A stretch of 64,000 nt of DNA from a virus (taxonomy: Duplodnaviria > Caudoviricetes). The notes under the pieces are model-generated. The model did not search any database. It was not told the origin of the DNA and worked only from the letters and a program-made list of their open reading frames with translations. Below, piece after piece: positions 1 through 64,000 of this stretch; positions within the stretch are counted from its first letter, which is position 1, and the number at the start of each line of letters is the position of its first letter. Where the stretch lies: IMG/VR virus record IMGVR_UViG_3300013121_000029, positions 1 through 64,000 of that record; one strand, given 5' to 3'. The position numbers and the translations under genes are program-made.

Positions 1-12
1 GATGAACGATTT

Positions 13-963
13 ATGAAGTTTAAAGATCGGACAGCGCATGTTGAGGAAGTTTGTTCTAATGTTTCATTTACAAAACAAGTGTTAGATAAATTATTACCAC
101 CAACGAGAGCATTAGTGGGTGTTCAACCTATTCCTGCTCCAGTTGGGTTATGTTATTATATGTCTCGTGGTGGAAGAACAACAGGACCTGATGGTATTCA
201 TAGAATGAGTCTCCAAGTGTTGTCTACCCCAACGGATGCATGTTCAAGAAAACTTCAACTACAATTCGCTCTTGAGCAAATGAAAGATTTAGGAACAGTG
301 CATGGTGTCGACGTCGCACATGAAATTGAGCAAATAATGTCTGTGCAAGTTGTTAATGAATTGTTTAATGAGATTGTTAATATAATTGAGAATAAAGTAA
401 GCGTTCAGAAAGAGTTTTCTTGTACATTGGGTCTTGATATGACTCCAAACCTTCCTTTAATAACTTTATTGAAACAAGTAAAACAACAAATAGGACTTAA
501 CACACGAGCGGGTTCGGGAAATGTCTTGGTAGTACAAAGCGCAGAAGTCTATGCAATACTTAGTAACTTATCTCAACAATTTCCGACTGTAAAAGAATTG
601 TTTACTCTTACGCCTTTTACGGAATTAAATGTTGAAATACCATGTATTGCATCAACGCCAGATTCAAACACGATTGTAATTACTCAGTTTGTCAATAAAC
701 ATGAGCTTATAATCGGTTACAAGGGCACAAACGGTGAAACAGATGCAGGATTATTCTATGCACCTTATAAACCTTGTCAGAAATTACCTGTTGTAGTTGA
801 TCCTGACACCTTTAGACCTGTTCAACAATTTGTTACTAGATTTGGTACTGTTGAAAACGATATTGAAAGCTATTATACTAGAGTAAAAATATTAGGAGTC
901 GAAAATGAAAATGTTAGATGTAATAACGAGTGCGACTGCGACTCCAAAAATAATTGCTCTTGA
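13..963 (+). CDS. T4 gp23/gp24-like capsid-family protein (short paralog)
   Basis: VGVQPI..PVGL.YY near N-term; C-terminal GYKGTNGETDAGLFYAPY...DPDTFRPVQQFVTRFG resembles the gp23 C-terminal signature. Confidence 0.75.
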   Translation: MKFKDRTAHVEEVCSNVSFTKQVLDKLLPPTRALVGVQPIPAPVGLCYYMSRGGRTTGPDGIHRMSLQVLSTPTDACSRKLQLQFALEQMKDLGTVHGVDVAHEIEQIMSVQVVNELFNEIVNIIENKVSVQKEFSCTLGLDMTPNLPLITLLKQVKQQIGLNTRAGSGNVLVVQSAEVYAILSNLSQQFPTVKELFTLTPFTELNVEIPCIASTPDSNTIVITQFVNKHELIIGYKGTNGETDAGLFYAPYKPCQKLPVVVDPDTFRPVQQFVTRFGTVENDIESYYTRVKILGVENENVRCNNECDCDSKNNCS

Positions 964-1420
964 TATGGATGGAGTTCTTGCGGACTTCGATTTAGGGGTG
1001 GAATACTTATTGGGAGCACCGAGATCCTCATTTTCAAAAGACGAATTAGATAACAAGATCAACTCTCTCCTCATGAGAGGACATGCTGTATATAATACCT
1101 TTCCTCAAATGAAAGATGCAAAAGAACTTTGGGAATACTGTTCTAAATATGATCCTTTTATTCTCACAGCAACAGGTCACGAATATCCTGAAGTAGCAGG
1201 TGACCAGAAGCGTGAATGGATTGAAGAGAATTTTCCATATAAGTTAACTGTTATAACTGTTCCACATAGTCATTTAAAGGCTAATTATGCTACTCCTAAT
1301 AGAATTTTAATTGATGATAGAGAAAAATCAATTATTCCATGGCGAGAAGCAGGGGGAGTTGGAATTTTACACAAGAATGCAAAAGATACTATTGCTCAAT
1401 TAAAAGAGCTTGGCTTATAA
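905..1420 (+). CDS. HAD-family 5'(3')-deoxyribonucleotidase
   Basis: DMDGVLADF motif I, ILTA, LIDDR motif; AGGAG upstream. Confidence 0.85.
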   Translation: MKMLDVITSATATPKIIALDMDGVLADFDLGVEYLLGAPRSSFSKDELDNKINSLLMRGHAVYNTFPQMKDAKELWEYCSKYDPFILTATGHEYPEVAGDQKREWIEENFPYKLTVITVPHSHLKANYATPNRILIDDREKSIIPWREAGGVGILHKNAKDTIAQLKELGL

Positions 1421-1444
1421 ATAAACATAAAGATAGATACCTAT

Positions 1445-2026
1445 ATGACACAACATCCTTTAGTTTTAGCACTTGACGTAGCTGGAAACCCATTCAAATG
1501 GATTGATTATGAAGAAGCCACCCTGGCATATTGTAAAGATCTTGTTGCTTGGGATTTAGGCAACGACGAACATTTTACGATTCATGGTGGTATTCAAAAA
1601 GCTACAGGTAATCAATCTAAATTAAAAGTTAGTAGCATTATTGCCATTAAAGGATTAAAAATCAGCAATGTGCGTTCTTACAATACTCCACCATTAACTA
1701 ACAAATCGTTGTTCAAACGTGATCACAACTTATGTGCATATTGTGGTGAGCAATATGCGTTTCCCATATTAACACGTGATCACGTTAAACCGAGAGCACA
1801 AGGCGGAGCTGATGTTTGGACAAACGTTGTAACAGCATGTGGTCCTTGCAATCGTCATAAAGACGATAGGACTCCAGAGGAAGCAGGAATGGAATTGTTG
1901 TATGTTCCTTATGTCCCTAATCGTTGTTGTTATTTAATATTACAAAATAAAAATATATTACAATGTCAAATGGATTTTTTACAGTCTAAATCAAATTTTA
2001 AACAACATCCTTTAAAAAAGAATTAG
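1445..2026 (+). CDS. HNH endonuclease (McrA-like)
   Basis: RDHNLCAYCG...TRDHVKPRAQGG..WTNVVTACGPCN..K. Confidence 0.9.
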   Translation: MTQHPLVLALDVAGNPFKWIDYEEATLAYCKDLVAWDLGNDEHFTIHGGIQKATGNQSKLKVSSIIAIKGLKISNVRSYNTPPLTNKSLFKRDHNLCAYCGEQYAFPILTRDHVKPRAQGGADVWTNVVTACGPCNRHKDDRTPEEAGMELLYVPYVPNRCCYLILQNKNILQCQMDFLQSKSNFKQHPLKKN

Positions 2027-2149
2027 GTGCTCAGTAATTACTTTGCTCTTCATGTTTTTATATATTGTATTTTCATAAGTAAATTTGTCTTTGTGTATTT
2101 CTTGCGATCTAGTAATAAACATTTCTGTTGTTAAACGTTTTGTGGACAT
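2012..2149 (-). pseudogene. truncated remnant of a DUF723-repeat homing endonuclease (45 aa)
   Basis: Manual translation MSTKRLTTEMFITRSQEIHKDKFTYENTIYKNMKSKVITEHLILF* matches the first repeat of 23892..24851 and 53163..53903, then stops. Confidence 0.6.
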
Positions 2150-2265
2150 GATTCGATCTCTGTATATTATTAGTATACTTTCCTTATTATTTATGTATTA
2201 AGTTTGATATTGTCAAGATTGAATTGAGTTGACGATAAATACACGCATACTATTTGGTAAATAAT

Positions 2266-3126
2266 ATGCGTGTATCCGATTTATTAGAAAACGTTGCAGA
2301 CAATGCACAATTAGTGCCAACAGAAGTCGAGGAAGTTCCTGTCGTTGTTGGTAGAATATATGTTTTCGATCCGATTAATATTAAGGATGTAGATGAAGAA
2401 TTACATTCTATCCTCACAGTATATTCTCAAAACGAAGATGAAATTAAACCTTATTCCATAAATGTTATGGATCCTATCATTTTCAAAGTAATTAGATTAG
2501 ATACCCCTGTCGAAGATACTAAAATTGTTCGGGTTCAAATTCTTTCAGATGTGGATTTACAAATTACCAAGTATGATATTAAGAAGAATCGTATTGTTCG
2601 TGATTTGAGAGGAAATCCATACACATTAAAATTAAAGCAATTACCAGACTTTGTTAATTTGGATTTAATTTCAGATGAGACGTTTGAATCAACATACGGA
2701 CGTCGTAGAAAACCGTATGAACATGGTTTAGTTGGTTATTTGTATCTCGATCATACACCAATTCCAATTGAAGAATACGACGAAGAGGGAGAATTAGAAT
2801 CAGAATTTGTGACAGGTTATGACGTCAAACGTCATTTATCCACAACAGGTTCAGCAGTTAAACATCGTAGTTTAGGTAAACCAAAAGGGCGTGGTGATTT
2901 ACTTCATCATAATGCAGCAATCAAACGTTACAATCAAATGACAGATTCAGAGCATCATGAAACAAGCAAAATGCAACAAGCAATTGCTTTATATAAGAGT
3001 AATTTAGCATTACCACGTGTAGCTGTTATTAAATTAATGATGTCACGTTTAAATATGACAAGAGCTGGTGCTTCAAGTTATTATACTAAAGCAATGCATG
3101 CAGTCGAAGATGAGAAGGACGAATAA
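2266..3126 (+). CDS. hypothetical protein
   Basis: Long ORF after TAAATA (~2237); start MRVSDLLEN. Confidence 0.7.
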   Translation: MRVSDLLENVADNAQLVPTEVEEVPVVVGRIYVFDPINIKDVDEELHSILTVYSQNEDEIKPYSINVMDPIIFKVIRLDTPVEDTKIVRVQILSDVDLQITKYDIKKNRIVRDLRGNPYTLKLKQLPDFVNLDLISDETFESTYGRRRKPYEHGLVGYLYLDHTPIPIEEYDEEGELESEFVTGYDVKRHLSTTGSAVKHRSLGKPKGRGDLLHHNAAIKRYNQMTDSEHHETSKMQQAIALYKSNLALPRVAVIKLMMSRLNMTRAGASSYYTKAMHAVEDEKDE

Positions 3127-3128
3127 AC

Positions 3129-3530
3129 ATGTTTTTGATTGAATTAAAGCAAACAGGAATATTGGAATTATTACATCAAATTAACGATGCTTTTAATACT
3201 AATGATGTGTTGCAGAAAGAAACTGCAGCACGATATTTGTCATTTTTAATGACCTATCGTGATTTCGATTTCCACTTCAAAGATAAAGAATACAATCCAA
3301 TGCTTCCAATTGAATATTTTTTACGTCCTGGTGTAGAAACATCTATTGCAGCTCTTGAACAATTTGCAAAAGCTGTAAGCGATGACAAATCCATTGACAA
3401 GCGTGTATTACGTTACACACAACGATTTATGGATGAACAAAATGGTAAGCAACAATTTCATTATCAATTAACGAAATTACAAGATTATTTTAAGAGACGT
3501 TTTGAAGAAACACAAAATGAAACTAAGTGA
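3129..3530 (+). CDS. hypothetical protein
   Basis: Tightly packed ORF in operon. Confidence 0.65.
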   Translation: MFLIELKQTGILELLHQINDAFNTNDVLQKETAARYLSFLMTYRDFDFHFKDKEYNPMLPIEYFLRPGVETSIAALEQFAKAVSDDKSIDKRVLRYTQRFMDEQNGKQQFHYQLTKLQDYFKRRFEETQNETK

Positions 3531-4038
3531 CTTACTTATTGAATCCGACCATGCACATATATATGAATGGTGCAAGAAATATGACATTACAAATTATGTC
3601 ATTGGCAAACATAGTGGACTCGTTCACGTACAAGGAAATGTGGATTTATCAAATAAAGGATTAACCTCCTTTGGTGTTAAATTTGGTACTATCGAAGGTA
3701 ATTTTTTGTGTCATAATAACAAATTAACATCACTTGAAGGTGCTCCTAAACACGTTGAAGGTAATTTCCATTGTGATAATAATAAGTTAGTATCGTTACA
3801 AGGTATACCGAAATCGATAGGAGGATTTGTGGATTTATCAAATAATCAATTAACATCACTTGAAGGTGTACCAAAAACAATATATGGTAGTTTTTATTGT
3901 GATCGTAACAAGTTAACGTCACTCGAATTTGCTCCTACTGAGGTAAATGGTAGTTTTTATTGTGACGGCAATAGAACAGCATTTACCAAAGAAGATGTAA
4001 AAAAAGTATGCAATGTGAAGGGGTCAATAAGTGTATAA
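3517..4038 (+). CDS. LRR-like repeat protein, type A copy 1
   Basis: 22-aa repeats GxFxCxxNxLTSLEGxPxxV; N-terminus nearly identical to 21757..22293, which fixes the start at 3517. Confidence 0.85.
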   Translation: MKLSDLLIESDHAHIYEWCKKYDITNYVIGKHSGLVHVQGNVDLSNKGLTSFGVKFGTIEGNFLCHNNKLTSLEGAPKHVEGNFHCDNNKLVSLQGIPKSIGGFVDLSNNQLTSLEGVPKTIYGSFYCDRNKLTSLEFAPTEVNGSFYCDGNRTAFTKEDVKKVCNVKGSISV

Positions 4039-4291
4039 ACAAACTATTCAAATTGGAGCGATTGTATTATCTTTTATTGATAATAAAGATTGGGATGGTT
4101 TAGAAAAGTTTATTAGTTATGTTGATGTGTGTTATGAAGAACCTGAAACACTAGTTTGGATATTAGTCTTAGCAAGTCCTCACCGTCATAAATTTAATAA
4201 TTGGTACTCCTTTAGATATGTTGTATTAGATGAATTAATGCAACGACAGATTCCCACCTATACCTTTCATTCTTTAATAACAATTCCTTAA
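4031..4291 (+). CDS. hypothetical protein
   Basis: GTG-start ORF overlapping the previous gene end. Confidence 0.55.
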   Translation: MYKQTIQIGAIVLSFIDNKDWDGLEKFISYVDVCYEEPETLVWILVLASPHRHKFNNWYSFRYVVLDELMQRQIPTYTFHSLITIP

Positions 4292-4299
4292 AAATCTCG

Positions 4300-4328
4300 T
4301 TGACATTTAGTATTTTCTGATGTATTAT
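4300..4328 (+). promoter_or_regulatory. sigma70-type promoter
   Basis: TTGACA-N17-TATTAT. Confidence 0.8.
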
Positions 4329-4362
4329 ATTCTTAATTCTTAATTCTTAATTCTTAATTCTT
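4329..4362 (+). repeat. tandem heptamer (ATTCTTA) x ~5 in a 5' leader
   Basis: attcttaattcttaattcttaattcttaattctt between the -10 box and AAGGAG. Confidence 0.9.
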
Positions 4363-4375
4363 TAAGGAGTATAAT

Positions 4376-4612
4376 ATGATTGCAGAAACAGAAACAGTAG
4401 ACTCAGCAGAAACAGGTGGCGGTCAGGCCTCCCAACCATCAAAACAACCTTCACTAATGCGAGCATATTCAAGACGTGAGATGCGTCGAATGCTAGCACA
4501 GGTGAAAAGAATGAGAAATCCAAAACGTGGTACGACCAAACCTCTTCATAATCAAGCAAAGAAGAAAACAAAACGTCTTCAACAAAAACTATCAAGAAAG
4601 GCCAACAGATGA
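4376..4612 (+). CDS. small basic protein
   Basis: AAGGAG RBS; K/R-rich C-terminal half. Confidence 0.7.
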   Translation: MIAETETVDSAETGGGQASQPSKQPSLMRAYSRREMRRMLAQVKRMRNPKRGTTKPLHNQAKKKTKRLQQKLSRKANR

Positions 4613-5082
4613 TTATAGATTCTTTCTTTGGAAAGTATAGATTTTTATCTAATTTTTATCCTTGTTTTGTGCGTGATGATATGGGATTATCATACGTATC
4701 GGTAGAACATGCATATCAAGCTAACAAATCATTAGATATCAAGGAAAGAATACAATTTGTATCTACTGCTAAAGGATGCATATCAGCATCAGAAGCCAAG
4801 CAACTTGGTAAGACAGTAAAGATGCGTCCAGACTTTAATCACATTAAAGTTGGAATTATGGAAGAGTTTGTTCGTCAAAAATTTCGTGATCCTAAATTAC
4901 GTTTAAAACTACTTGAAACAAAGTCCGCAGAATTGATTGAAGGAAATACATGGGGAGATACTTTTTGGGGAGTTTGTGACGGAAAAGGACAGAACCATTT
5001 AGGGAAAATTCTTATGAAAGTAAGAGATGAGATTAAAAAAGAATATCAATTGCAAGATATATTTGAGGTTAACAATGACTGA
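4609..5082 (+). CDS. NADAR (YbiA-like) family protein
   Basis: FLSNFY, SVEHAYQA.K, LIEGNTWGDTFWG, GQNHLGKILM..R. Confidence 0.92.
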   Translation: MIIDSFFGKYRFLSNFYPCFVRDDMGLSYVSVEHAYQANKSLDIKERIQFVSTAKGCISASEAKQLGKTVKMRPDFNHIKVGIMEEFVRQKFRDPKLRLKLLETKSAELIEGNTWGDTFWGVCDGKGQNHLGKILMKVRDEIKKEYQLQDIFEVNND

Positions 5083-5698
5083 AACAACAATTACATTTGA
5101 AACATTACAACAATTTGTGCCGTTGGCTCTTCGCACAGAATCCCCTAATGGTGATTTTAAGTCCCCAAGATTCTTATTAGAAGAAGCATTAAAAGCATAC
5201 ATTGCAGCAGGAAATATGATCGATCAAATTAAGAAGCATGCATTTTATGGTTCAAAATTTGATCTTCCGAAATATGAATTTACTCTTAAACAACTGAGCG
5301 ATCAGTTGCTCCATGCAGCAGTTCGTATTTCTTATTTGGATCAAATAACCAATGATCCAAACGGACAACTTGATACTACTTTTGTAGCTGTAAATCCAAG
5401 AATTGCGCATTCTTTAATTGGAGCTGTTACAGAATCGACTGAATTAGCACAAGCCTTTTTGAAATATTTACAAACAGGTGAAGTTGATTATGTAAACATT
5501 TCTGAAGAGTTTGCTGATGCTTTTTGGTACTATGCTATTTTTGTTGATGAAGCAAAGATTGATCCAATGCAGCCTCTTATTAACGTAATTAACAAATTGC
5601 GTAAGCGTTATCCAGAGAAATTTGAACAATTTTTAGCTGAACATCGTGATTTGTTGAGTGAACGTTCGATTTTAACAACAAATATTAATAATGATTGA
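5075..5698 (+). CDS. MazG-like NTP pyrophosphohydrolase
   Basis: ALRTES, TESTEL, EEFADAFWY, NKLRKRYP; GAGG before ATG at 5075. Confidence 0.75.
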   Translation: MTETTITFETLQQFVPLALRTESPNGDFKSPRFLLEEALKAYIAAGNMIDQIKKHAFYGSKFDLPKYEFTLKQLSDQLLHAAVRISYLDQITNDPNGQLDTTFVAVNPRIAHSLIGAVTESTELAQAFLKYLQTGEVDYVNISEEFADAFWYYAIFVDEAKIDPMQPLINVINKLRKRYPEKFEQFLAEHRDLLSERSILTTNINND

Positions 5699-7331
5699 AG
5701 AATTAAAATTACACAATATAATTTTATCAAATAATAAAATTAATCCTAGTTATAATAAAATCATAACACCAACGATTATAGAACAAATCGTTGGTGTTAC
5801 TTCGTTCTTACCAATTACTGCTTCGATTACAGAACGGTTATATTGTATTCTTAATAATATTGATATATTACCGCTTTGCTTAACTTGTAACAATAAAGTT
5901 ATTTTCGTTGATAGTTCAGTAGGATATAGAAAGTTTTGTAGTAAAAAATGTGCAGCCCGACATCCTTCAGTTAACCAGAAACGTAAAACACAGATTAAAG
6001 AGACTAATATTAAGAAATATGGTACAGAACATTATTTTCAAACGGAAGACTTTAAGAGCAAAAAAGAAATAAGTTTACATGAACATTATGGTACTACTAA
6101 TATTATGCAAAATTTGGATATTTTAGAAAAAAGATCACAAACTAATGTAGAGAAATATGGTACTTTGTCACCTTTACAACATGAAGAGACAAAGAAAAAA
6201 ACTCAGAAAACTAATTTAGAGAAATATGGAACCGTGCATGCTTCCTCTTCAGACATGGTTAAACAGAAAGTTAAACAGACGTTTCGTAGAAAGTATAGTT
6301 GCGAACAAAATCAACTTCATATATCCCCTGAAAGCTTAAAGTGTTTATCTGATGAACAAACATTATATACATTGCATCATGTTGAAGAAAAGTCTTTAAC
6401 AGAAATCGCGTCTATGTTAAATGTGGATGTTAATACAGTATGTTCATATTTTAAAACTTTCAGAATAGAAATTAAAAGATTTCAACATTCGTCACTTGAA
6501 CACAAATTATTAACAGATTTACAAGCATTAAATTTACGTGTGGAATCAAATAACAGACAAATAATTGCTCCACAAGAACTAGACATAATAATACCAGAAT
6601 ATAAATTAGCAATTGAAATATGTGGATTGTATTGGCATAATGAGTTAAATGTTGATTCGTATTATCATTTAATTAAATTAAAAAGAACAAACGCAGCAGG
6701 ATATTCTCTATTAACAATATTTGAAGATGAAATAAAATACAAATATGATATTGTTTTAAATACGATCAAACATAAATGTGGATTAAATAATGTTCGAATT
6801 TTTGCTCGCAATACTCAAGTAGTTGATATACACGACAAACAAGTAAAGGAGAGGTTTTTCACCAAATATCATATTCAAGGGAATGGACCAGGAAGTGTTA
6901 CTTATGGATTATATTATGATAATAATATAGTTGCAATGATGACATTTATTGTGAGTAAAAATAACGCAATTTTAAATAGGTATGCAACTAGCAGTAATGT
7001 AGTGGGTGGATTTTCGAAATTACTTACTCATGCTGAGAAACATTTAACAGTTACACACATCGAGACATTTGCTGATTTAAGGTGGAGCAGTGGAGATTTA
7101 TATGAAAAAAACGGATTTGTGTTAGATAATATTCTTTCTCCTGATTATATGTATGTAATTGGAGACAAAACTTTTCATAAATTTAATTTCAGACATAAGT
7201 TTTTACCCACAAAATTAAAAAAATATGATGCTACGCTATCAGAACATCAAAATTGTTTGAATAATAGAATTTACAGAATTTATAATTGTGGATTAAAAAA
7301 ATACAGAAAAACAGTTGACTTAACGATTTAA
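5691..7331 (+). CDS. Hef-like free-standing homing endonuclease (KYG repeats + PD-(D/E)xK-type domain)
   Basis: CxxC, FCSKKC, TNxxKYG repeats, ELDIIIPEYKLAIEICGLYWH, FADLRWS.G, RIYNCG. Confidence 0.8.
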   Translation: MIEELKLHNIILSNNKINPSYNKIITPTIIEQIVGVTSFLPITASITERLYCILNNIDILPLCLTCNNKVIFVDSSVGYRKFCSKKCAARHPSVNQKRKTQIKETNIKKYGTEHYFQTEDFKSKKEISLHEHYGTTNIMQNLDILEKRSQTNVEKYGTLSPLQHEETKKKTQKTNLEKYGTVHASSSDMVKQKVKQTFRRKYSCEQNQLHISPESLKCLSDEQTLYTLHHVEEKSLTEIASMLNVDVNTVCSYFKTFRIEIKRFQHSSLEHKLLTDLQALNLRVESNNRQIIAPQELDIIIPEYKLAIEICGLYWHNELNVDSYYHLIKLKRTNAAGYSLLTIFEDEIKYKYDIVLNTIKHKCGLNNVRIFARNTQVVDIHDKQVKERFFTKYHIQGNGPGSVTYGLYYDNNIVAMMTFIVSKNNAILNRYATSSNVVGGFSKLLTHAEKHLTVTHIETFADLRWSSGDLYEKNGFVLDNILSPDYMYVIGDKTFHKFNFRHKFLPTKLKKYDATLSEHQNCLNNRIYRIYNCGLKKYRKTVDLTI

Positions 7332-7343
7332 ACATACTATAAT
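7315..7343 (+). promoter_or_regulatory. sigma70-type promoter
   Basis: TTGACT-N17-TATAAT. Confidence 0.8.
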
Positions 7344-7374
7344 ATACTTACAACATTGAAAAAGAGGATGTAAT

Positions 7375-9333
7375 ATGACAAACAATGTTTTAGAACTGTT
7401 CGTAAAAAATTATAAACACAACGATCCTACAGAAATGTCTCTGCAGCAATTCTTAGAGGAATGTAAAAACAATCCTCTTGCATATGCAACTGCAGCAGAA
7501 CGCATGATAAATGCTATCGGTGAACCAGAAGTAGTAGACACATCAAAAGATCCACGATTAAGTCGCATCTTTCTTAATCGTAAACTTAAACGATATGCTG
7601 CATTTAAGGATTTTTATGGGATTGAAGAAGCAGTTGAGCAAATAGTTAATTATTTTAAATTCTCGAGTCAGGGACTTGAGGAAAGAAAACAAATTCTTTA
7701 CTTACTCGGTCCAGTCGGTTCTTCTAAATCGAGTGTGGCTGAAAAACTTAAAGAGTTAATGGAACAGCATCCGATTTACGTGTTAAAGGCAAAAAATGCC
7801 GAAACAGGCGAAGACGAAATTTCACCTATATTTGAGTCTCCTTTGGGTTTATTTGATAAAGAAACGTTTGGATCAGTGTTACAAGAACAATATAGAATTC
7901 CAGAACGATATTTAACTAATATTATTTCACCTTGGGCCGTTAAACGTCTCAAGGAATTTAAAGGCGATGTTAGCAAATTTGCGGTAATGAAGCTTTGGCC
8001 TTCGAGATTAAATCAAATTGCAGTAACAAAAGCAGAACCTGGTGACGAAAATAATCAAGATATTTCTAACTTAGTTGGTAAAGTTGATATCCGTAAGTTG
8101 GAACTCTTCTCGCAAGATGACCCTGATGCGTATAGTTATTCAGGTGGTTTAAACGTAGCAACACAAGGCATGTTAGAATTTGTCGAGATGTTCAAAGCTC
8201 CTATCAAAATGTTGCACCCTCTGTTGACAGCAACACAAGAAGGTAACTATAATGGTACTCAAGGATTTGGGGCTATGCCTTTCCAAGGAATTATTCTTGC
8301 TCACTCAAACGAAAGTGAGTGGGAATCATTCAGAAACAATAAGCGTAACGAAGCGTTCCTCGATCGTGTATGTGTTGTTAAAGTACCTTATTGTTTAAGA
8401 GTGGATGAAGAAGTAATGATTTACAAAAAGTTACTTAAAAATTCACAATTAGCAGAAGCTCCAATTGCTCCTGGTACTCTTGAAATGATGGCTCAGTTTT
8501 CTGTATTGACAAGATTATTTGAACCTGAGAATAGTAGCATTTACTCTAAAATGAGAATCTACAATGGTGAGAATCTTAAAGACACAGATCCTAAAGCAAA
8601 GTCAATTCAAGAATATCGTGATGCAGCAGGCGTTACTGAAGGAATGACAGGTTCAAGTACACGTTTCGCGTACAAAATCTTGTCAAAAACGTTCAACTTT
8701 GATAGTGAGGAAGTAGCTGCAAACCCAATTCACTTGATGTATACTCTTGAGAAAGCATTGGAGCAAGAACAACTTGAGAAATCGAAATATGAAACATATA
8801 TCAATTTCATCAGACGTTATCTTGCAGTTCGATATGCAGAGTTTATTGGGGAAGAGTTACAGAAAGCATATTTGGAATCGTATAATGAATATGGACAGAA
8901 TTTGTTCGATCGTTATATCACGTATGCTGATTACTGGATTCAGGATCAAGACTATCGTGATCCTGACACTGGTGAACAATTCAATCGTAAAGCATTGAAT
9001 GAAGAATTGGAGAAGATCGAGAAAGCAGCTGGTATCGCAAATCCGAAAGATTATCGTTCTGAATGTGTCAACTTCGTATTGCGTGCAAGGGCGAATAACG
9101 GTGGTAAGAATGTTGATTGGAGATCATTTGAGAAGTTACGTCAAACGATTGAGAAGAAAATGTTCGGTTCGACAGAAGAATTGCTCCCTGTTATTTCGTT
9201 TGGAGCCAAGAAGAACTCTGATGAAGAGAAGAAACACAGTGACTTTATCGACCGCATGAAAGATAGAGGATACACTGAGAAACAAATCAGAATCATGGTT
9301 GACTGGTACCAGCGTTATAAGAAGAGTAACTAA
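7375..9333 (+). CDS. prkA: PrkA/YeaG family AAA+ serine protein kinase
   Basis: GLEERKQILYLLGPVGSSKS, EPGDENNQDIS.LVGKVDIR, EFVEMFKAPIK.LHPLL, NEAFLDR. Confidence 0.96.
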   Translation: MTNNVLELFVKNYKHNDPTEMSLQQFLEECKNNPLAYATAAERMINAIGEPEVVDTSKDPRLSRIFLNRKLKRYAAFKDFYGIEEAVEQIVNYFKFSSQGLEERKQILYLLGPVGSSKSSVAEKLKELMEQHPIYVLKAKNAETGEDEISPIFESPLGLFDKETFGSVLQEQYRIPERYLTNIISPWAVKRLKEFKGDVSKFAVMKLWPSRLNQIAVTKAEPGDENNQDISNLVGKVDIRKLELFSQDDPDAYSYSGGLNVATQGMLEFVEMFKAPIKMLHPLLTATQEGNYNGTQGFGAMPFQGIILAHSNESEWESFRNNKRNEAFLDRVCVVKVPYCLRVDEEVMIYKKLLKNSQLAEAPIAPGTLEMMAQFSVLTRLFEPENSSIYSKMRIYNGENLKDTDPKAKSIQEYRDAAGVTEGMTGSSTRFAYKILSKTFNFDSEEVAANPIHLMYTLEKALEQEQLEKSKYETYINFIRRYLAVRYAEFIGEELQKAYLESYNEYGQNLFDRYITYADYWIQDQDYRDPDTGEQFNRKALNEELEKIEKAAGIANPKDYRSECVNFVLRARANNGGKNVDWRSFEKLRQTIEKKMFGSTEELLPVISFGAKKNSDEEKKHSDFIDRMKDRGYTEKQIRIMVDWYQRYKKSN

Positions 9334-9338
9334 AAAAG

Positions 9339-9362
9339 AAAAGGGCCGCAAGGCCCTTTTTT
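9339..9362 (+). terminator. Rho-independent terminator
   Basis: AAAAGGGCC-GCAA-GGCCCTTTTTT. Confidence 0.85.
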
Positions 9363-9369
9363 ATTACAG

Positions 9370-9398
9370 TTGACTTTCAGTTTAACATTCTGTATAAT
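9370..9398 (+). promoter_or_regulatory. sigma70-type promoter
   Basis: TTGACT-N17-TATAAT. Confidence 0.8.
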
Positions 9399-9427
9399 AA
9401 GAATATATCAGTCGGAGAACCTTTTAC

Positions 9428-10723
9428 ATGGGTTATACTTTAATAGATAGACGTAAAAACGGAAAAAACAAAAGTGTTGTTAACCGTCAGAAATTTATTA
9501 AAAGAGTACAACAGAAAATTAAAAAATCTGTGGACGATTTTATTAAAGACAAAAACATAACAGACGTTATTAATAATGACAATAAAAACATTAATATTCC
9601 TGTTGGAGATATTAGTGAACCGACTTTTCATCATAAGCCAAACTCAGGGAACAACGAAGGTGTGTTACCTGGAAATAAGAAGTTTAATCCTGGTGATACC
9701 ATAGATAAACCACCTTCTGGTGGTGGAGGCAAAGGAAACAAAGCCTCCAAAGATGGGGAGCATGAAGACGATTTCGTCTTCACTTTGTCCAAGGAAGAAT
9801 TCTTACAATTCTTATTTGAAGGTTTGGAATTACCTGATATGATAACTAAAGAATTATCTCTTGTTGAAGAATTGAAACCTCAACGAGCAGGATTTTCGAC
9901 TGATGGCAATCCAAGTAGACTTGATTTGTTACAGTCCATGAGACAATCTATCGGACGTCGATTTGCTTTACGTAATCCTAAAAGAAAGGAACTTCGTGAA
10001 TTGGAACAAGAATTACAAGAGTTAAACGCTAAATCGTCTTTAACGGATGATGAAAATAAAAGGAAACAAGAAGTTGAACAACGTATTATCGTGCTTAAGC
10101 GTAAGTTAAAAGCAATTCCATTCGTGGATACCAATGATTTACGTTATAGACAATTTATCAAAGAGATTGTACCGATTCATAAAGCTGTTATGTTTAGTGT
10201 GATGGACGTATCAGGCAGTATGACAGAATTTAAGAAAGATTTAGCAAAAAGATTTTTTATGTTGTTGTATTTGTTCTTAGAACGTAATTATGAACAAATT
10301 GATATCGTGTTTATTAAACATCACTCTGAAGCAAGAGAAGTAGATGAGCAAGACTTCTTTTATGGAAAAGAAAGTGGTGGTACTGTCGTTTCGACTGCAC
10401 TCGAATTAACAAGAGATATCATAAAAGAACGTTATCCAATTAATCAATGGAATATTTACATTGCTCAAGCATCTGATGGCGACAATTATGATGACGATAA
10501 TGAATTGGTTAGAGATATAATTTTAAACGATTTAATGCCGTTGATTCAATGTTATTATTATATTGAAATCCAACAAAATAATGGTTGGGATAATTCAACA
10601 CTTTGGCCATTGTATGAACAACTGCAAGCAGCATCAAGAAAAATGCAAGTTGCTCAGGTGGCTGATGTGGGAGATATCTATCCAGTGTTTAGAAATCTTT
10701 TTCAAAAAAGGAATAAAGTATGA
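9428..10723 (+). CDS. yeaH: YeaH/YhbH (DUF444) VWA-like protein
   Basis: IDRR.NGKNKS.VNRQ.F, MDVSGSM, ESGGTVVS, AQASDGDN; follows prkA. Confidence 0.95.
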   Translation: MGYTLIDRRKNGKNKSVVNRQKFIKRVQQKIKKSVDDFIKDKNITDVINNDNKNINIPVGDISEPTFHHKPNSGNNEGVLPGNKKFNPGDTIDKPPSGGGGKGNKASKDGEHEDDFVFTLSKEEFLQFLFEGLELPDMITKELSLVEELKPQRAGFSTDGNPSRLDLLQSMRQSIGRRFALRNPKRKELRELEQELQELNAKSSLTDDENKRKQEVEQRIIVLKRKLKAIPFVDTNDLRYRQFIKEIVPIHKAVMFSVMDVSGSMTEFKKDLAKRFFMLLYLFLERNYEQIDIVFIKHHSEAREVDEQDFFYGKESGGTVVSTALELTRDIIKERYPINQWNIYIAQASDGDNYDDDNELVRDIILNDLMPLIQCYYYIEIQQNNGWDNSTLWPLYEQLQAASRKMQVAQVADVGDIYPVFRNLFQKRNKV

Positions 10724-13062
10724 GAGATGAAAGCAAACTAATTACAAAAGACAGTGATTGGAGTCCTGAAATTCTTCAACGTTTTATTGAAGAAATCGAT
10801 ACAATTGCTAAAGAAGAATTACAATTAGAAACATATCCAAACCAGATTGAAATCATTTCTTCGGAACAAATGTTAGATGCTTATTGTGTATCACCTGATC
10901 ATAAACTTTTAAGATCAGATTTAAAATGGGTCGAAGCCGGCAACATTAACATTGGAGACGTTGTGTTAAGTTTTGACGAATATGGGCCACATCGTCGTTT
11001 TCGTTCTGGCACAGTACTACAACACGTAATTGAGCCAGCTCCTGTTTATGCTGTAACATTATCTTCAGGAAAAGTATTTAAGGTTACAGGGGAACATAAG
11101 TGGTTAGTTAGACAAAAAAAAGGAAAAGCTTCAACATTAAAGTGGGTAACAACGTTAAATTTACGTGATAATAATCACAAATACGATGCTTCTTGTATTC
11201 CGAAAGTATTAGACGTATGGGAACATGATCAGAGTTACGATGCAGGATGGTTAGCTGGCATGTATGATGGTGAAGGATCAATTTTGAAACACTCTGTTCA
11301 GGCTCTCACAATTGCACAAAACGAAGGTCCGACATTAGATAAAATCAAGGATATATTAAGCAATAAAGGTTATACATACTATGAATCAGAAAAACCTGGT
11401 ACGAAAACTTGTAAGACTATTGGGATAACAGGGACATATTCAGATCGTTTAAAACTTCTCGGTTCTATAAGACCCGAGAGATTAGTATCAAAAATATCAT
11501 TTGATCAAATTGGATTAATGAAAACATCAAATCATGAAACAGTAATATCTGTTGTGTTGTTAGGCGTGCAAGATATTGCTAAGATTACAACATCAACGGG
11601 AACTTTTATATGCGATGGATATCCAATGCATAATTGTAGCGTAGCAATGCCAATTATGTATCCTCATTGGTCTTTTGGTAAACAATTTGTAGCTGAATCT
11701 TATGCTTATAGAAAGGGCAGAATGGGATTAGCATATGAAGTAGTTATTAACTCAAATCCTTGTATTGCATATTGTATGGAAGAAAATACTGCAATGATGC
11801 AAGCATTAGTAATTGCTCATGCTTCTTATGGCCATAATGCTTTCTTTAAAAATAATTATCTATTTAAGCAGTGGACTGATGCAGAATCTATTATTGATTA
11901 TCTTGTGTTTGCAAAAAAATATATTATGGATTGTGAAGAAAATTACGGAAGCGATATTGTAGAACAAACATTAGATGCTTGCCATGCTTTAATGAATTAT
12001 GGGGTTGACAAATATACTAAACCAGAACGTTTGTCATTATCAGAAGAACGTGATAGACAAGAACAACGAAATGAATATGTACGTTTACAAGCAAACGATT
12101 TATGGAGAACAATTCCGAATTATGTAAAAGAATCAGAACCTAAACCGATTCATTTCAGTGAACGTAACAAGAAGGTAACAACATTAGACGAGCCTCAGGA
12201 AAACATCTTATATTTCCTCGAGAAAAATGCTCCTAATCTTGAAGACTGGCAACGTGAAGTTGTACGAATTGTCCGTAAAGTAGCACAATATTTTTATCCT
12301 CAACGTCAAACTCAAGTAGGTAACGAAGGTTTTGCTACATGGACTCACCATACAATTATGAACAGATTATATGACAAGGGATTGATTAGTGAAGGATTTA
12401 TGTTAGAATTTATTCAATCTCACACTGCTGTTGTTGCACAACCATCTTTTGATAGTCCGTATTATAATGGAATTAATCCTTATGCTTTAGGATTTGCAAT
12501 GTTCAAGGATATTGAACGTATTAGTACAGATCCGACAGACGAAGATAAAGAATGGTTTGCACATCAAGAATGGGTTGGTAATGGTAAGCCATATGATAAT
12601 GTTAAATGGGCTGCATTTAATTTTAAAGACGAAAGTTTCATTAGACAATTCTTAAGTCCAACAGTTATGCGCATGTTTAAGATGTTTACATTATATGATG
12701 AAGACGGAAGCGATCATTATGTTGTAACAAGCATTCATAATCTTGATGGTTATCGTCATATTAGAGAAACTCTTGCTAATCAATATACTTTAGTAATGAG
12801 AGAACCTAATATTCAAATTACGCATGTGCATTTTAAGGGGGATAGATCCTTGTATCTTACTCATCAAATTGCAAACGATAAATTATTGGACGAACGTGAT
12901 GCTATGAGAGTCATGTATTATTTGTCCTCTTTGTGGCAATTTGATGTGGTAATGGACTCTGTTAGTTATGATAAAGACAATGACGAACTTGCATCTAGAG
13001 CATCCTATGCAATTAAAGATGGCCAACCAGTTATTGAATATTTCATGGAAGACTCAAAGTAG
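10720..13062 (+). CDS. ycgB: SpoVR/YcgB family protein containing an intein
   Basis: YPNQIEII..EQM.DAY, MPI.YPHWSFGK, AHA.YGHN.FFKNN, NEG.ATW.H, NPYALG. Confidence 0.95.
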   Translation: MRDESKLITKDSDWSPEILQRFIEEIDTIAKEELQLETYPNQIEIISSEQMLDAYCVSPDHKLLRSDLKWVEAGNINIGDVVLSFDEYGPHRRFRSGTVLQHVIEPAPVYAVTLSSGKVFKVTGEHKWLVRQKKGKASTLKWVTTLNLRDNNHKYDASCIPKVLDVWEHDQSYDAGWLAGMYDGEGSILKHSVQALTIAQNEGPTLDKIKDILSNKGYTYYESEKPGTKTCKTIGITGTYSDRLKLLGSIRPERLVSKISFDQIGLMKTSNHETVISVVLLGVQDIAKITTSTGTFICDGYPMHNCSVAMPIMYPHWSFGKQFVAESYAYRKGRMGLAYEVVINSNPCIAYCMEENTAMMQALVIAHASYGHNAFFKNNYLFKQWTDAESIIDYLVFAKKYIMDCEENYGSDIVEQTLDACHALMNYGVDKYTKPERLSLSEERDRQEQRNEYVRLQANDLWRTIPNYVKESEPKPIHFSERNKKVTTLDEPQENILYFLEKNAPNLEDWQREVVRIVRKVAQYFYPQRQTQVGNEGFATWTHHTIMNRLYDKGLISEGFMLEFIQSHTAVVAQPSFDSPYYNGINPYALGFAMFKDIERISTDPTDEDKEWFAHQEWVGNGKPYDNVKWAAFNFKDESFIRQFLSPTVMRMFKMFTLYDEDGSDHYVVTSIHNLDGYRHIRETLANQYTLVMREPNIQITHVHFKGDRSLYLTHQIANDKLLDERDAMRVMYYLSSLWQFDVVMDSVSYDKDNDELASRASYAIKDGQPVIEYFMEDSK
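10885..11634 (+). mobile_element. intein (250 aa) with LAGLIDADG endonuclease motif
   Basis: Starts CVSPDHKLL, TGEH block B, WLAGMYDGEG, ends FICDGYPMHN followed by Cys; removal restores DAY|CSVAMP. Confidence 0.92.
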
Positions 13063-13099
13063 TATAAATACAATATACTACTTTGGTTACGAGACACGC

Positions 13100-13621
13100 A
13101 TGAATTTAATTGCAGACATTAATACTGAATTATTAACAGAGCAAGAGGCGTTTCAATGTTTGACAGAGAATTTTGAAAAATGTAAACTTGCCTCCCCTTT
13201 ATTGAAAGACATGGAATTAAATGTCTTTATGGAAGCAGCATCGAATATATTACACAATTTAGCATTGCAAGCGTCCCAAGGAAAAATTAAAAATGCTGAA
13301 GATGCAATTGACATTGTAACTATATTAAAAGTAATGCAAAATCCTGAATATCGTGAAGCATTAGAAGATTCTATCAATCAGAAACAATTTTCTGTTGTTG
13401 TACGACATTTAGGTGATGATCAACGTGTTGTTTCCTTCTTAAAGAAACAGGCACGTCATCCTTCGATTCAGTCTATTAAAGGCAGAGTCACAAAAGCGTT
13501 TAATTCTGTCGAAGAACCAGAACACGCTAAACAAGTAGCTCATTTTTTACAAAAAATGAGAATGGATTATGAGAAAATTCAATTAAAACTTCAACAGCAG
13601 GGACCTACCAAGAATGGGTAA
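13100..13621 (+). CDS. hypothetical protein
   Basis: TATAAATA at 13063-13070; likely start MNLIADINTELLTE. Confidence 0.65.
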   Translation: MNLIADINTELLTEQEAFQCLTENFEKCKLASPLLKDMELNVFMEAASNILHNLALQASQGKIKNAEDAIDIVTILKVMQNPEYREALEDSINQKQFSVVVRHLGDDQRVVSFLKKQARHPSIQSIKGRVTKAFNSVEEPEHAKQVAHFLQKMRMDYEKIQLKLQQQGPTKNG

Positions 13622-13673
13622 AGTTAAAGATAGTGCTGTTGAATCATCAACTTGTGAATGTCCTTCACACGTA

Positions 13674-13705
13674 AAGGCGAATTGATCTTTCAATTCGCCT
13701 TTTTT
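13674..13705 (+). terminator. hairpin/terminator
   Basis: AAAGGCGAATTGA-TCTT-TCAATTCGCCTTTTTT. Confidence 0.7.
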
Positions 13706-13729
13706 ATTTCCATCAATAAGGAGTTTACC

Positions 13730-14497
13730 ATGGGAAGAAAAGCTGCAAATAGAAAACACCAACAACAAATAATAGAGATGAGTAACATGTTACATAATAA
13801 CATAAATGCACAAATGGACGGACCAAAAAGAAAAAAATGGTCCTCACATGATCTCAAAAATATTCAACCTATGACAGATCGACAACGCGATATGTTTGAG
13901 TGTTTCTTTAGTGGCCAACACGTGTGTGCATATGGTTCTGCAGGAGTAGGAAAAACATACATTGCTATGTATCTTGCTCTTAGAGAGGTTTTAGACAAAG
14001 ATCAACCACAAGATCATGTAATTATTGTTCGTACTACTGTCCAAGGACGTGACCAAGGTCACATGCCAGGAACAAAAGAAGAGAAGGAAGCAATGTTTGA
14101 ATTGCCATATAAAGATATCTTGTGGGATTTAATTGGTAGAGCTAGTACCTACGATGATATGAAAGAAGTTAATTTGGTACGATTCATGTCAACCTCCGCA
14201 ATTCGTGGTTTAACATGGGATAATGCAATCATTGTTATTGATGAATTTCAAAACATGACATGGTCTGAGTTTGATAGTATCGTTACACGTGTCGGTGTAA
14301 ATTCTAAACTTATTGTTTGTGGCGACATTCATCATCAATGTGACTTGAAGAAGCATGAAGAATCAGGAGCACAAAAGGCAATGAAAGTAATGCAATCGAT
14401 GGATAAATTTGGTTGTATTCAATTCACTAAAGACGATATTGTGCGTTCTGAATTTGTTAAGAAGTGGATCGAAGCTAGAGAAAAACTAGGTCTTTGA
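13730..14497 (+). CDS. phoH: PhoH-like ATPase
   Basis: GSAGVGKT, RGLTWDNAIIVIDEFQN, TRVG, GD..Q.D, DIVRS; AAGGAG before ATG 13730. Confidence 0.93.
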   Translation: MGRKAANRKHQQQIIEMSNMLHNNINAQMDGPKRKKWSSHDLKNIQPMTDRQRDMFECFFSGQHVCAYGSAGVGKTYIAMYLALREVLDKDQPQDHVIIVRTTVQGRDQGHMPGTKEEKEAMFELPYKDILWDLIGRASTYDDMKEVNLVRFMSTSAIRGLTWDNAIIVIDEFQNMTWSEFDSIVTRVGVNSKLIVCGDIHHQCDLKKHEESGAQKAMKVMQSMDKFGCIQFTKDDIVRSEFVKKWIEAREKLGL

Positions 14498-14515
14498 ACG
14501 AGTTAAAATAAATAT

Positions 14516-14545
14516 AAGTAGGTCCTTTACAGGGACCTACTTTTT
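14516..14545 (+). terminator. Rho-independent terminator
   Basis: AAGTAGGTCC-TTTACAG-GGACCTACTTTTT. Confidence 0.7.
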
Positions 14546-14561
14546 TATAGGAATCTAACAA

Positions 14562-15155
14562 ATGACAGTGATGGAAATTTTTCAAGCGATTGGTGTTATA
14601 GCAACAGGAGCTGCAGCTGTGGCAACTGCTTGGATCAAAGTTGTAGTACCAACAATTAATTTTGTTAAAAAGATTAAAAAATCATTTGATGTGATAGAAG
14701 CAATGAGTGAGCAATTTGCAACTAATGGTGGCTCATCTTTACGCGATGCAATCAATCGAATCGAAGCAAGACAAATTCTTCAAGAGCAAAGACATAAATT
14801 ATTATCTATGGACGCTCCGTTTGCGATTTTTGAAACGAGTCCGAGTGGAGATTTCGTTGATGTGAATAGAACATTTTGCCGTTGGGTAGGGCGTTCGACA
14901 GAAGAACTGCTCACAAAAGGATGGCTTAATACTCTTTCGCCAGCATGGCGCGATACAGTATTTGAAGAATGGCAGAATTCCGTCAGTCAACAACGTGAAT
15001 TCTCCATGAAATTTAGATTGATAGACCTTGAGAATGATACATTACCTGTATTCGGTACTGCTTTCCCTCTTTACGATTCGAAGAAGAATTTAGTAGGATG
15101 GATTGGAATGATTTACAAGGTCGATCTTCCAGAAGAAGTTCCAGACTCTCCGTAA
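14562..15155 (+). CDS. single-TM protein with coiled segment and C-terminal PAS domain
   Basis: Hydrophobic N-terminus, NGGSSLRDAINRIE, then PFAIFETSPSGDFVDVNRTFCRWVG.STEELL..GW...L.P and LVGWIG PAS/PAC pattern. Confidence 0.8.
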   Translation: MTVMEIFQAIGVIATGAAAVATAWIKVVVPTINFVKKIKKSFDVIEAMSEQFATNGGSSLRDAINRIEARQILQEQRHKLLSMDAPFAIFETSPSGDFVDVNRTFCRWVGRSTEELLTKGWLNTLSPAWRDTVFEEWQNSVSQQREFSMKFRLIDLENDTLPVFGTAFPLYDSKKNLVGWIGMIYKVDLPEEVPDSP

Positions 15156-15161
15156 TATCTA

Positions 15162-15190
15162 TTGACTTTTCTTTTATTTTAATGTATTAT
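15162..15190 (+). promoter_or_regulatory. sigma70-type promoter
   Basis: TTGACT-N17-TATTAT. Confidence 0.7.
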
Positions 15191-15209
15191 AATCAAAAGA
15201 GAAGTTAAC

Positions 15210-15413
15210 ATGAGATCTCGCAATAAGACGTATCTATACAATAACGTCGAAGTTAAATTAACAGGAAGATATACCACGAAAAAACGTACGAGACAACGTC
15301 AAGAAATTGATGTGTACGTTTTTGAGGTCGAACCTGTTGACACATTCGATGGAGCTTGGAAGAAATGGGCCAACGACGAAGATCTGCTTGATATTAATAC
15401 AATGGAGAATTAA
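15210..15413 (+). CDS. hypothetical protein
   Basis: Short ORF after promoter, abutting thyA. Confidence 0.6.
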   Translation: MRSRNKTYLYNNVEVKLTGRYTTKKRTRQRQEIDVYVFEVEPVDTFDGAWKKWANDEDLLDINTMEN

Positions 15414-16319
15414 ATGGCAGACGTATATCATGATCGTCAATACTTGGAATTACTTCAAGATATTTTAGATAATGGAACATGGCAAGAAAATCGCACAGGA
15501 ATACGAACAAAATTTATTCCTGGAGCAATGATTAAATATGATCTTCGTAAAGCCTTTCCTGCCTTTACTTCAAAACAATTAGCATTCAAAGCTTGCAAGG
15601 GAGAATTAATTGGCTTCTTAAGAGGATATACTAATGCTGCTGATTTTCGTAAACTTGATTGTAAAATTTGGGACCAAAATGCAAACGAAAATAAAGATTG
15701 GTTGAATAATCCTAACAGAAAAGGAACAGACGATCTTGGTGTTGTGTATGGTGCAATGTGGAGACGATGGCCGATTAATCATTCTGAACGAGGGGTAATG
15801 TGGGCTGGTAAATACATTGATCAAGTTAACGAAGTGTTGCAAAAATTATATACTAACCCTACTGATCGTCGTATGATCATTTCAGGATGGAATCCAGAAT
15901 ATTTTGATAGAATGGCATTGCCCCCATGTCACGTATTATATCAGTTTATTGCAAATATTCAAACAAAAGAACTACATCTTTGTATGTATCAACGTTCCAA
16001 TGACGAATTCTTGGGCACCCCTTTTAATGTTGCAAGTGCTAGTATGTTTTTAACATTAATGGCTAATTTAACAGGGTTTACTCCTGCCACGTTTACACAT
16101 TTTATGGCAGATGCTCATATCTATGAAAATCATATTGAAGCAGTACAAGAACTATTAAGCAGAGATCCTTATCCTTCTCCAACATTAATATACTCAGGAC
16201 CAAAATATGATGACACTAACAAATTTGACGCGTCTGTTTTTGATAAGATTCTCCCTGAACATTTTACTTTAGTTAATTATCAATCTCACCCTGCCATTAA
16301 AGTACCCATGGCTGTTTAA
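15414..16319 (+). CDS. thyA: thymidylate synthase
   Basis: NRTG, DLGVVYG, MALPPCH, YQRS.D.FLG.PFN, DAHIYENH. Confidence 0.97.
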   Translation: MADVYHDRQYLELLQDILDNGTWQENRTGIRTKFIPGAMIKYDLRKAFPAFTSKQLAFKACKGELIGFLRGYTNAADFRKLDCKIWDQNANENKDWLNNPNRKGTDDLGVVYGAMWRRWPINHSERGVMWAGKYIDQVNEVLQKLYTNPTDRRMIISGWNPEYFDRMALPPCHVLYQFIANIQTKELHLCMYQRSNDEFLGTPFNVASASMFLTLMANLTGFTPATFTHFMADAHIYENHIEAVQELLSRDPYPSPTLIYSGPKYDDTNKFDASVFDKILPEHFTLVNYQSHPAIKVPMAV

Positions 16320-16321
16320 CG

Positions 16322-16350
16322 TTGATTTACATATTTAAATAATATATAAT
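16322..16350 (+). promoter_or_regulatory. sigma70-type promoter
   Basis: TTGATT-N17-TATAAT. Confidence 0.7.
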
Positions 16351-16374
16351 ACTCTTATCTATTGAGGTAAGAGT

Positions 16375-18315
16375 ATGAATATCGATACCATTATTGCAAC
16401 CATCAACGATGTCTTAAACGGCAACGATGAGCACGAAGTAACAGATCTTATTGAAATGCTTAAAGTGTTAGATGATTATTACTACAATGATAATCCAATT
16501 ATCGACGATTCTTTATACGATTCCTTTTATAATTATGTGAAAAGCTGTAATCCATCCAATGTATATTTTATTGGGGTCGGATCGCAAGTTCGTGGCGGAA
16601 AAGTTCCTCTACCGCATGCAATGCCTTCTCTAAATCAAATCCAAATTGGCGAAATAACACAATGGGTTCGTGATAATAATTTGTATGATGAAGAGTTAAT
16701 TATTACAGATAAACTTGACGGTGCATCTGCAATGATTATCTACGATTCCCAAGGAAAATTGCAAATATCATTTAGTCGTGGCGACGGTATTCAAGGTGCT
16801 GACACGACACGTCATACTAGTAGAATGAAACATCTTCCTCAAGCTATTTCAAAAACGATGGAAGTAAGATGCGAAGTAGAAATCTCAGAACCGAATTTCT
16901 CAATCATTAAAAACATGGTATCTTCAAGTAGTGGAGAGCCTTATCGTAATGCACGAAATATGGTAAGTGGATTGATGAATGCATCCACTAATCCTTCAAT
17001 TGTTTATGATTACATAAACGTAATTGCTTATTCTATTTTAGGACCGAGTGATAAGTCAAAAGAAGAACAGTTATTGGAATTAAAAAATGAGGGATTTGAA
17101 ATTCCACATTTCACAAAGATTCAAGGCAAGTATTTAACAGATGAATATCTTGCTAACTATATTAATGAACGAAGAGCAAATAATCCGTTTGCTATTGACG
17201 GTATTGTAATTGACGTCAATCGTAGTGAGTTGAGAAAACAGCTTGATGTTAATGTGGATGAAGGTAATCCAAAATCATCAATCAAATATAAAGTAGCTGA
17301 TGCTTCTAATCAATATGCTGCAACTGTAAATTATGTTGAATGGAATATTTCTAAACATGGTTATTTAAAACCTCGTGTAGTATTCCATCCTTTCCCTCTT
17401 GCAGGAGTTACTGTTACTCATACAACAGGATATAATGCAAAATACATTTTAGATAATAATATTGGACCTGGTACAGTGTGTATTGTATCACGTTGTGGAG
17501 ATGTAGTTCCTAATATTATGAGTATGGTTAAGGCAACAAAAGCCCAGATGCCTACAGAAAATTGGAAATGGAATGAGACAGGAGTAGATGCTGTTTTAAC
17601 TGAAGTAAATCAAAGTGAGGAAGTTAAAATTCTACAATTATTAGACTTCTGCTCTTCACTTGATTTTCCACATTTGAAAGAAGGAAATGTGAGAAAGTTG
17701 TATGAAGATGGTATTAAAACTCCATATGATATTGTGAATATTACAATGGTACAAGCAACAAGATCTCTTGGCTCAAATGGTATCAAAGCATATCACGGTA
17801 TTCGTGAGAGGTTAAGTGATGTTGCATTGAGTGATGTTATGGGTGCATATCCATCTTTCGGACGAGGAATTGGACAACGCAAAATGAAAAAACTTGTCGA
17901 AGCATTGGGAGATGATCCTCATGCTTCAATATGGAATGGAGTAGCCATTTCGATGGTTGAAGGATTTGACACCAAGACAGCAAGTTTAGTAATGAATGGA
18001 TTAGAATCGTTTTTAGACTTTTATGATAAAACCCAAAATGTTATAACATATAAAGGAAAAGGGGTAAAGGTTGAAGGGAAATTAACAGGACATAAGATTG
18101 TAATGACAGGGTTTAGAGATAAGGAATTAGAGAAACGTGTAGAAGAGCTAGGTGGTGAGAATCAAAGTGCTGTAAGTGCAAAAACGACAATTGTTGTTGC
18201 TGCTGATCCTGATAGTACTTCAGGTAAAGCTAGCAAAGCACGTGAATTGACAGCATCAGGAAAAGCAAATATTAAAGTAATGAGTGTTAAACAATTTAAG
18301 GAATTTGTTTCATGA
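16375..18315 (+). CDS. ligA: NAD+-dependent DNA ligase
   Basis: YY...PIIDD..YD, MPSL, KLDG, SRGDG..G.D, DGIV, GDVVP, C-terminal BRCT (VMTGFRD). Confidence 0.95.
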   Translation: MNIDTIIATINDVLNGNDEHEVTDLIEMLKVLDDYYYNDNPIIDDSLYDSFYNYVKSCNPSNVYFIGVGSQVRGGKVPLPHAMPSLNQIQIGEITQWVRDNNLYDEELIITDKLDGASAMIIYDSQGKLQISFSRGDGIQGADTTRHTSRMKHLPQAISKTMEVRCEVEISEPNFSIIKNMVSSSSGEPYRNARNMVSGLMNASTNPSIVYDYINVIAYSILGPSDKSKEEQLLELKNEGFEIPHFTKIQGKYLTDEYLANYINERRANNPFAIDGIVIDVNRSELRKQLDVNVDEGNPKSSIKYKVADASNQYAATVNYVEWNISKHGYLKPRVVFHPFPLAGVTVTHTTGYNAKYILDNNIGPGTVCIVSRCGDVVPNIMSMVKATKAQMPTENWKWNETGVDAVLTEVNQSEEVKILQLLDFCSSLDFPHLKEGNVRKLYEDGIKTPYDIVNITMVQATRSLGSNGIKAYHGIRERLSDVALSDVMGAYPSFGRGIGQRKMKKLVEALGDDPHASIWNGVAISMVEGFDTKTASLVMNGLESFLDFYDKTQNVITYKGKGVKVEGKLTGHKIVMTGFRDKELEKRVEELGGENQSAVSAKTTIVVAADPDSTSGKASKARELTASGKANIKVMSVKQFKEFVS

Positions 18316-18833
18316 CAAAATATGGTTTTAATACATTACGAACAGAACAAGAACTTGACAAATTACATCATGATGTCGATTTGTTTCTTAAACATTGTTT
18401 TATTGTTGATAGATTTACAGTGGTTAAGAGTTTAGTGGAAGGTGAAATATACTCATTAGCAACAACTAAATGTTCAAATACTTTTGAAGTATATAATATA
18501 GCAATTGTAACGCATGATGATAAAGAATTAGACCAATTTACTGTCGATCTTGAAGTAATGTTTAATGAACCACGTGTAATTGCTGTTGAACGTCATTATA
18601 TTCACGGTGATGGATGTTGTTATACGTTTAAAGGAAAAAACGTTGTAAATGTTTATATTGTTCCGCACTTTGGAATTAGTAATATGGTATCATATAATTT
18701 TAAAAATGGTGAAAAAATGAAAAGCATTTTTTGGCTTACCATTCCTAATACTTCTTCCATTAATTTGTTTGATCGTATAATTAACAACGAAACTATAGAG
18801 TATTATTCTGCGAGGAAATTCTGTGAAGATTAA
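18312..18833 (+). CDS. hypothetical protein
   Basis: ATGA overlap with ligA. Confidence 0.6.
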   Translation: MTKYGFNTLRTEQELDKLHHDVDLFLKHCFIVDRFTVVKSLVEGEIYSLATTKCSNTFEVYNIAIVTHDDKELDQFTVDLEVMFNEPRVIAVERHYIHGDGCCYTFKGKNVVNVYIVPHFGISNMVSYNFKNGEKMKSIFWLTIPNTSSINLFDRIINNETIEYYSARKFCED

Positions 18834-19338
18834 TTTGATTGTTGCCGTTGATAAAAATGGTGGATTTGGGAAGGAAGGTAAAATTCCGTGGCACTTTAAA
18901 TGTGATTTCAAACATTTTCAAAATATGACAAAGGGACATATTTGTGTAATGGGACGAACGACATACGAAGACATGGCTGAAATGATGAAAGCACGTGGAA
19001 AGGATATTAAAGATGGCATTCTTCCTGAACGTAAAAGTTATATGTTAAGTTCAGTTAGAAAGAAAGCAAAAGGAGTAACAGTAGCCAAGACTTTACAGGA
19101 AGTAATAGATAAGCATCCAGATGAAGAAATATGGATATTGGGTGGAGAGCGCTTGTTTAAAGAAGGATTGGATTTACGTGCCACTGCATATGTTACAGTA
19201 ATTGACAATGATTATAAATGTGATCGTTTTTTTCCTGTAGAAACGTTACAGGATTATTATAATATTGTCGATGGTAGACGCGAAGAAGAAAATAGTGTAA
19301 AATTAATGTTTATGAAATATGAGGCGAAACCAAAATAA
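18823..19338 (+). CDS. folA: dihydrofolate reductase
   Basis: LIVAVD.NGGFG.EGKIPW...D..HF, VMGRTTY, WILGG, CDRFFP. Confidence 0.95.
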   Translation: MKINLIVAVDKNGGFGKEGKIPWHFKCDFKHFQNMTKGHICVMGRTTYEDMAEMMKARGKDIKDGILPERKSYMLSSVRKKAKGVTVAKTLQEVIDKHPDEEIWILGGERLFKEGLDLRATAYVTVIDNDYKCDRFFPVETLQDYYNIVDGRREEENSVKLMFMKYEAKPK

Positions 19339-19379
19339 TGTATAAATACTATACAATCTATTATTTGGAGAGATAAGAT

Positions 19380-19787
19380 ATGACAAACTTTAAAGAAGCA
19401 CAAGCCTTTTTCGAGGCTGCAGGAATTGATGTACAAGCCGAGAATGTACAACGACTTATTGAAAATAACCTTCTTCAGCAATATAAAACACATTTTGGAT
19501 TTTTTGCTGCAGGTCCAACTACATTAAAGCAATTTCCTGATAAGAAAATTTACGGATTTGATACAGAAAATCATGGCCGTCGTTGGTATGCTATTGGAAA
19601 AAAAGGCGATCGCCTTGAAGGAAACATGTTTACTGTGGTCGGAGGATCGCCTGATGATTTGGGAGATTACCACATGGATAACAAGAATCCTCAAGAAAGA
19701 AAAAGGATTGGAGCAACTTATCAAATGTCTCAACAAGAAGTAGAAGCACTTATTAAGTATCTTCAGCATTTGGGAAAGTTAGAATAA
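19380..19787 (+). CDS. hypothetical protein
   Basis: TATAAATA at 19341, GGAG RBS. Confidence 0.65.
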   Translation: MTNFKEAQAFFEAAGIDVQAENVQRLIENNLLQQYKTHFGFFAAGPTTLKQFPDKKIYGFDTENHGRRWYAIGKKGDRLEGNMFTVVGGSPDDLGDYHMDNKNPQERKRIGATYQMSQQEVEALIKYLQHLGKLE

Positions 19788-19797
19788 AAGAATCAGA

Positions 19798-19845
19798 ATA
19801 TGTTACAGTAATTGACAATGATTATGAAATATGAGGTGAAACCAA
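19798..19845 (+). repeat. internally deleted copy of the dhfr 3' end
   Basis: 19798-19825 identical to 19188-19215; 19822-19845 matches 19310-19333 at 23/24. Confidence 0.85.
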
Positions 19846-19846
19846 C

Positions 19847-20035
19847 ATGAGCAATTTGTCGAAACACGATAGAGAGTTAGGAGTTCAAGCAGCAGCAAAA
19901 ATATTTAAAGGAACAGGAATAGGGGCAGCTTTGTTTACACGAAATGCAGATGCTATTGCACAATATTTAGCAACTGGGGAACTACCACCTGCCCCTACTA
20001 ACCGAAAACCTGTTGTCGATGAAGACAAGAAATAA
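19847..20035 (+). CDS. hypothetical protein (62 aa)
   Basis: GAGGTG RBS. Confidence 0.6.
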   Translation: MSNLSKHDRELGVQAAAKIFKGTGIGAALFTRNADAIAQYLATGELPPAPTNRKPVVDEDKK

Positions 20036-20044
20036 TAAATAAAG

Positions 20045-20368
20045 AATCAGATGAAGGCAAGACGAAAGTAGGCAAGACGCGAGTTCGAACCTCGCCATCT
20101 CCACCAAGGGATTTTCGTAAAGCCACAGGAACTCAGGACGGACATATATCTATCCTAAACATTATGTAAGAATGTTGAGCTGTGGGGGAAAGTCTTTTAT
20201 GGGGATGAATTGGAATCGATTGGTTACGAGTACTTTAGCTGGATGATCGGTTGGGAACCTTCCGTAATAGAACAAAAACTGTAAATGACGCAAATGAAGC
20301 GTTTAGTCTAGCTGCCTAAAAGGTAAGCATGAGTTTTATTGGTTGAGCTCGGAAACAGAATCAACCAA
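20045..20368 (+). ncRNA. ssrA: circularly permuted (two-piece) tmRNA
   Basis: Acceptor piece ends GACGCGAGTTCGAACCTCGCCATCTCCACCA (20106); coding piece starts GGGGATG (20201), giving a 7-bp acceptor stem with G3:U70; tag ORF 20287-20319 DANEAFSLAA*; outer ends approximate. Confidence 0.92.
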
Positions 20369-20875
20369 TGCTTTTTCAATATATATCCAATATTTTGTAC
20401 CATCGGGTCTGGATCTTTTTCTTCGACGTTTGGCTTTTTCTGATATTTTCTGTCGTACTTCTTCCCGATTCATAACATTGTTGCACCCTGTCCTATTAGG
20501 AAACTTTTTTCCTTTAGTGTTTCCAGGTTTTCCTTTTCTTGCGTTTGAAATTTTTTGACGTTGCTCTATGGACATAGGTTTTCCCTTATTTAAAGCTGTA
20601 AACCCTTTTTTTCGGCCCATTTTTGTATTATAATACCGTGTTCGAAATTCTGTTGGTTTAATTAATGCAATTAATCTTCGTTCTTCACGTATAGCATCTT
20701 GTTTTGTATCATATATTCTTAATATACGTCGTTTAAAATCTTGTGGTCTAAACAACACTTCCCCTGTAAACCACCGTGAAGATGAAATATAACCATCAGA
20801 AAGTTGTCCACTATGAGAACCAATGTAAAACATTTTTCTTACACGATCGAACCAAATATACACGAAATGAATCAT
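20336..20875 (-). CDS. GIY-YIG homing endonuclease (Seg-like, NUMOD3-type tail)
   Basis: FVYIW...FYIGSH.G...DGY..S, E..LI, YYN, GKPMS.EQRQKIS; GGAG before ATG 20875. Confidence 0.85.
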   Translation of the reverse strand: MIHFVYIWFDRVRKMFYIGSHSGQLSDGYISSSRWFTGEVLFRPQDFKRRILRIYDTKQDAIREERRLIALIKPTEFRTRYYNTKMGRKKGFTALNKGKPMSIEQRQKISNARKGKPGNTKGKKFPNRTGCNNVMNREEVRQKISEKAKRRRKRSRPDGTKYWIYIEKALVDSVSELNQ

Positions 20876-20952
20876 AAATTTTACTCCAAAATAATACAAA
20901 CTACTACTTTTGCTTTTAATGCGTGACTATTTAGTAAAAATATAAACAATCC

Positions 20953-20980
20953 AAAAAAGAGGAGTCAAATCCTCTTTTTT
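20953..20980. terminator. bidirectional terminator-like hairpin
   Basis: AAAAAAGAGGA-GTCAAA-TCCTCTTTTTT. Confidence 0.7.
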
Positions 20981-21001
20981 GTTTTATAAATAGTTAAGGA
21001 G

Positions 21002-21733
21002 ATGATATCTCTTATAACCATAAGGAAAATAATAATGAGAAAATACAACAATAATAATGACCCATCACAACAACAAGCTGTTCAAACAGACGCTCCTTAT
21101 ACATATGTAGAAAGTATGCTGGCCCTTAAAATTCATCACTTCTACCTCTCACAAAGCATTGAAGAACCAGAAAGATATATTGATATGATTCATAAAATCA
21201 AAAGCGCAGGTCCTGGCGAGACCATTTATATCTATCTTAATACTCCTGGCGGACGTTTAGACACAGCAATGCAATTAATTAATGCAATGCGCATTTCTCA
21301 AGCAAAAATTGTTACTGTTGTAGAAGCAGAAGCTCATTCAGCTGGCACATTAATCTTTTTATGTGGAGATGAATTTATTGTTCATGATAACTGCAGTATG
21401 ATGTTCCACAATTTCTCGGGTGGAGCAATTGGTAAAGGAAATGAGATGAAGTTGCAAATTGATGCAACAGTAAAATGGTTTAGTAAATTAGCTAAAGACA
21501 TTTATTATCCTTTCTTATCTCATCAAGAGATTGATGATATGATTAATGGAAAGGATTTATGGATGGAAAGCGAAGAAGTTCGCAAACGTTTAAAGAAAAT
21601 GGTGAAGATTCTTGTTGCTGAAAATAAGAAAAAAGAACAAGCTGCGCTTCAAATTATTAATGAAGAGGTAGTTGCTCAAGAAGGGGAAGAAACTCCTCCA
21701 CCAAAAAAACCTCGTAAGAAAAAAGGAGAATAA
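21002..21733 (+). CDS. ClpP-like protease subunit
   Basis: IYLNTPGG, AHSAGT (catalytic Ser), MMFHN (His), DLW; TATAAATA at 20985; alternative start 21035. Confidence 0.88.
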   Translation: MISLITIRKIIMRKYNNNNDPSQQQAVQTDAPYTYVESMLALKIHHFYLSQSIEEPERYIDMIHKIKSAGPGETIYIYLNTPGGRLDTAMQLINAMRISQAKIVTVVEAEAHSAGTLIFLCGDEFIVHDNCSMMFHNFSGGAIGKGNEMKLQIDATVKWFSKLAKDIYYPFLSHQEIDDMINGKDLWMESEEVRKRLKKMVKILVAENKKKEQAALQIINEEVVAQEGEETPPPKKPRKKKGE

Positions 21734-21758
21734 AAAAGGGCCGAAAGGCCCTTTTTTT
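21732..21758. terminator. bidirectional terminator between convergent genes
   Basis: AAAAAAGGGCC-GAAA-GGCCCTTTTTT. Confidence 0.9.
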
Positions 21759-22293
21759 ATGTGACAACCTGCCCTGTGACAACCTGCCCTTTCACATCAC
21801 AAATCTTTCTTATATCAATTTCGTTAAAGGTTATTGCATTAAACCCACAGCTAAATTCACCACCAACCAGTTTAGGTGCACCATCAATAGAATGTAAATC
21901 ATTATGACGACAATAAAAATCTCTCCCCACTTCGACAGGAGCACCCTTCAGTGTGGTAAGTTTATTAAATCGACAATCGAACTCACCTCCGACATATTTG
22001 GGACCATGTTCAAGTGATAAGATGTTATTAACAAAACAATAAAAGTCACCTTCAACATATTTGGGACCATGTTCAAGTGATGTTAACATGTTATTATTAC
22101 ATTTAAAATTACCTTCAATTGTACCAAATTTAACACCAAAGGAGGTTAATCCTTTATTTGATAAATCCACATTTCCTTGCACATGAACTAATCCACTATG
22201 CTTGCCAATGACATAATTTGTGATGCCATATTTCTTACACCATTCATGTATATGTGCATGGTCGGATTCAATAAGTAAGTCACTTAGTTTCAT
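21757..22293 (-). CDS. LRR-like repeat protein, type A copy 2
   Basis: Same 22-aa repeat; first 63 aa 61/63 identical to 3517..4038. Confidence 0.85.
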   Translation of the reverse strand: MKLSDLLIESDHAHIHEWCKKYGITNYVIGKHSGLVHVQGNVDLSNKGLTSFGVKFGTIEGNFKCNNNMLTSLEHGPKYVEGDFYCFVNNILSLEHGPKYVGGEFDCRFNKLTTLKGAPVEVGRDFYCRHNDLHSIDGAPKLVGGEFSCGFNAITFNEIDIRKICDVKGQVVTGQVVT

Positions 22294-22814
22294 TTATCTT
22301 TCCAAGCATTCCAATGACCGTGCTTGTGATTATCTACGACATATAATGTTACTTTAATTGGATACTTCTCATCGAAATTATCTTCGACTTTCTTATCAAC
22401 AATTTTCTTTGCTCCCCAGTGAACATCGCTAAACATATCTACTCTATAATCAGCAATAGAAATGTTTTTAGCTTGGATTACATACAACATATTGTAGCGC
22501 TCACCATTCGGAGCTTTACCTTCTTCTCCCACAAATTCAGACTTATATGGCTCTTCTTTTTTCGTAGGAATAACTGGCTCATCCTCTATTCCTTTATCAA
22601 CAGAAGAGCGATGAGATTTACGTTTACGAGATGGAATTAAATCAGCACGTTCCCAAGCATCAGGATCTGTCTGCCAATCTCCAGGACCGTATTGTGTTAT
22701 TTTTGATGCTTCATTAATGCCTTTTTTGAGAATATATTGTTTAAACACTTCTCTTGCCGCTTCATCGTTTTTATTGATTAGTTCGTCTACAATGGTACCA
22801 ATTTGTTCTTTCAT
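22290..22814 (-). CDS. hypothetical protein
   Basis: Likely start MKEQIG (22814) after AGGA and TAAATA. Confidence 0.65.
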   Translation of the reverse strand: MKEQIGTIVDELINKNDEAAREVFKQYILKKGINEASKITQYGPGDWQTDPDAWERADLIPSRKRKSHRSSVDKGIEDEPVIPTKKEEPYKSEFVGEEGKAPNGERYNMLYVIQAKNISIADYRVDMFSDVHWGAKKIVDKKVEDNFDEKYPIKVTLYVVDNHKHGHWNAWKDK

Positions 22815-22884
22815 GGGAGATTTCCTGTTTATTATATTTATACATATTGTTGTAACATCGTTTAATTTAACGTATAATTGAAGA

Positions 22885-23922
22885 ATGACGAATCTTGAAA
22901 AAATTATAAGACAGCATGTACAGCTTTCTAACCGTCCCAACGGTAAGGGATGGTTAACTGTGTTGTGTAGAGTTTGCAATGACCACGGTAAAAAAGGTAA
23001 ACGAGCTGGTTTTTTGTTTACTCCTATATCAGTGTCATATCATTGTTTTAATTGTGCACAGAAAGGTAATTATTCTCTTACTCAACCAAATCCTTTATCG
23101 GATGATATGGTTAAAGTGTTAAGATCATTTGATGTATCAGAAGAGGAGATACAACAAATAAATTTCGAAATATTGAACAACGCTGACAATAAAGGTACAG
23201 GATATAAGCCACAACTTTCAAATCCGTTAAATCTTGATATCGTCGAAGCTAGAATGCCTCCTAATTGTGTCCGTGTTGATAGTTTACCTAAAGACCATAT
23301 ATGGAGACAGATTGCTGAATTATATCTAACAGAGAGTAGGGGAATTGATCCTTCTTCATATCCTTTCTATATTGGGTTAAAATCTAACGAATACAAAGAA
23401 CTTTATAGTAAATGGGAAAAGAGATTAATTATCCCTTGTTACAAAGATAATAAACTAGTATATTTCGAAGGTAGGGATTTAACAGGTAAGCAACCTAAGA
23501 AGTATATAGGTGCTGACGTTCCGAAAAGTAATATGTTATATGGATTCGATCGTCTATATATAGATAAGGATAAACCCTTGTTTATCACGGAAGGTTTTTT
23601 TGATGCTCTATGTATAGGTGGGGTAGCTGTCTTTGGAAACGTACTATATAAAGAAGTAGTACATCATTTAAACAGCTCACCTCGAACCAAAGTGGTCATT
23701 CCTGATAGACAAGGTAATGGTTATAAATTAGCTCAGCAAGCTATTAAATTAGGATGGAGTATTTCCACACCTGACATTCCTTCCACGAAGGATATTAATG
23801 AAGCAGTGTTGAAGTATGGTAAGTTATATGTGATAAAAAGCATAATGGATAATATATACTCAGGTTTTGCAGCGGAAACGCATTTACGTTTCTATTGTAC
23901 TGACTCAATGAAAAAATCTTGA
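22885..23922 (+). CDS. DNA primase (T4 gp61-like)
   Basis: CRVC.D...HCFNC Zn finger, RLIIP, FEGR, KY, ITEG.FDA, PD..G, KDINE. Confidence 0.9.
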   Translation: MTNLEKIIRQHVQLSNRPNGKGWLTVLCRVCNDHGKKGKRAGFLFTPISVSYHCFNCAQKGNYSLTQPNPLSDDMVKVLRSFDVSEEEIQQINFEILNNADNKGTGYKPQLSNPLNLDIVEARMPPNCVRVDSLPKDHIWRQIAELYLTESRGIDPSSYPFYIGLKSNEYKELYSKWEKRLIIPCYKDNKLVYFEGRDLTGKQPKKYIGADVPKSNMLYGFDRLYIDKDKPLFITEGFFDALCIGGVAVFGNVLYKEVVHHLNSSPRTKVVIPDRQGNGYKLAQQAIKLGWSISTPDIPSTKDINEAVLKYGKLYVIKSIMDNIYSGFAAETHLRFYCTDSMKKS

Positions 23923-24851
23923 ACAAATTCTTGAAACTCTTTATTAGTTATTTCTGTAGTGATGCATTCTGTCCAACCTTTAAATTTTTGTAATGGGATG
24001 TGACGTTGATTATTTTTTAATATAAATTGTTCAAAGTTCCAAGCAATCCAAAGAGTAGTATCTATAGTAGTTAGCAATTCAACAGAATAGTATTTTTTAA
24101 ACGGAATGCATCTTTTGTTTGGATTATTAGAGATTCCGATTTTAAAAAAGTGTTCATTATTGGTTGTTAATTTAATAATATAAACTTTTGTGGTTTCTTC
24201 CTTAATCCAAGGTTGTGAATTAAATAATTGATTGTTATAATATCCTATATTTTCTTTGGCTTTATCTCTTGCACATTGTTGACATCCTGCTTTTTGAGCC
24301 CAATGTACATATGGTAGTTGTAGGAAAGTCCCATGCTTCTTACATATAATTTTTATTGGGGTTCTGTCGTTTACATATTCAACTTGACTGTAATCATATT
24401 TATCACCATGAGCTTCAATACATTTTTTGATAGTACTATCAGTTGTAACATGATGATTTGATGTACATTTGGAACATCCTTGACCGAGACTGTGATGATT
24501 TGAAGGAAGCATCCAAAAAGGTCCATGAATTTTACAATCAATTCGTATTTTTGTTGTATCATTGATATATACACTATTGTTGTAAATATAAATATCATTA
24601 TGTTTACGTCTAGATTTGTTGATAAAATCTTCTGTTGTTTGTTGCTTATTAGCGCACTTGGGACATCCTGTGGGATGATGTGAAGTAGCAATATGTTTCC
24701 CCGCAATGGTTTTAAAATCTCCATGAATGGGACATGTTACGATTACCTTATCTCCCCATCTTACATATATAGTTTTAGTATAAGTATATTTGTTATTATG
24801 TAATATATTAGCTTTTGACACGAAAGATTCGGTTGTCCATAGTTGTTTCAT
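23892..24851 (-). CDS. homing endonuclease with DUF723-type Zn repeats and C-terminal GIY-YIG/T5orf172-like domain
   Basis: Three HxxKYxY...CxxHG...GCxxC repeats; VYII...FFKIGIS...R...E..I; GWTEC. Confidence 0.8.
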   Translation of the reverse strand: MKQLWTTESFVSKANILHNNKYTYTKTIYVRWGDKVIVTCPIHGDFKTIAGKHIATSHHPTGCPKCANKQQTTEDFINKSRRKHNDIYIYNNSVYINDTTKIRIDCKIHGPFWMLPSNHHSLGQGCSKCTSNHHVTTDSTIKKCIEAHGDKYDYSQVEYVNDRTPIKIICKKHGTFLQLPYVHWAQKAGCQQCARDKAKENIGYYNNQLFNSQPWIKEETTKVYIIKLTTNNEHFFKIGISNNPNKRCIPFKKYYSVELLTTIDTTLWIAWNFEQFILKNNQRHIPLQKFKGWTECITTEITNKEFQEFVQDFFIESVQ

Positions 24852-24915
24852 AGAACGTAATAATATATAATTAATAAATACTATTTATAAGATAACATAC
24901 CATTGGATCCGATTA

Positions 24916-26805
24916 ATGAAAAAAACAACAAGTTATACAGATAAAGATATTAAAATATTGACCGACCGTGATCATAGCAGATTAAGAACGTCAATGTATC
25001 TCGGAAACATAAACACTCAGCAGGTTAAAATACCATTGTTTCACAATAACACATTAACTTTCGAAGAGGTAGAGTTTTCACCAGCAGTGTTTAAAGCTGT
25101 GGATGAAATAATAATGAACTCATTAGATGAATTTACCAAATGTGATTTTCAAAAAAATAAAGTATTAACATTAGACTATGAAAATGATGAATTTACAATT
25201 AAAGATAATGGCAGAGGGGTTCCAATCGGAAAACATTCTTCAGGTCCTTACACTCCTGAAGTAGTGTTTACAAGTTTTAAATCTGGTCGAAATTTCGATG
25301 ATGACACAAAACAAGTAGGAATTACAGGACAAAATGGAATTGGAGCAGCGGCAACAGCATTTACATCAGAATACTTTAAAATTGATATCAAGCGAGATGG
25401 AAAACATTATTCCCAATTATTAACAGAAGGAACTAATATAATCAACCCTCCTGTTATTAAATCTATAACTTCTCAATATACTGGCACTTCTATTTCATTT
25501 AAATTGGATTCTTCAGTTTATAAAAACATTAAAATTCCCGAAATATATTTTCACAATAGAGCAATAGAAATTGCATTGTGTAATCCAGGAGTGGCAGTAG
25601 AATATAAAAACAAAACGTACAAGTTCAAGAAAGGGTTTGAAAATATTATTGAGAAGATTTCAGACACGTATTTTGAATTTAGTGTTGAAAATGATCAAAT
25701 GCACGTGCAATGGTTTATTATTCCTTCGTTACACAAAGAATTGGATGAACGAATTTGTACATGGGTAAATGGATCGTATTTGTTCGACGGTGGATTATGT
25801 AATACACAATTTATGAATGCTTTTTCTGATAGTGTACTTGAACATTTACAACCTTTAGCAAAACGAGCAAAGATAGAAGTTACAAAGAATGATGTGAGAC
25901 AAGGGTTAACTATTATAGGAAACCTTAGAATTAAAAATCCACAATATGATTCACAATCCAAAACACGATTAACAGGTCCAAATTTAAGAAATGAATTTGT
26001 AGGTCTTCTTTCAGAACAGTGGTCCTTATTTGCAAGACGAAATAAGGTCTGGTTACAACAAATTCTTGATCGTGCTGCTGAACGTCATAATAAAGATGCA
26101 AACAAACAAGCAGAAAAGCAATTAGCTAAACAATCAAAACAAAAAATCGATAATTTACGTGATGCAACAAGCAAACGTAGACAGGATTGTATTTTGTTTA
26201 TCACAGAAGGGTTATCTGCTGCTGGTCAAATTACAGAAGTACGTGATCCTAATATTCATGCTATTTTTACATTGACAGGAAAAATTAATAACGTATATGG
26301 ATGTACTGTATCACAATTATTAAAGATGGAGAAATTATTAGATTTAATTGCAGCCGTCGGTTTAGTTCCTGGAAAAAAAGCTGATCGTTCTTCGTTGAGA
26401 TATGGACAACTTGCATTATCTACTGATGCCGATACCGATGGGGATGATATTGCTACATTGCTTGTAAATTTCTTTTATACCTTTTGGCCTGAATTATTTG
26501 ACCCCAAGCTTCCATCTTTTATTGTACGTCTAAATGCACCTAACGTTGTTGCAAGTAAAAACAACAAACGGGTCCATTTTACAACAATGGAAGAATTTAG
26601 AAAACATGAAGATAAGCACAAAGGATGGACAATTGAATATATGAAAGGATTAGGTAGTATGCATAAACAAGATTGGGAAATGTTACTGCAAAATTTCGAT
26701 AAGCATGTTATTCGATTTAAAGATGATGCTAACATGAAACAAACATTAGAATTATTATTTGGTCCAGATGCAAATAAACGTAAGGAATGGTTAACGAGGA
26801 AATAA
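24916..26805 (+). CDS. type II DNA topoisomerase ATPase/TOPRIM subunit (gp39+60/GyrB-like)
   Basis: EIIMNSLDE, DNGRGVP, GQNGIGA, ITEGLSA, DADTDG, KGLGS. Confidence 0.95.
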   Translation: MKKTTSYTDKDIKILTDRDHSRLRTSMYLGNINTQQVKIPLFHNNTLTFEEVEFSPAVFKAVDEIIMNSLDEFTKCDFQKNKVLTLDYENDEFTIKDNGRGVPIGKHSSGPYTPEVVFTSFKSGRNFDDDTKQVGITGQNGIGAAATAFTSEYFKIDIKRDGKHYSQLLTEGTNIINPPVIKSITSQYTGTSISFKLDSSVYKNIKIPEIYFHNRAIEIALCNPGVAVEYKNKTYKFKKGFENIIEKISDTYFEFSVENDQMHVQWFIIPSLHKELDERICTWVNGSYLFDGGLCNTQFMNAFSDSVLEHLQPLAKRAKIEVTKNDVRQGLTIIGNLRIKNPQYDSQSKTRLTGPNLRNEFVGLLSEQWSLFARRNKVWLQQILDRAAERHNKDANKQAEKQLAKQSKQKIDNLRDATSKRRQDCILFITEGLSAAGQITEVRDPNIHAIFTLTGKINNVYGCTVSQLLKMEKLLDLIAAVGLVPGKKADRSSLRYGQLALSTDADTDGDDIATLLVNFFYTFWPELFDPKLPSFIVRLNAPNVVASKNNKRVHFTTMEEFRKHEDKHKGWTIEYMKGLGSMHKQDWEMLLQNFDKHVIRFKDDANMKQTLELLFGPDANKRKEWLTRK

Positions 26806-28130
26806 TGAATACATCAGAATACATTGAACAACAACGAAAAAATTATGCTTTATATATTTTAAGCAGTCGTTCTATACCATCAATCACAGACGGTCTTAAA
26901 AGCGGTGCACGAAGATTAATGTGGCAAGCAAGAAACGGTCAAAAAGTAAAAAGTGCAACACTAGTGGGATTAACAATGCCGTTACATCCACATGGTGATT
27001 CATCATTAGAAACAGCAATTAATACGTTAGCTGCACCATACGGAAATAATTATCCATTATTAGATGGGATTGGAGCGTTTGGAACACGATTGGTGCCGAA
27101 TGCATATGGAGCTGCTCGATACACAAGTGTAAAGCCATCTGAGTTTGCAAAAGAGGCATTTTATGTAGATTTAGAATTGTTGCCTATGAAAATGAATTAT
27201 GACAATACTCTTGAAGAACCAGAACATTTCTTACCATTAGTTCCAATGTTTTTGCTTAATCCTGTAGAAGGTATTGCTATTGGGTTTTCTTGTGATATTT
27301 TTCCTCGTGCATTAGATGATGTAATAGAAACACAGTTGAAAATCCTCGAAGGAAAAGGACAACGTAACGAACCACAAATTACATTTACTCCTTTTCACAG
27401 TGTTTCAAAAGGTAAAAATGATCTCGGAAAATGGATATTTGAAGGTGAATTTAAGATTAGTGATAGTGCAACAGTTCATGTCACAAATTTACCGTTTGGA
27501 TTATCATATGATCAATTTATTAGTCTTCTTAACAAATTATATGAACAACAGAAAATAGTTGATTTCACAGATAAATCAAGAGACAATATCAACATTGAGG
27601 TTAAGTTTAAGCGTGGAGAGTTATTGAGATCTGATGCCAATGAATTCGTAAGGGATTTACTTAAATTACAAATTGCATTAACAGAAAACTTTAATTTGAT
27701 TGATTTCGATGGTAAATCTGTCATTTCTCCATCGTATTTCGACGTTGTTAAAATGTTTACAGAATGGCGTTTATCGTTCTATAAAAAGAGATTTGAATTA
27801 ATGGCCAAGAACTTAACAATTGATATTGAAAAACTACAAGATTTATTAATTGCTATTAAACACAATGCTGGCGGTGAAGCAGTTAAGAAAAAAGGTAGAA
27901 CTGAGTTTAAAGAGTATCTTGCTACATTAAAGATTAAACATCTTGATTACATCGCTTCTCTTCCTGTTTATCGTTTTACAAAAGAAGAAAAAGAGAAGAC
28001 AGAAAAAGAGTTAAAGGAATCTCTTGAAACATTAGATTCCTATAACCAAATTATTAAAAACAAAGAATTACAAGTGGATGTGTATAAGCAAGAATTGAAA
28101 AAACTTAGAAAGCAGTTTGTTACGGCTTAA
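26805..28130 (+). CDS. type II DNA topoisomerase cleavage subunit (gp52/GyrA-like)
   Basis: RSIP...DGLK...RR, HPHGD, GAARYT catalytic Tyr, GIAIGF; TAATG overlap. Confidence 0.95.
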   Translation: MNTSEYIEQQRKNYALYILSSRSIPSITDGLKSGARRLMWQARNGQKVKSATLVGLTMPLHPHGDSSLETAINTLAAPYGNNYPLLDGIGAFGTRLVPNAYGAARYTSVKPSEFAKEAFYVDLELLPMKMNYDNTLEEPEHFLPLVPMFLLNPVEGIAIGFSCDIFPRALDDVIETQLKILEGKGQRNEPQITFTPFHSVSKGKNDLGKWIFEGEFKISDSATVHVTNLPFGLSYDQFISLLNKLYEQQKIVDFTDKSRDNINIEVKFKRGELLRSDANEFVRDLLKLQIALTENFNLIDFDGKSVISPSYFDVVKMFTEWRLSFYKKRFELMAKNLTIDIEKLQDLLIAIKHNAGGEAVKKKGRTEFKEYLATLKIKHLDYIASLPVYRFTKEEKEKTEKELKESLETLDSYNQIIKNKELQVDVYKQELKKLRKQFVTA

Positions 28131-28350
28131 ATAACACTTCGCCATATCTACGATAAATGGTGAGAACAGCTTTTGCGATAGGAGCTGGTTTATCTTTTAA
28201 GAGGGCTTGAACTGCTACTTCAGCTAAAATTTCATCTAACGGAATGTTATTTTGAGGAATGTAACGCAAATTAGGAATCAATTCCATTGCTTCTTCAAAG
28301 AATTGTTTATAAGAATATTCTACTTTCGCGTTTGGATTACCGTACATCAT
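28120..28350 (-). CDS. hypothetical protein
   Basis: First gene of the minus-strand block. Confidence 0.55.
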   Translation of the reverse strand: MMYGNPNAKVEYSYKQFFEEAMELIPNLRYIPQNNIPLDEILAEVAVQALLKDKPAPIAKAVLTIYRRYGEVLFKP

Positions 28351-28398
28351 TTTAAAGTACCTTTATTGTATTAGTATATATGACTAAAAACAATAGTG

Positions 28399-29262
28399 TT
28401 ACTTACTATGTGTTTGTACTTGTTTATATACAGTGGTTAAGAAATGTCTCCATGCTTTTTTAAATTGTTCAGGTTGATCCTGATAATTTTTTAGTAACCC
28501 CATGTAAACAGAATTAAATTGATTTGATATAAAACGTACATCGTGAGTATGTGTTCGTAAAAAATGCAACGCTTTAATTACATCTCCTTTAAATTCATCA
28601 ATAAGAGAAGTAGCAGTAGCTGCAGCCATAGAATCTGCTTCATCAGAAAATCCTACGTAACGAGCATAATCCAATGTTGGACCTAATTTTTCACGTGTAT
28701 CTTTATCAGGATAATCACCACGTTTGATCTTGTTGTTCATCGAGGAAACTTTAGTTTTATATACACGTTCCTTCGAAATATCATTATTATTTGTGGTTAT
28801 TTGCTCTAAATGAGCTATTTCATGGACTAATCCTTCGAGGATTGGTCTAATGTTTTTAAGGAAGTTTGATTTTCCATCGATCTCATCATCATCCTTCTCT
28901 TCATAAAGCGTTGAAATAATTTTGTTAAGGAACTTATCCCCTAGCAACAATTCAATATCATCTGTTGCTGCAAAACGTCCTTTGTAATATACATTATCAA
29001 ACAAAGAAAATTTAAACTTGATGTTTTTTGCCCACATACCCTTTTCTTTATAATGATTGCGTAAGAATTCTGTAACCATTCTACTCATTTTTGGTAATGT
29101 GTATGTTTTGATTTCTGTTGGGAGAATGTGTTTATTATACCCTGGTTGTTCAACTATGTTCATACAGTCATAATAAAAATATCTGGACAACTGTGGCCAG
29201 ATATTTGTATATACCCAAGGTACTTTTGTGGATTCTGTAATGATTTGTTTAAGAAGATCCAT
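28399..29262 (-). CDS. putative HEXXH zinc metallopeptidase-like protein
   Basis: LVHEIAHLEQ and downstream Y....DEADS. Confidence 0.6.
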   Translation of the reverse strand: MDLLKQIITESTKVPWVYTNIWPQLSRYFYYDCMNIVEQPGYNKHILPTEIKTYTLPKMSRMVTEFLRNHYKEKGMWAKNIKFKFSLFDNVYYKGRFAATDDIELLLGDKFLNKIISTLYEEKDDDEIDGKSNFLKNIRPILEGLVHEIAHLEQITTNNNDISKERVYKTKVSSMNNKIKRGDYPDKDTREKLGPTLDYARYVGFSDEADSMAAATATSLIDEFKGDVIKALHFLRTHTHDVRFISNQFNSVYMGLLKNYQDQPEQFKKAWRHFLTTVYKQVQTHSK

Positions 29263-29287
29263 AGTTTACAACATCATATTGTACTAT

Positions 29288-29593
29288 TTATCCTTTTTCT
29301 ATTAACATCTCATATAAAACGTCATGTGGATTTACTTTATATCCAATTACTGATTTGATGAAGTTGTATTGATCTACTACAGTAATATCTACTAAAGTAA
29401 TATAAGGCATTTCATTAATAATTGTTTCCCACAAATATTCTTTAAATTTAGCAATTGTCTCAGTCGTTATAGGTTGTCCAAGAAACTGCATTACTGAATA
29501 ATTATAGCATTTAAATAGTTTTGATTCAATACCTAATAATTTTTTTGTTATAGGACGTGGATCTGTGTATACAATAGCTGTTATCGATGTCAT
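29288..29593 (-). CDS. hypothetical protein
   Basis: Overlap-coupled ORF. Confidence 0.6.
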   Translation of the reverse strand: MTSITAIVYTDPRPITKKLLGIESKLFKCYNYSVMQFLGQPITTETIAKFKEYLWETIINEMPYITLVDITVVDQYNFIKSVIGYKVNPHDVLYEMLIEKG

Positions 29594-30489
29594 CGTTCTA
29601 GTACTAACTCCTGTTTGTTAATTAAAGTAATTGTTTCATTCACTGCATTAATAATTGGGGTATAATCAAAAGTATAGAATCCAGCACAACTAAATGCATT
29701 GAATTCTACGATTTTGACATCACCATTTTCCAATTCTGCAATATCGACCACATAACAATGATCAATTTGATAAGGATACTTTGCGACTTGTTCTGCTAAT
29801 TGCATTACGTTAGAATTAACATCAACTGTTTTGATGTTAGTGTCCTGATCATAGTAATTTATATTACCGATGTTATAGGTAGAAGCATTAACGACTTGTT
29901 TGTTAACAATTACACATCGTGTCTCAGATTTAATTTTTTGAGCAGGAGCGACTACGATCATTGTACTATCAACAACTCCAGTTAATTGTTTTAAACAATT
30001 AACTTCATAATCAAAATCTTTATTTGGAATGCATTGACCAGTAAACACTTTTCCACCACTGTTTGGTCGAATAAAAATGTTATTTGTTTGATACATATTA
30101 TAGAAGAAATGTGGATCTTCTACTAACCGCTGAAAAGGCACAAACACGTAGTCAGAATTTAATAACCACTCTTTAGGAAATTTTGTTAAGTAATTTTGAC
30201 ATTCAATATCTTTAGTTAATCCAAACATATAGGGTTCTTGAATTAAGGCTCCCATCATTTTCAAACTATTAACTTTCTTTCGTATGTGTTCACAAAAATT
30301 AATAGTACCATAAATGACAGTGTTTTTATCACCAAAATATAACGGAAATGCATCGTCATCAAACATTGCATATTTGGTAACAAATATATTACTTGGATGT
30401 TTTGTATTGTTAATGCCACGCACAAACTGCATTAATTCCATTTCATTGGAAAATATTCTCGTATCCACGACCCAGTTTATTCTATTCAT
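29590..30489 (-). CDS. ATP-grasp domain protein (DUF4343/R2K-like)
   Basis: FIRPNSGGKVFTG, ETRCVIV, YVVDIA....KIVEFNAFSCAGFY. Confidence 0.8.
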   Translation of the reverse strand: MNRINWVVDTRIFSNEMELMQFVRGINNTKHPSNIFVTKYAMFDDDAFPLYFGDKNTVIYGTINFCEHIRKKVNSLKMMGALIQEPYMFGLTKDIECQNYLTKFPKEWLLNSDYVFVPFQRLVEDPHFFYNMYQTNNIFIRPNSGGKVFTGQCIPNKDFDYEVNCLKQLTGVVDSTMIVVAPAQKIKSETRCVIVNKQVVNASTYNIGNINYYDQDTNIKTVDVNSNVMQLAEQVAKYPYQIDHCYVVDIAELENGDVKIVEFNAFSCAGFYTFDYTPIINAVNETITLINKQELVLER

Positions 30490-30746
30490 TTCTTCACCTG
30501 TTTGAGTTCTTTCACTCTTTTCTTATACAATTTTTCAATTGTTTTAATTGCTTTATTGATAAGTTCAACACGTTCCTCACGAACCTTCTCAGGCAATGAT
30601 TCAGCACTCTTCAATGAGCGTGGTAAGATACCATTAGGGCCAATGTATTGAGTTTTAAATTGATCGAGCCACGGAACAGAATTAGCCCCTTTTATTTCAA
30701 CAGTAGCTTTTTCGATGATAGCATCAATATTATTGTCATATTTCAT
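30486..30746 (-). CDS. stand-alone PheRS alpha-subunit N-terminal (tRNA-binding coiled-coil)-like protein
   Basis: Colinear A..I..A..V..LD....YIG..G.L.......LP...R......IN.A.........R..EL pattern of the PheS N-terminal arm; AAGGAG RBS. Confidence 0.75.
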   Translation of the reverse strand: MKYDNNIDAIIEKATVEIKGANSVPWLDQFKTQYIGPNGILPRSLKSAESLPEKVREERVELINKAIKTIEKLYKKRVKELKQVKK

Positions 30747-30797
30747 AATACTACTCCTTATAAGAATAGTATATATGATTTTGATTAGGATTTCAAC

Positions 30798-31151
30798 TTA
30801 ACCAGTACGATTAAACATACCTGGTGAAGATCCTGCCCCGTGGTTGGATATAGAAGACATTTCAGTGTCTTTTGGTAATTGTGAATTCAATTCTTGTTTT
30901 AATTGATCACGAAGTAATGTAGCTTGTGAAAGTAATGATTGGTTTTCAGGATTAGTATCATCAAAACCTAGAGATGTAATTAATTTGTTAAGTTCGTCTA
31001 TTGTTGTTTGTATAATACTTTTATTATCGTTCTCTGGTTCCATATCGCGCATGGTAAAGGCATCTGATTTCGATGCCTTTGTTATTTGAACCATTGCATT
31101 ATGATGAGATTGTTCAGAAGTGTCGCTGAGTAATTCTGTTAAAAACTTCAT
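30798..31151 (-). CDS. hypothetical protein
   Basis: Coupled ORF; MKFLTELLSD leader. Confidence 0.6.
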   Translation of the reverse strand: MKFLTELLSDTSEQSHHNAMVQITKASKSDAFTMRDMEPENDNKSIIQTTIDELNKLITSLGFDDTNPENQSLLSQATLLRDQLKQELNSQLPKDTEMSSISNHGAGSSPGMFNRTG

Positions 31152-31492
31152 TATACTATTGTTTGATCAGTTGTTAAACGTTTCCAATTAGAACCGTTGT
31201 AATATACGTTATCATAATCATTCCCAGCTTGTGGAGGAGTTGATGGGTGTAATTTCATAAGATCACGATATGTTGTTAAGAACGGCATTCCATTTGGTAA
31301 TACAACACTAGATAATTCTTCTGTTGTCATAACCCCAGCGACAGCATCATACACATCACTAAAAAGTTGCTGATCATATGGCGTTAATTGATTCCAACGA
31401 ACATACAAAGTACCGTGTGGTGCAGTAATAGCAACACATTCATATAAAGTTTCATTATAATAGATATCAACGTTTACTAAAGGGACTGTCAT
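31151..31492 (-). CDS. hypothetical protein
   Basis: Coupled ORF. Confidence 0.6.
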   Translation of the reverse strand: MTVPLVNVDIYYNETLYECVAITAPHGTLYVRWNQLTPYDQQLFSDVYDAVAGVMTTEELSSVVLPNGMPFLTTYRDLMKLHPSTPPQAGNDYDNVYYNGSNWKRLTTDQTIV

Positions 31493-32298
31493 TTCTTATC
31501 TCCTACTGTGATTGCTTTGAATCTATTAACAATAGAGTCAACTTCTTTTCCACCATTGTGTAAAAATTTACGAACACTTGTTGGAATCTTTTCTTGCAAA
31601 GAACTTTTCAAAGAAGACATATAAGTTGTTGCTTGGTTAAATTCGCCATTTTGAAGGAAATGTGATAAGTGAGTCAACACTTCTAACACTTTCAAACAAT
31701 TACCGGCATCATCTAATTGATCTTCCATATAATTGTGTTGATAATGAAGTTCATGTGCTTTAATTGCGTCTTTTAACTCTGAAAGTAATGTCTTCACCTT
31801 TGATTTGATTTCAGGAGACATTTCTGGTAATGCTTCAGTTTTTTGATTCTTAATATGAGCAGGAATGAAATCAGGAGATTTTTCCACTTCCATCGATTCT
31901 TTCATTTGCACAGGATTGTCCATTTCACTCGCGGACATTTGTGCATCTACCATTTCTTCTTGACCTTTTTTCATATCATCATATTGCTCTGCTTGAGAAT
32001 TTACTTCTAGTGTTTCAATACGTGATTGAGCATCTTTCATTGCTTCTTCACGATTGTCAGCTGAGTATACAGATATCTTACACGAAGCACCACACTCTTT
32101 AACAAGTGCCACTAGTTCGTTTGGGGTGACGATGCTGATGAGGTCATCTGGTTTTGTAGGATTAGCAGGATCATAAGAGGTAGGATCCTTTACTACAATT
32201 ATTTGTTCTTCTTTTGGTTCAGGGGAAGCAGTAGATGAAGTATCAAACTCGATATCTTCTGCAATTCCAGCTAAACGACGTAATTCTTGCTGATTCAT
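31489..32298 (-). CDS. hypothetical acidic protein, possibly head-associated
   Basis: ELRRLAGI N-terminus; TAAATA in hairpin upstream. Confidence 0.6.
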   Translation of the reverse strand: MNQQELRRLAGIAEDIEFDTSSTASPEPKEEQIIVVKDPTSYDPANPTKPDDLISIVTPNELVALVKECGASCKISVYSADNREEAMKDAQSRIETLEVNSQAEQYDDMKKGQEEMVDAQMSASEMDNPVQMKESMEVEKSPDFIPAHIKNQKTEALPEMSPEIKSKVKTLLSELKDAIKAHELHYQHNYMEDQLDDAGNCLKVLEVLTHLSHFLQNGEFNQATTYMSSLKSSLQEKIPTSVRKFLHNGGKEVDSIVNRFKAITVGDKK

Positions 32299-32351
32299 AT
32301 TACCACCAAATCTTTTAATGTATTTATTAAAAAGATTGGATTTGGTAGTAA

Positions 32352-32909
32352 TTAATTATGTGGAATAATTTCGAACAGATTGGATACTCTTGATACATCA
32401 GTGATATTTTGATTCCACGGCCTATTGATTAAGAATACTTCCTTAACATTCAACAATCCATATGCTTGTTCAGCATGAGCATGATTGTCTTCCACATATA
32501 CTTCTACACGCGGAAATGTTTTAAGATAGTCACGTTTTGCAGCATGAAGAGGTACACATATAACTTCATCAATTGCTAATGAATTATCAACACACCATTG
32601 TTGGGTAAGAGAAAGTCCTGAAGGATGGTATCCTCGAGCTGTGAGAATAACAGTTTTGCATCCTTGATCTTTATAATATTGTACTAATTCTTTAGCTCCA
32701 GGTTCGACAGTTAATTTTTCCAAGATTTCACGTTCAACTATCATTTCACTAATATGATTAAAATCAAAATTGTAAATCTTACCAATTTCATATTGATTCC
32801 ATTCTGTCCAAGAAACATGTTTATTTAAATGCTCACTTACGAGAACTTCTAATGGTTCTCGTAAGTTTGCCAGTACATCATCACAATCAAAAACAGCAAC
32901 TTTATTCAT
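32352..32909 (-). CDS. HAD-family nucleotidase/phosphatase
   Basis: FDCDDVLA, ILTARG, YVEDN, RPWN; overlaps RNA ligase stop. Confidence 0.85.
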   Translation of the reverse strand: MNKVAVFDCDDVLANLREPLEVLVSEHLNKHVSWTEWNQYEIGKIYNFDFNHISEMIVEREILEKLTVEPGAKELVQYYKDQGCKTVILTARGYHPSGLSLTQQWCVDNSLAIDEVICVPLHAAKRDYLKTFPRVEVYVEDNHAHAEQAYGLLNVKEVFLINRPWNQNITDVSRVSNLFEIIPHN

Positions 32910-34056
32910 CGGTATTGATAACATTGTCAGTAAATCCATATTTTTTATAGTTCTTTTTCAAGAATTCTTTATATTCTACTCCTTTACCTAGATATTTGCT
33001 CATAGCCAATCCGAACGTACCATCTTTAAATGTTTCTTGTCCAAGAATAGCATATGACTTTCTATCTAACTCTTTATTAGCAGAGTAGAATGTTTCAATA
33101 CTTGAAACTAAATGATTATAAATGTGATCCGCTTTGATTTGGATTTCATTTATTCTCGTTATAGCAGCTAAATCATCATAAAACAATGCACGAACATCAT
33201 CAATTGCTTCATCAAGAACAGCTTCAAACAATCTACGTGTAGAATTAATTGAGTCTTTTGCACGATGACGTACAAGATACCAATTCGTCTTTAACTTCAT
33301 GAATTGTTTATTAACTCTAAGCACATATCCTTCAATATTTTCTTGTTTGTCCATTGATTCGACGAACTGTTCAACAGAATTGTATTGTGATACAATATCA
33401 TTTACTGGAATTGTTTTAATCCAATATCTAAACAGAATATTATTAATATCAGCACGGACCACGTCACGTAAATTATTTAAAGTAACGTATTCCCCTGTGT
33501 CGTTATGACGAATACCAAGAACAATCAATTTGGCTTTATCATATGGCAATACGATTCTATTTGTTGGAGAAACATATTCCATATTAACAGTAAAATTACG
33601 ATCGACCATATATGATAAAGCATATAATAATTCATCATTATTATCAAGAAGTTGTTGAGCAGCTTGGGCTTGTTCAGAAAACAATGATGCTTTTGTCTTT
33701 AATTTAACAGTATCTTTATGAGAATATGTTGAGATTAAAGATCCGTCCGCTTTATCCATAATGTCTGTTGTTTGAGTAAAATCAACAGTCATAGTGAAAG
33801 GATTTTCACGGTAATTAAAGAACTTTTCAGGGGTTCTCGCTACTAAACGAATTGGTTGTCCGTCCTTCAGTTCAAACATAATGCCACGTGCTTCTAACGC
33901 ATTTTTAGCACAGAAATCAGTGTATGAGGCAAGACGATAATTAAAAATACGATATTCAATATCGTCCATTTTTTGATCAACAATATAAAATGCTTCGTTA
34001 GCTTGTGTTAAAGCTAACAAATCATTATAAATGTCTAATTGGTTTATTGTTAACAT
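32902..34056 (-). CDS. RNA ligase 1 (T4 Rnl1/RnlA-like)
   Basis: IFNYRLASY.DF, EARGIMF, KFFN, DKADGSL, NMEY, EGYV, KLKT.WY. Confidence 0.93.
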   Translation of the reverse strand: MLTINQLDIYNDLLALTQANEAFYIVDQKMDDIEYRIFNYRLASYTDFCAKNALEARGIMFELKDGQPIRLVARTPEKFFNYRENPFTMTVDFTQTTDIMDKADGSLISTYSHKDTVKLKTKASLFSEQAQAAQQLLDNNDELLYALSYMVDRNFTVNMEYVSPTNRIVLPYDKAKLIVLGIRHNDTGEYVTLNNLRDVVRADINNILFRYWIKTIPVNDIVSQYNSVEQFVESMDKQENIEGYVLRVNKQFMKLKTNWYLVRHRAKDSINSTRRLFEAVLDEAIDDVRALFYDDLAAITRINEIQIKADHIYNHLVSSIETFYSANKELDRKSYAILGQETFKDGTFGLAMSKYLGKGVEYKEFLKKNYKKYGFTDNVINTDE

Positions 34057-34063
34057 AAAATCC

Positions 34064-34501
34064 TCATTTATTAGAGTAAATTATACATCCTGAACCTATA
34101 AGGATCAACAGTCCACCTATAAGCATTGAGGGATTTAATTGTTTTTCTTTGAATAATAAAAATCCGACTATAGCAACTAATAGCGGATACGTTATTTCGA
34201 CCAATGCAGCTAACGTAGGGTTGTTACTTGTTCCGATTGCTTGAAATAAGCAAAGTGTTCCTACTGTTCCTGTTATCGCAGTAATGAATACGAAAAATTG
34301 TTGTTGTAAATTAGATGCTAATAATTTTTGAATATCGTTATCAATGATATGATAGTAAAGGGGTAAGAATATAGTTAAAGGAATTAATGGTAACATAAAG
34401 ACAAATAACGGACTAACAACATCCAATGCTTTATTAATAAAGTTGTAATGGAAACCCCATATTACTACAGTAAAGAAGGCCCAAATATACCAAGGAAACA
34501 T
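34064..34501 (-). CDS. EamA/DMT-like membrane protein
   Basis: ~5 TM segments, IWG, EITYPL, GG.LI..G. Confidence 0.75.
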   Translation of the reverse strand: MFPWYIWAFFTVVIWGFHYNFINKALDVVSPLFVFMLPLIPLTIFLPLYYHIIDNDIQKLLASNLQQQFFVFITAITGTVGTLCLFQAIGTSNNPTLAALVEITYPLLVAIVGFLLFKEKQLNPSMLIGGLLILIGSGCIIYSNK

Positions 34502-34547
34502 AATTTACACTCCTTTTTTAGAAGTATATTATATTTCATGATTAAAG

Positions 34548-34925
34548 TCAACTTGGTAAATCAGATCCTAAAGGAAGAGGAAGTTTATTTGCAGGAATGA
34601 TTGTCTTATCTTTTTTATCTTGCTGCTTGACGCGCCATGCCTGAGAACCTTTGAATCCTCTATTCTTTGCAAGTTCACGTACAGCAAATCCAATCAAATG
34701 TTCATATTGAATCCAAGCATCTTTTTGTGTGATTTTAGGAATTACCTGACCAGCAACGTCATATGCTTTTTTAACAAGATGAATAGAATCTTTCCAATTC
34801 TGTGTTAAATCTTTTGCCCCTTTACGAATATTGTGCTTAATGTCTTTAATTGTAACAGGAGCAAGAGCTGTTCCGTCTCCTGTAATGTCTGGTTCTGATT
34901 CTCTCATTTCACGTAGAAATTGCAT
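34548..34925 (-). CDS. hypothetical protein
   Basis: GAGG RBS; MQFLREMRES leader. Confidence 0.6.
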   Translation of the reverse strand: MQFLREMRESEPDITGDGTALAPVTIKDIKHNIRKGAKDLTQNWKDSIHLVKKAYDVAGQVIPKITQKDAWIQYEHLIGFAVRELAKNRGFKGSQAWRVKQQDKKDKTIIPANKLPLPLGSDLPS

Positions 34926-34937
34926 ATCAACCTCTAA

Positions 34938-35849
34938 TTAAAAAATGCCAAAAGGAAAATGATATTTAGCACGCTGATGTCTGGAAGTGATAATAATTGC
35001 ACCAATTCCAGGACCACCATCACCACCACTTCCCGCCAAACTATTGTTAGCTCGTACAATAGATCCACCACCACAACCATAACCACCAGTTCCAGCAATC
35101 AATCCTTCATTCCCTGCATCCATAAATTTTGATGCACCGCCAACGGCTTGTGAAGTACTACCAAGAAGCCCTGCTACAAAATGATTTACTTGTCCTGCCA
35201 TTGAAACCAAGCTTGTAATAGCAGCGGCGGAATAACCACTGCCACCAGCTGTTCCTCCATATATCACACTCTCAAATACACTTCCGGTGTTACCACTTGT
35301 TGAGTCTGCGCCTTTATATTCTACTCCTGTTAATTGAATAGTAGTCATCGTACCGTAACCAGGAGTGTCGCCTATAGTAGCTATTACACTATTACCACCA
35401 TTAAAAGTAAATGGACCTGGGTTTCTTGCAGCATCCCCTCCGGCACCACCTTCTAACACGAATGTTAGTGGTAAATCAGTACCGTACTCTGTTGAGTCGC
35501 AAGTAAGAGAAATGGTCGTGTCCCCACCTGGGGAACCAGTCCCTTCACTCGATGTTCTACCAGCTCCTCCGTCCCCTAAAGTAAAAGTTACTTCCGAAAA
35601 CATGCTATATGGTACAGAAAACAAAAATCCTGTTCCACCAGCCCCCCCAACTGCAGTATAACCACTACCATCATTATATGAACGACCGCCCCCACCTCCG
35701 CCAGCTAAACCATAAATGAATACGGTAGCATTTGCTGGAATATGTCGTAAGGGTTTGGTAACAGTTCCACTAGACGTAATTATTTCAGTATGATACACTT
35801 CATTGTATAAATCAAAATAATTTGTTGGAAATTTTGTGTTCGATGTCAT
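34938..35849 (-). CDS. glycine-rich tail-fiber-associated protein
   Basis: AGGGGGG, GGAGG, G.GG.G, GGDT glycine-rich domain pattern. Confidence 0.65.
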   Translation of the reverse strand: MTSNTKFPTNYFDLYNEVYHTEIITSSGTVTKPLRHIPANATVFIYGLAGGGGGGRSYNDGSGYTAVGGAGGTGFLFSVPYSMFSEVTFTLGDGGAGRTSSEGTGSPGGDTTISLTCDSTEYGTDLPLTFVLEGGAGGDAARNPGPFTFNGGNSVIATIGDTPGYGTMTTIQLTGVEYKGADSTSGNTGSVFESVIYGGTAGGSGYSAAAITSLVSMAGQVNHFVAGLLGSTSQAVGGASKFMDAGNEGLIAGTGGYGCGGGSIVRANNSLAGSGGDGGPGIGAIIITSRHQRAKYHFPFGIF

Positions 35850-35867
35850 GTATTTTACTCTTTAATG

Positions 35868-37970
35868 TTAATATTTATTCAAATAAGGAGACAGAAGTAA
35901 GTTCATATCCATACCTGGTTTATTAATCCAATCAATATAACCTATAATTGGTGGATCGTCTGTTAACGATCCATGAGGTACAAGATAAACAAGACCATTA
36001 GGTGCTTGAACAGCACCCCAAAATCTTTGTTCGTTTGTGTAAGCAGGAGAATTGAGGTCTGTTTCGTTAAATTGTATAGATAAACGTGCTTGATTATTAG
36101 TATAATAACGTATTGGTCTAATGAACAATGCTTTGTCATTGTCAAATGGTGCAAACATAATCTCACCGCTTGGTGTTACGCAACCACCCATCCAACGTTG
36201 AGAAGAAGCAGTAGCTGTGGTAACCACACCAGAGAATAATCTTTGTACTTTGGTGTTATCCGAATCAGCTTTTGATGGATCGATAACCAATACATTATCA
36301 GCATCAAGAGGAGCACAATAAATCTTTCCATCAGCACCCAAAACACCGCCTGACCATTTATCGACACCTGTGTCCCCACCTTCAATAGTAAAATCTAATG
36401 ACGTTGGAGTGTGTGTTCCGGCCATTGTAGTTCCTACTGCTAGTCTTACAATTGTATCAGCAGTATCTGAAGAAGGAATAAAATACATATTATCGTCACT
36501 ACCAAGTACAACCCCTCTATATCCTGTAACGTTGTCAGGAGTTGGAATCATTTTGATACCATTTGATGTCATTCCACCAATAGTAGTAATTGTTGACAAC
36601 AAGGTAAATTGTGAATCCCATGGTGCTATACATAAGATAGAGTTTTCTATAACAGTGTTGTTTTGATAAGGTGCAGCGTATACTAAACCAGTAATAGGAT
36701 CAACAATAGAACCCATCCATCCAAAAGTTCCTTCAGAATCTAATTGTTTCCATTGGAATGTTTCAGTAGTAGGGTTAAATTTAAAGAAGTGATATGTTGT
36801 GTCGTTTGTTGCTTGATAGCTGTAGTTACTTGGAACGAATAATATATCACCATCAACAACTAATACCCCTGAAGCCCAACGTGGTTCAGACGAACCGGAA
36901 AAGTTAGTTAATCCTGTTGTATCAACTACAATTTCAGTATGAGTGTTTAAAATAGGGTTGATTTTTAAAATTGTAAAATCACCACTTGAATTACGGGAGT
37001 AAGGACTGCAATATATGCATCCATCAGGAGCAAGTACACCACCGGCCCAACGATGAGGTCTGTCATGCACCATAAATGGTGAGTCTCTTGTTTCAACCGG
37101 ATTTGTATAATCAGCCGCATGCAGATAAGCATATTTTTTAAGTTCAGCAGTAACAGGATGTGGGTTAATGTTTTCTTTTACCCATTGTGTAGTTGCGACC
37201 TTTAACGACTCGTCTAAATCTGGTGGATTTCTTGAAAGAAACACATAATTATCAGACGAGGTTGTTAATGTAATATCACCAGTCGTTGAATCAATATTTA
37301 AATCATTATTGCTTGTTAATGTTAAATCTGATGATGTTACATCAACCACATCAGCCGTTACAGTGATGTCACCAGTTGATGTTTCTAACTCAATGCTTTT
37401 TGAAGCTCCAAAATTTAATTCAATGTTGCCATTATTTTTAATGGTAATATTTGAATCTGATACTCCAGTCGATAATACTAAATCACCACTTGTGTTACTT
37501 GTAATAGTTGAATCTGGTGAAACGTTTCCAGTTGCATAGAATTGTAATGTTCTATTACCAGAATCTAAATCTGATGTGCCAATTTGAGTAGTTGATGGTA
37601 AAATGCTGAGTTTTGGATATTGAACGAAAGAACGTAAATCTTCTCGTGCTGTAACACTATCAGCGTCTGTTGTTACTTTCCACAAAGGAATGTCGTAGTT
37701 TTCGTTTGATGTGGCATCCCACGTTGCCCCTTCAAGTACCACAATATCTATTGGTGAACTTGAAAAGCGTAATACAATCCATGATACAGTATTTGCCGAT
37801 AAAGATTTAGTTTCACCAGTTATTTCAGTTAATGTATTATCTTCGGAATTGTATACAATTCCTGTATGATAACCAAAATATAAACCAGCAGGTGTATCAA
37901 TATTGAATGCAAATTGATCCTGTGATTCGTTAACAGTTTGACTATTTTTAAACGATTTACTAGAAGCCAT
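35868..37970 (-). CDS. tail fiber/receptor-binding-like protein with C-terminal beta-propeller repeats
   Basis: S/T-rich shaft, VATTQWV, repeated W.GGVL..DG.IY..P. Confidence 0.65.
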   Translation of the reverse strand: MASSKSFKNSQTVNESQDQFAFNIDTPAGLYFGYHTGIVYNSEDNTLTEITGETKSLSANTVSWIVLRFSSSPIDIVVLEGATWDATSNENYDIPLWKVTTDADSVTAREDLRSFVQYPKLSILPSTTQIGTSDLDSGNRTLQFYATGNVSPDSTITSNTSGDLVLSTGVSDSNITIKNNGNIELNFGASKSIELETSTGDITVTADVVDVTSSDLTLTSNNDLNIDSTTGDITLTTSSDNYVFLSRNPPDLDESLKVATTQWVKENINPHPVTAELKKYAYLHAADYTNPVETRDSPFMVHDRPHRWAGGVLAPDGCIYCSPYSRNSSGDFTILKINPILNTHTEIVVDTTGLTNFSGSSEPRWASGVLVVDGDILFVPSNYSYQATNDTTYHFFKFNPTTETFQWKQLDSEGTFGWMGSIVDPITGLVYAAPYQNNTVIENSILCIAPWDSQFTLLSTITTIGGMTSNGIKMIPTPDNVTGYRGVVLGSDDNMYFIPSSDTADTIVRLAVGTTMAGTHTPTSLDFTIEGGDTGVDKWSGGVLGADGKIYCAPLDADNVLVIDPSKADSDNTKVQRLFSGVVTTATASSQRWMGGCVTPSGEIMFAPFDNDKALFIRPIRYYTNNQARLSIQFNETDLNSPAYTNEQRFWGAVQAPNGLVYLVPHGSLTDDPPIIGYIDWINKPGMDMNLLLSPYLNKY

Positions 37971-38009
37971 GATAACTACTCAAAATATGATTGTATTTAT
38001 CATTTTATC

Positions 38010-38366
38010 TCATTTCAAAGGGATACTTGGTAAACCTTCACAAGTAGAAGAATACATCCCAGTTGTAGATTCTAATTCTGAGGAATAATTGAGTAATTGT
38101 TTAATAGTGGCTTTGTAATATTGAACAACCTTACCAGGTTGGTCCTTATCATCCTCAGAAATTAGGTCTAAAAATAAAATCGGACGTTCGGGTTTTTGCA
38201 CTGAAAGCATTTCTGATGGGCAAGCATATACAGGCTTTACGACTTCGATGGTCTTTGTATGATATACCATTTTATCGCAATCCCCTTTTGGACAAATTTT
38301 AATATAACTACATCCGCTCAATATAAAAAACATGGTGATGAGTAAAATTGGTTTAAAGTTTACCAT
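38010..38366 (-). CDS. o-spanin-like lipoprotein
   Basis: Signal peptide with LSGC lipobox, Pro-rich; overlaps upstream coiled-coil TM gene. Confidence 0.75.
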   Translation of the reverse strand: MVNFKPILLITMFFILSGCSYIKICPKGDCDKMVYHTKTIEVVKPVYACPSEMLSVQKPERPILFLDLISEDDKDQPGKVVQYYKATIKQLLNYSSELESTTGMYSSTCEGLPSIPLK

Positions 38367-38806
38367 TGTAGTGATCCTCTTCCTTCAATCAGATAATCAA
38401 TTGCTGAATTGCAATCTTTTGGACGTTGCTCATTTAAAATTTGACGTAATTCTTGTTCATTTTGTTGTTTTTTCTTTTCTGCTTCTAATTTCAATTGTGC
38501 AATTATTTCATTTTTCTTTTGTAATTCTTTTGCTAAGGTGTTCACGGCTGTATTTTGTTTCCCTATTGCCGTTTCAAGAGTCGTGATGGTTCCTGTTTGT
38601 ACAGTCATTGCATCATCTTTTGCAGACAACTTCTCATTTAACTGTTTAATAGTTCCTTCGTGTGTTATTGCTTTAGTTTGCCAGTCATTAATCTCACCCT
38701 TAAGAAACATTATATATCCACATAATGCTAATACTGCTAGTCCGACAGCTATTGCTTTTTTGTTATTACCTATAAATTGTAATAATGCTACTAATCCTGT
38801 GCCCAT
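38360..38806 (-). CDS. i-spanin-like protein
   Basis: N-terminal TM, long coiled coil, C-terminal Cys. Confidence 0.75.
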   Translation of the reverse strand: MGTGLVALLQFIGNNKKAIAVGLAVLALCGYIMFLKGEINDWQTKAITHEGTIKQLNEKLSAKDDAMTVQTGTITTLETAIGKQNTAVNTLAKELQKKNEIIAQLKLEAEKKKQQNEQELRQILNEQRPKDCNSAIDYLIEGRGSLQW

Positions 38807-39000
38807 TTATTGTTCCTCTTTTCTTCTAAAAGAAGTCTTTGACATTCTTTCAGTTGTTGTTTTGTTACATCACGTTCTTGTTCAGCCAAATATAAACGTT
38901 TGTTCATTAATGAAAGCATTTTTGTCAAACGAGCATTTTCAACTACAACTTTTTTATATGCAAGTTGTAATTTTTTAATTAATGTTTCATTATTATTCAT
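38791..39000 (-). CDS. small coiled-coil protein
   Basis: Coupled ORF. Confidence 0.55.
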   Translation of the reverse strand: MNNNETLIKKLQLAYKKVVVENARLTKMLSLMNKRLYLAEQERDVTKQQLKECQRLLLEEKRNNKWAQD

Positions 39001-39482
39001 CTGAGTTTTGCTCTAATTGGACGTATTTGTTTTGCCGCAGGCATGATTCTGCCATTATATAAATGGTTGTAAGGATTTCTTTGCAATGCTTGATCAGCAA
39101 AAGCTCTTGCAAAATCTCCATTAGGATATAACACACAATCTACGTGGGTATATTGTAATTCTTTTGCAATTGATAATCTATTAGAACCACCCCAAATAAC
39201 ATATACCGTATCAGTATCTTTATATCCTGTTGGTAAATCTAAAATTCTCTTCTTGTATTTTTCCTTTTGTGCTTTTAACTGCGAGAATGTACACTCGACT
39301 ACTAATAGAGGAAATTTTAACCCGTTAGCACTAATATCTTGTTTTACGTTATGGTAAAACGGAACTCCTCTATAATTAATTGCTACAGGGACAGAAGCCC
39401 ATAATTTATCAACAGGCAGCTGAACAATCTGACGATTATTCCACGTATCAGTATATTGGCATTTGAGAGTCGTTTCTTCCAT
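38997..39482 (-). CDS. ParB/Srx-like domain protein
   Basis: DI..NGLKFPLLV ... IWGGSNRL..AKEL. Confidence 0.6.
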   Translation of the reverse strand: MEETTLKCQYTDTWNNRQIVQLPVDKLWASVPVAINYRGVPFYHNVKQDISANGLKFPLLVVECTFSQLKAQKEKYKKRILDLPTGYKDTDTVYVIWGGSNRLSIAKELQYTHVDCVLYPNGDFARAFADQALQRNPYNHLYNGRIMPAAKQIRPIRAKLR

Positions 39483-39486
39483 GAGG

Positions 39487-39954
39487 TTATTTATTAGTGA
39501 TTTTGAGGTAATCTTCGAATCCGTTAATTAACATTTCGTTCATCGCTATATAATCTGAAATTATTCGTTGAAAAACGATAACTCCTTTAAATTTAGCATG
39601 TAAATGTTCTAATTGTTCTAGTTGTTCGTGTAGTTGCTTCATGATTTCATCTTTGTAATTCATGAAAATCGTATGTGCTATACGATTAAAAGGGGACATT
39701 TCTTCGTTAGGGTATGGGAGAGCATTCCACAATTGCTCTATATAATCGAAATCGTTATTGAATTTTTTTCTGATTAATTCGTGTGAATACTTAGTATTCC
39801 ATCGTGGTTGAATTATATCAGAAATTGCTGTTAAAACAGCATTAGATAAACGATTGTCGGAGGATGCTTTACTTTGATCACGGTCTTTTTTACGGAATCT
39901 TTCTGCAGCATTGATGACGTTGTCTTGCTCATGTAATAGATCTCTTATTAACAT
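39487..39954 (-). CDS. hypothetical protein
   Basis: AGGA RBS; MLIRDLLHE leader. Confidence 0.6.
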   Translation of the reverse strand: MLIRDLLHEQDNVINAAERFRKKDRDQSKASSDNRLSNAVLTAISDIIQPRWNTKYSHELIRKKFNNDFDYIEQLWNALPYPNEEMSPFNRIAHTIFMNYKDEIMKQLHEQLEQLEHLHAKFKGVIVFQRIISDYIAMNEMLINGFEDYLKITNK

Positions 39955-39969
39955 GGTTATTCCTGGTAT

Positions 39970-40800
39970 TTATTTGTACACTATATAATTTTGGTATAAA
40001 TTTGAATCTGTACCATATTCGCCGTCTGCAAATCCTGTTAAATAGAATTTTTCAAACGAATGTCCTGTTCGATATGCTGGTCTTATAATTCCAAACATTG
40101 TATCTTTACACCCTAATACTCCGATTCTAGCAACAAAATCTTCTGTGTTAACAAAATGAAATGGTGGATAAGGAATGACAGGCATTTCATCTGCACCAGA
40201 ACCGAATGTGTATACTTCTAATTTGTGAAGAATTTGGTTAACTTGAGCATCTTGTTTTAATCTTTTAATTATGTTTGATATAACAATTCCACCTTGAGAA
40301 TGTCCAATTAAAATAACTTTATCTTGTGACAATAATGCTTGTTTGATTATTTTTGCATAAGAATTTACAATTGGTTCTCTTATGTTCAATGTTCTTCCTA
40401 AGAAACATTCTAATATATCAATTAAAAGACCATTAGTAGGATTGTATAATCCTACTACTTTGTGTCTTAGCAAATAAGACAGATAATGTACTTGATGTGA
40501 GTATTTGTTTTCTGACGTTAACACACCATTAATATAAAAGATGATAGTGCCATCATTATCACGTTTATAAGAGTTTTCTGGAGCTGTAATGACAGGATGG
40601 TGATCGTTTAAATGGATACGAGGGACAATAAAATGCCATAAGGTTGACCAAACTGTATTTGGGTTTCTTTTTGGACAAAATCTAAGTATTTTTTCGTGAT
40701 TTTCTACATCATGTTTATTAGTTTTTTTCCATAAAAACAAATATTGAATATTTGTGAGAATTAGTGTTAGATCACGCCACAGATTAGATAAAAGGTTCAT
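39970..40800 (-). CDS. alpha/beta-hydrolase (lipase-like)
   Basis: FYING, LIGHSQGG, YTFG, EDFV, GHSF. Confidence 0.8.
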   Translation of the reverse strand: MNLLSNLWRDLTLILTNIQYLFLWKKTNKHDVENHEKILRFCPKRNPNTVWSTLWHFIVPRIHLNDHHPVITAPENSYKRDNDGTIIFYINGVLTSENKYSHQVHYLSYLLRHKVVGLYNPTNGLLIDILECFLGRTLNIREPIVNSYAKIIKQALLSQDKVILIGHSQGGIVISNIIKRLKQDAQVNQILHKLEVYTFGSGADEMPVIPYPPFHFVNTEDFVARIGVLGCKDTMFGIIRPAYRTGHSFEKFYLTGFADGEYGTDSNLYQNYIVYK

Positions 40801-40844
40801 TCTATGTTCCTCACCATACTATATTACTATTTAGATCAGAAAAC

Positions 40845-40873
40845 AAAAAACCGCGCCAAAGCGCGGTTTTTTT
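40845..40873. terminator. terminator
   Basis: AAAAAACCGCGC-CAAA-GCGCGGTTTTTT. Confidence 0.85.
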
Positions 40874-40888
40874 ATTTCGAAACGTTGA

Positions 40889-41491
40889 TTAACATTCGCA
40901 ACGATACTTAGGACACTTGCAACCCATGCAAGTTTCTTCGTCTTCAGGTTTACGTGGAGGAACATCATCTGCATCAAATTCAAGATCGACATCGTCCGAA
41001 GGAGGCATATCGTCCGAAGGAACTTCATCAGATGGTACATCTTCAGGAACCTCATCATCCATTGGCATATCATCATCCATTGGCATATCATCATCCATTG
41101 GCATTTCGTCAGATGGAGATACCATCTCTTTGCCCTTAGATGCAAAATATTGATGTAAGGAGTCAGTTGCTAATTCCTCATCGCCATCAATGATAGCATG
41201 AATCATAGTTTTAAGTAAGTCTTTTTCTTCGCCCATTCCGTCTTCTACAGGCTCATCGTCCATTGGAAGTTCGTCATCAGCATTCATTTCAGGTTCGTCT
41301 TCAGGCATATCATCTGATGGAACATCATCAGTTGGCATATCTTCAGGAACTTCATCAGTTGGTACATCAGAGCCAACATCAAGATCAAGTTCGTCATCAA
41401 CAACCCCTTCTTTAACGGGCTTGAGATTTAATTTGTTATTTTCTTTGGAAAACAACTTCTTCATTTTTGTTTTCTTTGGCGCGTTCTTCAT
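40889..41491 (-). CDS. very acidic low-complexity protein (prohead core/scaffold-like)
   Basis: DDMPM / DEVP repeats (18-bp tandem repeats ~41055-41108), central MIHAIIDGD helix, AAGGAG RBS and TAAATA. Confidence 0.65.
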   Translation of the reverse strand: MKNAPKKTKMKKLFSKENNKLNLKPVKEGVVDDELDLDVGSDVPTDEVPEDMPTDDVPSDDMPEDEPEMNADDELPMDDEPVEDGMGEEKDLLKTMIHAIIDGDEELATDSLHQYFASKGKEMVSPSDEMPMDDDMPMDDDMPMDDEVPEDVPSDEVPSDDMPPSDDVDLEFDADDVPPRKPEDEETCMGCKCPKYRCEC

Positions 41492-41552
41492 TTATAGTCT
41501 CCTTGTGCCAGACTTGAGTATTTATGAAGAGTGAAAGAAAAGGTATCAAAAA

Positions 41553-41975
41553 TCATTGACACCAATTGTATTTCTCGCCTTGACCAGAATATGGCATTGC
41601 ATGTTTTTTATCAATCATTAATTTATTGATATTAACACCATTCGATGTGGTTACAGTAGCATTTATACGACCACCGTATTTGTCCCACTTATAACTTGAA
41701 ATTTCTACAATGCTTCCTACAGGTAATTGTTCCATTAAGAAGTTTGATGCTAATACTGCTTTATCATGTTCTTTATTACATTTTGATCTACTTCCTTTTT
41801 CAGGGGTGTCAATACCATTTAATCGAATATACACTACGTTTAATGGAGGTGGTAAATCAACATGAGTTTTGAAAGTATCACCATCATATACTTGATCTAC
41901 TACAACATGAAAAGGTTCAGATGCCAGTGCAATAGTGGATATACACAATAGAAAGAAGAATAAAATTGCTTTCAT
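41553..41975 (-). CDS. thermonuclease (SNase) family protein with signal peptide
   Basis: VYDGDT, IRLNGIDTPE, DKYGGR. Confidence 0.9.
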   Translation of the reverse strand: MKAILFFFLLCISTIALASEPFHVVVDQVYDGDTFKTHVDLPPPLNVVYIRLNGIDTPEKGSRSKCNKEHDKAVLASNFLMEQLPVGSIVEISSYKWDKYGGRINATVTTSNGVNINKLMIDKKHAMPYSGQGEKYNWCQ

Positions 41976-42172
41976 AAAAACATCTCATAAAAAACTTTAA
42001 AGGTAATTGGTTTATCGTCAAACGATTCTTTAACAGCAAAATCTTTAGCGGCTTTCTTGCTGATTGTTTTTGCGACCTTTTTTACACGAGGCGGGCAGTT
42101 ATCTATTTGTCCTGTTTGGCAAGCATGTACCCACCCCATAAACTTACGTTGTGCTTCTGATTGAGCTGGCAT
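41972..42172 (-). CDS. small conserved phage protein
   Basis: MPAQSEAQRKFMG...KDFA. Confidence 0.65.
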   Translation of the reverse strand: MPAQSEAQRKFMGWVHACQTGQIDNCPPRVKKVAKTISKKAAKDFAVKESFDDKPITFKVFYEMFL

Positions 42173-42194
42173 AGAAATATCTCTTTAAAGATAT

Positions 42195-42359
42195 TTAGTC
42201 AGCATCCTCATCCTGTTCGATGGACTCAATCAATGCATCCATTTCGGCATAGAATTGTGAATATAAATCAACAATGTCATCCATATCATGAACTCGACTT
42301 GCTGATTCAAGTTCATCATGTAATGAATCCATAAGTTTTCTAACACGTGTTGTATTCAT
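42195..42359 (-). CDS. small acidic protein (54 aa, below ORF-track cutoff)
   Basis: MNTTRVRKLMDSLHDELESASRVHDMDDIVDLYSQFYAEMDALIESIEQDEDAD*, GAGGGG RBS. Confidence 0.6.
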   Translation of the reverse strand: MNTTRVRKLMDSLHDELESASRVHDMDDIVDLYSQFYAEMDALIESIEQDEDAD

Positions 42360-42360
42360 A

Positions 42361-42621
42361 TTACCCCCTCAACAATTCTCTACCATTTACGTCAACAATG
42401 GCAATTCGTAACAAAGCTCCAGCATTCTCTAAAAGCAGCTTTGCTAATGCTGATTGAGCTGCTTGTGGTGTGGTAAATTTTGGCGAAGCTTCACTAATAC
42501 CATTTTTAACAACATAATATTGTGTAGGTTCTACATCTTGTATTTTCGATTGTGGTTGGTTAATTGCTAATCCATCAGATTGGATAGCAGGATTATCATT
42601 AATTAATGTTTTTTTATCCAT
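42361..42621 (-). CDS. hypothetical protein
   Basis: Likely start MDKKTL after AAGGA. Confidence 0.55.
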   Translation of the reverse strand: MDKKTLINDNPAIQSDGLAINQPQSKIQDVEPTQYYVVKNGISEASPKFTTPQAAQSALAKLLLENAGALLRIAIVDVNGRELLRG

Positions 42622-42625
42622 GTTT

Positions 42626-43075
42626 TCATCCTTCAAGTTTTGATTTAATGTATGTAGAAGCAAATTCATTATCATATGTACCATCATGATCTTTTCTTAA
42701 GGCACCAAATACTTTACCGAACTCTTTAATAGACGTTGCATTGACTTGTACACAAAGTTGATCAATAAGTTGTTTTAATTCTTCCTGAGTTTTTTGTGGT
42801 GGTAAAAATCCCATTAGAACGTCACGTTCGATAGAAGTTTTGTTGGATATACCAGCTACTTTTTCCGTTTCAGTAATATTCTTAATGTATTGTTTTACAA
42901 GTTGTACAATTTCCAACGTAGATAATTCACGTTTATAGTTCTTTTGTTGTTTCTCAATATCACCAATAAAAGAAGATAGTAATAATGCTTTAATCTCAGA
43001 TGTTGGATTTTTTGTCTTCATAAAATCAAGACGTGCTGCAATTTGGGCACGTTTGATATCGGTAACGCTACTCAT
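42626..43075 (-). CDS. GatB/YqeY domain protein
   Basis: MK..., E..VL..FLP.Q.T.EEL, KEFGKV.GAL...DG. Confidence 0.85.
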   Translation of the reverse strand: MSSVTDIKRAQIAARLDFMKTKNPTSEIKALLLSSFIGDIEKQQKNYKRELSTLEIVQLVKQYIKNITETEKVAGISNKTSIERDVLMGFLPPQKTQEELKQLIDQLCVQVNATSIKEFGKVFGALRKDHDGTYDNEFASTYIKSKLEG

Positions 43076-43086
43076 TTTTGACTCCT

Positions 43087-43608
43087 TTAAGTTATGTCTA
43101 GTAGTAATTTGATAGTAGAGATATCTCTCCTAGCAAGATTATATATGGGTATTTTATAATAAGTTGCAATTCGTAATGCTTGACCAGTGCCTCCAGTATT
43201 AATAGTTGTTTTGTTGCCATCTTCACAACCATCAGCTGTATAACAAACGACAAAGTCAACTGGGTCGTCACAATTTATTCCTAAAATTTGATGAACGTTT
43301 CTCGAATGTAGATTTCTAACAGCCCTTTCCAACATTGTCCATTTGGGATGGAATTGCTGAGCAATTTGTTCAGCTTTATCGGATTTTTTATACAAAAGTG
43401 AGGGATTATTGTTGAATCCTTTCCAAGGTAAAAAAATCTCCATTTGACCCTTTCCTTGAACAGCTCCTCTCTCAAATGCTAAATCACAACCATCGGCTCC
43501 TCCGCTACGTAATAACCATCCTTGTTCAGCAGCTGATTTTGCAAACTCTTCTATTTGTGTTATAATGTGTGGCGGAACTGTCCTGCTTCCTATTCCAGCA
43601 TATTTCAT
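43087..43608 (-). CDS. SLOG/DprA-like nucleotide-binding protein
   Basis: YAGIGSR, LRSGGA.G.D.AFE, IFLPW, RN.HQILG, GGTGQA. Confidence 0.85.
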   Translation of the reverse strand: MKYAGIGSRTVPPHIITQIEEFAKSAAEQGWLLRSGGADGCDLAFERGAVQGKGQMEIFLPWKGFNNNPSLLYKKSDKAEQIAQQFHPKWTMLERAVRNLHSRNVHQILGINCDDPVDFVVCYTADGCEDGNKTTINTGGTGQALRIATYYKIPIYNLARRDISTIKLLLDIT

Positions 43609-44750
43609 TAGATAAGTTCTCCTCTTTTTCCGAAGAGTGTTTTGAGAGTATCGTTTGTGATAACTCCATCCTTAATTATAGTTCCGGCATGTAAAGATTC
43701 AAACATTTCAACTAAATCTTCACGATGCACTAATTCATCAGTATCAATATTGGATACCATTAAATCCACGTAAGGATAAATAGCATTTGCTAATAATTCT
43801 GATGATGTTTTAGGTACAGAACCAGGCATATTGGGAATGGCGATGAAATAATGCTTTCCAATTTTCTTATATCGATCAATAAGATTAGTAGGTTCAATTC
43901 CTTCAATACAACCACCCTGATCGATAGACACATCCACAAATACAGTACTTCTATATTCTGGTCCTTGCATTGTATCTATCATTTCTTTGGTAATTAGTTT
44001 AGGTGCCTTATCATCAGGAACTAACGCTCCACAAACGACAATGCCAACGTCATTGGTATAATTACAAAGACGTTCTTTGAAAATTGTGGGATCTTCAGCA
44101 ATATTAAAAGTACTAATGCTTGGAAAGAATCCTTGTATTGAATCTAATTTATTTTGATTAACATCAAATACTTCAATATAAGGATCATCACCATCTGCAG
44201 TACTGACAGCATGAAATCCTACTGTTCCTGCTCCTACAACTAATACACGGTGAGCATCATTTAACACTTCACCTAGTTCTGTTCTAAGAACATCGTTTGC
44301 CATATGGATTGCTAATTTTCCAGCAATTTTTGACATTGGAAATAGAAGAGGTAACGATAATTGTCCATACCTATTTTTAATAGATACACTTTCAAATGCG
44401 ATGCATGTCACCTTTCTTTCGAGTAGTATTTTAGTTAGATGAGGAAAGGCTGCAAGATGAAAATAACAAAATAAGATATGGGAATCGTTTAAGTATTGCA
44501 AATCAAATTGATTAGGTTCTTTAACTTTAACAATTAAACGAGCGTTGCTATAAACAGTATAAACTGAGCCAACAATCGCTCCTGCTCTTGTATAATCTTC
44601 ATTTGAGAACCCTGCTGATTTTCCAGCGTTTGTTTCTACATATACTTTAATGCCAGGATTTTTTTGTATGATAGCTTCAACGTGATAGGGGGTTAACGCG
44701 ACACGTCCCTCACCAAGTTTTCGTTCAACAGGAATACCAATATTATACAT
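43608..44750 (-). CDS. ald: alanine dehydrogenase
   Basis: IGIP.E...E.RVALTP, VKVKEP, YFHLAA, LPLL.PMS.IAG, GAGTVG, VDVSIDQGGC, NMPG.VP. Confidence 0.9.
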   Translation of the reverse strand: MYNIGIPVERKLGEGRVALTPYHVEAIIQKNPGIKVYVETNAGKSAGFSNEDYTRAGAIVGSVYTVYSNARLIVKVKEPNQFDLQYLNDSHILFCYFHLAAFPHLTKILLERKVTCIAFESVSIKNRYGQLSLPLLFPMSKIAGKLAIHMANDVLRTELGEVLNDAHRVLVVGAGTVGFHAVSTADGDDPYIEVFDVNQNKLDSIQGFFPSISTFNIAEDPTIFKERLCNYTNDVGIVVCGALVPDDKAPKLITKEMIDTMQGPEYRSTVFVDVSIDQGGCIEGIEPTNLIDRYKKIGKHYFIAIPNMPGSVPKTSSELLANAIYPYVDLMVSNIDTDELVHREDLVEMFESLHAGTIIKDGVITNDTLKTLFGKRGELI

Positions 44751-44755
44751 AATTA

Positions 44756-44806
44756 AACCTCGAATCGAGATGAAGTAATTATACTAGATTTCGATTCGAG
44801 GTTCAA
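44756..44806 (-). promoter_or_regulatory. promoter embedded in an RBS-occluding inverted repeat
   Basis: TTGAAC-N17-TATAAT on -; arms 44756-44771 and 44788-44803 cover the GAGG of ald. Confidence 0.7.
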
Positions 44807-44813
44807 CCGGTTT

Positions 44814-46268
44814 TTAGACTGTTACATACTCCATTGCTTTATTCGTTAACTCACGAATTTCATCAATCGTTTGATCACGTAACAATGCACCATTTTCAAA
44901 CACTACATCCATTAAATCAGTATCTGTTGGTAATACATCTTCAATGCGTTTCGATACAATATCACCTTCATATGTTTGAACTGTAGTCAAACGACCTTTT
45001 CTTGAGGTCTTTCCTGAATCAGTAATTGGGTCTTTGAATACATCTCTCCAAACACCATTTACACAAATCGCTGATGCTTTTTGAGCGAATTTGTAATCAT
45101 CACGAGTTACACCTTGTAATAAAGCACCACCCATTCCAAATACAAAGTTTTCAGCACTAATTCCACGTTCTGCAGCAAAGTATAGAATATCGTGAATTGT
45201 ATCGAAATTAATACCATCTCCCTGTAATACACGAATATATGGCGGAAGTACTTTGTACCCTTTAGAGTTAATAGTGTATCCAAATAATTTCATTAATTTA
45301 GTTACACAATCAATTGGTACAGTTACAGGATCGCCAGAATCAGGTCTTACAACAAAACGACCACCAGCATTTACAATACGATCTTTATACTGTGTTCCTA
45401 CTTTTTGCACAAAACGCATTGTGTCATATGTATCAGCTACACAAGAAACGATTTGGAATGATTTAGTATCTTTGCAACGTTGTTCCAAGATACTTACCAT
45501 CTTTTCGATTGCTGGTGTATCATCTCTTTCTTCAGCAATTGAATTAGCACACATTGTTGAGTGTTCTGATGCAATTACAGAGAATCCAATAACACCTGTA
45601 GCATTATAGTAATCAATTGCAGCTACTAAACCACCCATCGTATCTGTTCCAAAGAAGTTAACCAAGTGAGCAACATCCCCGATTTGAGCACTTTCTTCAG
45701 AGGACACACCACGATATCCAAAATCATGTAATGCAAACGCGAGACTGTCAAGGTTATCGGCTGTTTTTTCTAACCAATTTTTGATTTCCAATTTAATTCT
45801 AAATGAGTTAGTAGCAACAGTAGAACCATACCAAGCTGCTTTAAGAGCAAGAGTTTCGAAGTAAGATGGAATCCATGGAAACTCAGGATCAGTATTTTCG
45901 ATGGTATATAAAACTGTTTTAGTAGGAACAACCATTCCTTCTTTGACAGCTCTAATACGAATGGGTAAGAATCCGTTACATTTATTAACTAAACGTTCCC
46001 ATCCTGTGCGATTGAAAATACCAGGTCCTAAGTGCGCATCGATTAATGATTGAGCGTAATCAACGTCTTTCATAGTAATTTGTTTAACAAGGTAGTTTTT
46101 TAATGCAATTTGCATTCCAAAATATACCACCCATTCAAAACCTGATACAGAACCTCTTGATCCACCATGTGAGTGAACATATTCAGTTCCTTCTGGATTC
46201 TGCATCCAGTGTCCTACTTTGTAGGAGTCAGACATCATAATTAAGTTTTTTGTTTTCATAGTAAGCAC
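44814..46268 (-). CDS. nadV: nicotinamide phosphoribosyltransferase
   Basis: DSYK..H, LHDFGYRG, FFGTD, ASEHS, VVRPDSGDP, QGDG, FGMGGALLQ, KDPITD.GK.S.KG. Confidence 0.95.
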   Translation of the reverse strand: MLTMKTKNLIMMSDSYKVGHWMQNPEGTEYVHSHGGSRGSVSGFEWVVYFGMQIALKNYLVKQITMKDVDYAQSLIDAHLGPGIFNRTGWERLVNKCNGFLPIRIRAVKEGMVVPTKTVLYTIENTDPEFPWIPSYFETLALKAAWYGSTVATNSFRIKLEIKNWLEKTADNLDSLAFALHDFGYRGVSSEESAQIGDVAHLVNFFGTDTMGGLVAAIDYYNATGVIGFSVIASEHSTMCANSIAEERDDTPAIEKMVSILEQRCKDTKSFQIVSCVADTYDTMRFVQKVGTQYKDRIVNAGGRFVVRPDSGDPVTVPIDCVTKLMKLFGYTINSKGYKVLPPYIRVLQGDGINFDTIHDILYFAAERGISAENFVFGMGGALLQGVTRDDYKFAQKASAICVNGVWRDVFKDPITDSGKTSRKGRLTTVQTYEGDIVSKRIEDVLPTDTDLMDVVFENGALLRDQTIDEIRELTNKAMEYVTV

Positions 46269-46277
46269 CTCGCTTGT

Positions 46278-47390
46278 TTATTTGATTGTTAAATTTGATG
46301 AAATAATGTGGTAATGATCGTCGAAGAATCTTTCTTCCACTTTTGGAAGGAATTCGATCGGTAACCATTCTACATGGAGAGCATCACTCCCTGCTTTTAC
46401 CTTCGGTAACGTTGGCTCATCAAGCACAATGATACCTGCATGTGTAATTGTTTGTCCTCTTAGAGAACGATTTGGAGCATCATACACATTGATTGTTTTT
46501 AAACATTTTTCGATAATTCTTGGTGGAACATCAATACTTGTTTCTTCTTTAAGTTCACGTAATATACATTGTTTAAGTGTTTCTTTACGTTTAGCTTCAA
46601 GGAAGCCACCTGGTAAGGCTAATAATCCTCTTCCTTGTTTACCACCACGCGTAACAGTAAGAACATAACCATTACAATATACTACTGCATCACCAGTTAC
46701 AAATGGTCCTTCACCATAAATTTTACGTTTTGCTTCAATGTCATTTTTCCAATCGATTAAATTTTCAAGAACGTATTCGTGTTCATTAAAAATGGATTGA
46801 ATCTTTTCGATTACAGGTTTACAAGTAATTTGTTCAACGAAATTGATACTATCGACTTCATGTTGTTGGAATGTTTGTGTTCCAAACTTCCACAGATACA
46901 TTAATGATGAATCAAATAAATGTTCACGAATATTAGTGGCATTTACAATCTTTCCATTAATTTCATATGCTGATACTTCAGCATATTTCCATTGTGGTTT
47001 AAACCATTTGATATATGAAGAGGAATTATCCTTTTCGTAACCAAATAAAGTTACTTCGTAAGGTTCTTGTACGGTGGCATGAATGATATTTGATACTTGT
47101 GTACGTACGGCAATTAACCAATCAGCATCTGAGTAGTGATAATCACGAACGTATGTAAATTGAATTCTTTTTAATGTATCAGCATCGTACATGGCTGATA
47201 CCATCATTTGTCTTTCAGCAGCAGTGAAAGGATCTTTAGGGGTTCTAGGGGATTTTGCAGAACCGAGACAGACAATTACAAAGTCAGATGATTGTAATGC
47301 TGTATCGATAAGGTGTTTGTGTCCTTTGTGGGGAGGGTTCATTCTCCCAATAACGACACCGAATTTTATTGCTTTTTTATTTGTATTCAT
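46278..47390 (-). CDS. nadM: bifunctional NMN adenylyltransferase / Nudix ADP-ribose pyrophosphatase
   Basis: GRMNPPHKGH, PFTA.ER, NATNIR; LPGGF...RELKEET Nudix box; FDDH. Confidence 0.93.
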   Translation of the reverse strand: MNTNKKAIKFGVVIGRMNPPHKGHKHLIDTALQSSDFVIVCLGSAKSPRTPKDPFTAAERQMMVSAMYDADTLKRIQFTYVRDYHYSDADWLIAVRTQVSNIIHATVQEPYEVTLFGYEKDNSSSYIKWFKPQWKYAEVSAYEINGKIVNATNIREHLFDSSLMYLWKFGTQTFQQHEVDSINFVEQITCKPVIEKIQSIFNEHEYVLENLIDWKNDIEAKRKIYGEGPFVTGDAVVYCNGYVLTVTRGGKQGRGLLALPGGFLEAKRKETLKQCILRELKEETSIDVPPRIIEKCLKTINVYDAPNRSLRGQTITHAGIIVLDEPTLPKVKAGSDALHVEWLPIEFLPKVEERFFDDHYHIISSNLTIK

Positions 47391-47515
47391 GTTTGGCCTC
47401 CAAACGTTTAATTATTGATTTTGTAAAACTATTATAATATAAGTCCCACCTTGGGACAAGAGTATTTAGTAATTATTTTAAAAAGGTTCCTGTATTAATT
47501 GTTAAATCAGTTAGT

Positions 47516-48079
47516 TCATATTGAATTTGCTTTACATAATGAATATGCTCGATTTTTCCATCCGTTTTCGAATACTTTTAATTTTGGGTTACGAGCAATT
47601 ATTCGTTGATAAAATCCCCACATTTCATCACAAAATGCAGTTAATAAGATTTGTTCTTTATCATCAGCACAAGCATTAATAACTCCCATGGTAGCAGGAC
47701 CAACGATGCCATCAACTGTCAATCTCATTCCGAATGCTTTATTAAGAGCAGTTTGCAATAGCTTATGTGCTTGAGAAGTACCCATATTTACAGCAGCATC
47801 AAATACTTTTGTGGCAATAGTATCATCAACAATGTTACCATATTTGTTCTTATCCCACCAAATTTTTTGATAGATTTTCTTAGCATCAGCAATTTTCATA
47901 TTTTTGATGTCTTGAATATCAACATCCCCATCTTTATCGATATCACCAAGTTCAGGATAATCTTTTAAGAATCTCAATGATACACCATAATTCGTTGCAC
48001 CACCAGGATCATTAGGGTTATTAACATAACCACCTTCATGTTTAAGTAATACTACTATTGCTTTTTCGAAATTTGCCAT
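47516..48079 (-). CDS. glycoside hydrolase family 108 endolysin
   Basis: HEGGYVNNPNDPGGATNYG, FDAAVN.G, DG.VGP.T, F.NGW.NR. Confidence 0.93.
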   Translation of the reverse strand: MANFEKAIVVLLKHEGGYVNNPNDPGGATNYGVSLRFLKDYPELGDIDKDGDVDIQDIKNMKIADAKKIYQKIWWDKNKYGNIVDDTIATKVFDAAVNMGTSQAHKLLQTALNKAFGMRLTVDGIVGPATMGVINACADDKEQILLTAFCDEMWGFYQRIIARNPKLKVFENGWKNRAYSLCKANSI

Positions 48080-48089
48080 TTTTATATCC

Positions 48090-48347
48090 TTATGTTATAT
48101 CTATTTTTGCTATTATTTTAAGTGCTGCTAACCATTTAACAACAGCTTCTGCTTCCTTGTATTTATCAAATATAAAAGCATCACCCATATCACGCGACCA
48201 CATAACAGTATTATGTTTAACGTTATCATAATCTGCAAGATAGAAATGAGGGGTTTTATCAGTTTTCTGTCGAACAATGACATATTCCATTACATTATTA
48301 TCCATCGCGTCGTCGTCATCTTCGTGAAAGTACATATTATACCTCAT
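48090..48347 (-). CDS. hypothetical protein
   Basis: Coupled ORF. Confidence 0.55.
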   Translation of the reverse strand: MRYNMYFHEDDDDAMDNNVMEYVIVRQKTDKTPHFYLADYDNVKHNTVMWSRDMGDAFIFDKYKEAEAVVKWLAALKIIAKIDIT

Positions 48348-49138
48348 TAAAATTTTGCATATTCAGGGAATCCTTCATCTATAAGTTCTTGTTTTATTAC
48401 ATCTAATTCTCTTTCGTAAATTGGTATTTTCATGTGTTTTCTAACAATACGATCGACTTCATATGGTATTCCACTTAACGATAATAAATCAATACCACGT
48501 ATCATAAACACGCCCATAATATTTGATTTGATTGGTGAACTACTAATAAAAGATTGTTTAACTTGTTTGCACGTTTTATGTATATTATGCAATGTGGTAA
48601 GTGATTTACTACTTATATGAATACCTGATTCTGGACTTGAAGGATATCCTTCGACGCTTGTAATTTGATCACATCCGAATGTAGTTAAACTTCCTTTTAA
48701 TACAGAAGGTAGTCCTTTAACTGATGTTATTGGTAATGATGCTAATGTGATGTCTCCGCCTACATGAGAAGGAAAATGTTCTAACGACGTAATGCTGCAA
48801 TTTCTGATATGACAATTAGATCCGATATATATTGGACATCCTTTCAAAGATGTTAAATTAGGCAAGTCCATTAGTGTGAAATCCCCTGAGACCGTGTGTG
48901 GACACCAACCTTCGAGACTTGTCAATTTGGAGGATGTAAATAGTTTAAAATCACCAACGACTTCACCAAAACGAAGATGTGGTAATAACGGTTTAACACA
49001 CCTATCGTAATCAATACATGTCCATTGTCTATGGTTAGCGTTAGCAAAATTTAGATTAACATATCCTTCTTTTGATAAAGAAAGATATTTTAAGGGTATA
49101 AAGGATAACTTTGAAAATTCTTGTAATATATTGTCCAT
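48347..49138 (-). CDS. LRR-like repeat protein, type B copy 1
   Basis: LTSLEG.P / LTSLKGCP repeats; C-terminal LHK..K, I..HM...ELIDEG...AK shared with 59705..60559. Confidence 0.8.
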   Translation of the reverse strand: MDNILQEFSKLSFIPLKYLSLSKEGYVNLNFANANHRQWTCIDYDRCVKPLLPHLRFGEVVGDFKLFTSSKLTSLEGWCPHTVSGDFTLMDLPNLTSLKGCPIYIGSNCHIRNCSITSLEHFPSHVGGDITLASLPITSVKGLPSVLKGSLTTFGCDQITSVEGYPSSPESGIHISSKSLTTLHNIHKTCKQVKQSFISSSPIKSNIMGVFMIRGIDLLSLSGIPYEVDRIVRKHMKIPIYERELDVIKQELIDEGFPEYAKF

Positions 49139-49181
49139 AAACAGTTATCATTGATTGGATTAACTATTTATGGACAAATAG

Positions 49182-49553
49182 TCATTTTAACTTTGCTTTA
49201 TGAACGATTCCATCATTTATATTCATTACATAATATGATTGATCAATTTCGTTGTTGTTATGTACACAAACATCAAATATAGCTGATTCGACAGGAACTT
49301 TAAGATTGTTAACTACTTTATTAAACAATTTTTCAAGTTGTTGTGGTTTTGAAGGAAGTACAACGTCCCCATATATGGAAAGAATAATGCTAGAAGTGCT
49401 AGCATATCTATCGTTATTATTTAAAACAACAATATTTAATTTATCATATGGTAATATCTGTTTTGCAATTTGCACAAAATTAATATCACCGTGTTTTGCT
49501 TCAATGTGATTAAGATGAATACTACCATTAATTCTTACGAAAGTATCTGCCAT
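49182..49553 (-). CDS. hypothetical protein
   Basis: GAGGAG RBS. Confidence 0.6.
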   Translation of the reverse strand: MADTFVRINGSIHLNHIEAKHGDINFVQIAKQILPYDKLNIVVLNNNDRYASTSSIILSIYGDVVLPSKPQQLEKLFNKVVNNLKVPVESAIFDVCVHNNNEIDQSYYVMNINDGIVHKAKLK

Positions 49554-49564
49554 TTTAGTTCTCC

Positions 49565-49882
49565 TCAGAAAATACTCATTGCACGTTTATAATCATCAAT
49601 TGCTGTATCACACATAGACTTATCATATTTTACTACTTTTCCGTTATAGTAATCTTCGATGGCTTCTATTGCCACTTCTTCTTTCGCGGCCATGTCCCAT
49701 AATTCGCCTGTATCATTATCGAATATCAACCAACAACTAACATCAAAGTCTTGTTTTGTTTGATATTCACCTGGTTCGAAGATATCTGTGTTAGTCCATT
49801 TATTATGGGAGGGATTTTTACATTCTTTATAATCTATAGAGAATTCGACTTCATCTTTGTGAATTAATAGGTACTCTTTCAT
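49565..49882 (-). CDS. hypothetical protein
   Basis: Packed ORF. Confidence 0.6.
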   Translation of the reverse strand: MKEYLLIHKDEVEFSIDYKECKNPSHNKWTNTDIFEPGEYQTKQDFDVSCWLIFDNDTGELWDMAAKEEVAIEAIEDYYNGKVVKYDKSMCDTAIDDYKRAMSIF

Positions 49883-49883
49883 A

Positions 49884-50333
49884 TTAGTAATTAAATAACC
49901 TCACTTTTACATTGTGTCCAATAAGATATGGAACACCATCTCCTTGACTGTTTTGTGGATAATATTCTTTATATACCACTTCTTTAATGCCTGAGTTTTG
50001 GATACGTTTAGCACAAGGTAAACAAGGACTCACAGTCAAATACATTATTGCATTTTCAGATCCGAAAGTAGACTTTGTAAGTTTATCCAACGCATTTTCT
50101 TCTGCATGTAAAACTTCTGGTTTAGTAATCATTGTACCATCTTCTAAAACATGCTCACAATCATTTGAATCACCAGAAGGAGTCCCGTTCCACCCATGAG
50201 AAATAATTTGAGTATCTTTAATTATAATACATCCCACTTGTTTTCGTCTTGCATAACTCATTAATGCTACTCGACTTGCTAGATCCATGTACAATGTATC
50301 ATACTTTAATTGTTTTTCTTGTTCAATTGTCAT
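49884..50333 (-). CDS. dCMP deaminase
   Basis: QVGC, GWNGTP, LHAEENA, SPCLPCAK. Confidence 0.93.
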   Translation of the reverse strand: MTIEQEKQLKYDTLYMDLASRVALMSYARRKQVGCIIIKDTQIISHGWNGTPSGDSNDCEHVLEDGTMITKPEVLHAEENALDKLTKSTFGSENAIMYLTVSPCLPCAKRIQNSGIKEVVYKEYYPQNSQGDGVPYLIGHNVKVRLFNY

Positions 50334-50577
50334 AAAATGTTACTACTCCATCTTTATCATCTAAGTAAGGAAACAACCCTTGAGCAGCAGTATACGGAAA
50401 GGGTGTTCCGAAATTTATAACAGTTTGAGCATCTTCTTGTTCATTACTTGGTTCTTCTACTACTCCTATAAAGGCACATTGGTGTTGATTCTTATCTTCA
50501 ACTAATACAACACCAATTAATCCTGATAGTCCATGAAACCAAAAATAATCAACGACTTTGTAAGATGATGGACTCAT
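50323..50577 (-). CDS. hypothetical protein
   Basis: Packed ORF with GAGG. Confidence 0.55.
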   Translation of the reverse strand: MSPSSYKVVDYFWFHGLSGLIGVVLVEDKNQHQCAFIGVVEEPSNEQEDAQTVINFGTPFPYTAAQGLFPYLDDKDGVVTFYDN

Positions 50578-50582
50578 ATTTA

Positions 50583-51155
50583 TTACCTCAATTTAACACC
50601 TGTTTCGATTCCTGTTTCGAATGCATTGTTAGCATAACCACTCTTAATAGGAGTACACATTTTTTCTAAATCTTTGACTTTTGGAAATCCAAGAATACGT
50701 AACATTAAACCACTAACAGCATAGTTACGATAATTTTGATACTCGGCACATTGATCGAGTAATATAGTTTGTTCGTTTTCGAATTTATTACGACCTGCTT
50801 CTATCATAGTTTGAATTGTACGATATAATGCAGGATCAATTGAGGGATTATTTTCTTTAATCCATTGCCAAGTGGCTTGACTTCCATTCTCACCATAACG
50901 TCCACCAATTGCAGCTTGAACAACTTTTGTCAAGTCATCTCTCGCCATATCAGTCACTTGTGCAGCTTCAACGATCTTTAAAGAATATGCTGAAAGAACA
51001 TTTTGGTTATTCTTGTATGTTCGTTCGATTCCTGTTTCATAACTAATTGCAGTATTGTGAACGTTGATAAGCATTCCTACAATTGCTAGGATCGGAACGA
51101 CGATACAAAATATAATTGTTGCTATAAGTACTACAGTTTTAATGTTACTATTCAT
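50583..51155 (-). CDS. membrane-anchored phage protein (LemA-like helical)
   Basis: N-terminal TM; GRYG, WIKE.NP, IEAGR..F. Confidence 0.6.
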   Translation of the reverse strand: MNSNIKTVVLIATIIFCIVVPILAIVGMLINVHNTAISYETGIERTYKNNQNVLSAYSLKIVEAAQVTDMARDDLTKVVQAAIGGRYGENGSQATWQWIKENNPSIDPALYRTIQTMIEAGRNKFENEQTILLDQCAEYQNYRNYAVSGLMLRILGFPKVKDLEKMCTPIKSGYANNAFETGIETGVKLR

Positions 51156-51197
51156 TTGTTAGGGACCTCTTTTGATAAGTTCATAGTTAATATACTT

Positions 51198-52358
51198 TTA
51201 TTTTGTAAATGGATCAACATCGTTTTTATGGAAAAATATTGTCAGCCCTATTGGACATAAAAAGCATATAAATCCAACGATCCACAAAATCCAAACAGGA
51301 GGCTCAATCCTACTTTCTAAATATTTAAAATCTTCCATTTTAGGACGATTATAATTGGATTTGATTTGCTCCATAACAATTTTAGATATGTCTACTGGAT
51401 TTGTTTGTTCAGGAGAAAGAGATATTAGTTTATTACGTAATTCAACTTGGAACAATTCATTATTATAATTTTTTGCCCATGTCATAACATCAGCCCATAC
51501 TAATTTAGTATTAGTAGGATCATAACCCAAGAATATAACCACGTCGTTTTTCTTTCCGCCAACCCAAGCACGTTCGATATCATGTCTAATAGTACTATCA
51601 GGGTTGTTGGTTAAAATAACGGTTGCATTTACTTGATATATAGCACCAGCATCACGCAAAATGTTTCCTATTTCAAGATTATATGCTTCTAATAGATTTT
51701 GTTTATTTACATCTTTAAATTGTAAAGCCAATGCGTGTTTAGTGCGATAATAATCAAATACAATTGGATATACAGGAGCAACAATTTTAGCCTTATATCC
51801 AACAGTATTATTGAATAAACTATCAGGGGCTGCTTTCACATAATTAGTAAATGTGTGACTAGAACTAGCCGGTTCTCCCACGTATGCTTTTGTCCATCTT
51901 GGAGGTTCATTAGCTCCTTGTTTGTCAACACGAGAAATAGTATGTGTTGTAAAAGAGTCTGTAACGTACCATTTCCTTTCCCATGGATAATGATATTTGT
52001 ATTGTGTTTTATATCTTGGGTGACAAGTTCGGTGTCCCTGAGAATCTGTAGTACACCTGTCAGGATACACACGTTTTTGACGTGTAGAATATTCTGTGCA
52101 AAAGGAATCAGGCCAATCGTTCCATCCTGATGGACAAGTTTCTGTTCTTTGTGTTTTAGACAAAACCTTGCCATTAAGGATTTCTGTATCAACAGTTTGA
52201 GAATATTTTCCTGTAAAGTAGAATAATGATGAAGAAGTGACTACTATTAATATTGCGGTTGCGGTTTCAAACCAATTTATAGTCGATCGTAAAAACCATT
52301 TAGCTCCTAAAAACCAAATGATAGGAAACAATAAAAAGGCAATATAACGATAATCCAT
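51198..52358 (-). CDS. membrane protein (2 N-terminal TM, 1 C-terminal TM)
   Basis: Cys-containing loop, RVD.QG..EPPRW, NYVKA, W.GGKKNDVV. Confidence 0.65.
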   Translation of the reverse strand: MDYRYIAFLLFPIIWFLGAKWFLRSTINWFETATAILIVVTSSSLFYFTGKYSQTVDTEILNGKVLSKTQRTETCPSGWNDWPDSFCTEYSTRQKRVYPDRCTTDSQGHRTCHPRYKTQYKYHYPWERKWYVTDSFTTHTISRVDKQGANEPPRWTKAYVGEPASSSHTFTNYVKAAPDSLFNNTVGYKAKIVAPVYPIVFDYYRTKHALALQFKDVNKQNLLEAYNLEIGNILRDAGAIYQVNATVILTNNPDSTIRHDIERAWVGGKKNDVVIFLGYDPTNTKLVWADVMTWAKNYNNELFQVELRNKLISLSPEQTNPVDISKIVMEQIKSNYNRPKMEDFKYLESRIEPPVWILWIVGFICFLCPIGLTIFFHKNDVDPFTK

Positions 52359-52368
52359 GGTTTAATCC

Positions 52369-53103
52369 TCAATTATATTCAGTACCATCTTTACGTGTTA
52401 AATATTCTTCACTTACACTTTTAAGAATTACTCTACCAAGATCATAGTTAGTATATTCTAATTGTGGTGTAATAACAATTCCTTCACGCATGTGTAATTC
52501 TTTTCCTGACACTGTTTCTTTACCAGATGTATATCTTTTAATAAGATCAGGATTCCAAGGACCAAAATATAATACTGGAACACGTGTTAATCCTAATTGT
52601 TTAATAACAATCATCTTTTCGAATTCGTGCAGATATCTACCTTTTTTTGGCATTCCAATATACACATCAAATACTCTGAATTCAGTTCTAGTGAATCCAT
52701 AATCAAACCCATCTTGTACTCCTGGTCCAATTATTTCGCCTACAACATAAATGGGAGTTTCAGGAGTGAGGAACGAATGTTCTCCTGATTCACATAATTG
52801 TTTTAATCGTTGACCAATTGTTAATCCATTAACATCTAATGATTGTCTATATGTTCTAACGTATAGATTTTGGCTATTTGTTTCATTATCTTTAAATGCT
52901 AAACCTTTTGCTCCAAGACCTTTTGAAATAATAATTACCTTACCATCTTCGAATAACTCTGGTTGATCTTGTAATAAAGGATTATAACCTATTTGACAAT
53001 TTGTGCCATGAATTTTTTCTGTTACGGTTACTCTAACATCTTCATTAAATACACTTCCGTTGTAGGTAACATTCTTCGTGTTAATTAAAATTTTCGCTTT
53101 CAT
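52369..53103 (-). CDS. RNA ligase (DRB0094-like), C-terminal nucleotidyltransferase fragment
   Basis: TEKIHGTN motif I, GEIIGPGVQ, FRVFD, REGIV, LKSVS..YL; own promoter at 53133-53161. Confidence 0.88.
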   Translation of the reverse strand: MKAKILINTKNVTYNGSVFNEDVRVTVTEKIHGTNCQIGYNPLLQDQPELFEDGKVIIISKGLGAKGLAFKDNETNSQNLYVRTYRQSLDVNGLTIGQRLKQLCESGEHSFLTPETPIYVVGEIIGPGVQDGFDYGFTRTEFRVFDVYIGMPKKGRYLHEFEKMIVIKQLGLTRVPVLYFGPWNPDLIKRYTSGKETVSGKELHMREGIVITPQLEYTNYDLGRVILKSVSEEYLTRKDGTEYN

Positions 53104-53132
53104 ATTCTCAATCTCATAAATAGATAGATAAT

Positions 53133-53161
53133 ATTATACGTTAATAAAAGAAGAAATTCAA
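53133..53161 (-). promoter_or_regulatory. sigma70-type promoter for the ligase C-fragment
   Basis: TTGAAT-N17-TATAAT on -. Confidence 0.75.
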
Positions 53162-53162
53162 T

Positions 53163-53903
53163 ATGACAAAAACAATTCCGCAAGAACAAGTAATTCAAAG
53201 ATTCAGAACAATACATGGGGACAAATATGATTATTCTGAAGTCCAATATGAAAAAATGTTAATTAAAGTTTGTATTATATGCCCTCTTCATGGTAGATTT
53301 TTGATGAGACCTAATGATCATATATGGAATCATGGATGCCCTACATGCGGAAGTATACAAGGCAATAAAACCAAAATTAAAAATGAGAAAGCATCTGTGG
53401 ATGAACACGGAAAAACAAAATTTGAAAAAAGATATGAAAAAATACACGAAACAAGACGTCGAAATCAAAATTATAAATCAGCAGCCATTAAACGCATACA
53501 CACAATGAAGAGTAACGGAAGTTACGAGACCTGGAGAAGAAATTGGTATAATAAAATGGTAGAAATAGGAAAGTTTTCTGACCCATCTGATTATGATTTT
53601 GTCACATATGAACGTTTTAAACGTCGAGTATATAGAGAAACACGAAAAACATTGAAACGATGGGGTTATTTAATAAACTTTGATTCCACATTATTTACTA
53701 CAGATCGTCTTGTTGTTGATCATAAATATTCTGTTAACCAAGGATTTCTCAATAAAGTGTCGGTATATACTTTATCCCATATTCGAAATTTAACAGTTAT
53801 GGATCATAGTTCTAACTCCAGAAAAGGATCAACATGTTCAATAAGCTTAGAACAATTACTAGAAGATATTAATAATTTTGATCAAACTTGTATTGACGGG
53901 TAA
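53163..53903 (+). CDS. HNH homing endonuclease inserted antisense within the RNA ligase gene
   Basis: N-terminal HGDKYDY..CPLHG..GCPTC; C-terminal VDHKYS...NL......N.RK; TAAATA at ~53117. Confidence 0.85.
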   Translation: MTKTIPQEQVIQRFRTIHGDKYDYSEVQYEKMLIKVCIICPLHGRFLMRPNDHIWNHGCPTCGSIQGNKTKIKNEKASVDEHGKTKFEKRYEKIHETRRRNQNYKSAAIKRIHTMKSNGSYETWRRNWYNKMVEIGKFSDPSDYDFVTYERFKRRVYRETRKTLKRWGYLINFDSTLFTTDRLVVDHKYSVNQGFLNKVSVYTLSHIRNLTVMDHSSNSRKGSTCSISLEQLLEDINNFDQTCIDG

Positions 53904-54461
53904 TATAGGATTTCCTAATACATCACATTCGACTTCTATTTCTTCTGTAGATGACAGACTTTTCAATGGAGATTTGAAATTTTCAAGATCGTAATGTAAA
54001 GTAAATCCTGGAATATATGCTACATCACCACCAAATGATGGAGGAGGTACAGGTTCATATTTTGTAATACCTAAAAATTCAGCAACATCGTCTCCTTCCT
54101 TAACTAAGAGGACTTCTGCTGCTTCTGGATGTCCTTCTATGTTTACAGGACGTTCGATATCAGCATCATCAGAATCACCATTTACAGGAAATATTAATCC
54201 CTCAGAAAGTTGGCCACGGAGGCGAATCTCCTTCACTCTATTTTTATTTGGTCCAGCTAATTTGCCGACTAATTCTAATTTTTCGACAATCCACTGTGGA
54301 AGTAATGATGCAGGAGGAATGAATACTGCTAGATCTCCTGTTTTGTAGAGACCTTTTTTAACAATAGAACGATACTCCCCTATACGTGCAAGTTCTATGG
54401 CATCTGCATTAGGATGCGGTTCGATAGTTAATTTAAGTACTTGGACTTTAAATGTTGACAT
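53859..54461 (-). CDS. RNA ligase (DRB0094-like), N-terminal OB-fold fragment
   Basis: IEPHPNADAIE, VKKG..K.GD.AVFIP..S.LP, RLRGQLSEGL, LGITKYEP, YDLEN. Confidence 0.85.
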   Translation of the reverse strand: MSTFKVQVLKLTIEPHPNADAIELARIGEYRSIVKKGLYKTGDLAVFIPPASLLPQWIVEKLELVGKLAGPNKNRVKEIRLRGQLSEGLIFPVNGDSDDADIERPVNIEGHPEAAEVLLVKEGDDVAEFLGITKYEPVPPPSFGGDVAYIPGFTLHYDLENFKSPLKSLSSTEEIEVECDVLGNPILPVNTSLIKIINIF

Positions 54462-54520
54462 GATATATACTCTAAAAAGATTTATAGAGTATTATCATTT
54501 AAAATAAATTGATAATCAAC

Positions 54521-55054
54521 TTATACGAATATCCTTCCTAGAACTTTAGTTACCCGTGAAACGTCAGATGGATGAAACGTTGTGCCATTCTGTCCACACG
54601 AGAAATTACCTTCGACTACTTTAGGAGCACCTTCTAAAGTAGTTAATTTGTTTTCATAACAAAAAAATCCCTTAGGTCCTATACGAGAAGGTGCACCCTT
54701 GAGTGATATTAATTGATTACCAACACATGAATATTCTCCATCTACCTCCGAAGGTGAATATTGTAATGTGGTTAATTCGTTGTGTGAACAGTCAAAATTA
54801 CCTTCGACTACTTTAGGAGCCCCTTTAAGCGAAGTTAATTTATTATATGAACAATCAAAATCACCTTCAATCGTTCCAAATTGTATATCTATCGAAATTA
54901 ACTTGGCACCTGACAAATTTACATTGCCCATAACGTGAACATGACCTGAATGTTTCCCCACCACATAATTGTTAATGTTATATTTCCTACACCATTTATG
55001 TATTGCTGAATGATCTGGCTCTGTAGTTTCTGTTAATAAGTCAGTTAGTTTCAT
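54521..55054 (-). CDS. LRR-like repeat protein, type A copy 3
   Basis: Same cap (WC.KY.I.NY..GKHSG.VHV.GNV.LS) and 22-aa repeats. Confidence 0.85.
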   Translation of the reverse strand: MKLTDLLTETTEPDHSAIHKWCRKYNINNYVVGKHSGHVHVMGNVNLSGAKLISIDIQFGTIEGDFDCSYNKLTSLKGAPKVVEGNFDCSHNELTTLQYSPSEVDGEYSCVGNQLISLKGAPSRIGPKGFFCYENKLTTLEGAPKVVEGNFSCGQNGTTFHPSDVSRVTKVLGRIFV

Positions 55055-57102
55055 GTCATGTAAGTTACGTTATCAGCACGTGAAGTATTAAGTTGTCTCA
55101 AAAATGCTTCATATGTTTCTTTACTATCAAGAATTAAGAAGGCACCACGATTGCGTAATAAGGTAACAATATTTCTAAAATTATCCCCGTGTAATATATC
55201 ACTATCAGATGCAACAATAATATTATACTTGTCAGTAATAGCTTCTTGTGCAATTCCTAATTCTGCAGTTGTGAAAGCAGTACCACCATTTTGCGTCATA
55301 TTAATTACTTGTGATAATTTATGAGTCCAGGTTGAAGGTGAATCTTTAACAGAGTTAACAGGAGCAGCTATATCCCCCTCAACTTGTGCTTTAAATAAGG
55401 AATACCCATCACTGAATCTCATAATAGCAAATTGTGTTTTACGGAAAGCTGTCTTACTAGCAAGTTCAAGAACGCTCTTGTTGATAGAACCAATAATAGG
55501 AGACATTGATCCTGACGAGTCTAATATAAACAATAGTTTAGCTGTAGTCTCGACTCCAATTTCGCCAGGAGAAACGGAACCAGATCCTGTTTGTTTAACC
55601 TGCAAGGCAGTTCTTCCGGCACTTCTTGTATTCATTCTTTGATATGTTTCTTCAGTTTCTTGAGCAGCATTTAGCACTAATTGACGAATGATTTCCTTCC
55701 AAGAAATTCGTGGAGGTTGTGGAGTTACAGCAGTAATTTTTCCAGCACCGCTTCCAGGTTGTCCTGTGGATTTAGATTTAGCAGGAGGTTGATCTTTTAC
55801 ATCATCCTTACGTTCCTCTTTAACCTGTTCAGCAATTTTCTTACTTACTTCATCCACCACTTGGTTAATATTTTGACCAGGTTTAGTATGAATATCAATT
55901 GATTGCTGTCCTTTTTCAGGTGGATTAGTGTCATCAATATTAACATTAGTTTCCTCACCTTCTTCGTTACCAGGATCATGATCGTCCGTTTGACGATCTA
56001 ACCAATCTTCAATATCGCTACCATTTTCCCCATCACCTGGATCACCACCTTCGCCATCTTTACTTTCATCATCTTTACTTTCTTTTAATTTTTGTAATTC
56101 TTCTTTAACAATTTTGTACATCAATTCATAACTGTCTTGACGGTCATAGTTAATTTCGTCACAAAATAATCCCATAGGAAGCGGAGAGAATCCGCTTTTT
56201 GCTAGTAAGTAGTTAGAACGGAAGTCACCAACATAGTTAATAATTTTAGGATTTGCTTTTCCACCATTATCTGGATCTTTAATGATTTTTTGATAATAAA
56301 AATCACTATGTGTAAAATGCATGTATTCATGTAGAATTAAAAACTCAATATAAGCATACTCTGGTGGGAATTTACCACCATTGTTTGTATATTTTAATCC
56401 TTGTGGTTGAAGTTTAATTATATGAGCATAATCCATTAATTTTTGCATAAACAAAATATTAAAGATAAATGTACCACTTGGAGTAGCAGCTGCAGTATCG
56501 ATAGAAGCCCATCTATCTTCTTTTGTAGATTGTTTATTCTTTTTTCTCTCTAATCTTTCTTCTTTTTCTTTTTGTAATTGTTCGGCTTTTTTAGGATCAA
56601 TAAGATCGTTGCCGTGTCCAGGATGAACTCTTGTGAACACAAAGTCTTCATTTTTTAATGGTTTACGTTCAAGATAACTAACAAGTGGAAAGAATTCAGG
56701 CATCTCAGACTTAAGTTTATTGAGTAACCTTTCAAATATAACTTTTGAAAATTTTGGACCCCCGACGTCAACATCTACGTTACAAAATAAATCAAATAAT
56801 GTACTTTCGATAAAATTGTTCTTCATTGTCGAAAATAATAATGGAGCTAATTTTTCTTTTCCGTTTAAATTTGCGACTTTTTCGTTTATTAAATCAACAA
56901 CAACTGCTGGTGCCACATTTGCAGCCTTTGCGACGATTTTAATGACATCTTGAATATGAGGATCATTTAACGATGAAGCACGGAATTTCACTGTTCCGCG
57001 TTTGGCTTTTGTTATATCCATAGAAGCCTCACGAATAATCTTCGGAGGCATATCAAGTGATACCTTTTGTGTCATTCTATCTCTTAAGGATAACAATTTC
57101 AT
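55051..57102 (-). CDS. HEXXH metallopeptidase-like + VWA domain protein (DUF2201-like)
   Basis: IDTAAAT, ILHEYMH, N..GD...N, acidic/Gly linker, ISW...L, LDSSGSM MIDAS, GGT, SD.D. Confidence 0.85.
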   Translation of the reverse strand: MKLLSLRDRMTQKVSLDMPPKIIREASMDITKAKRGTVKFRASSLNDPHIQDVIKIVAKAANVAPAVVVDLINEKVANLNGKEKLAPLLFSTMKNNFIESTLFDLFCNVDVDVGGPKFSKVIFERLLNKLKSEMPEFFPLVSYLERKPLKNEDFVFTRVHPGHGNDLIDPKKAEQLQKEKEERLERKKNKQSTKEDRWASIDTAAATPSGTFIFNILFMQKLMDYAHIIKLQPQGLKYTNNGGKFPPEYAYIEFLILHEYMHFTHSDFYYQKIIKDPDNGGKANPKIINYVGDFRSNYLLAKSGFSPLPMGLFCDEINYDRQDSYELMYKIVKEELQKLKESKDDESKDGEGGDPGDGENGSDIEDWLDRQTDDHDPGNEEGEETNVNIDDTNPPEKGQQSIDIHTKPGQNINQVVDEVSKKIAEQVKEERKDDVKDQPPAKSKSTGQPGSGAGKITAVTPQPPRISWKEIIRQLVLNAAQETEETYQRMNTRSAGRTALQVKQTGSGSVSPGEIGVETTAKLLFILDSSGSMSPIIGSINKSVLELASKTAFRKTQFAIMRFSDGYSLFKAQVEGDIAAPVNSVKDSPSTWTHKLSQVINMTQNGGTAFTTAELGIAQEAITDKYNIIVASDSDILHGDNFRNIVTLLRNRGAFLILDSKETYEAFLRQLNTSRADNVTYMT

Positions 57103-59705
57103 TATGCTGTGGCCTCTTGTACAACAGTATTAGCAACATCATCTTGTTCAACGAACGCACTTACTACATCGAATAAAATATCTGGTTCAAGTTTGTCCTT
57201 AATTTCATTTTTCTTAATTCTGCAACTGGACACTTGATTTACACGATCGTTTGATACTTCATGCATAATCAAGGTGGTACGTAATACGATGAGGAAGTTT
57301 GCAAGGAAGCTGACTTGTAATGAATCATCTTGTGCAAATGTACCTTGTTCAATGTTAGGACGTAATACTGGATGAGATTGATCTAACAAATATTGCTGAG
57401 CACGTTTATCATTTTCAGTCATATATAAAGCCACGTTCTTCATTGCTGAATCGAATTCAGGATGTGATACGCTCTTATTTGCATTTATTAATTCTTCATC
57501 TTCAGGCATATCTTTCAATGGTTTCTTCAAAGACAAATAGTCTTGTAATACATCATCTAAACTCTTACGTAATGTAGGACGTTTGACGAATAAATTACCG
57601 AACACACTTACATCTAAGTTATCAAACCACTCACGTAATACATTATAAATGTTTTGATAATCTAAAGCACCATGCTTATATTGGAAAGAGTTTGTAGTTG
57701 CTTCTTCAAATGCTTCAGCCATTGTCTGTGTAACATATTCTTTTGACTTAATTTTATCTTCAAACACTTCAGGATTTCTTTTTAATTTATCTAAAATAGT
57801 ATCAACAGAATCGACCATGTGCTTATATAATGATTCATATTCACGTGGAGAGAAGTAAAATTCACTTGATCCGACATGTAAGTTAAATGGTTTCTTAGAT
57901 TCAGGAACACCTGGAGTCTTTGATTTAAATTGTGAAACAAATGTTTCTATTACAGCTTGAACTGCATCTTTAGCATCAGGTGAGGCGTCCACATCTAAAT
58001 TTTTAATGTAATTCCAAGTCGAGTTCCAATTACCATATGCTGGAATAATATCAACCACGTCTCTAAAATGTTCTGTTAATTGTGAAGTGGCGCCACCAAT
58101 AGGGTTAATTGCACCAACAACGATTGATCCGTCAGGAATTTTGATGAGATTTCCTTTTTCATCAGGACCAAAATTTTTCTCAAGCATAATTCTACGTAAA
58201 GCATTAAACACTTTAGTTGATTGTACGCGATTGATTTCGTCGAAGAAAATTAAATATTTCCATTCTTTATTAGGAAATTCTTTAATTAATTGTTCAGCTT
58301 TTTTCGGATCATCCTTGTATTGCTCACGCCAATAATCAAATAACACTTTCTCAGCACTTTTCTTTTGTGTCATAATACGTTGATAAAGTTCTGGTTCAGA
58401 GAAGTGTACTTTACGATTGCCTTCTTGATCTTCTTGTGCCAATGGAATACCAATAACGGATTCAGGATTTAATACTGTCGCTTCGATAGGAATATATGCT
58501 AATCCTAAATCGTGAGCAATTTTTAAAGAATTAGTTGTTTTTCCGATTCCCGGAGGACCAGACACGATAGGAATATATTTTCTATACTCTCCTAATTTCA
58601 TTTGAGCTCTAACAAGAGAGAATAGTGTATCTCTCCAACTTGTATCATCTAATGTTTGATGTTCGTCAACGGACATTTTTGACGTAGCTTTCATTGCGTC
58701 AATTGTTAATTTCATTACTTTTGAACTCAATTCACCAAAATGTTTATCGATATAATGATAGAAATTATGTTTTACGTTTGTAAGTAATTGTTTTGCTTCT
58801 GCTTCATTTTCGACAGGTAAGGAGGCACAAATATACAACATCAATTGTTCCCATCTACGAGGAGAAATTCTGACTCCACGATCAGTATAATTTATATCAT
58901 CATCTGTAAGATGTTCACGGAAGATTTTAATTACATCAGGGTTAATATCTACACGAGGATTTTTTTCGTGTTTAGATTCAAACCAATCAAACCATTCTTC
59001 TTTTGTTGGAGCTTCATGTTTAAGAATTAACCAATCTTCATTTGACAGTACTGGTTCAACAGCACCATGAGTAATGTCGCTCATATTTGAAGCATAGATG
59101 ATATACACACTATCAGGTACTTTATCCATACCGATATTACGGTTTAGCAATCCACGTAAGATGTTTCTTGTTCTTGTAGAAGATTGTCTATAGTATTCAT
59201 CTAAAAATAGAATGCAATTATAACGATCACGTGCCTTCTGAATAGTTGGTGGAATAGTTTTTTCGTCACCACCCATTCTCATAAACAATTGTTGAATGTG
59301 GCTCGGAGCGTCAGCAATTTCTTTCAAATAATCTGAATCACTTATTTTTTTAACTGCTTTAATTTTAGTTAATAAATTAGATTCTGCTAATTGGATTTGA
59401 TATTGTGTTCCTTTCGATGCTTGATCTTTCATGTCTTCTAAATCAACAGATACAGAATCGCCAGTTGATTTATTTGTGACCGGATCGAACGTGATAAAAG
59501 GAATATTAATCAAATGTTCTTCAATAATATGTGGAATCTCAATTACAATTGTTTTAATACCAGTTAATTTAGACAATAATTCAATACTACTAGTCTTTCC
59601 TATACCAGGATCACCAGTTAACAATGCTCCTGCTGGAGTTGTTGAATTCATGTTTTTAATAATCTTAGTTAATTGTTTTTCTATTTTTGTGCCCATTAAA
59701 TTCAT
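57102..59705 (-). CDS. tandem AAA+ ATPase (MoxR/dynein-related)
   Basis: Two Walker A (GDPGIGKT, GPPGIGKT), two Walker B (LFLDEYYR, IFFDEINR), two SPR sensor motifs. Confidence 0.9.
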   Translation of the reverse strand: MNLMGTKIEKQLTKIIKNMNSTTPAGALLTGDPGIGKTSSIELLSKLTGIKTIVIEIPHIIEEHLINIPFITFDPVTNKSTGDSVSVDLEDMKDQASKGTQYQIQLAESNLLTKIKAVKKISDSDYLKEIADAPSHIQQLFMRMGGDEKTIPPTIQKARDRYNCILFLDEYYRQSSTRTRNILRGLLNRNIGMDKVPDSVYIIYASNMSDITHGAVEPVLSNEDWLILKHEAPTKEEWFDWFESKHEKNPRVDINPDVIKIFREHLTDDDINYTDRGVRISPRRWEQLMLYICASLPVENEAEAKQLLTNVKHNFYHYIDKHFGELSSKVMKLTIDAMKATSKMSVDEHQTLDDTSWRDTLFSLVRAQMKLGEYRKYIPIVSGPPGIGKTTNSLKIAHDLGLAYIPIEATVLNPESVIGIPLAQEDQEGNRKVHFSEPELYQRIMTQKKSAEKVLFDYWREQYKDDPKKAEQLIKEFPNKEWKYLIFFDEINRVQSTKVFNALRRIMLEKNFGPDEKGNLIKIPDGSIVVGAINPIGGATSQLTEHFRDVVDIIPAYGNWNSTWNYIKNLDVDASPDAKDAVQAVIETFVSQFKSKTPGVPESKKPFNLHVGSSEFYFSPREYESLYKHMVDSVDTILDKLKRNPEVFEDKIKSKEYVTQTMAEAFEEATTNSFQYKHGALDYQNIYNVLREWFDNLDVSVFGNLFVKRPTLRKSLDDVLQDYLSLKKPLKDMPEDEELINANKSVSHPEFDSAMKNVALYMTENDKRAQQYLLDQSHPVLRPNIEQGTFAQDDSLQVSFLANFLIVLRTTLIMHEVSNDRVNQVSSCRIKKNEIKDKLEPDILFDVVSAFVEQDDVANTVVQEATA

Positions 59706-60559
59706 TATGTTGCCCTCGCAAACTGTTGTAATCCTGCTTGTACTAATTCATCTTTGCAATCCATTGGATCAGGATCAGACATTTGCAAATGTCTGTTAAT
59801 AATTTGAACCGCTGTGTATAGTGGACCTCTGTCATCAGAGGATAAGTTAATTTTCGTGACACCATCAATCAACATAACACTTAATATTGAACTTGTGATT
59901 TGATCATCAATAGTAATTGACCCTTTCATTTTTTTTACATGTTTATGTAAATTAGCTAATGATGTAAATCCATTATATGATATATTTAAGCTGCCTTGTA
60001 TATTACTAGGCATTCCTTCAAATGATTTGATTTGTGGACAATTAGTAATAGTTAATCCTGATGCTAATTTTGGTTGTGAAGTTTGTAAAGTAGAAGGTAA
60101 TCCTTTTAATGATGTTAGCTTTTCATTATTTGCAAGATTAATAATACTAGCTTGTTGAGGACAGCCTTCTAAATTTGTAATATTTGTATTATCCACAATA
60201 AAATTTGTAACAGATGGTGGACAGCCTTTTAATGAAGTAAATTCTTCGCCATGAAGGGCAAGTTGAAATAAAGTACCAGAGAATTTAAATGCCAAATGAC
60301 CATCTTTAAGAAGATGTGTAACTTCTGATTTTGTGAAGTGGTCCATTTCAAGACTAATGATTTGATTAGGTGCTACCACTGTTAAATCGTCTGTAATTTC
60401 AAATTGAATTAATCTAGAACCATGTACTTGGCGTTCATGGTTAATAATATTAAACAACTTCTCTATGTGCTCTTTTTTTGCCTCTATAGAAGATTCGTTA
60501 ATTGGAGTAATGTTGTTAACAACAGATTGTTTTAAATTAGCGAAATCCGTTAACTTCAT
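59705..60559 (-). CDS. LRR-like repeat protein, type B copy 2
   Basis: TSLKGCP, TNLEGCP, TSLKGLP repeats; C-terminal tail shared with 48347..49138. Confidence 0.8.
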   Translation of the reverse strand: MKLTDFANLKQSVVNNITPINESSIEAKKEHIEKLFNIINHERQVHGSRLIQFEITDDLTVVAPNQIISLEMDHFTKSEVTHLLKDGHLAFKFSGTLFQLALHGEEFTSLKGCPPSVTNFIVDNTNITNLEGCPQQASIINLANNEKLTSLKGLPSTLQTSQPKLASGLTITNCPQIKSFEGMPSNIQGSLNISYNGFTSLANLHKHVKKMKGSITIDDQITSSILSVMLIDGVTKINLSSDDRGPLYTAVQIINRHLQMSDPDPMDCKDELVQAGLQQFARAT

Positions 60560-60603
60560 GAAAAATACTCTTGTGGATTAACTATTTATTAAAAATTGCT
60601 AGT

Positions 60604-60819
60604 TTAATCAAAACTCATAGCACGTTTGAAACTTGCTGGATCGTTCTTTTTAAGTGACTTTAACGAATTGTAATGCGATTTATATTCAGGGCTTGTAGGA
60701 TCATCTAACCCCATAAAAGAAAGAGCAGCTTTGATTTGTGGATCATCAGAGCTGACTCCTTCATTTATTAACTGTTCTTCAACAGGTTTTGTGTTTGTTT
60801 CAATATCATGTAATTTCAT
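60604..60819 (-). CDS. hypothetical protein
   Basis: GAGG RBS inside 26-bp palindrome 60818-60843; TAAATA upstream. Confidence 0.6.
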   Translation of the reverse strand: MKLHDIETNTKPVEEQLINEGVSSDDPQIKAALSFMGLDDPTSPEYKSHYNSLKSLKKNDPASFKRAMSFD

Positions 60820-60843
60820 AGTAGAACCTCGAGGTTCTACTAT

Positions 60844-61890
60844 TTATTCCTCATCAGAATCGTTTTGATTAAATCCTTGACGAATACCTTTAAGGCCCTT
60901 GTAAGGTACAGATAAAGTCTTCACCACACTTGTCTTATTTCTCATTGCTGGAATAAAATCAAATGCTCTTTCAGAGAAACCTGCTAATTGATACCAACCA
61001 TCAATTTCGCTTACAGGAGTGGAAGCATATGCATTCAAGTTAAATGCTACTTTAACAACATTTGATCCGAAAATCTTTGTTGCTTCACGTTTTGAACTTA
61101 ACTGATTCACCTGCATATCACTAAACAGGATCACAGTATCAGGTTCAAATCCTAATGCTGGTTTAAGATCTAAAGCAGCCTGTAAGTTTGTTCCACCACC
61201 ATATGAACGTGCTTCAATGGCTTCTACGTTAGCAAACATATTTGCCTTTGGATCGACGTTGATGTGTTCAGCACTGTTACTGAAAATCGTAACTTTCACA
61301 TTAGTTGCGTTTTTATTTGCACCAACTAATGCTGCAGAGAAAAGCGCTCCAGTTTGAAGTGGAGTACCTTCCATACTTCCTGATACATCAAGAATAATCC
61401 AAATATTGTTACCAATAGAAGGAATGTTAGTTAAACTTGTGTTACATGCATCACGAACAGCAGCACGTAATCTATCTTTATTAACATTCTTACCTTGTGC
61501 TCCATCGATTGCTGTTAAAGCATTAACGAAACGGAAAGGAAGTTGTTTTGACTTTTTAATTTGGTCTTCATCAACTAACTTACCCATTACCTGCTTGATA
61601 ACAGTATCAGGTACGTTTGCTTCAATGATGTTTCGGAGATTGCGAAGAAGTGCCATATATTGTACACTGTTAGATTCGATCAAATCAGTCCAAACTTCAG
61701 CATTTGTTTTGCGCTCGTTTGCTGGTAATTGACCATTAGCACTCAACACAGTTTCCCATGTTTTTGGGGTTGCTAATTCGTCTTTTATCAATTTAGCAAA
61801 GATTTCACCTTGTTCTGGTGTTTTACCTACAGGGTGAACAATGCGTAATACGTCACGAAGTTTAACTTGTTTTTTGCTGTGCTTTGCCAT
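60844..61890 (-). CDS. Ro60/TROVE protein, C-terminal fragment (TROVE end + VWA)
   Basis: VKLRDVL..VHP, TWET.LS, YMALLRNLRNI, QLPFRF, LDVSGSM, GGT, FSDMQ; AGGAG before ATG 61890. Confidence 0.9.
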   Translation of the reverse strand: MAKHSKKQVKLRDVLRIVHPVGKTPEQGEIFAKLIKDELATPKTWETVLSANGQLPANERKTNAEVWTDLIESNSVQYMALLRNLRNIIEANVPDTVIKQVMGKLVDEDQIKKSKQLPFRFVNALTAIDGAQGKNVNKDRLRAAVRDACNTSLTNIPSIGNNIWIILDVSGSMEGTPLQTGALFSAALVGANKNATNVKVTIFSNSAEHINVDPKANMFANVEAIEARSYGGGTNLQAALDLKPALGFEPDTVILFSDMQVNQLSSKREATKIFGSNVVKVAFNLNAYASTPVSEIDGWYQLAGFSERAFDFIPAMRNKTSVVKTLSVPYKGLKGIRQGFNQNDSDEE

Positions 61891-62476
61891 TTTCTTTCTC
61901 CTGTTTGTGTAGTAATTTATGACATTGTTTACATAATGTAAGTCCATTGTCAATATTAAATCTTTCATCCATATTTGTAGAGAACGGTTTAATGTGGTGA
62001 GCTTCTAGTTCACAATGTGTGATTCCGCACATCCTACAATAATATTGATCGCGTTGGAAAACTAATGTTCTCCAGGTTTTATATTGGTCTGATTGTCTAA
62101 GTAAAATGTTTTCATTACTTAATCCACCTTTCCAATTCCAATGAAGTTCTTTACTCTTTCCTGTATTTTTTAATCGATCATCCGTTCGTTTAGTTAATCC
62201 TTTATTCCAACTTGATTTGCCTTTTCGTGAAATAGAAAGCTTTTGCTTAGTTTCTTCTGAAACAGTTTTTCCTACCCATTTATGCCTATGAAGTCGGGCC
62301 CATGTATTTGCTCTTCCTTTTAAGGAATCTGATACTGTTCGTCTCGGAATTCCATATCGCTTCATCCAATTTAACACTGTTGCTCCTGAGCAATTAAATT
62401 TATCTGCAATTTGTTGTAGTGATAATTTTTGGTTGATGTATAACTCAATTAATAATTCTTGTTCGATTTTTTTCAT
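61862..62476 (-). CDS. HNH homing endonuclease (HTH + NUMOD3 + HNH) inserted in the Ro60 gene
   Basis: LSLQQIA HTH, SEETKQKLS, WNKG, HWNWKGG, RD.Y.C..CG...AHHIKP....NG.TLC..CH. Confidence 0.9.
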   Translation of the reverse strand: MKKIEQELLIELYINQKLSLQQIADKFNCSGATVLNWMKRYGIPRRTVSDSLKGRANTWARLHRHKWVGKTVSEETKQKLSISRKGKSSWNKGLTKRTDDRLKNTGKSKELHWNWKGGLSNENILLRQSDQYKTWRTLVFQRDQYYCRMCGITHCELEAHHIKPFSTNMDERFNIDNGLTLCKQCHKLLHKQEKENGKAQQKTS

Positions 62477-62506
62477 TTTAAATACTTCTAATATTAGAAG
62501 TATTTA

Positions 62507-63121
62507 TTAATTCCATTTAGCAAGAGAGTACTCATTGAATTTTTCGAAAGCATCTGCAACCCCACGACGAATTGCCATAGGTACAGCATTCTTTCCACCA
62601 AAAACAGATAATGCATATGCATATAAATCAGTGATTTGGTCAGCACGTTGAATTACGTCGCAAACAACACGACGCATATCATTATAGGTAAACTGTTCAG
62701 CTTTTGATTGAAAAGTTGCTATTTTAATATTTTCAGCATCGGTTAACTCACGACCATTTGCACTTTGTTTAATAGTAGTAATTTGATCAAGGAACAATTT
62801 ACGATTATCAGAAAGGGCCTTTGCAAATTCAACACAAAGAATGATAGGCATGGTACGAATGTTCATATTCGTACGTGCGTGAACGATTAAATTTGCTAAG
62901 AAGTCGAAATTTTTATTGGCAACAACAGAAGACAAAAGTTCACGCAAACGACGTAAACGATCGTTTGAACTTTCATAGAATTCATCTTTACCGTACAAAG
63001 TCATTGTAACAACTTCGTACAATTGTTGTTCAGCATTTTTAAGGAATTGTGGATTACCGTTGTAAGAATAAGCAACCTTATTCTGTTTTGCGGATTTGTT
63101 TGGCTTATTTAATTTAGACAT
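62507..63121 (-). CDS. Ro60/TROVE protein, N-terminal fragment
   Basis: FYES, AR...N.RT.P, IQRADQ, RRGVADAF.KFNEY.LAKWN; GAGGAG RBS. Confidence 0.88.
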   Translation of the reverse strand: MSKLNKPNKSAKQNKVAYSYNGNPQFLKNAEQQLYEVVTMTLYGKDEFYESSNDRLRRLRELLSSVVANKNFDFLANLIVHARTNMNIRTMPIILCVEFAKALSDNRKLFLDQITTIKQSANGRELTDAENIKIATFQSKAEQFTYNDMRRVVCDVIQRADQITDLYAYALSVFGGKNAVPMAIRRGVADAFEKFNEYSLAKWN

Positions 63122-63151
63122 ATTCGTTTCTCCTCTTAATTTAATCTAAAC

Positions 63152-63180
63152 ATTATACTGTGTTAATTTTAGAAAGTCAA
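63152..63180 (-). promoter_or_regulatory. sigma70-type promoter for Ro60
   Basis: TTGACT-N17-TATAAT on -. Confidence 0.75.
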
Positions 63181-63210
63181 GGATGTTACGAATACCATTA
63201 GAAATATTTT

Positions 63211-63339
63211 AAAGAGACAAGGGCTAAAAGAGAGATTTTCGTGCTCTACCAACTGAGCTATATCTCCAGATGGAGATAGCAGGACTCGAACCTACGGCCA
63301 CGTCATTAACAGTGAAGTAACTCTTTTATACGCAACTTT
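63211..63339 (-). ncRNA. YrlA-like Y RNA with permuted tRNA-like domain
   Basis: GTTGCGTA-TAAAAGAG-TTACTTC, CTGTTAA, T arm GTAGG-TTCGAGT-CCTGC, capped acceptor stem TATCTCC-ATCT-GGAGATA, TA, D arm GCTC-AGTTGGTA-GAGC, CTCTTTTA...CTTGTC; adjacent to Ro60. Confidence 0.9.
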
Positions 63340-63350
63340 AAAAAACTTTA

Positions 63351-63415
63351 TGATGAGTCAAAGTTAGAAAGAGTGTGTTTCACCAAAAGAAGTAACTCTT
63401 TCCTACGCAACATCA
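63351..63415 (-). ncRNA. minimal Y-RNA-like element
   Basis: TGATG-TTGCGTAG-GAAAGAGT-TACTTC...GTG-AAA-CAC-ACTCTTTC-TAACTTTGACT-CATCA. Confidence 0.8.
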
Positions 63416-63434
63416 AAAACTTTTACAAAAATTC

Positions 63435-63520
63435 AGGTGAGTTAAAGTCGTACAGAGGATATTGGCCCGAGGCCAGTCTTTGTTAAGGAAAAGAAGTATC
63501 TCTGTTACTACGCAACACCT
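63435..63520 (-). ncRNA. Y-RNA-like element with GC hairpin insert
   Basis: AGGTG-TTGCGTAG-TAACAGAG-ATACTTC...TGGCC-TCG-GGCCA...CTCTGTA-CGACTTTAACT-CACCT; TAAATA at ~63528-63533 just upstream. Confidence 0.8.
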
Positions 63521-63547
63521 AAAAACCTATTTATGATACGAAATTTC

Positions 63548-63832
63548 AGTCGAGTTCAATTTTGAATTGAGCAGTCACCGGACAGGAGGTTATTAGTCCT
63601 GTTATACGGCCAACATTTACTCTCAAATGTTTTAAGATGAGTGTTTCTGACACCAGCCAACTTAACGTAATTGATACGAATGTTTTAAAGATCTTTTCAA
63701 TTAATAGTTAATTTCATTTGTGATATTTCTAAACATTAACTCTATATCACACAATAAAACTATTTGGTCTTACCTATTAATCGTCCGATCCAGCCGTTTT
63801 AATATGAAGTATCTCACTTCAACGCAACGACT
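63548..63832 (-). ncRNA. long (~285 nt) Y-RNA-like element with multi-hairpin insert
   Basis: AGTCG-TTGCG-TTGAAGTGAG-ATACTTC ... CTCAATTCAA-AATTGAACT-CGACT; several internal inverted repeats; no long ORF. Confidence 0.7.
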
Positions 63833-63861
63833 TCATTTCGAATTCATTAATTTATATATCT

Positions 63862-63890
63862 ATTATATATGAGAGTTTATTAAAATTCAA
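63862..63890 (-). promoter_or_regulatory. sigma70-type promoter for the ncRNA array
   Basis: TTGAAT-N17-TATAAT on -. Confidence 0.7.
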
Positions 63891-64000
63891 CTCTTTTTTT
63901 CATTTTTATTTTCTGGAACCCATTTTTTTACAAGTTCGTCCTTAAGAACATCACTAATTAACGATGTAGCTGTGTTCATTAAGAATGAAATAGGACCACC
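63887..64000 (-). CDS. 3' end of a gene running in from beyond the window
   Basis: Open frame GGPISFLMNTATSLISDVLKDELVKKWVPENKNEKKS*. Confidence 0.45.
   Translation of the reverse strand, partial: GGPISFLMNTATSLISDVLKDELVKKWVPENKNEKKS

What the first reader, a model, noticed from the sequence alone, without database searches (positions are those of the whole stretch)
54521..60590. Translationally coupled late operon LRR - tandem AAA+ - HEXXH/VWA - LRR: candidate adaptor-guided remodelling/proteolysis machine
Seen: four genes joined by TAATG/ATGA overlaps (59705, 57102, 55051-55054) behind a TAAATA at ~60583. The ATPase has two complete AAA modules; its partner has an HEYMH motif, an acidic linker and a DSSGS MIDAS. 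Established: MoxR-type AAA+ proteins work with VWA partners as chaperones/remodellers, and LRRs are protein-recognition scaffolds. Inference: the LRR paralogs, here and dispersed elsewhere, are exchangeable specificity subunits that direct the AAA/peptidase to host targets such as defence proteins. I know of no described function for this combination.
Basis: inference. Interest (0 to 1): 0.7.

Follow-up and report, generated by a model that had tools for sequence, protein, structure and literature searches.

The report
Jumbo-phage AAA–VWA module with cargo family
A large uncultured T4-type phage carries a tightly coupled gene set: a small protein, a two-engine ATPase, a protease-plus-grabbing-domain partner and flanking repeat proteins. 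Relatives keep the same set, and two of its proteins were reported in purified virions of one related phage, so it most likely handles proteins that are packed into the phage head.

Summary
Four minus-strand genes overlap by TAATG, TAATG and ATGA. A fifth, conserved small gene (60604-60819) also belongs to the module.

- **ATPase.** It has two intact AAA modules, and the model places them side by side as in dynein and midasin.
- **Partner.** It is a DUF2201_N zincin (invariant HExxH), an acidic linker and a VWA domain with an invariant MIDAS.
- **What is already known.** Iyer et al. 2021 described a single-module MoxR plus zincin-vWA pair in jumbo phages and proposed a virion-assembly role. 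This genome carries that canonical pair separately, so the tandem system is a variant.
- **LRR linkage.** The link is real. In three relatives' records every family copy found sits next to the pair, and in RsoM2USA three of four do. Two relatives have none.
- **What defines the flanking family.** It is an undescribed, strictly C-terminal module (at least 1,200 clusters at 50% identity) plus a T4-like capsid-targeting leader. The LRR is not the defining feature.
- **Virion evidence.** RsoM2USA virion bands were assigned to the ATPase and to one family member.

Most likely this is a head-associated remodelling and processing complex whose clients or co-packaged partners are these cargo proteins. 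Adaptor-guided attack on host defences remains untested. First-stage readers flagged the same operon type in four other windows; none had been followed up.

The parts
60841..60847 (-). ATAAATA promoter-like motif, 28 nt before the small gene
   Evidence: An 11-bp perfect hairpin (60818-60843) lies between the motif and the ATG.
60604..60819 (-). Small conserved protein (71 aa) with the C-terminal motif NPxxF/YxK/RxM.
   Evidence: jackhmmer finds homologues of 59-130 aa just upstream of the AAA gene, or of LRR-AAA, in about 19 related loci. These include loci without LRR genes and RsoM2USA gp87. The last 45 aa align without gaps. No Pfam match.
60583..60589 (-). ATAAATA promoter-like motif, 30 nt before the LRR/C-tail gene
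   Evidence: The 16-nt context is identical to that upstream of the paralogue at 48347-49138.
59705..60559 (-). LRR-like protein P0001 (284 aa) carrying the family's conserved C-terminal module (residues about 210-284, 59708-59932)
   Evidence: The Atlas model has pTM 0.82 and its neighbours are LRR-like. The C-terminal module matches only viral hypothetical clusters.
57102..59705 (-). Two-module AAA+ ATPase P0002 (867 aa). Walker A1 59592-59615, Walker B1 59196-59201, Walker A2 58536-58559, Walker B2 58236-58241. A helical C-terminal domain starts at about residue 700.
   Evidence: Pfam AAA 2e-16 and AAA_5 8e-11. Invariant motifs. AF2 pLDDT 84. Both modules align together to dynein, Mdn1 and Rea1.
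55051..57102 (-). Zincin (DUF2201_N)-acidic linker-VWA protein P0003 (683 aa). HEYMH 56317-56331, linker about 55708-56085, MIDAS DSSGS 55507-55521.
   Evidence: 21 of 26 orthologues hit PF13203, best 9e-14. VWA fold: Foldseek top hit NorD VWA at 4e-6 plus the Rea1/MDN1 MIDAS domain, and VIA Z about 10.
54521..55054 (-). Short LRR-like protein P0004 (177 aa) with the leader MKLTDLLTE and no C-terminal module
   Evidence: A P0004-like gene sits in the same position in L002.
48347..49138 (-). Dispersed paralogue (263 aa) with the C-terminal module and the same promoter/5' UTR as P0001
21757..22293 (-). Dispersed short LRR paralogue (178 aa, leader MKLSDLLIE)
3502..4038 (+). Dispersed short LRR paralogue (178 aa)

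Best explanation
This is a conserved gene module of T4-related jumbo phages, probably expressed late. The gene order is: small protein, LRR/C-tail protein, two-module MoxR/dynein/midasin-type AAA+ ATPase, zincin-linker-VWA partner, LRR protein.

Proposed mechanism (all inferred):
- The ATPase forms a ring from chains that each supply two neighbouring modules, most simply three chains.
- The translationally coupled partner docks on the ring and grasps clients with its MIDAS site.
- ATP hydrolysis pulls on or remodels the clients, and the zincin domain clips them.

The clients or co-packaged partners most tightly linked genetically are a large family of small proteins. Each has a T4-style capsid-targeting leader, a variable (often LRR) middle and a conserved C-terminal module. 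They are head cargo of the internal-protein type. The machine therefore acts at head assembly or maturation and is itself carried in the virion.

Shown here: domain identities, conserved catalytic motifs, gene coupling, genomic linkage and leader enrichment. Taken from the literature: virion bands assigned to the ATPase and to one family member in RsoM2USA. Inferred: ring stoichiometry, the MIDAS-client contact, cleavage, and timing.
For: - Tight AAA-to-VWA coupling: overlap or a gap of at most 40 nt in 26 of 28 scored loci.
- Both Walker sets, the HExxH and the MIDAS are invariant.
- The two AAA modules align in-plane to dynein AAA2-3, Mdn1 and Rea1 (Z 12.5-13.8, about 470-510 residues, rmsd about 5 A). 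Stacked ClpA and NVL give rmsd 14-15 A.
- The VWA domain is closest to the NorD and Rea1/MDN1 MIDAS domains.
- Homology to the Atu_ph07 MoxR plus zincin-vWA pair, for which Iyer et al. proposed virion assembly.
- Inteins interrupt the ATPase in several relatives, as is usual for core genes.
- Linkage of the family to the pair. G005, G006 and G008 hold only adjacent copies. RsoM2USA has 3 of 4 adjacent. In G001 and G003 the best-scoring copies are the adjacent ones. In the window's own genome, copies flank the pair on both sides.
- A CTS-like leader is present in 77 of 144 family representatives, against 1 of 118 ATPase homologues and 29 of 587 other ORFs in the loci.
- A T4 gp21-type prohead protease is present in relatives.
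- RsoM2USA virion bands were assigned to ORF86 (ATPase, 96.4 kDa) and ORF89 (family member, 28.6 kDa).
- ATPases that carry an N-terminal extension with a leader-like start occur where neighbouring family genes are absent or leaderless, and the reverse also holds.
Against: - No interaction, cleavage, ATPase activity or expression timing has been measured.
- The RsoM2USA assignments come from excised gel bands ('most likely correspond') in a single phage.
- G002 has 8 family genes and none is adjacent. G004 (87% complete) and G009 have the pair but no family member, so the family is not an obligatory client.
- The C-terminal module has no invariant acidic residue that would make an obvious MIDAS ligand.
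- The window's ATPase and P0001 lack a clean L/I-x-E leader.
- No prohead protease was found in the held 72% of this genome.
- The leader complementarity is confounded by phylogeny.
- ATAAATA also lies 42 nt upstream of a topoisomerase gene, on the opposite strand of a palindromic site. 'Late' is therefore an analogy only.
Confidence: 0.5

Rival explanations
1. The complex and the LRR/C-tail proteins are ejected into the next host. There the variable LRR domains act as exchangeable adaptors that bring host proteins, such as defence systems, to the AAA/zincin machine for unfolding and cleavage. The C-terminal module is the docking tail, comparable to the SspB tail on ClpX.
For: - The family is hypervariable and greatly expanded: 36-40 copies in G001 and G007, and at least 1,200 clusters at 50% identity.
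- Both ends of the proteins are conserved and the middle varies.
- T4 internal proteins that share only a CTS are diverse anti-defence proteins (PMC3012670).
- The ATPase and one family member were reported in virions.
- The genes are linked.
Against: - No host target and no interaction are known.
- The pair is conserved as a core gene, carries inteins and exists without the family in some lineages. That fits a housekeeping role in morphogenesis better than an accessory weapon.
- The window's short LRR paralogues lack the proposed docking tail.
- A 96-kDa ring ATPase would have to be ejected and then reassemble in the host.
Confidence: 0.2
2. The AAA/zincin-VWA pair, with the small protein, is a general virion-assembly chaperone-protease, as Iyer et al. 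proposed and as ATV p618/p892 suggest. It acts on structural proteins. The LRR/C-tail genes lie nearby only because late head-cargo genes cluster and duplicate there, and there is no physical or functional coupling.
For: - The pair and the small protein are conserved even where the family is absent.
- G002 shows no adjacency.
- Published proposal.
- ATV ORF892 appears among the structural matches of P0003.
- The family forms large arrays far from the pair in G001, G003 and G007.
Against: - Apart from the small protein, no other neighbour of the pair is conserved across loci at 35-40% ATPase identity, whereas the family is adjacent in about half of them, on either side and once between the two genes.
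- In three records the only copies are the adjacent ones.
- A P0004-like LRR also lies two genes from the genome's second, single-module pair.
- The start and stop codons of the flanking LRR genes overlap the pair in the window.
Confidence: 0.25
3. The pair belongs to the phage's RNA-repair toolkit, because in this window it sits between Ro60/Y-RNA genes and RNA ligase genes.
For: - Ro60 (TROVE plus VWA) lies upstream, and a PHA02142-OB gene plus an RNA ligase lie downstream.
- The Atu_ph07 pair lies one gene from an RnlA ligase.
Against: These neighbours have no homologues in the 44 related loci. RsoM2USA has other neighbours. Nothing in the proteins suggests RNA binding.
Confidence: 0.03

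Closest known systems
MoxR AAA+ plus metallopeptidase-vWA pair of group 2.2 jumbo phages (Iyer, Anantharaman, Krishnan, Burroughs, Aravind 2021, Viruses 13:63; example Atu_ph07 ASV44729.1 / ASV44728.2)
   Same: Homologous by profile comparison. The zincin through MIDAS region scores prob 97.9, E 5e-13, and AAA module 2 scores prob 97.4. It is an adjacent, coupled gene pair in T4-related jumbo phages. A virion assembly and processing role was proposed.
   Different: The published pair has a single AAA module (417 aa) and a partner of about 430 aa. Here the ATPase has two modules (867 aa) and the partner has an extra N-terminal region of about 200 aa plus a long acidic linker. This genome carries the canonical pair separately at about 79.9-82.4 kb. 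In the passages I searched, that paper mentions neither the small protein nor the LRR/C-tail family.
Acidianus two-tailed virus p618 (MoxR) / p892 (VWA), Scheele et al. 2011, J Virol 85:4812
   Same: A virus-encoded MoxR-VWA chaperone pair implicated in virion (tail) morphogenesis (cited). ORF892 appears among the structural matches of P0003 (E 4e-5).
   Different: It is an archaeal virus, the partner has no zincin domain, the ATPase has a single module, and there is no linked cargo family.
Midasin (Rea1/Mdn1) and dynein: concatenated AAA modules with, in midasin, a MIDAS domain
   Same: These are the best structural matches for the two-module unit and for the VWA/MIDAS domain. Own knowledge: the midasin MIDAS domain grips a client domain and the ring pulls it off.
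   Different: Those proteins have six modules in one eukaryotic chain of several thousand residues. Here there are two modules per chain and the MIDAS domain is on a separate protein. Sequence identity is only 12-14%, so this is an analogy of architecture and not orthology.
Bacterial MoxR-VWA systems (NorQ/NorD, CbbQ/CbbO, RavA/ViaA)
   Same: An AAA_5 ATPase with an adjacent VWA adaptor. The NorD VWA domain is the top Foldseek match (4e-6) and NorQ matches module 2 at Z 9.9.
   Different: Those are single-module hexamers without a peptidase domain, and their clients are metabolic enzymes.
T4 internal proteins (IPI-III) with the capsid targeting sequence, and Alt
   Same: A short N-terminal leader ends in L/I-x-E, the proteins are otherwise highly diverse, a gp21-type protease is present, and they are packaged and ejected (PMC9026906, PMC3012670). 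RsoM2USA gp89 starts MKTFKQFLSE and was assigned to a virion band.
   Different: The family here also has a conserved, strictly C-terminal module of about 70 aa and often LRR repeats. It reaches 36-40 copies per genome and is linked to an AAA/VWA pair. Cleavage and ejection have not been shown.
Zincin-VWA ('metallopeptidase domain / VWA-like') proteins of N4-like and other phages (PHROG 1314, with ATPase PHROG 1297)
   Same: The same two-domain architecture matches by structure over about 500 columns in Klebsiella, Pseudomonas, Ruegeria, cyanophage and Bacillus phage proteins. PHROG hits are 1e-21 and 5e-23.
   Different: Those proteins are about 380-450 aa and pair with single-module ATPases. 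I found no described function for them. PHROG 1314 is labelled 'HNH endonuclease', whereas the domains found here are a zincin and a VWA domain.

Membership tests
MoxR-type AAA+ (AAA_5; the clade that includes dynein and midasin) | Intact Walker A and Walker B motifs | tested here: met
   In 21 homologues, G34, G36, K37, T38, D169 and E170 (module 1) and G386, G388, K389, T390, D489 and E490 (module 2) are invariant.
MoxR-type AAA+ (AAA_5; the clade that includes dynein and midasin) | Matches the AAA_5 model above its curated cut-off | tested here: met
   PF07728 scores 42.6 bits against a cut-off of 22, on residues 381-549 (module 2). PF00004 has its best stretch on module 1 (residues 28-211).
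MoxR-type AAA+ (AAA_5; the clade that includes dynein and midasin) | A VWA/MIDAS partner encoded next to the ATPase | tested here: met
   1-nt overlap in the window. The partner follows the ATPase in 42 of 45 loci, and the gap is at most 40 nt in 26 of 28 scored loci.
MoxR-type AAA+ (AAA_5; the clade that includes dynein and midasin) | Fold nearest to members of the clade | tested here: met
   Foldseek top hits are dynein motor domains (1.6e-12), with Rea1 at 2e-10. VIA gives dynein Z 13.8, Mdn1 12.6, Rea1 12.5 and NorQ 9.9. RFC, Lon and HslU single modules also score Z 11-12.5, so the single-module fold alone does not discriminate.
MoxR-type AAA+ (AAA_5; the clade that includes dynein and midasin) | One AAA module per chain, forming a homohexamer (classical MoxR) | tested here: not met
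   There are two modules per chain. It therefore works like a MoxR but is an architectural variant. The oligomeric state cannot be tested here.
VWA domain with MIDAS | DxSxS ... T ... D metal-site residues | tested here: met
   D528, S530, G531, S532 and T608 are invariant, and D633 and D635 are at least 90% conserved, in 26 orthologues.
VWA domain with MIDAS | VWA alpha/beta fold | tested here: met
   Residues 514-683 match TEM8, CMG2, NorD, integrin I and Rea1-MIDAS domains at Z 8.3-10.7. Foldseek matches NorD at 3.7e-6.
DUF2201_N putative metallopeptidase (PF13203) | Matches the family model above its cut-off | tested here: inconclusive
   P0003 itself scores 20.6 bits against a cut-off of 23.2. 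21 of 26 orthologues match, best 9.2e-14. In six-frame searches the orthologues in five related records pass the cut-off. hhalign to Atu_ph07 ASV44728.2 gives prob 97.9.
DUF2201_N putative metallopeptidase (PF13203) | HExxH zinc-binding and catalytic motif | tested here: met
   H258, E259 and H262 are invariant. The third ligand and the activity cannot be tested here. The fold of the N-terminal domain was not tested on its own.
Leucine-rich repeat proteins | Tandem units of about 21-23 aa of the form LxxLxGxPxxVxGxFxCxxN | tested here: met
   Visible in P0004 and P0001 and across the family alignment.
Leucine-rich repeat proteins | Matches curated LRR models | tested here: not met
   No Pfam family at E <= 0.1 for P0001 or P0004. 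LRR_4 matches 4 of 23 members (best 0.001) and LRR_EndoS matches 3 of 23. Some distant homologues carry precomputed LRR_4, LRR_8 or LRR_9 hits.
Leucine-rich repeat proteins | Solenoid fold | tested here: inconclusive
   The Atlas model of P0001 (pTM 0.82) aligns to LRR_4, LRR_EndoS and Receptor-L clusters at TM 0.55-0.64. I made no model of my own.
T4-type CTS-tagged internal head proteins | N-terminal leader of about 10 aa ending in L/I-x-E | tested here: met
   P0004 starts MKLTDLLTE and the paralogue at 21757-22293 starts MKLSDLLIE. 77 of 144 family representatives have such a leader, against 1 of 118 and 29 of 587 controls. P0001 (MKLTDFANLKQS) does not fit cleanly.
T4-type CTS-tagged internal head proteins | A gp21-type prohead protease (Peptidase_S77) in the genome | tested here: inconclusive
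   Present in G001, G002, G003 and RsoM2USA at 89-103 bits. Not found in the held 72% of this genome.
T4-type CTS-tagged internal head proteins | Found inside virions, with the leader cleaved, and ejected | not testable with these tools
   Literature only: an RsoM2USA virion band was assigned to ORF89. Cleavage and ejection are unknown.
Jumbo-phage MoxR plus zincin-vWA pair of Iyer et al. 2021 | Homology of both genes to the published example | tested here: met
Jumbo-phage MoxR plus zincin-vWA pair of Iyer et al. 2021 | Same architecture (single AAA module of about 417 aa; partner of about 430 aa) | tested here: not met
   867 aa with two modules, and a 683-aa partner. A canonical 417/398-aa pair exists elsewhere in the same genome.

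The most novel reading that the evidence does not exclude
The head of these jumbo phages carries an ATP-driven effector-handling machine. A dynein/midasin-like two-module AAA+ ring with a MIDAS-zincin partner would be co-packaged and co-ejected with a polymorphic arsenal of up to about 40 leader-tagged proteins that share one C-terminal handle. The packaging leader may sit on whichever partner carries it, so the rest rides along. In the newly infected cell the machine would use that handle either to extract, refold or activate the ejected effectors, or to feed host proteins captured by their variable LRR domains to the protease.
Probability: 0.2. Interest if true: 0.85.

Novelty: new variant of a known kind. 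Interest (0 to 1): 0.6.

Why it matters
MoxR-VWA pairs fused to a peptidase are widespread in phages, but no client or function has been shown for any of them. This variant supplies concrete client candidates:

- **A large linked family.** It has at least 1,200 clusters at 50% identity, is defined by a strictly C-terminal module and a capsid-targeting-like leader, and sits beside the machine in many lineages.
- **A conserved small partner protein.**

One cultured phage, RsoM2USA, has the whole set, and its ATPase and one family member were already assigned to virion bands. The question 'what does a phage MoxR-VWA-peptidase act on?' can therefore be tested directly by pull-downs, virion proteomics and point mutants.

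If the family proves to be ejected cargo, it would be a much larger counterpart of the T4 internal proteins. It would also be a rich source of host-binding, possibly anti-defence, proteins.

Tried and rejected
Contexts came from the search for related loci and the genome search instead.
- Megablast of the region against phage records gave no match.
- The first pattern scan with P0002 alone found no loci. An alignment query was needed.
- Sequence search of P0003 against PDB chains gave nothing. The profile search found only VWA domains.
- A stacked, type-II (Cdc48/ClpA-like) arrangement of the two AAA modules was rejected. Joint alignments to ClpA, NVL and Yta7 give rmsd 14-18 A, against about 5 A for dynein and Mdn1.
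- The idea that the C-terminal module offers an invariant acidic residue to the MIDAS site is not supported. Only L, I, L and A positions are near-invariant.
- The C-terminal module matched nothing meaningful in the PDB by profile, and no named Atlas cluster.
- The RNA-repair link was rejected because the Ro60 and ligase neighbours are not conserved in relatives.
- No RNA holder is listed among the sequencing runs.
- Peptidase_S77 was not found in the window's own partial record.
- tblastn of a G001 array paralogue against cultured phages gave no match. P0001 matched other phages only over its LRR part.
- Supplements of Iyer et al. are not held.

Full report
**Observation**

The window is the first 64 kb of a 197.6-kb IMG/VR phage record, about 72% complete and about 33% GC. 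Four minus-strand ORFs lie exactly where the finding says. They are joined by TAATG at 59705, TAATG at 57102 and ATGA at 55054-55051.

An ATAAATA heptamer sits 30 nt before the first gene. The window holds 30 copies of this heptamer. 22 are intergenic and 19 lie within 70 nt upstream of a same-strand start codon, so it behaves as a promoter element. Calling it 'late' rests only on its likeness to the T4 late promoter TATAAATA. One copy also precedes a topoisomerase gene, within a palindromic site. No RNA data could be found.

**The ATPase (P0002, 867 aa)**

- Pfam gives AAA (2e-16) and AAA_5 (8e-11).
- About 500 homologues of 850-900 aa at 36-41% identity were found. Many lie on contigs of 180-360 kb, and several are interrupted by inteins.
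- In an alignment of 21 homologues, both Walker A and both Walker B motifs are invariant.
- The AlphaFold model has pLDDT 84.
- The model's two modules superpose together on neighbouring modules of dynein, Mdn1 and Rea1 (Z 12.5-13.8, about 470-510 residues, rmsd about 5 A). Stacked double-ring ATPases fit only at rmsd 14-18 A.

I read this as a two-module unit of a planar ring. That three chains make the ring is an inference.

**The partner (P0003, 683 aa)**

- HEYMH lies at residues 258-262 and DSSGS at 528-532. H258, E259, H262, D528, S530, G531, S532 and T608 are invariant in 26 orthologues.
- 21 of 26 orthologues match Pfam DUF2201_N, best 9e-14. P0003 itself falls just below the cut-off.
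- The C-terminal domain has the VWA fold. Its best matches are the NorD VWA domain in NorQD complexes and the Rea1/MDN1 MIDAS domain.
- In four lineages the gene is split in two at the acidic linker.
- Viral structure matches show the same zincin-VWA architecture in many N4-like and other phages, and in ATV ORF892.

**What is already known**

Iyer et al. [quoted passage not shown] The vWA protein carries an N-terminal metallopeptidase domain. They proposed a role in virion assembly with peptidolytic processing, by analogy to ATV p618/p892.

Those accessions are adjacent Atu_ph07 genes of 417 and 429 aa. Profile comparison shows they are homologous to module 2 of the ATPase and to the zincin-to-MIDAS part of the partner.

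This genome also holds a canonical single-module pair (417 + 398 aa) at about 79.9-82.4 kb. G001 holds both pairs. RsoM2USA, G002, G003 and G004 show only the large partner protein. The tandem system is therefore a distinct paralogous variant and not the published pair itself.

**Neighbourhood survey**

44 related viral loci were fetched.

- The partner gene follows the ATPase in 42 of 45 loci. The gap is at most 40 nt in 26 of 28 scored loci.
- Of the window's other neighbours, only the small gene described below recurs. The rest match at most one locus.
- Genes of the LRR family directly flank the pair in about 16-20 of 37 non-redundant loci. They lie upstream, downstream or once between the two genes, sometimes as arrays of 4-9.

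Whole-record counts with a family profile:

| Record | Family copies | Position relative to the pair |
|---|---|---|
| G005 | 1 | adjacent |
| G006 | 1 | adjacent |
| G008 | 2 genes | both adjacent |
| RsoM2USA | 4 | 3 adjacent (gp88-90) |
| G001 | 40 | the only full-length match is adjacent |
| G003 | 20 | the two best-scoring are adjacent |
| G007 | 36 | one array abuts the pair |
| This genome | 6 | 2 flank the pair, 1 lies two genes from the second pair |
| G002 (complete) | 8 | none adjacent |
| G004 (87% complete) | 0 | - |
| G009 | 0 | - |

The linkage is far beyond chance, but the family is not obligatory.

**A missed component**

The 71-aa ORF at 60604-60819 has its own ATAAATA. It has homologues of 59-130 aa immediately upstream of the ATPase, or of LRR-ATPase, in about 19 loci. 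These include lineages without LRR genes and RsoM2USA gp87. The last 45 residues align without gaps around an NPxxF/YxK/RxM motif. The conserved core is therefore small protein, ATPase and partner.

**The flanking family**

- Its members share a conserved C-terminal module of about 70 aa that ends at the last residue, typically ...CQxELIDAGLxxFAKL.
- A profile of that module finds 2,881 cluster representatives at E <= 1e-3 and 1,200 at E <= 1e-10 among 1.84 billion proteins. In almost all listed hits the module lies at the extreme C-terminus.
- It matches no named Atlas cluster and nothing meaningful among PDB sequences.
- The middle region is variable. It is often LRR-like, sometimes preceded by a zinc ribbon and a Pro/Ala-rich linker.
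- G001 holds about 27 tandem paralogues of roughly 200 aa with this organisation.
- 77 of 144 representatives begin with M-K/R-hydrophobic ... L/I/F-x-E within 13 residues, against 1 of 118 ATPase homologues and 29 of 587 other locus ORFs.
- This leader resembles the T4 capsid targeting sequence. In T4 the first 10 residues direct internal proteins into the prohead, and gp21 removes them after L/I-x-E (PMC9026906). T4 internal proteins are diverse anti-defence proteins that share only that leader (PMC3012670).
- Relatives encode a gp21-type protease. The held part of this genome does not show one.
- In the window, P0001 and the paralogue at 48347-49138 have the C-terminal module. P0004 and three other paralogues lack it but carry the leader.

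**Virion evidence (literature)**

In RsoM2USA, ten Coomassie bands from purified virions were analysed by LC-MS/MS. They were assigned, among others, to ORF86 (96.44 kDa) and ORF89 (28.57 kDa) (PMC8504454). These are the ATPase homologue and a family member that begins MKTFKQFLSE. The masses recomputed from the locus are 96.43 and 28.56 kDa. This is one phage and a gel-band assignment, so the evidence is moderate.

**A suggestive pattern**

Some ATPases carry an N-terminal extension with a leader-like start. In those loci the neighbouring family genes are absent or leaderless (1 of 16). ATPases without the extension sit beside leader-bearing family genes (about 17 of 27). This would fit co-packaging of a complex by one leader, but the two groups are also clades, so it is only a lead.

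**Interpretation**

The best-supported reading is a head-associated MoxR/midasin-type remodelling and processing complex whose linked clients or co-packaged partners are leader-tagged cargo proteins (confidence 0.5).

It fits the family's polymorphism. It fits less well with the pair's core-gene behaviour (inteins, presence without the family) and with the tail-less short LRRs.
- A pure morphogenesis chaperone with only coincidental linkage (0.25) is weakened by the records where the only copies are adjacent.
- An RNA-repair role (0.03) is disfavoured because those neighbours are not conserved.

**Earlier notes of this scan**

First-stage readers flagged the same operon type in four other windows from other genomes, and this stretch was read a second time. 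None of those notes had been followed up. Notes on this genome had already proposed a leader-tagged cargo set. I tested the leader only for the family studied here.

Noticed in passing
own genome beyond the window, G000 about 78.6-82.4 kb (L052:2656-6386): A second, canonical single-module MoxR (417 aa) overlaps by ATGA with a DUF2201_N/VWA protein (398 aa). A phosphoesterase-like gene follows, and then a P0004-like LRR protein (237 aa, leader MKLQQLVEQ).
   Followed up: partly
window 60844-63121: The Ro60 gene appears to be in pieces. The 374-aa ORF holds only TROVE positions 273-367 plus a VWA domain, and an HNH endonuclease ORF (61862-62476) lies upstream of it. Another first-reader note in this scan flagged the same thing.
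   Followed up: no
window 52369-54461: A PHA02142 OB-fold ORF (53859-54461) and an RNA ligase ORF (52369-53103) are separated by a plus-strand ORF (53163-53903), so this may be a split ligase. The Atu_ph07 pair also lies one gene from an RnlA ligase.
   Followed up: no
window 60818-60843: A perfect 11-bp hairpin lies between the ATAAATA motif and the start of the small gene. The ATG begins at the last base of the 3' arm, which might control translation or transcript stability.
   Followed up: no
window 60574-60589 and 49156-49171: The two long LRR/C-tail paralogues share an identical 16-nt promoter/5' UTR stretch that begins with ATAAATA. This points to duplication together with the control region.
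   Followed up: partly
L037:6804-10514, L040:7995-11639; proteins P0039, P0046, P0060, P0062, P0100, P0102: Inteins or homing endonuclease domains interrupt the ATPase in several relatives. In L037 the insertion lies inside the first Walker A motif.
   Followed up: partly
L050 (G001:284000-302000) and L051 (G007:98000-109000): Head-to-tail arrays of paralogues of roughly 170-250 aa (about 27 in L050, about a dozen in L051). Most carry a T4-CTS-like leader, and all have a variable middle and the conserved C-terminal module.
   Followed up: partly
L012:10402-12599, L021:10502-12846, L028:10458-12770, L036:1868-4068: The zincin-VWA gene is split into two genes at the Gly/Glu/Pro-rich linker in four loci.
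   Followed up: no
L002:6975-7973, L004:6906-7910, L037:5866-6804, L040:6056-7051: The long family members directly upstream of the ATPase carry an N-terminal CxxC...C zinc-ribbon-like segment and a Pro/Ala/Thr-rich linker of about 60-100 aa before the LRR part.
   Followed up: no
PHROG 1314: The PHROG family that matches the zincin-VWA protein (1e-21) is labelled 'HNH endonuclease'. That label does not fit the domains found here.
   Followed up: no

What the first reader, a model, noticed from the sequence alone, without database searches (positions are those of the whole stretch)
63207..63890. Array of four modular Y-RNA-like ncRNAs upstream of a phage Ro60: one shared stem, four different payloads
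Seen: on the minus strand, four consecutive units (63548-63832, 63435-63520, 63351-63415, 63211-63339). Each has a terminal helix, GTTGCG, a purine-rich helix ending GAG, W-TACTTC, a variable insert, the complementary CTC strand and a TTGTC/TTGAC/TTAAC/TTGAAC motif. The helices differ in sequence but stay complementary in every copy (AGTCG/CGACT, AGGTG/CACCT, TGATG/CATCA, AAAG/CTTT; TAAAAGAG/CTCTTTTA, GAAAGAG/CTCTTTC, ACAGAG/CTCTGT, TTGAAGTGAG/CTCAATTCAA), so structure rather than sequence is conserved. A sigma70 promoter heads the array and a TAAATA late motif precedes unit 3. Established: bacterial Ro60 (Rsr) binds adjacent-encoded Y RNAs, whose second module tethers effector proteins (e.g. 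PNPase in Deinococcus); Ro/Y pairs are known in a few phages. Inference: one phage Ro60 loads a repertoire of interchangeable RNA adaptors or decoys (about 285, 85, 65 and 130 nt), possibly under separate early and late control.
Basis: partly seen in the sequence, partly recalled or inferred. Interest (0 to 1): 0.9.

Follow-up and report, generated by a model that had tools for sequence, protein, structure and literature searches.

The report
Four-unit Y RNA array beside phage Ro60
An uncultured large phage from activated sludge carries four small RNA genes in a row just upstream of its Ro60 gene; all four share a docking stem of the kind Ro60 binds in other systems, but each carries a different outer module, and similar arrays turn out to be common next to Ro60 in related phages.

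Summary
On the minus strand, four tandem units (63832-63548, 63520-63435, 63415-63351, 63340-63210) share one scaffold: helix P1, GUUGCGUAG loop, helix P2 ending GAG, WUACUUC, a variable insert, CUC strand, UUGAC-type motif, P1'. Unit 4 carries the YrlA tRNA-like core (Rfam RF02553, 37.2 bits, E 2.4e-6, below the gathering score). A covariance model built from units 2 and 3 plus relatives found unit 4, which was not in the seed. In 80 phage Ro60 loci chosen by protein alone it gave 72 hits, all on the Ro60 strand and mostly abutting the gene. Ten loci had 3-5 units. About 95% of cells were paired and all 13 pairs covaried.

The hairpin and minimal inserts of units 2 and 3 recur in distant phages. 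The 234-nt insert of unit 1 has no relative, although its closing stem is non-random (1 of 5000 shuffles).

This is a Y RNA array of a known kind: YrlA/YrlB, and phage phiLo Yrl1/Yrl2. It is larger and more modular than described cases. Ro60 binding, separate transcripts and adaptor or decoy function are untested, and the proposed late promoter is unsupported. The Ro60 gene itself is split in two by an HNH endonuclease gene.

The parts
63862..63890 (-). Sigma70-like promoter heading the array (TTGAAT, 17 nt, TATAAT)
   Evidence: 10 of 12 matches. Relatives also have a -10/-35-like pair just upstream of their arrays. Consensus match only; not significant by count in this A+T-rich stretch.
63548..63832 (-). 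Unit 1: Y-type stem (AGUCG-UUGCGU-UGAAGUGAG-AUACUUC ... CUCAAUUCAA-AAUUGAAC-UCGACU) enclosing a 234-nt multi-hairpin insert
   Evidence: Sequence. Closure is 14 of 15 Watson-Crick pairs, reached by 1 of 5000 shuffles. Fold -63.7 kcal/mol, z -2.1. The insert has no relative in about 190 fetched loci or elsewhere in the genome, and no Rfam match.
63435..63520 (-). Unit 2: Y-type stem plus a G+C-rich hairpin (UGGCC-UCG-GGCCA)
   Evidence: Model R1 69.7 bits (seed member). Fold z -2.35. The same hairpin class, with compensatory changes (UGCCC/GGGCA, UGGGC/GCCCA), occurs in 8 units from 6 contigs.
63351..63415 (-). Unit 3: minimal Y-type hairpin. The stem closes a roughly 22-nt loop, pyrimidine-rich then A-rich.
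   Evidence: R1 72.8 bits (seed member). Fold. Equivalent minimal units occur in L009, L033, L036, L038, L050 and L082.
63210..63340 (-). Unit 4: Y-type stem enclosing a tRNA-like module. In order: anticodon-like arm (loop CUGUUAA), T arm, 7-bp acceptor-like stem closed by AUCU, D arm.
   Evidence: Rfam YrlA RF02553 at 63240-63302: 37.2 bits, E 2.4e-6, gathering score 69. R1 48.5 bits though not in the seed. When the two halves are put in tRNA order, ARAGORN draws a tRNA-Asn(GUU) cloverleaf.
63152..63180 (-). Sigma70-like promoter (TTGACT, 17 nt, TATAAT) between the array and Ro60
   Evidence: 11 of 12 matches. Consensus match only.
62507..63121 (-). Ro60 N-terminal piece (204 aa)
   Evidence: Best solved-structure match is Thermus phage phiLo Ro60 (9KOP), residues 23-125, E 3.6e-4. 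It is homologous to the N-terminal parts of contiguous Ro60 genes in 76 of 80 related loci.
61862..62476 (-). HNH/NUMOD3 homing-endonuclease gene inserted in Ro60
   Evidence: Pfam HNH_2 4.7e-9, HNH 1.5e-6, NUMOD3 5.2e-6. It is 38% identical to the ORF at the same site in L009. The same arrangement is seen in L118, L140 and L141.
60844..61890 (-). Ro60 C-terminal piece (348 aa): rest of the TROVE domain plus a vWA domain
   Evidence: Pfam TROVE 7.4e-21, VWA_2 2.1e-7. Matches phiLo Ro60 residues 169-481.

Best explanation
The stretch encodes four Y RNAs of the bacterial and phage YrlA/YrlB kind, lying directly upstream of the phage's Ro60 gene on the same strand.

Shown:
- All four share one closing scaffold: helix P1, an internal loop with 5' GUUGCGUAG and 3' UUGAC-UC, helix P2, then a near-invariant UACUUC.
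- This scaffold is conserved and covaries across many phages that carry Ro60.
- The distal inserts differ: a complete, circularly permuted tRNA-like cloverleaf (unit 4), a G+C hairpin (unit 2), almost nothing (unit 3), and a 234-nt multi-hairpin domain (unit 1).

Inferred:
- The array is transcribed from the upstream promoter as one precursor and cut into four RNAs.
- Each RNA docks on the two-piece Ro60 through the shared stem.
- The distal module decides what else the particle contacts, for example PNPase or tRNA-handling enzymes, or how access to the Ro60 cavity is gated. This follows the RNPs described for Deinococcus, Salmonella and Thermus phage phiLo.
For: Identity:
- Unit 4 matches the Rfam YrlA core.
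- The homologous units in L009 and L033 align to the whole YrlA model at 44.5 and 38.9 bits.
- CcrColossus is among the phages reported to have Y RNA-like RNAs and Ro60 homologs (PMC12135203, citing Chen 2014). It has a YrlA match and also a second unit with this stem 47 nt upstream of its Ro60 gene.

Stem:
- 44 units from 13 loci: 94.6% of cells paired, 187 double-change cells against 36 or fewer when partners are slid.
- 72 units from loci chosen only by Ro60 protein: 95.2% paired, all 13 pairs covary.

Link to Ro60:
- 72 of 72 hits lie on the Ro60 strand. Most abut the gene, and a few lie up to about 1.5 kb from it. 35 of 80 loci have at least one hit, and 10 have 3-5.
- Of five records where units sit in tRNA clusters, three encode TROVE, including both complete genomes. 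The other two are fragments.

Function of the inserts:
- The unit 2 and unit 3 insert classes recur in phages whose Ro60 is only about 30% identical.
[quoted passage not shown] Phage phiLo Ro60 binds two upstream Yrls and PNPase in vitro (PMC12135203).
Against: - No experimental evidence of transcripts, processing or Ro60 binding for this phage.
- All Rfam YrlA scores are below the gathering score of 69.
- The published Ro-binding motif GNCGAAN0-1G is not present as such. The loop reads GCGUAG.
- The covariation counts were made on model-fitted alignments, which lean towards the structure.
- The unit 1 insert has no homolog and lies far outside the 80-130 nt size range of characterised Y RNAs.
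- Ro60 is split into two ORFs, and whether the pieces assemble is unknown.
- 45 of 80 related Ro60 loci gave no hit with this narrow model.
Confidence: 0.85

Rival explanations
1. Only the tRNA-like unit 4 is a working Y RNA. Units 1-3 are decaying tandem duplicates that have lost or scrambled their inserts.
For: Units 2 and 3 lack any tRNA-like element and have very small inserts. The unit 1 insert has no relative.
Against: - The stems of units 1-3 are as intact as that of unit 4.
- The G+C hairpin class and the minimal class recur, with compensatory changes, in phages with about 30% Ro60 identity.
- Non-tRNA-like second Y RNAs (YrlB, Yrn2) are bound by Ro60 in all three bacteria tested (PMC4201824).
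Confidence: 0.07
2. The shared stem is not a Ro60 site. It is a processing or regulatory structure that releases or controls the enclosed RNAs or the downstream Ro60 mRNA, for example a double-strand RNase site or the site of another protein.
For: Units in several relatives sit inside tRNA gene clusters, where processing stems would make sense. The canonical GNCGAA motif is absent.
Against: - Minimal units enclose nothing to release.
- All 72 hits are on the Ro60 strand and close to it.
- There is homology to YrlA, including the 3' UUGUC motif of the Rfam consensus.
- The internal loop and UACUUC are conserved in sequence, unlike a generic duplex.
Confidence: 0.05
3. Unit 1 is a Y RNA interrupted by unrelated inserted DNA, or it brackets an independent RNA gene. 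On this view its 234-nt insert has nothing to do with Ro60.
For: - No other sampled unit exceeds 159 nt.
- No other long unit was found by a motif scan of 80 loci.
- The insert is an orphan.
- This phage has already taken a mobile endonuclease gene into Ro60 itself.
Against: - The insert is not repeated in the genome.
- It has no ORF of note, no Rfam match and no terminal repeats.
- It folds better than shuffles (z -2.1).
Confidence: 0.3

Closest known systems
YrlA and YrlB of Salmonella Typhimurium and Mycobacterium smegmatis, with Rsr (Chen et al. 2014, PMC4201824; Rfam RF02553)
   Same: - Encoded just upstream of Ro60 on the same strand.
- The 5' and 3' ends pair into a long stem with a conserved loop.
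[quoted passage not shown]
- The 3' UUGUC of the Rfam consensus is present in unit 4.
- The M. smegmatis pair is cut from one precursor.
   Different: - Four units rather than two.
- The loop reads GCGUAG instead of GNCGAAN0-1G.
- UACUUC is near-invariant here (YUAY in the paper).
- Unit 4 has a 5-bp arm with a canonical 7-nt loop (CUGUUAA) in the anticodon-arm position. The paper models that region as a variable arm.
- Scores are below the Rfam gathering score.
Thermus phage phiLo Ro60 with Yrl1 and Yrl2 (NAR 2025, PMC12135203; PDB 9KOP, 9L5Y)
   Same: - A phage Ro60 with Y-like RNAs directly upstream.
- It is the best solved-structure match for both Ro60 pieces.
- In vitro it forms a Ro60-Yrl-PNPase complex, which is the model used here.
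   Different: - Two RNAs found through a CGAA motif; four here, without CGAA.
- phiLo Ro60 is one polypeptide; this one is split by an endonuclease gene.
- Sequence similarity is weak (E 0.007 and 3.6e-4).
Deinococcus radiodurans Yrn1 and Yrn2 with Rsr and PNPase (the RYPER complex)
   Same: - Several Y RNAs upstream of Ro60.
[quoted passage not shown]
- The distal module tethers an exoribonuclease.
   Different: According to the paper, Yrn1 is arranged differently and is thought to have evolved independently of YrlA. No sequence similarity was found here.
Vertebrate Y RNA sets (two to four per species)
   Same: One Ro60 and several Y RNAs share a conserved Ro-binding stem (GGUCCGA / UUGAC) and differ in the distal loop, which recruits other proteins (own knowledge and PMC4201824).
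   Different: They are separate Pol III genes rather than a tandem array. They have no tRNA-like module and are 80-130 nt long.
Genes split by free-standing homing endonuclease genes in T4-type phages (own knowledge)
   Same: An HNH endonuclease ORF sits between two halves of a conserved gene. Each half has its own start codon, and there is no room for an intron core: 30 nt lie before the ORF, and the ORF overlaps the second half.
   Different: The target here is Ro60. I found no report of a split Ro60.

Membership tests
Bacterial/phage Y RNA (YrlA type, Rfam RF02553) | Encoded within a few kb of a Ro60 ortholog, on the same strand | tested here: met
   The array ends 89 nt upstream of the Ro60 start, on the same strand. 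72 of 72 family hits in 80 Ro60 loci are on the Ro60 strand.
Bacterial/phage Y RNA (YrlA type, Rfam RF02553) | The 5' and 3' ends pair into a long stem interrupted by a conserved loop or bulge | tested here: met
   Folds. About 95% of cells are paired, with changes on both sides at 12 of 13 and 13 of 13 pairs.
Bacterial/phage Y RNA (YrlA type, Rfam RF02553) | GNCGAAN0-1G motif near the 5' end (the proposed Ro60 contact) | tested here: not met
   All four units read UUGCGUAG or UUGCGUUG. The family consensus is G-U-N-G-Y-G-U-A-G. GCGUAG resembles GNCGAAG but is not that motif.
Bacterial/phage Y RNA (YrlA type, Rfam RF02553) | tRNA-like domain (T arm, acceptor-like stem, D arm) in at least one RNA of the locus | tested here: met
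   Unit 4: YrlA model positions 24-84 at 37.2 bits, E 2.4e-6. ARAGORN draws a cloverleaf after un-permuting.
Bacterial/phage Y RNA (YrlA type, Rfam RF02553) | Score at or above the Rfam gathering score (69 bits) | tested here: not met
   37.2 bits for unit 4. 44.5, 42.3 and 38.9 bits for L009, CcrColossus and L033.
Bacterial/phage Y RNA (YrlA type, Rfam RF02553) | Bound by Ro60 and dependent on it for accumulation | not testable with these tools
   Needs pulldown or EMSA and a Ro60 mutant.
YrlB / Yrn2-type second Y RNA | [quoted passage not shown] | tested here: met
   Unit 3: P1 and P2 close a loop that begins UUACUUCUUUU. No curated model exists for this class.
Ro60 / TROVE protein | TROVE domain followed by a vWA domain | tested here: met
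   C piece: TROVE 7.4e-21 and VWA_2 2.1e-7. N piece: phiLo Ro60 residues 23-125.
Ro60 / TROVE protein | Single polypeptide forming the ring | tested here: not met
   Two ORFs (204 and 348 aa) are separated by an HNH endonuclease ORF. 76 of 80 relatives are contiguous.
tRNA gene (for unit 4) | Contiguous cloverleaf with free acceptor ends, called by tRNA finders | tested here: not met
   ARAGORN calls no tRNA here. Rfam tRNA scores 22.2 bits against a gathering score of 29. The acceptor end is closed by a loop and the order of the halves is permuted.

The most novel reading that the evidence does not exclude
Phage Ro60 loci may work as an expandable cassette system. One Ro60-docking stem is reused as a carrier for interchangeable modules, up to five or six per phage.

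The modules include complete tRNA look-alikes. These keep a canonical anticodon loop of a specific identity: Asn GUU here, and Ser, Lys, Thr, Cys, Arg and Met/Ile types in relatives. Such RNAs could serve as decoys or sensors for host enzymes that attack or modify particular tRNAs, or as handles that bring host RNases to Ro60.

On this reading unit 1, at 285 nt, would be the largest Y RNA known and would carry an undescribed domain.
Probability: 0.2. Interest if true: 0.75.

Novelty: new variant of a known kind. Interest (0 to 1): 0.55.

Why it matters
Why bacterial and phage Y RNAs carry a tRNA-like module, and what their other Y RNAs do, is still open.

These phage arrays supply nature's own module-swap series. 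The Ro60-docking stem stays the same while four to six different modules are attached to it, and the same module classes recur in distant phages. Each module can therefore be tested separately for partners and phenotype.

Three results bear on searching and on the Ro60 contact:
- Current tools miss most of these RNAs, because Rfam scores fall below threshold.
- The published Ro-binding motif is replaced by a variant.
- A hexamer, UACUUC, is the most conserved element of the family.

Finally, Ro60 tolerates being split by a homing endonuclease at one recurrent site.

Tried and rejected
- Nucleotide search of GenBank phages with the region found no match.
- Close-relative protein scans of IMG/VR and of metagenome contigs with the two Ro60 pieces found nothing. 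An alignment-based scan later worked.
- The exact-motif scan of IMG/VR gave 82 stretches. Most were chance matches inside coding sequence, and only about 14 loci were real.
- MAFFT could not keep the 3' strands in register for units with one base fewer in the 3' loop. I seeded the model on six homogeneous units instead.
- My first shuffle test for the unit 1 closure allowed G-U pairs and did not discriminate: 511 of 3000 shuffles reached the score. I replaced it with a Watson-Crick-only test.
- Searches for relatives of the unit 1 insert found only 16-20-nt chance matches: two IMG/VR pattern scans, blastn against all loci, and blastn against the genome. A scan for other long units in 80 loci found none.
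- Public runs (contigs only): one sludge metatranscriptome holds a 235-nt contig at depth 2.3 that covers 63576-63809, inside unit 1, and nothing else of the 1.6 kb laid. A second holds only 62400-62609. DNA carry-over cannot be excluded, so I do not count this as evidence of expression. The uncovered parts say nothing.
- The three genes downstream of Ro60, including an 867-aa double AAA+ protein, have no counterpart next to Ro60 in 80 related loci. I dropped the idea of an AAA+/vWA partnership.
- A UUC/GAA mini-hairpin after UACUUC is only mildly enriched (31 of 91 units against 19 expected). I do not claim it as a family feature.
- Two review papers (PMC10870794, PMC6542706) are not held.

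Full report
**Setting.** The window is the first 64 kb of a 197.6 kb IMG/VR virus record (about 72% complete, 34% G+C). Public runs that hold it are activated-sludge and wastewater metagenomes. The finding lies at the window's right end, on the minus strand, directly upstream of a Ro60 gene.

**Observation.** Reading the minus strand gives four consecutive units: 63832-63548 (285 nt), 63520-63435 (86 nt), 63415-63351 (65 nt) and 63340-63210 (131 nt). Each has this order of elements:
- a 4-5-bp terminal helix, P1;
- G-UUGCGU(A/U)(G/U);
- a purine-rich helix P2 ending GAG;
- (A/U)UACUUC;
- a variable insert;
- the CUC strand of P2;
- a UUGAAC, UUAAC, UUGAC or UUGUC motif, then UC;
- the P1 complement.

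The helices differ between units but stay complementary. The only mismatch is one G.A in the 10-bp P2 of unit 1. The units are separated by 27, 19 and 10 nt of A+U-rich spacer.

**Is it more than chance?**
- I built a covariance model (R1) from units 2 and 3 plus four units from other phage contigs, with P1 and P2 as the only pairs.
- R1 found unit 4, which was not in the seed, at 48.5 bits (E about 1e-9). It found nothing else below E 1 in the window or in the whole 197.6 kb record.
- Unit 1 is too long for the model. In a separate test its 3' strand pairs with the 5' strand at 14 of 15 Watson-Crick positions, reached by 1 of 5000 dinucleotide shuffles of the downstream 400 nt. The UUGAAC-UC motif also sits in the expected place, and the test did not count that.

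**What the units are.**
- *Rfam.* At a relaxed threshold Rfam gives one meaningful match: YrlA (RF02553), model positions 24-84, on 63240-63302, at 37.2 bits and E 2.4e-6. This is below the gathering score of 69.
- *Unit 4.* The match is the T arm (GUAGG-UUCGAGU-CCUGC), a 7-bp acceptor-like stem closed by AUCU, and a D arm (GCUC-AGUUGGUA-GAGC).
- *Relatives.* The homologous first units of the arrays in L009 and L033 align to the whole YrlA model at 44.5 and 38.9 bits.
- *Shared motifs.* The Rfam consensus carries a 3' CUUGUC, which unit 4 has verbatim. Chen et al. 2014 (PMC4201824) describe a 5' GNCGAAN0-1G motif as the likely Ro60 contact, and a YUAY that begins the next loop. Here the loop reads GCGUAG and the second motif is (U/A)UAC.
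- *A cultured phage.* CcrColossus is listed among the phages with Y RNA-like RNAs and Ro60 homologs (PMC12135203, citing Chen 2014). It has a YrlA match plus a second unit with GGUGGCGUAG...AUACUUC 47 nt upstream of its Ro60 gene.

So this stem family belongs to the known Y RNA family rather than being a new one.

**The protein.** The C-terminal ORF (60844-61890) has TROVE (7.4e-21) and vWA domains. Its best solved-structure relative, and that of the 204-aa N-terminal ORF (62507-63121), is the Ro60 of Thermus phage phiLo. The two ORFs cover residues 23-125 and 169-481 of that protein. Between them sits an HNH/NUMOD3 endonuclease ORF (61862-62476). It starts 30 nt after the first stop codon and overlaps the second start, which leaves no room for an intron core.

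**Related loci.**
- *Motif-based sample.* A motif scan of IMG/VR plus R1 found tandem arrays on the Ro60 strand in many contigs:
  - four units directly upstream of Ro60 in L009 and in L036;
  - three in L033;
  - five in L034 and six in L035;
  - further units scattered in tRNA clusters.
- *Unbiased sample.* I then fetched loci by Ro60 protein alone. Of 340 IMG/VR stretches that encode a relative, the best 80 were kept. R1 gave 72 hits at E 0.01 or better:
  - all 72 lie on the Ro60 strand;
  - most lie within a few hundred bases upstream or downstream of the gene, and a few up to about 1.5 kb away;
  - 35 loci have at least one hit, 20 at least two, 10 at least three, and the maximum is five.
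- *Covariation.* On these 72 units, 95.2% of cells form standard pairs and all 13 pairs change on both sides. There are 287 double-change cells, against 77 or fewer when the 3' partners are slid. The earlier set of 44 units gave 94.6% and 187 against 36 or fewer. Both alignments were fitted to the model, which favours the structure, but the margin is large.
- *Family consensus*: G-U-N-G-Y-G-U-A-G in the 5' loop, G-N-U-U-K-U-N-C-U-C in the 3' loop, and UACUUC in 63-65 of 65 distinct units. UACUUC is the most conserved element.
- *Co-occurrence with Ro60.* Of five records where units sit in tRNA clusters, three encode TROVE, including both complete genomes. The other two are fragments.

**The inserts.**
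- *Unit 4.* It is more than a YrlA core. Immediately before the 5-nt variable region and the T arm lies a 5-bp arm with the loop C-U-GUU-A-A. When the two halves are written in tRNA order, ARAGORN draws a tRNA-Asn(GUU) cloverleaf. It is not a copy of the phage's own tRNA-Asn gene. Among 11 tRNA-like units of relatives that have such an arm, 8 have U at loop position 2 and A at position 6, with differing middle triplets: GCU, CUU, UGU, GCA, CAU, UCU and AAU. Chen et al. model this region as a variable arm.
- *Unit 2.* It carries a G+C hairpin (UGGCC-UCG-GGCCA). The same class occurs in 8 units from 6 contigs, with compensatory changes such as UGCCC/GGGCA and UGGGC/GCCCA.
- *Unit 3.* It is minimal, a stem closing a loop that is pyrimidine-rich then A-rich. 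[quoted passage not shown] It has counterparts in six other contigs.
- *Unit 1.* The 234-nt insert folds into several hairpins (z -2.1). It has no relative in any fetched locus and no second copy in the genome. It has no Rfam match. No other sampled unit exceeds 159 nt.

**Transcription.**
- TTGAAT-17-TATAAT lies at 63890-63862, and a better match (TTGACT-17-TATAAT) lies between unit 4 and Ro60. Relatives also show promoter-like pairs just upstream of their arrays. These are consensus matches only.
TATAAATA occurs 11 times in the record against about 56 expected from composition. TAAATA occurs 212 times against about 512 expected. Relatives do not conserve the motif.
- The spacers are short, and M. 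smegmatis and D. radiodurans both make their Y RNAs from a precursor (PMC4201824). One transcript cut into four RNAs is therefore the more likely arrangement. This is inference.

**Mechanism.**
- *Shown:* sequence family, structure, covariation, and genomic linkage to Ro60.
- *Inferred from the named literature:* each RNA docks on Ro60 through the shared stem, and the distal module sets partners or gates the Ro60 cavity. Examples are the Ro60-Y RNA-PNPase complexes of Deinococcus and Salmonella, and the in vitro phiLo complex (PMC4201824, PMC12135203).
- *Unit 4:* its 7-bp acceptor-like stem meets the determinant that Chen et al. give for RNase P cleavage of M. smegmatis YrlA, so cleavage there is a testable possibility.

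**Novelty.** Phage Ro60 genes with one or two upstream Y-like RNAs are published. In the held literature I found none of the following described:
- arrays of three to six units;
- the recurrence of distinct insert classes across phages;
- the GCGUAG/UACUUC variant of the stem;
- a canonical anticodon-like arm in YrlA-type RNAs;
- a 285-nt unit;
- a split Ro60.

I rate it a new variant of a known kind. This scan also read the same stretch in another window (e1-5749932).

Noticed in passing
window 60844-63121 (-); also L118, L140, L141 and L009:6128-8318: The Ro60 gene is split into a 204-aa and a 348-aa ORF by an HNH/NUMOD3 endonuclease gene. The same endonuclease family (38% identity) sits at the same site in at least two other phage lineages. 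76 of 80 related Ro60 genes are contiguous, and L128 has a different 1.3-kb interruption. This looks like a homing site inside Ro60.
   Followed up: partly
window 20014-20410 (+): A circularly permuted (two-piece type) tmRNA gene: Rfam tmRNA_permuted 85.2 bits against a gathering score of 47. ARAGORN calls it with tag peptide DANEAFSLAA.
   Followed up: no
L034 (five units), L035 (six units), L015, L038, L082: In several large phage contigs the Y-type units are interleaved with ordinary tRNA genes. They carry tRNA-like modules with different D arms and different anticodon-like loops, as if several distinct tRNAs were mimicked within one phage.
   Followed up: partly
L036:9301-9402 (+): One unit scores as a full tRNA in Rfam (42.3 bits, above the gathering score of 29). 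Its P2 helix takes the place of the acceptor stem and it has a UCU anticodon-like loop, so the graft point between stem and tRNA-like module differs between units.
   Followed up: no
window 57102-59705 (-): An 867-aa protein with two AAA+ modules (AAA and the AAA_5 dynein-related type) lies two genes downstream of the vWA-bearing Ro60. It has no counterpart beside Ro60 in 80 related loci.
   Followed up: partly
L088:5053-5371 (Bacteroides phage crAss001, downstream of the TROVE gene gp96): An unannotated 900-nt gap after the TROVE gene holds an R1 hit (28.1 bits) and a 144-nt stretch that Rfam scores as tRNA (46.6 bits). These are probably unannotated Y RNAs in a cultured crAss-like phage.
   Followed up: no
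window 63811-63827 (-), 5' part of unit 1: In unit 1 the 5' strand of P2 (GAAGU) can also pair locally with the conserved ACUUC, giving an alternative hairpin that competes with the long-range stem. The centroid fold shows it.
   Followed up: no

What the first reader, a model, noticed from the sequence alone, without database searches (positions are those of the whole stretch)
63211..63339. Circularly permuted tRNA mimic (Asn-like CUGUUAA loop) inside the Ro60-proximal Y RNA
Seen: the order is anticodon-like CTGTTAA, T arm (TTCGAGT loop), acceptor stem closed by a 4-nt loop with no free CCA end, U8A9, then D arm with TGG. Established: this T-acceptor-D permutation is the YrlA architecture. 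Inference: an unchargeable tRNA shape could act as a decoy for host anticodon nucleases or tRNA-sensing defences, or recruit tRNA-handling enzymes, alongside the two phage RNA ligases.
Basis: partly seen in the sequence, partly recalled or inferred. Interest (0 to 1): 0.7.

Follow-up and report, generated by a model that had tools for sequence, protein, structure and literature searches.

The report
Phage Y RNA carrying whole permuted tRNA
Just upstream of a phage's Ro60 gene lies a small RNA of the known YrlA (Y RNA) type whose tRNA-like part is a complete tRNA-Asn look-alike, anticodon loop included, with its chain ends moved into the anticodon stem; published descriptions say YrlA has no anticodon loop.

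Summary
On the minus strand, 63207-63343 is one stem-closed RNA. It has a conserved handle, then an anticodon-like hairpin (loop CUGUUAA), a 5-nt variable loop, a T arm, a 7-bp acceptor stem closed by AUCU, U8A9 and a D arm.

Rfam YrlA matches only the T/acceptor/D core (37.2 bits, gathering score 69). A published-type mycobacteriophage YrlA (Bxz1) also scores only 32.5 bits.

New here: a covarying 2-bp closure (27-28:42-43) continues into the 3-bp hairpin (29-31:39-41). Together they make a normal 5-bp, 7-nt-loop anticodon arm broken between positions 28 and 29.
- All five pairs form in this exact register in 22 of 39 related units. Other loop lengths give 0-4 of 39.
- Rejoining the chain at 28/29 makes ARAGORN call a canonical tRNA in 25 of 26 units; the window gives tRNA-Asn(GUU).
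- The loops keep U33, a purine at 37 and A38, while the triplet varies. U36 types (Lys, Asn, Ser-GCU, Thr) predominate.

Chen et al. 2014 drew this hairpin as a variable ("V") arm. Wang et al. 2018 state that YrlA lacks an anticodon loop.

The function (decoy, sensor or tether) is untested. The scan has flagged similar phage YrlA-like tRNA mimics on other DNA, and this same stretch from an overlapping window.

The parts
63337..63343 (-). Stem 1, 5' strand (UUUUAAA); pairs with 63207-63213
   Evidence: Sequence; the pairing is in the RNAfold minimum-free-energy and centroid structures.
63328..63336 (-). Conserved 5' handle motif GUUGCGUAU (family consensus GUUGCGUAG); likely Ro60-contact motif, counterpart of YrlA GNCGAA(N)G
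   Evidence: The motif recurs in the four units of the window and in relatives. The comparison with the YrlA motif rests on Chen 2014 and is inferred.
63321..63327 (-). Stem 2, 5' strand (AAAAGAG); pairs with 63226-63232
   Evidence: 7 bp in the window. A different but complementary stem of at least 6 bp is found at this place in 27 of 36 relatives.
63316..63320 (-). Junction linker UUACU containing the conserved YUAY of YrlA
   Evidence: TAC is conserved in all relatives, but it was part of the search pattern. YUAY is described in Chen 2014.
63303..63315 (-). Distal anticodon arm: 29-31 UCA, 7-nt loop CUGUUAA (anticodon GUU, Asn type), 39-41 UGA
   Evidence: Register test, ARAGORN after rejoining the chain, covariation at all 3 pairs, loop statistics.
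63301..63302 (-). Positions 42-43 (CG); pair with 27-28 at 63240-63241
   Evidence: 98.6% of cells paired, both pairs covary; specific to a one-nucleotide position 26.
63296..63300 (-). Variable loop UGGCC (G46; C48 can pair with G15 as the Levitt pair)
   Evidence: Sequence; relatives have 4-5 nt, AGGUC-like.
63279..63295 (-). T arm GUAGG-UUCGAGU-CCUGC
   Evidence: Rfam YrlA alignment; 99.4% of cells paired in relatives.
63261..63278 (-). Acceptor stem, 7 bp (UAUCUCC / GGAGAUA), closed by loop AUCU (A at the discriminator position); no CCA
   Evidence: Sequence; all 7 pairs covary in relatives, 96.3% of cells paired.
63242..63260 (-). U8A9, D arm GCUC-AGUUGGUA-GAGC, A26
   Evidence: Rfam YrlA alignment; 97.9% of cells paired in relatives.
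63240..63241 (-). Positions 27-28 (CG), proximal 2 bp of the anticodon stem; the chain leaves the tRNA body here
63233..63239 (-). Single-stranded linker AAAAUCU (AAAAU recurs in many relatives)
63226..63232 (-). Stem 2, 3' strand (CUCUUUU)
63214..63225 (-). 3' handle motif AGCCCUUGUCUC (family consensus CG-N-UUUUUCUC)
63207..63213 (-). Stem 1, 3' strand (UUUAAAA)
62507..63121 (-). Ro60 N-terminal piece (204 aa), starts 86 nt downstream of the RNA
   Evidence: ORF. tblastn: 42% identity to a viral-contig relative and 28% to the annotated 'Ro-like RNA binding protein' of Arthrobacter phage Atuin. No Pfam hit above cut-off.
60844..61968 (-). Ro60 C-terminal piece (TROVE + vWA), separated from the N piece by an HNH endonuclease ORF (61862-62476)
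   Evidence: Pfam: TROVE 7.4e-21, VWA_2 2.1e-07; HNH_2 4.7e-09 and NUMOD3 for the insert.
63862..63890 (-). Sigma-70-like promoter match upstream of the four-unit RNA array (TTGAAT-17-TATAAT)
   Evidence: This is a consensus match only. A second match (TTGACT-17-TATAAT, 11 of 12) at 63180-63152 lies between the RNA and Ro60.

Best explanation
Unit 1 (63207-63343, minus strand) is a YrlA-class Y RNA. It is the last of four handle-sharing small RNAs encoded directly upstream of a phage Ro60 (TROVE-vWA) gene.

Shown here:
- A two-stem handle with conserved motifs (GUUGCGUAU ... AGCCCUUGUCUC) encloses a complete tRNA body that is circularly permuted.
- The acceptor ends are joined by a 4-nt loop.
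- The chain enters and leaves between positions 28 and 29 of the anticodon stem.
- A 2-bp closure plus a 3-bp hairpin therefore rebuild a 5-bp anticodon stem with a 7-nt loop, CUGUUAA, the loop of tRNA-Asn(GUU).
- All the usual tertiary-contact nucleotides are present: U8, A14, G15/C48, G18G19, G46, U54U55C56, A58, G53-C61.

Inferred:
- Ro60 binds the handle, as in other Y RNAs.
- The hairpin stacks on the closure, because the 3' strand 39-43 is continuous while the handle is joined through 5- and 7-nt linkers. The RNP would then present a full L-shaped tRNA-Asn look-alike, anticodon loop included, to proteins that read tRNA shape and anticodon loops.
- The most likely role is to tether Ro60 to such a protein or to compete for it: a tRNA modification or repair enzyme, or an anticodon nuclease. 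This role is untested.
For: Identity
- Rfam YrlA matches the core at 37.2 bits, E 2.7e-06, and is the only hit in the 197.6-kb record.
- The RNA is on the same strand as Ro60 and ends 86 nt upstream of it.
- A family search pattern that put no constraint on the anticodon region found 73 distinct units.
- 29 of 72 distinct units have a same-strand Ro60 hit within 4 kb downstream. Among units with at least 2.5 kb of downstream flank the figure is 16 of 29.
- The handle stems covary.

Complete anticodon arm
- All 5 pairs form in 22 of 39 units at loop length 7 with a one-nucleotide position 26. Other loop lengths give 0-4 of 39 and other offsets 0-8 of 39.
- After rejoining the chain at 28/29, ARAGORN calls canonical tRNAs in 25 of 26 units; in native order it of 26.
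- On 36 model-aligned modules, 96.5% of cells pair, against 63% in shuffles and 38-46% in slid controls. Both anticodon-arm helices show compensatory changes.
- Among the 25 modules with 5 of 5 pairs, U33 is present in 22, a purine at 37 in 24 and A38 in 25. G36 is always followed by G37, as in real tRNAs.
- The CUGUUAA loop recurs on four different, covarying stems.
- The mimic's anticodon stem shares 4 of 5 base pairs with the phage's own tRNA-Asn, against 0-3 for the other 20 phage tRNAs.
Against: - The Rfam score is below the gathering cut-off and covers only model positions 24-84.
- There is no transcript evidence for unit 1. The one metatranscriptome contig covers only unit 4.
- About a third of related modules lack a clean arm, for example a GUCG tetraloop in L249 and poor pairing in phage Atuin. 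The arm is therefore not obligatory for the class.
- Stacking of the hairpin on the closure is inferred from connectivity, not shown. Chen et al. drew the same hairpin as a variable arm.
- The 15-row alignment A3 was selected for pairing. The unselected register test and the 36-row alignment address this.
- No binding, modification or cleavage data exist for this RNA.
Confidence: 0.8

Rival explanations
1. The hairpin 5' of the T arm is only the poorly constrained 'V' (variable) stem-loop already drawn for YrlA RNAs. Its likeness to an anticodon loop is a relic of descent from tRNA (the dimeric-tRNA origin model) and has no role; only the tRNA elbow matters.
For: - Chen 2014 labels this hairpin V and calls it less conserved.
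- Wang 2018 find conservation concentrated at the elbow and variable AS/AC/VL regions.
- About a third of modules lack the arm.
- The loop is the fastest-changing part in two closely related pairs.
Against: - Exact tRNA geometry (2+3 bp, 7-nt loop, one-nucleotide position 26, 4-5-nt variable loop) is kept across lineages whose Ro60 proteins are only 25-45% identical to the window's, and the stems covary.
- U33, R37 and A38 are retained while the triplet changes, and the G36-G37 coupling holds.
- A true variable arm would emerge 3' of positions 42-43. This hairpin lies 5' of them.
Confidence: 0.2
2. The RNA is processed at the acceptor loop (RNase P cut 5' of G1, trimming, CCA addition) into a two-piece molecule with a free CCA end, as reported for M. 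smegmatis YrlA. It might then even be charged, which would make it a split tRNA-Asn held on Ro60 rather than an inert mimic.
For: - It has a 7-bp acceptor stem, the determinant Chen et al. invoke for RNase P cleavage and in vivo CCA addition of M. smegmatis YrlA.
- An A sits at the discriminator position and G at +1.
- The anticodon arm is complete.
Against: - The closing loop is only 4 nt (3-4 nt in several relatives, one of them a UUCG tetraloop), which is a poor RNase P leader.
- No CCA is encoded, whereas most of the phage's 21 real tRNAs encode it.
- The phage already has a tRNA-Asn(GUU) gene.
- The break at 28/29 is tied into the Ro60 handle, and no bulge-helix-bulge splice motif is present.
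Confidence: 0.1
3. It is a chance arrangement, or the junction of two decayed tandem tRNA genes (3' part of one, 5' part of the next), with no function of its own.
For: My own model R1 also scores junctions of ordinary tandem tRNA genes at 25-50 bits. Pattern scans for T arm plus D arm mostly return tandem tRNAs.
Against: - The two acceptor strands are perfectly complementary (7 of 7), and all 7 pairs covary in 36 relatives. In tandem tRNA junctions they pair at 1-5 of 7.
- The module sits inside a covarying handle next to Ro60 in many unrelated contigs.
Confidence: 0.02

Closest known systems
YrlA (Y RNA-like A; Rfam RF02553; Chen et al. 2014, PMC4201824; structure of the S. Typhimurium tRNA-like domain, Wang et al. 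2018, 10.1101/312249)
   Same: - Encoded next to Ro60 and on the same strand.
- Stem-closed RNA with a 5' G-rich Ro motif and a conserved YUAY.
- T arm, closed acceptor stem and D arm in that order, with tRNA tertiary nucleotides.
- Many YrlAs have a hairpin 5' of the T arm, called V.
   Different: - Scores 37 bits against a gathering score of 69, and only over the core.
- The handle motifs differ (GUUGCGUAG ... CG-N-UUUUUCUC instead of GNCGAA(N)G).
- The solved S. Typhimurium YrlA has a continuous kinked stem and, in the authors' words, lacks the anticodon loop. Here the hairpin plus a 2-bp closure give a full 5-bp/7-nt anticodon arm in tRNA register.
- It is one of four tandem units sharing a handle.
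Mycobacteriophage and M. smegmatis YrlA (Chen et al. 2014); Bxz1 copy at AY129337 129979-130055
   Same: - Bxz1's module has the same broken arm: CUC-AUUGCAA-GAG, then AG pairing with CU after the D arm, then AGGUC.
- It also falls below the Rfam cut-off (32.5 bits) and scores 60.7 bits with my model.
- A primer published for M. smegmatis YrlA contains a CUUCUAA loop in the same layout.
   Different: - The handle sequence and the host are different.
- The arm was published as a variable (V) stem-loop, not as an anticodon arm.
- M. smegmatis YrlA is known to be cut by RNase P; nothing is known for this RNA.
Thermus phage phiLo Ro60 with Yrl1/Yrl2 (PMC12135203)
   Same: A phage Ro60 with Y-like RNAs encoded just upstream. 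Binding to the phage Ro60 and to host PNPase was shown in vitro.
   Different: By the passages I read, those RNAs were identified by a CGAA motif and a fold, and no tRNA-like module was described. There is no sequence relation to this handle that I tested.
Circularly permuted tRNA genes of Cyanidioschyzon merolae (from my own knowledge, Soma et al. 2007; not read here)
   Same: The 3' part of the tRNA is encoded upstream of the 5' part, and the acceptor ends are joined by a short intervening sequence.
   Different: Those genes are matured through a circular intermediate into normal, chargeable tRNAs, using a splicing endonuclease and a bulge-helix-bulge motif. Here the break lies in the anticodon stem inside a Ro60 handle, and no such motif is present.

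Membership tests
YrlA-type Y RNA (RF02553) | Encoded within about 4 kb of a Ro60/TROVE gene, on the same strand | tested here: met
   The RNA ends at 63207 and Ro60 starts at 63121, both on the minus strand. The C piece has a TROVE + vWA Pfam match.
YrlA-type Y RNA (RF02553) | tRNA-like domain in the order T arm, closed acceptor stem, D arm, with conserved tertiary nucleotides | tested here: met
   Rfam alignment to model positions 24-84; nucleotides checked in the sequence; covariation in relatives.
YrlA-type Y RNA (RF02553) | Score at or above Rfam's gathering threshold (69 bits) over the full model | tested here: not met
   37.2 bits, positions 24-84 of 114 only. The Bxz1 phage YrlA also reaches only 32.5 bits, so the cut-off excludes phage members of the published class.
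YrlA-type Y RNA (RF02553) | 5' GNCGAA(N)G motif proposed for Ro60 contact | tested here: inconclusive
   The window has GUUGCGUAU and the family consensus is GUUGCGUAG. It resembles the motif (GCGUAG against NCGAAG) but is not identical.
YrlA-type Y RNA (RF02553) | Conserved YUAY 5' of the V/T region | tested here: met
   UUAC at 63320-63317; described in Chen 2014.
YrlA-type Y RNA (RF02553) | Physically bound by Ro60/Rsr | not testable with these tools
   Needs immunoprecipitation or a gel-shift assay.
Canonical tRNA (tRNA-Asn) | Contiguous cloverleaf with free 5' and 3' ends and a CCA end | tested here: not met
   ARAGORN finds no tRNA here in native order. The acceptor stem is closed by AUCU and no CCA is encoded.
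Canonical tRNA (tRNA-Asn) | All four arms of canonical length, a 7-nt anticodon loop with U33 and purine 37, and the tertiary nucleotides | tested here: met
   After rejoining the chain at 28/29, ARAGORN calls tRNA-Asn(GUU), 76 nt including the added CCA.
Canonical tRNA (tRNA-Asn) | Aminoacylation and use in translation | not testable with these tools
   Needs biochemistry.
Permuted tRNA genes matured through a circular intermediate (C. merolae type) | Bulge-helix-bulge motif at the joined termini for the splicing endonuclease | tested here: not met
   The termini at 28/29 run through 5- and 7-nt linkers into a 7-bp stem 2 and the Ro60 handle. No 3-4-3 bulge-helix-bulge is visible in the sequence.

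The most novel reading that the evidence does not exclude
The 'V' hairpin of YrlA-type Y RNAs is a genuine anticodon-arm mimic, and its triplet is a fast-evolving specificity determinant. Phage and bacterial Ro60-Y RNA particles would then present isoacceptor-specific tRNA look-alikes, mostly Lys, Asn, Thr and Ser-GCU types, which are the kinds of tRNA cut by anticodon nucleases such as PrrC and PARIS AriB. The particles would act as decoys, cleavage sensors or repair platforms in the tRNA-centred arms race, here alongside the phage's RNA ligases and its own tRNA-Asn.
Probability: 0.17. Interest if true: 0.85.

Novelty: new variant of a known kind. Interest (0 to 1): 0.55.

Why it matters
YrlA RNAs are described as tRNA mimics that lack an anticodon loop, and their effector is still unknown. 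If the hairpin next to the T arm completes a true anticodon arm, the search for the partner shifts from proteins that read only the tRNA elbow to those that read anticodon loops: t6A and queuosine enzymes, TrmD, anticodon nucleases and repair ligases.

Three observations give a concrete, testable link between phage Ro60 particles and tRNA-targeting defences:
- the loop is biased to U36-A37-A38 types (18 of 25 modules);
- the loop changes completely between near-identical RNAs;
- the arm resembles the phage's own tRNA-Asn.

The work also shows that Rfam's YrlA cut-off misses phage members of the class.

Tried and rejected
- blastn of the RNA array against the phage collection found nothing.
- Two early pattern scans were too unspecific. 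T arm plus D arm returned mostly tandem tRNA genes. Handle motifs alone returned chance hits.
- The closest viral-contig Ro60 relative (L001) has a handle-type unit but no tRNA module and no Rfam hit.
- Picking the longest hairpin in the region before the T arm did not discriminate, because of G-U pairs and alternative folds. I replaced it with the fixed-register test.
- MAFFT mis-registered units with 4-nt variable loops (alignments A1, A2). I used a 15-row subset and then a model-based alignment instead.
- A published M. smegmatis YrlA primer used as an exact pattern found nothing in the genome collection, so I could not rejoin the chain of that validated RNA.
- A search of 201 genomes of the Nocardia genus found the RNA in only 4, too few for a within-genus variability profile.
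- Sequencing runs: DNA contigs from sludge metagenomes hold parts of the stretch. The one RNA run covers only 63576-63809 (unit 4) and says nothing about unit 1.
- Two Wolin-lab reviews were not held in the library, so an earlier anticodon-arm reading in those texts cannot be excluded.
- The alternative pairing of 42-43 with the conserved UU of UACUU (a contiguous 5-bp hairpin) was considered and rejected. It fails whenever 42-43 is CG, AA or similar, while the pairing with 27-28 always holds and covaries.

Full report
**What is there**

The window is the first 64 kb of a 197.6-kb uncultured virus record. DNA contigs from activated-sludge metagenomes hold parts of the stretch.

On the minus strand, 63207-63343 reads as one stem-closed RNA:
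- stem 1: UUUUAAA / UUUAAAA
- a conserved 5' motif, GUUGCGUAU
- stem 2: AAAAGAG / CUCUUUU
- a linker, UUACU
- a hairpin UCA-CUGUUAA-UGA, followed by CG
- a variable loop, UGGCC
- a T arm
- a 7-bp acceptor stem closed by AUCU
- U8A9, a D arm, A26, then CG
- a linker AAAAUCU, the 3' strand of stem 2, a 3' motif AGCCCUUGUCUC, and the 3' strand of stem 1

**Context**

The RNA ends 86 nt upstream of a Ro60 gene on the same strand. That gene is in two pieces. The N piece is 62507-63121. The C piece is 60844-61968 and carries TROVE and vWA domains. An HNH endonuclease ORF lies between them.

Three more units with the same handle motifs lie upstream, at about 63411, 63516 and 63826. A sigma-70-like promoter match precedes the array, and another lies between unit 1 and Ro60.

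The phage also encodes:
- 21 tRNAs, including its own tRNA-Asn(GUU);
- a permuted tmRNA;
- two PF09414 RNA ligases, one of them in the window;
- no RtcB.

**Family**

Rfam YrlA matches 63240-63302 at 37.2 bits. The gathering score is 69, and the match covers only model positions 24-84, that is the T arm, the closed acceptor stem and the D arm. It is the only match in the record.

The cut-off is not a fair membership test for phage copies. Mycobacteriophage Bxz1 belongs to a phage group in which Chen et al. 2014 reported YrlA, and its copy reaches only 32.5 bits.

Chen et al. define YrlA by four things: Ro60 linkage on the same strand, a 5' GNCGAA(N)G motif, a conserved YUAY, and the T/acceptor/D module. 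Linkage, YUAY (UUAC at 63320-63317) and the module are met. The 5' motif is present as a variant.

**Relatives**

I scanned with a pattern built from the handle and the T loop only (GTTGCGT..TACTTC..GGTTCGANTCC), with no constraint on what lies between. It found 5 viral and 77 metagenome stretches, giving 73 distinct units. It also found 8 stretches in bacterial genomes: Nocardia, and Pseudobdellovibrionaceae, Methylobacterium, Parachlamydiaceae and deltaproteobacterial MAGs.

A same-strand Ro60 hit lies within 4 kb downstream of 29 of 72 distinct units. Among units with at least 2.5 kb of downstream flank the figure is 16 of 29. This used one divergent tblastn query.

Stem 2 is present with different, complementary sequences (at least 6 bp) in 27 of 36 modules.

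**The anticodon arm**

This is the point on which the finding turns. In the window, the CG after A26 pairs with the CG that follows the hairpin. The hairpin's 3 bp continue directly from that closure on an unbroken 3' strand. Together they give a 5-bp stem, a 7-nt loop, a 5-nt variable loop and a one-nucleotide position 26. This is exact tRNA numbering, with the chain broken only between positions 28 and 29.

The tests:
1. Register. Among 39 units with a parsed closed acceptor stem and D arm, all five pairs form in 22 at loop length 7 with a one-nucleotide spacer. Other loop lengths give 0-4 and other spacers 0-8.
2. Rejoining the chain. Joining 1-28 to 29-73 and adding CCA makes ARAGORN call a canonical tRNA in 25 of 26 units. 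In native order it of 26. The window becomes tRNA-Asn(GUU).
3. Covariation, small set. On a 15-row alignment, 96.8% of cells pair, against 65.5% in shuffles and 32-48% in slid controls. These rows were selected for pairing.
4. Covariation, larger set. On 36 modules aligned by a covariance model and not selected for the arm, 96.5% of cells pair, against 63% and 38-46%. The hairpin is 88.8% paired and the closure 98.6%, and every one of their five pairs shows compensatory changes.
5. Loop composition. Among the 25 modules with 5 of 5 pairs, U33 is present in 22, a purine at 37 in 24 and A38 in all 25. G36 is always followed by G37 and U36 almost always by A37, the coupling seen in real tRNAs.
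6. Recurrence. CUGUUAA occurs on four different stems.

An alternative pairing of 42-43 with the invariant UU of UACUU fails wherever 42-43 is not AG or GG.

**How this compares with what is published**

Chen et al. [quoted passage not shown] They called it V and equated it with the variable arm. Wang et al. 2018 solved the S. Typhimurium domain, which has no such hairpin, and state that YrlA lacks the anticodon loop.

Bxz1's module has the same broken arm: CUC-AUUGCAA-GAG, AG pairing with CU, then AGGUC. A primer published for M. smegmatis YrlA contains a CUUCUAA loop in the same layout.

So the object belongs to a known class. What I did not find in the papers I could read is the reading of its hairpin as a complete anticodon arm in tRNA register. 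Two reviews were not available.

**Hints about function**

All of these are circumstantial.
- The triplets are diverse but biased. 18 of 25 have U36: UUU 4, GUU 4, GCU 4, UGU 2, CUU 2. UGU also occurs in further partial units.
- In two pairs of near-identical RNAs the loop is the part that changed. L266 and L322 differ at 4 of 66 body positions and 4 of 7 loop positions. Two Nocardia copies differ, by my count from the sequences printed, at about 5 of 125 body positions and 5 of 7 loop positions.
- The window's anticodon stem shares 4 of 5 pairs with the phage's own tRNA-Asn, against 0-3 for its other 20 tRNAs.
- M. smegmatis YrlA, which also has a 7-bp acceptor stem, is cut by RNase P and receives CCA in vivo. 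The window's stem is also 7 bp, but its closing loop is only 4 nt.

**Expression**

One metatranscriptome run yields a 235-nt contig covering 63576-63809, inside unit 4. Nothing covers unit 1. Contigs cannot show ends or strand.

**Verdict**

The YrlA reading is supported. The Asn-like loop is part of a conserved, complete anticodon arm rather than a chance resemblance. The decoy or recruitment function remains a hypothesis.

It is a new variant of a known kind: a phage YrlA-type Y RNA with a different handle, missed by Rfam's cut-off, that carries a whole permuted tRNA. The scan has flagged similar YrlA-like mimics beside phage Ro60 or Ro60-like genes on other DNA, and this same stretch from an overlapping window.

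Noticed in passing
window 20014-20410 (+): A circularly permuted (two-piece type) tmRNA gene in the phage. Rfam tmRNA_permuted scores 85.2 bits at 20046-20319. ARAGORN calls a permuted tmRNA with tag peptide DANEAFSLAA.
   Followed up: no
window 60844-63121 (-): The Ro60 gene is in two ORFs (N piece 62507-63121; C piece with TROVE + vWA 60844-61968). An HNH/NUMOD3 homing-endonuclease ORF (61862-62476) lies between them, and its 3' end overlaps the listed start of the C-piece ORF.
   Followed up: partly
window 63351-63890 (-): Three further units share the GUUGCGU...UACUUC handle. Unit 2 carries only a 3-bp hairpin with a 7-nt loop UUUUGGU (a UUG-type loop with G36-G37). Unit 4 carries a large insert of about 230 nt.
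   Followed up: partly
window 63576-63809: A 235-nt contig from a sludge metatranscriptome library covers this part of unit 4 with 3 mismatches and stops inside the unit. This is a weak hint that the array is expressed as stable RNA. DNA carry-over cannot be excluded.
   Followed up: partly
G000:C1:155430-155513 (-), outside the window: The phage's own tRNA-Asn(GUU) is unusual: 84 nt, a long variable region and no encoded CCA. Its anticodon arm (CGUGA-CUGUUAA-UCACG) differs from the mimic's (CGUCA-CUGUUAA-UGACG) only by one flipped base pair.
   Followed up: partly
G000:C1:120723-120797 (-), outside the window: ARAGORN calls a tRNA with anticodon CUA (amber-reading, labelled tRNA-Pyl) among the phage's 21 tRNAs. 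It may be a suppressor tRNA.
   Followed up: no
L266:3187-3264 vs L322:231-308; L352 vs L356 (Nocardia): Pairs of near-identical Y RNA modules whose anticodon-like loops differ almost completely (CUGUCAA vs UUAUGGA; CUUUCAC vs CUGCUCA). The loop looks like a hotspot of change or exchange.
   Followed up: partly
L303, L272, L321, L328 (metagenome loci): Some units have the handle, an in-register anticodon-like hairpin and a T arm, but then run straight into the next unit with no acceptor 5' strand or D arm. These may be half modules or split forms, and remain unexplained. L328 shares the window's anticodon arm exactly, but it is a contig of about 1x coverage.
   Followed up: no
L358 (Nocardia genome G001, two identical copies on contigs C1 and C2): A bacterial Ro60 locus with three tandem handle-sharing units, two of them with permuted tRNA modules. 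One has a CUGUUAA loop with a C-C mismatch in the hairpin. The RNA was found in only 4 of 201 genomes of that genus, so its distribution is patchy.
   Followed up: partly
many loci: A covariance model of the permuted tRNA also scores the junctions of ordinary tandem tRNA genes at 25-50 bits. Acceptor-strand complementarity is needed to tell real closed modules from such junctions.
   Followed up: yes
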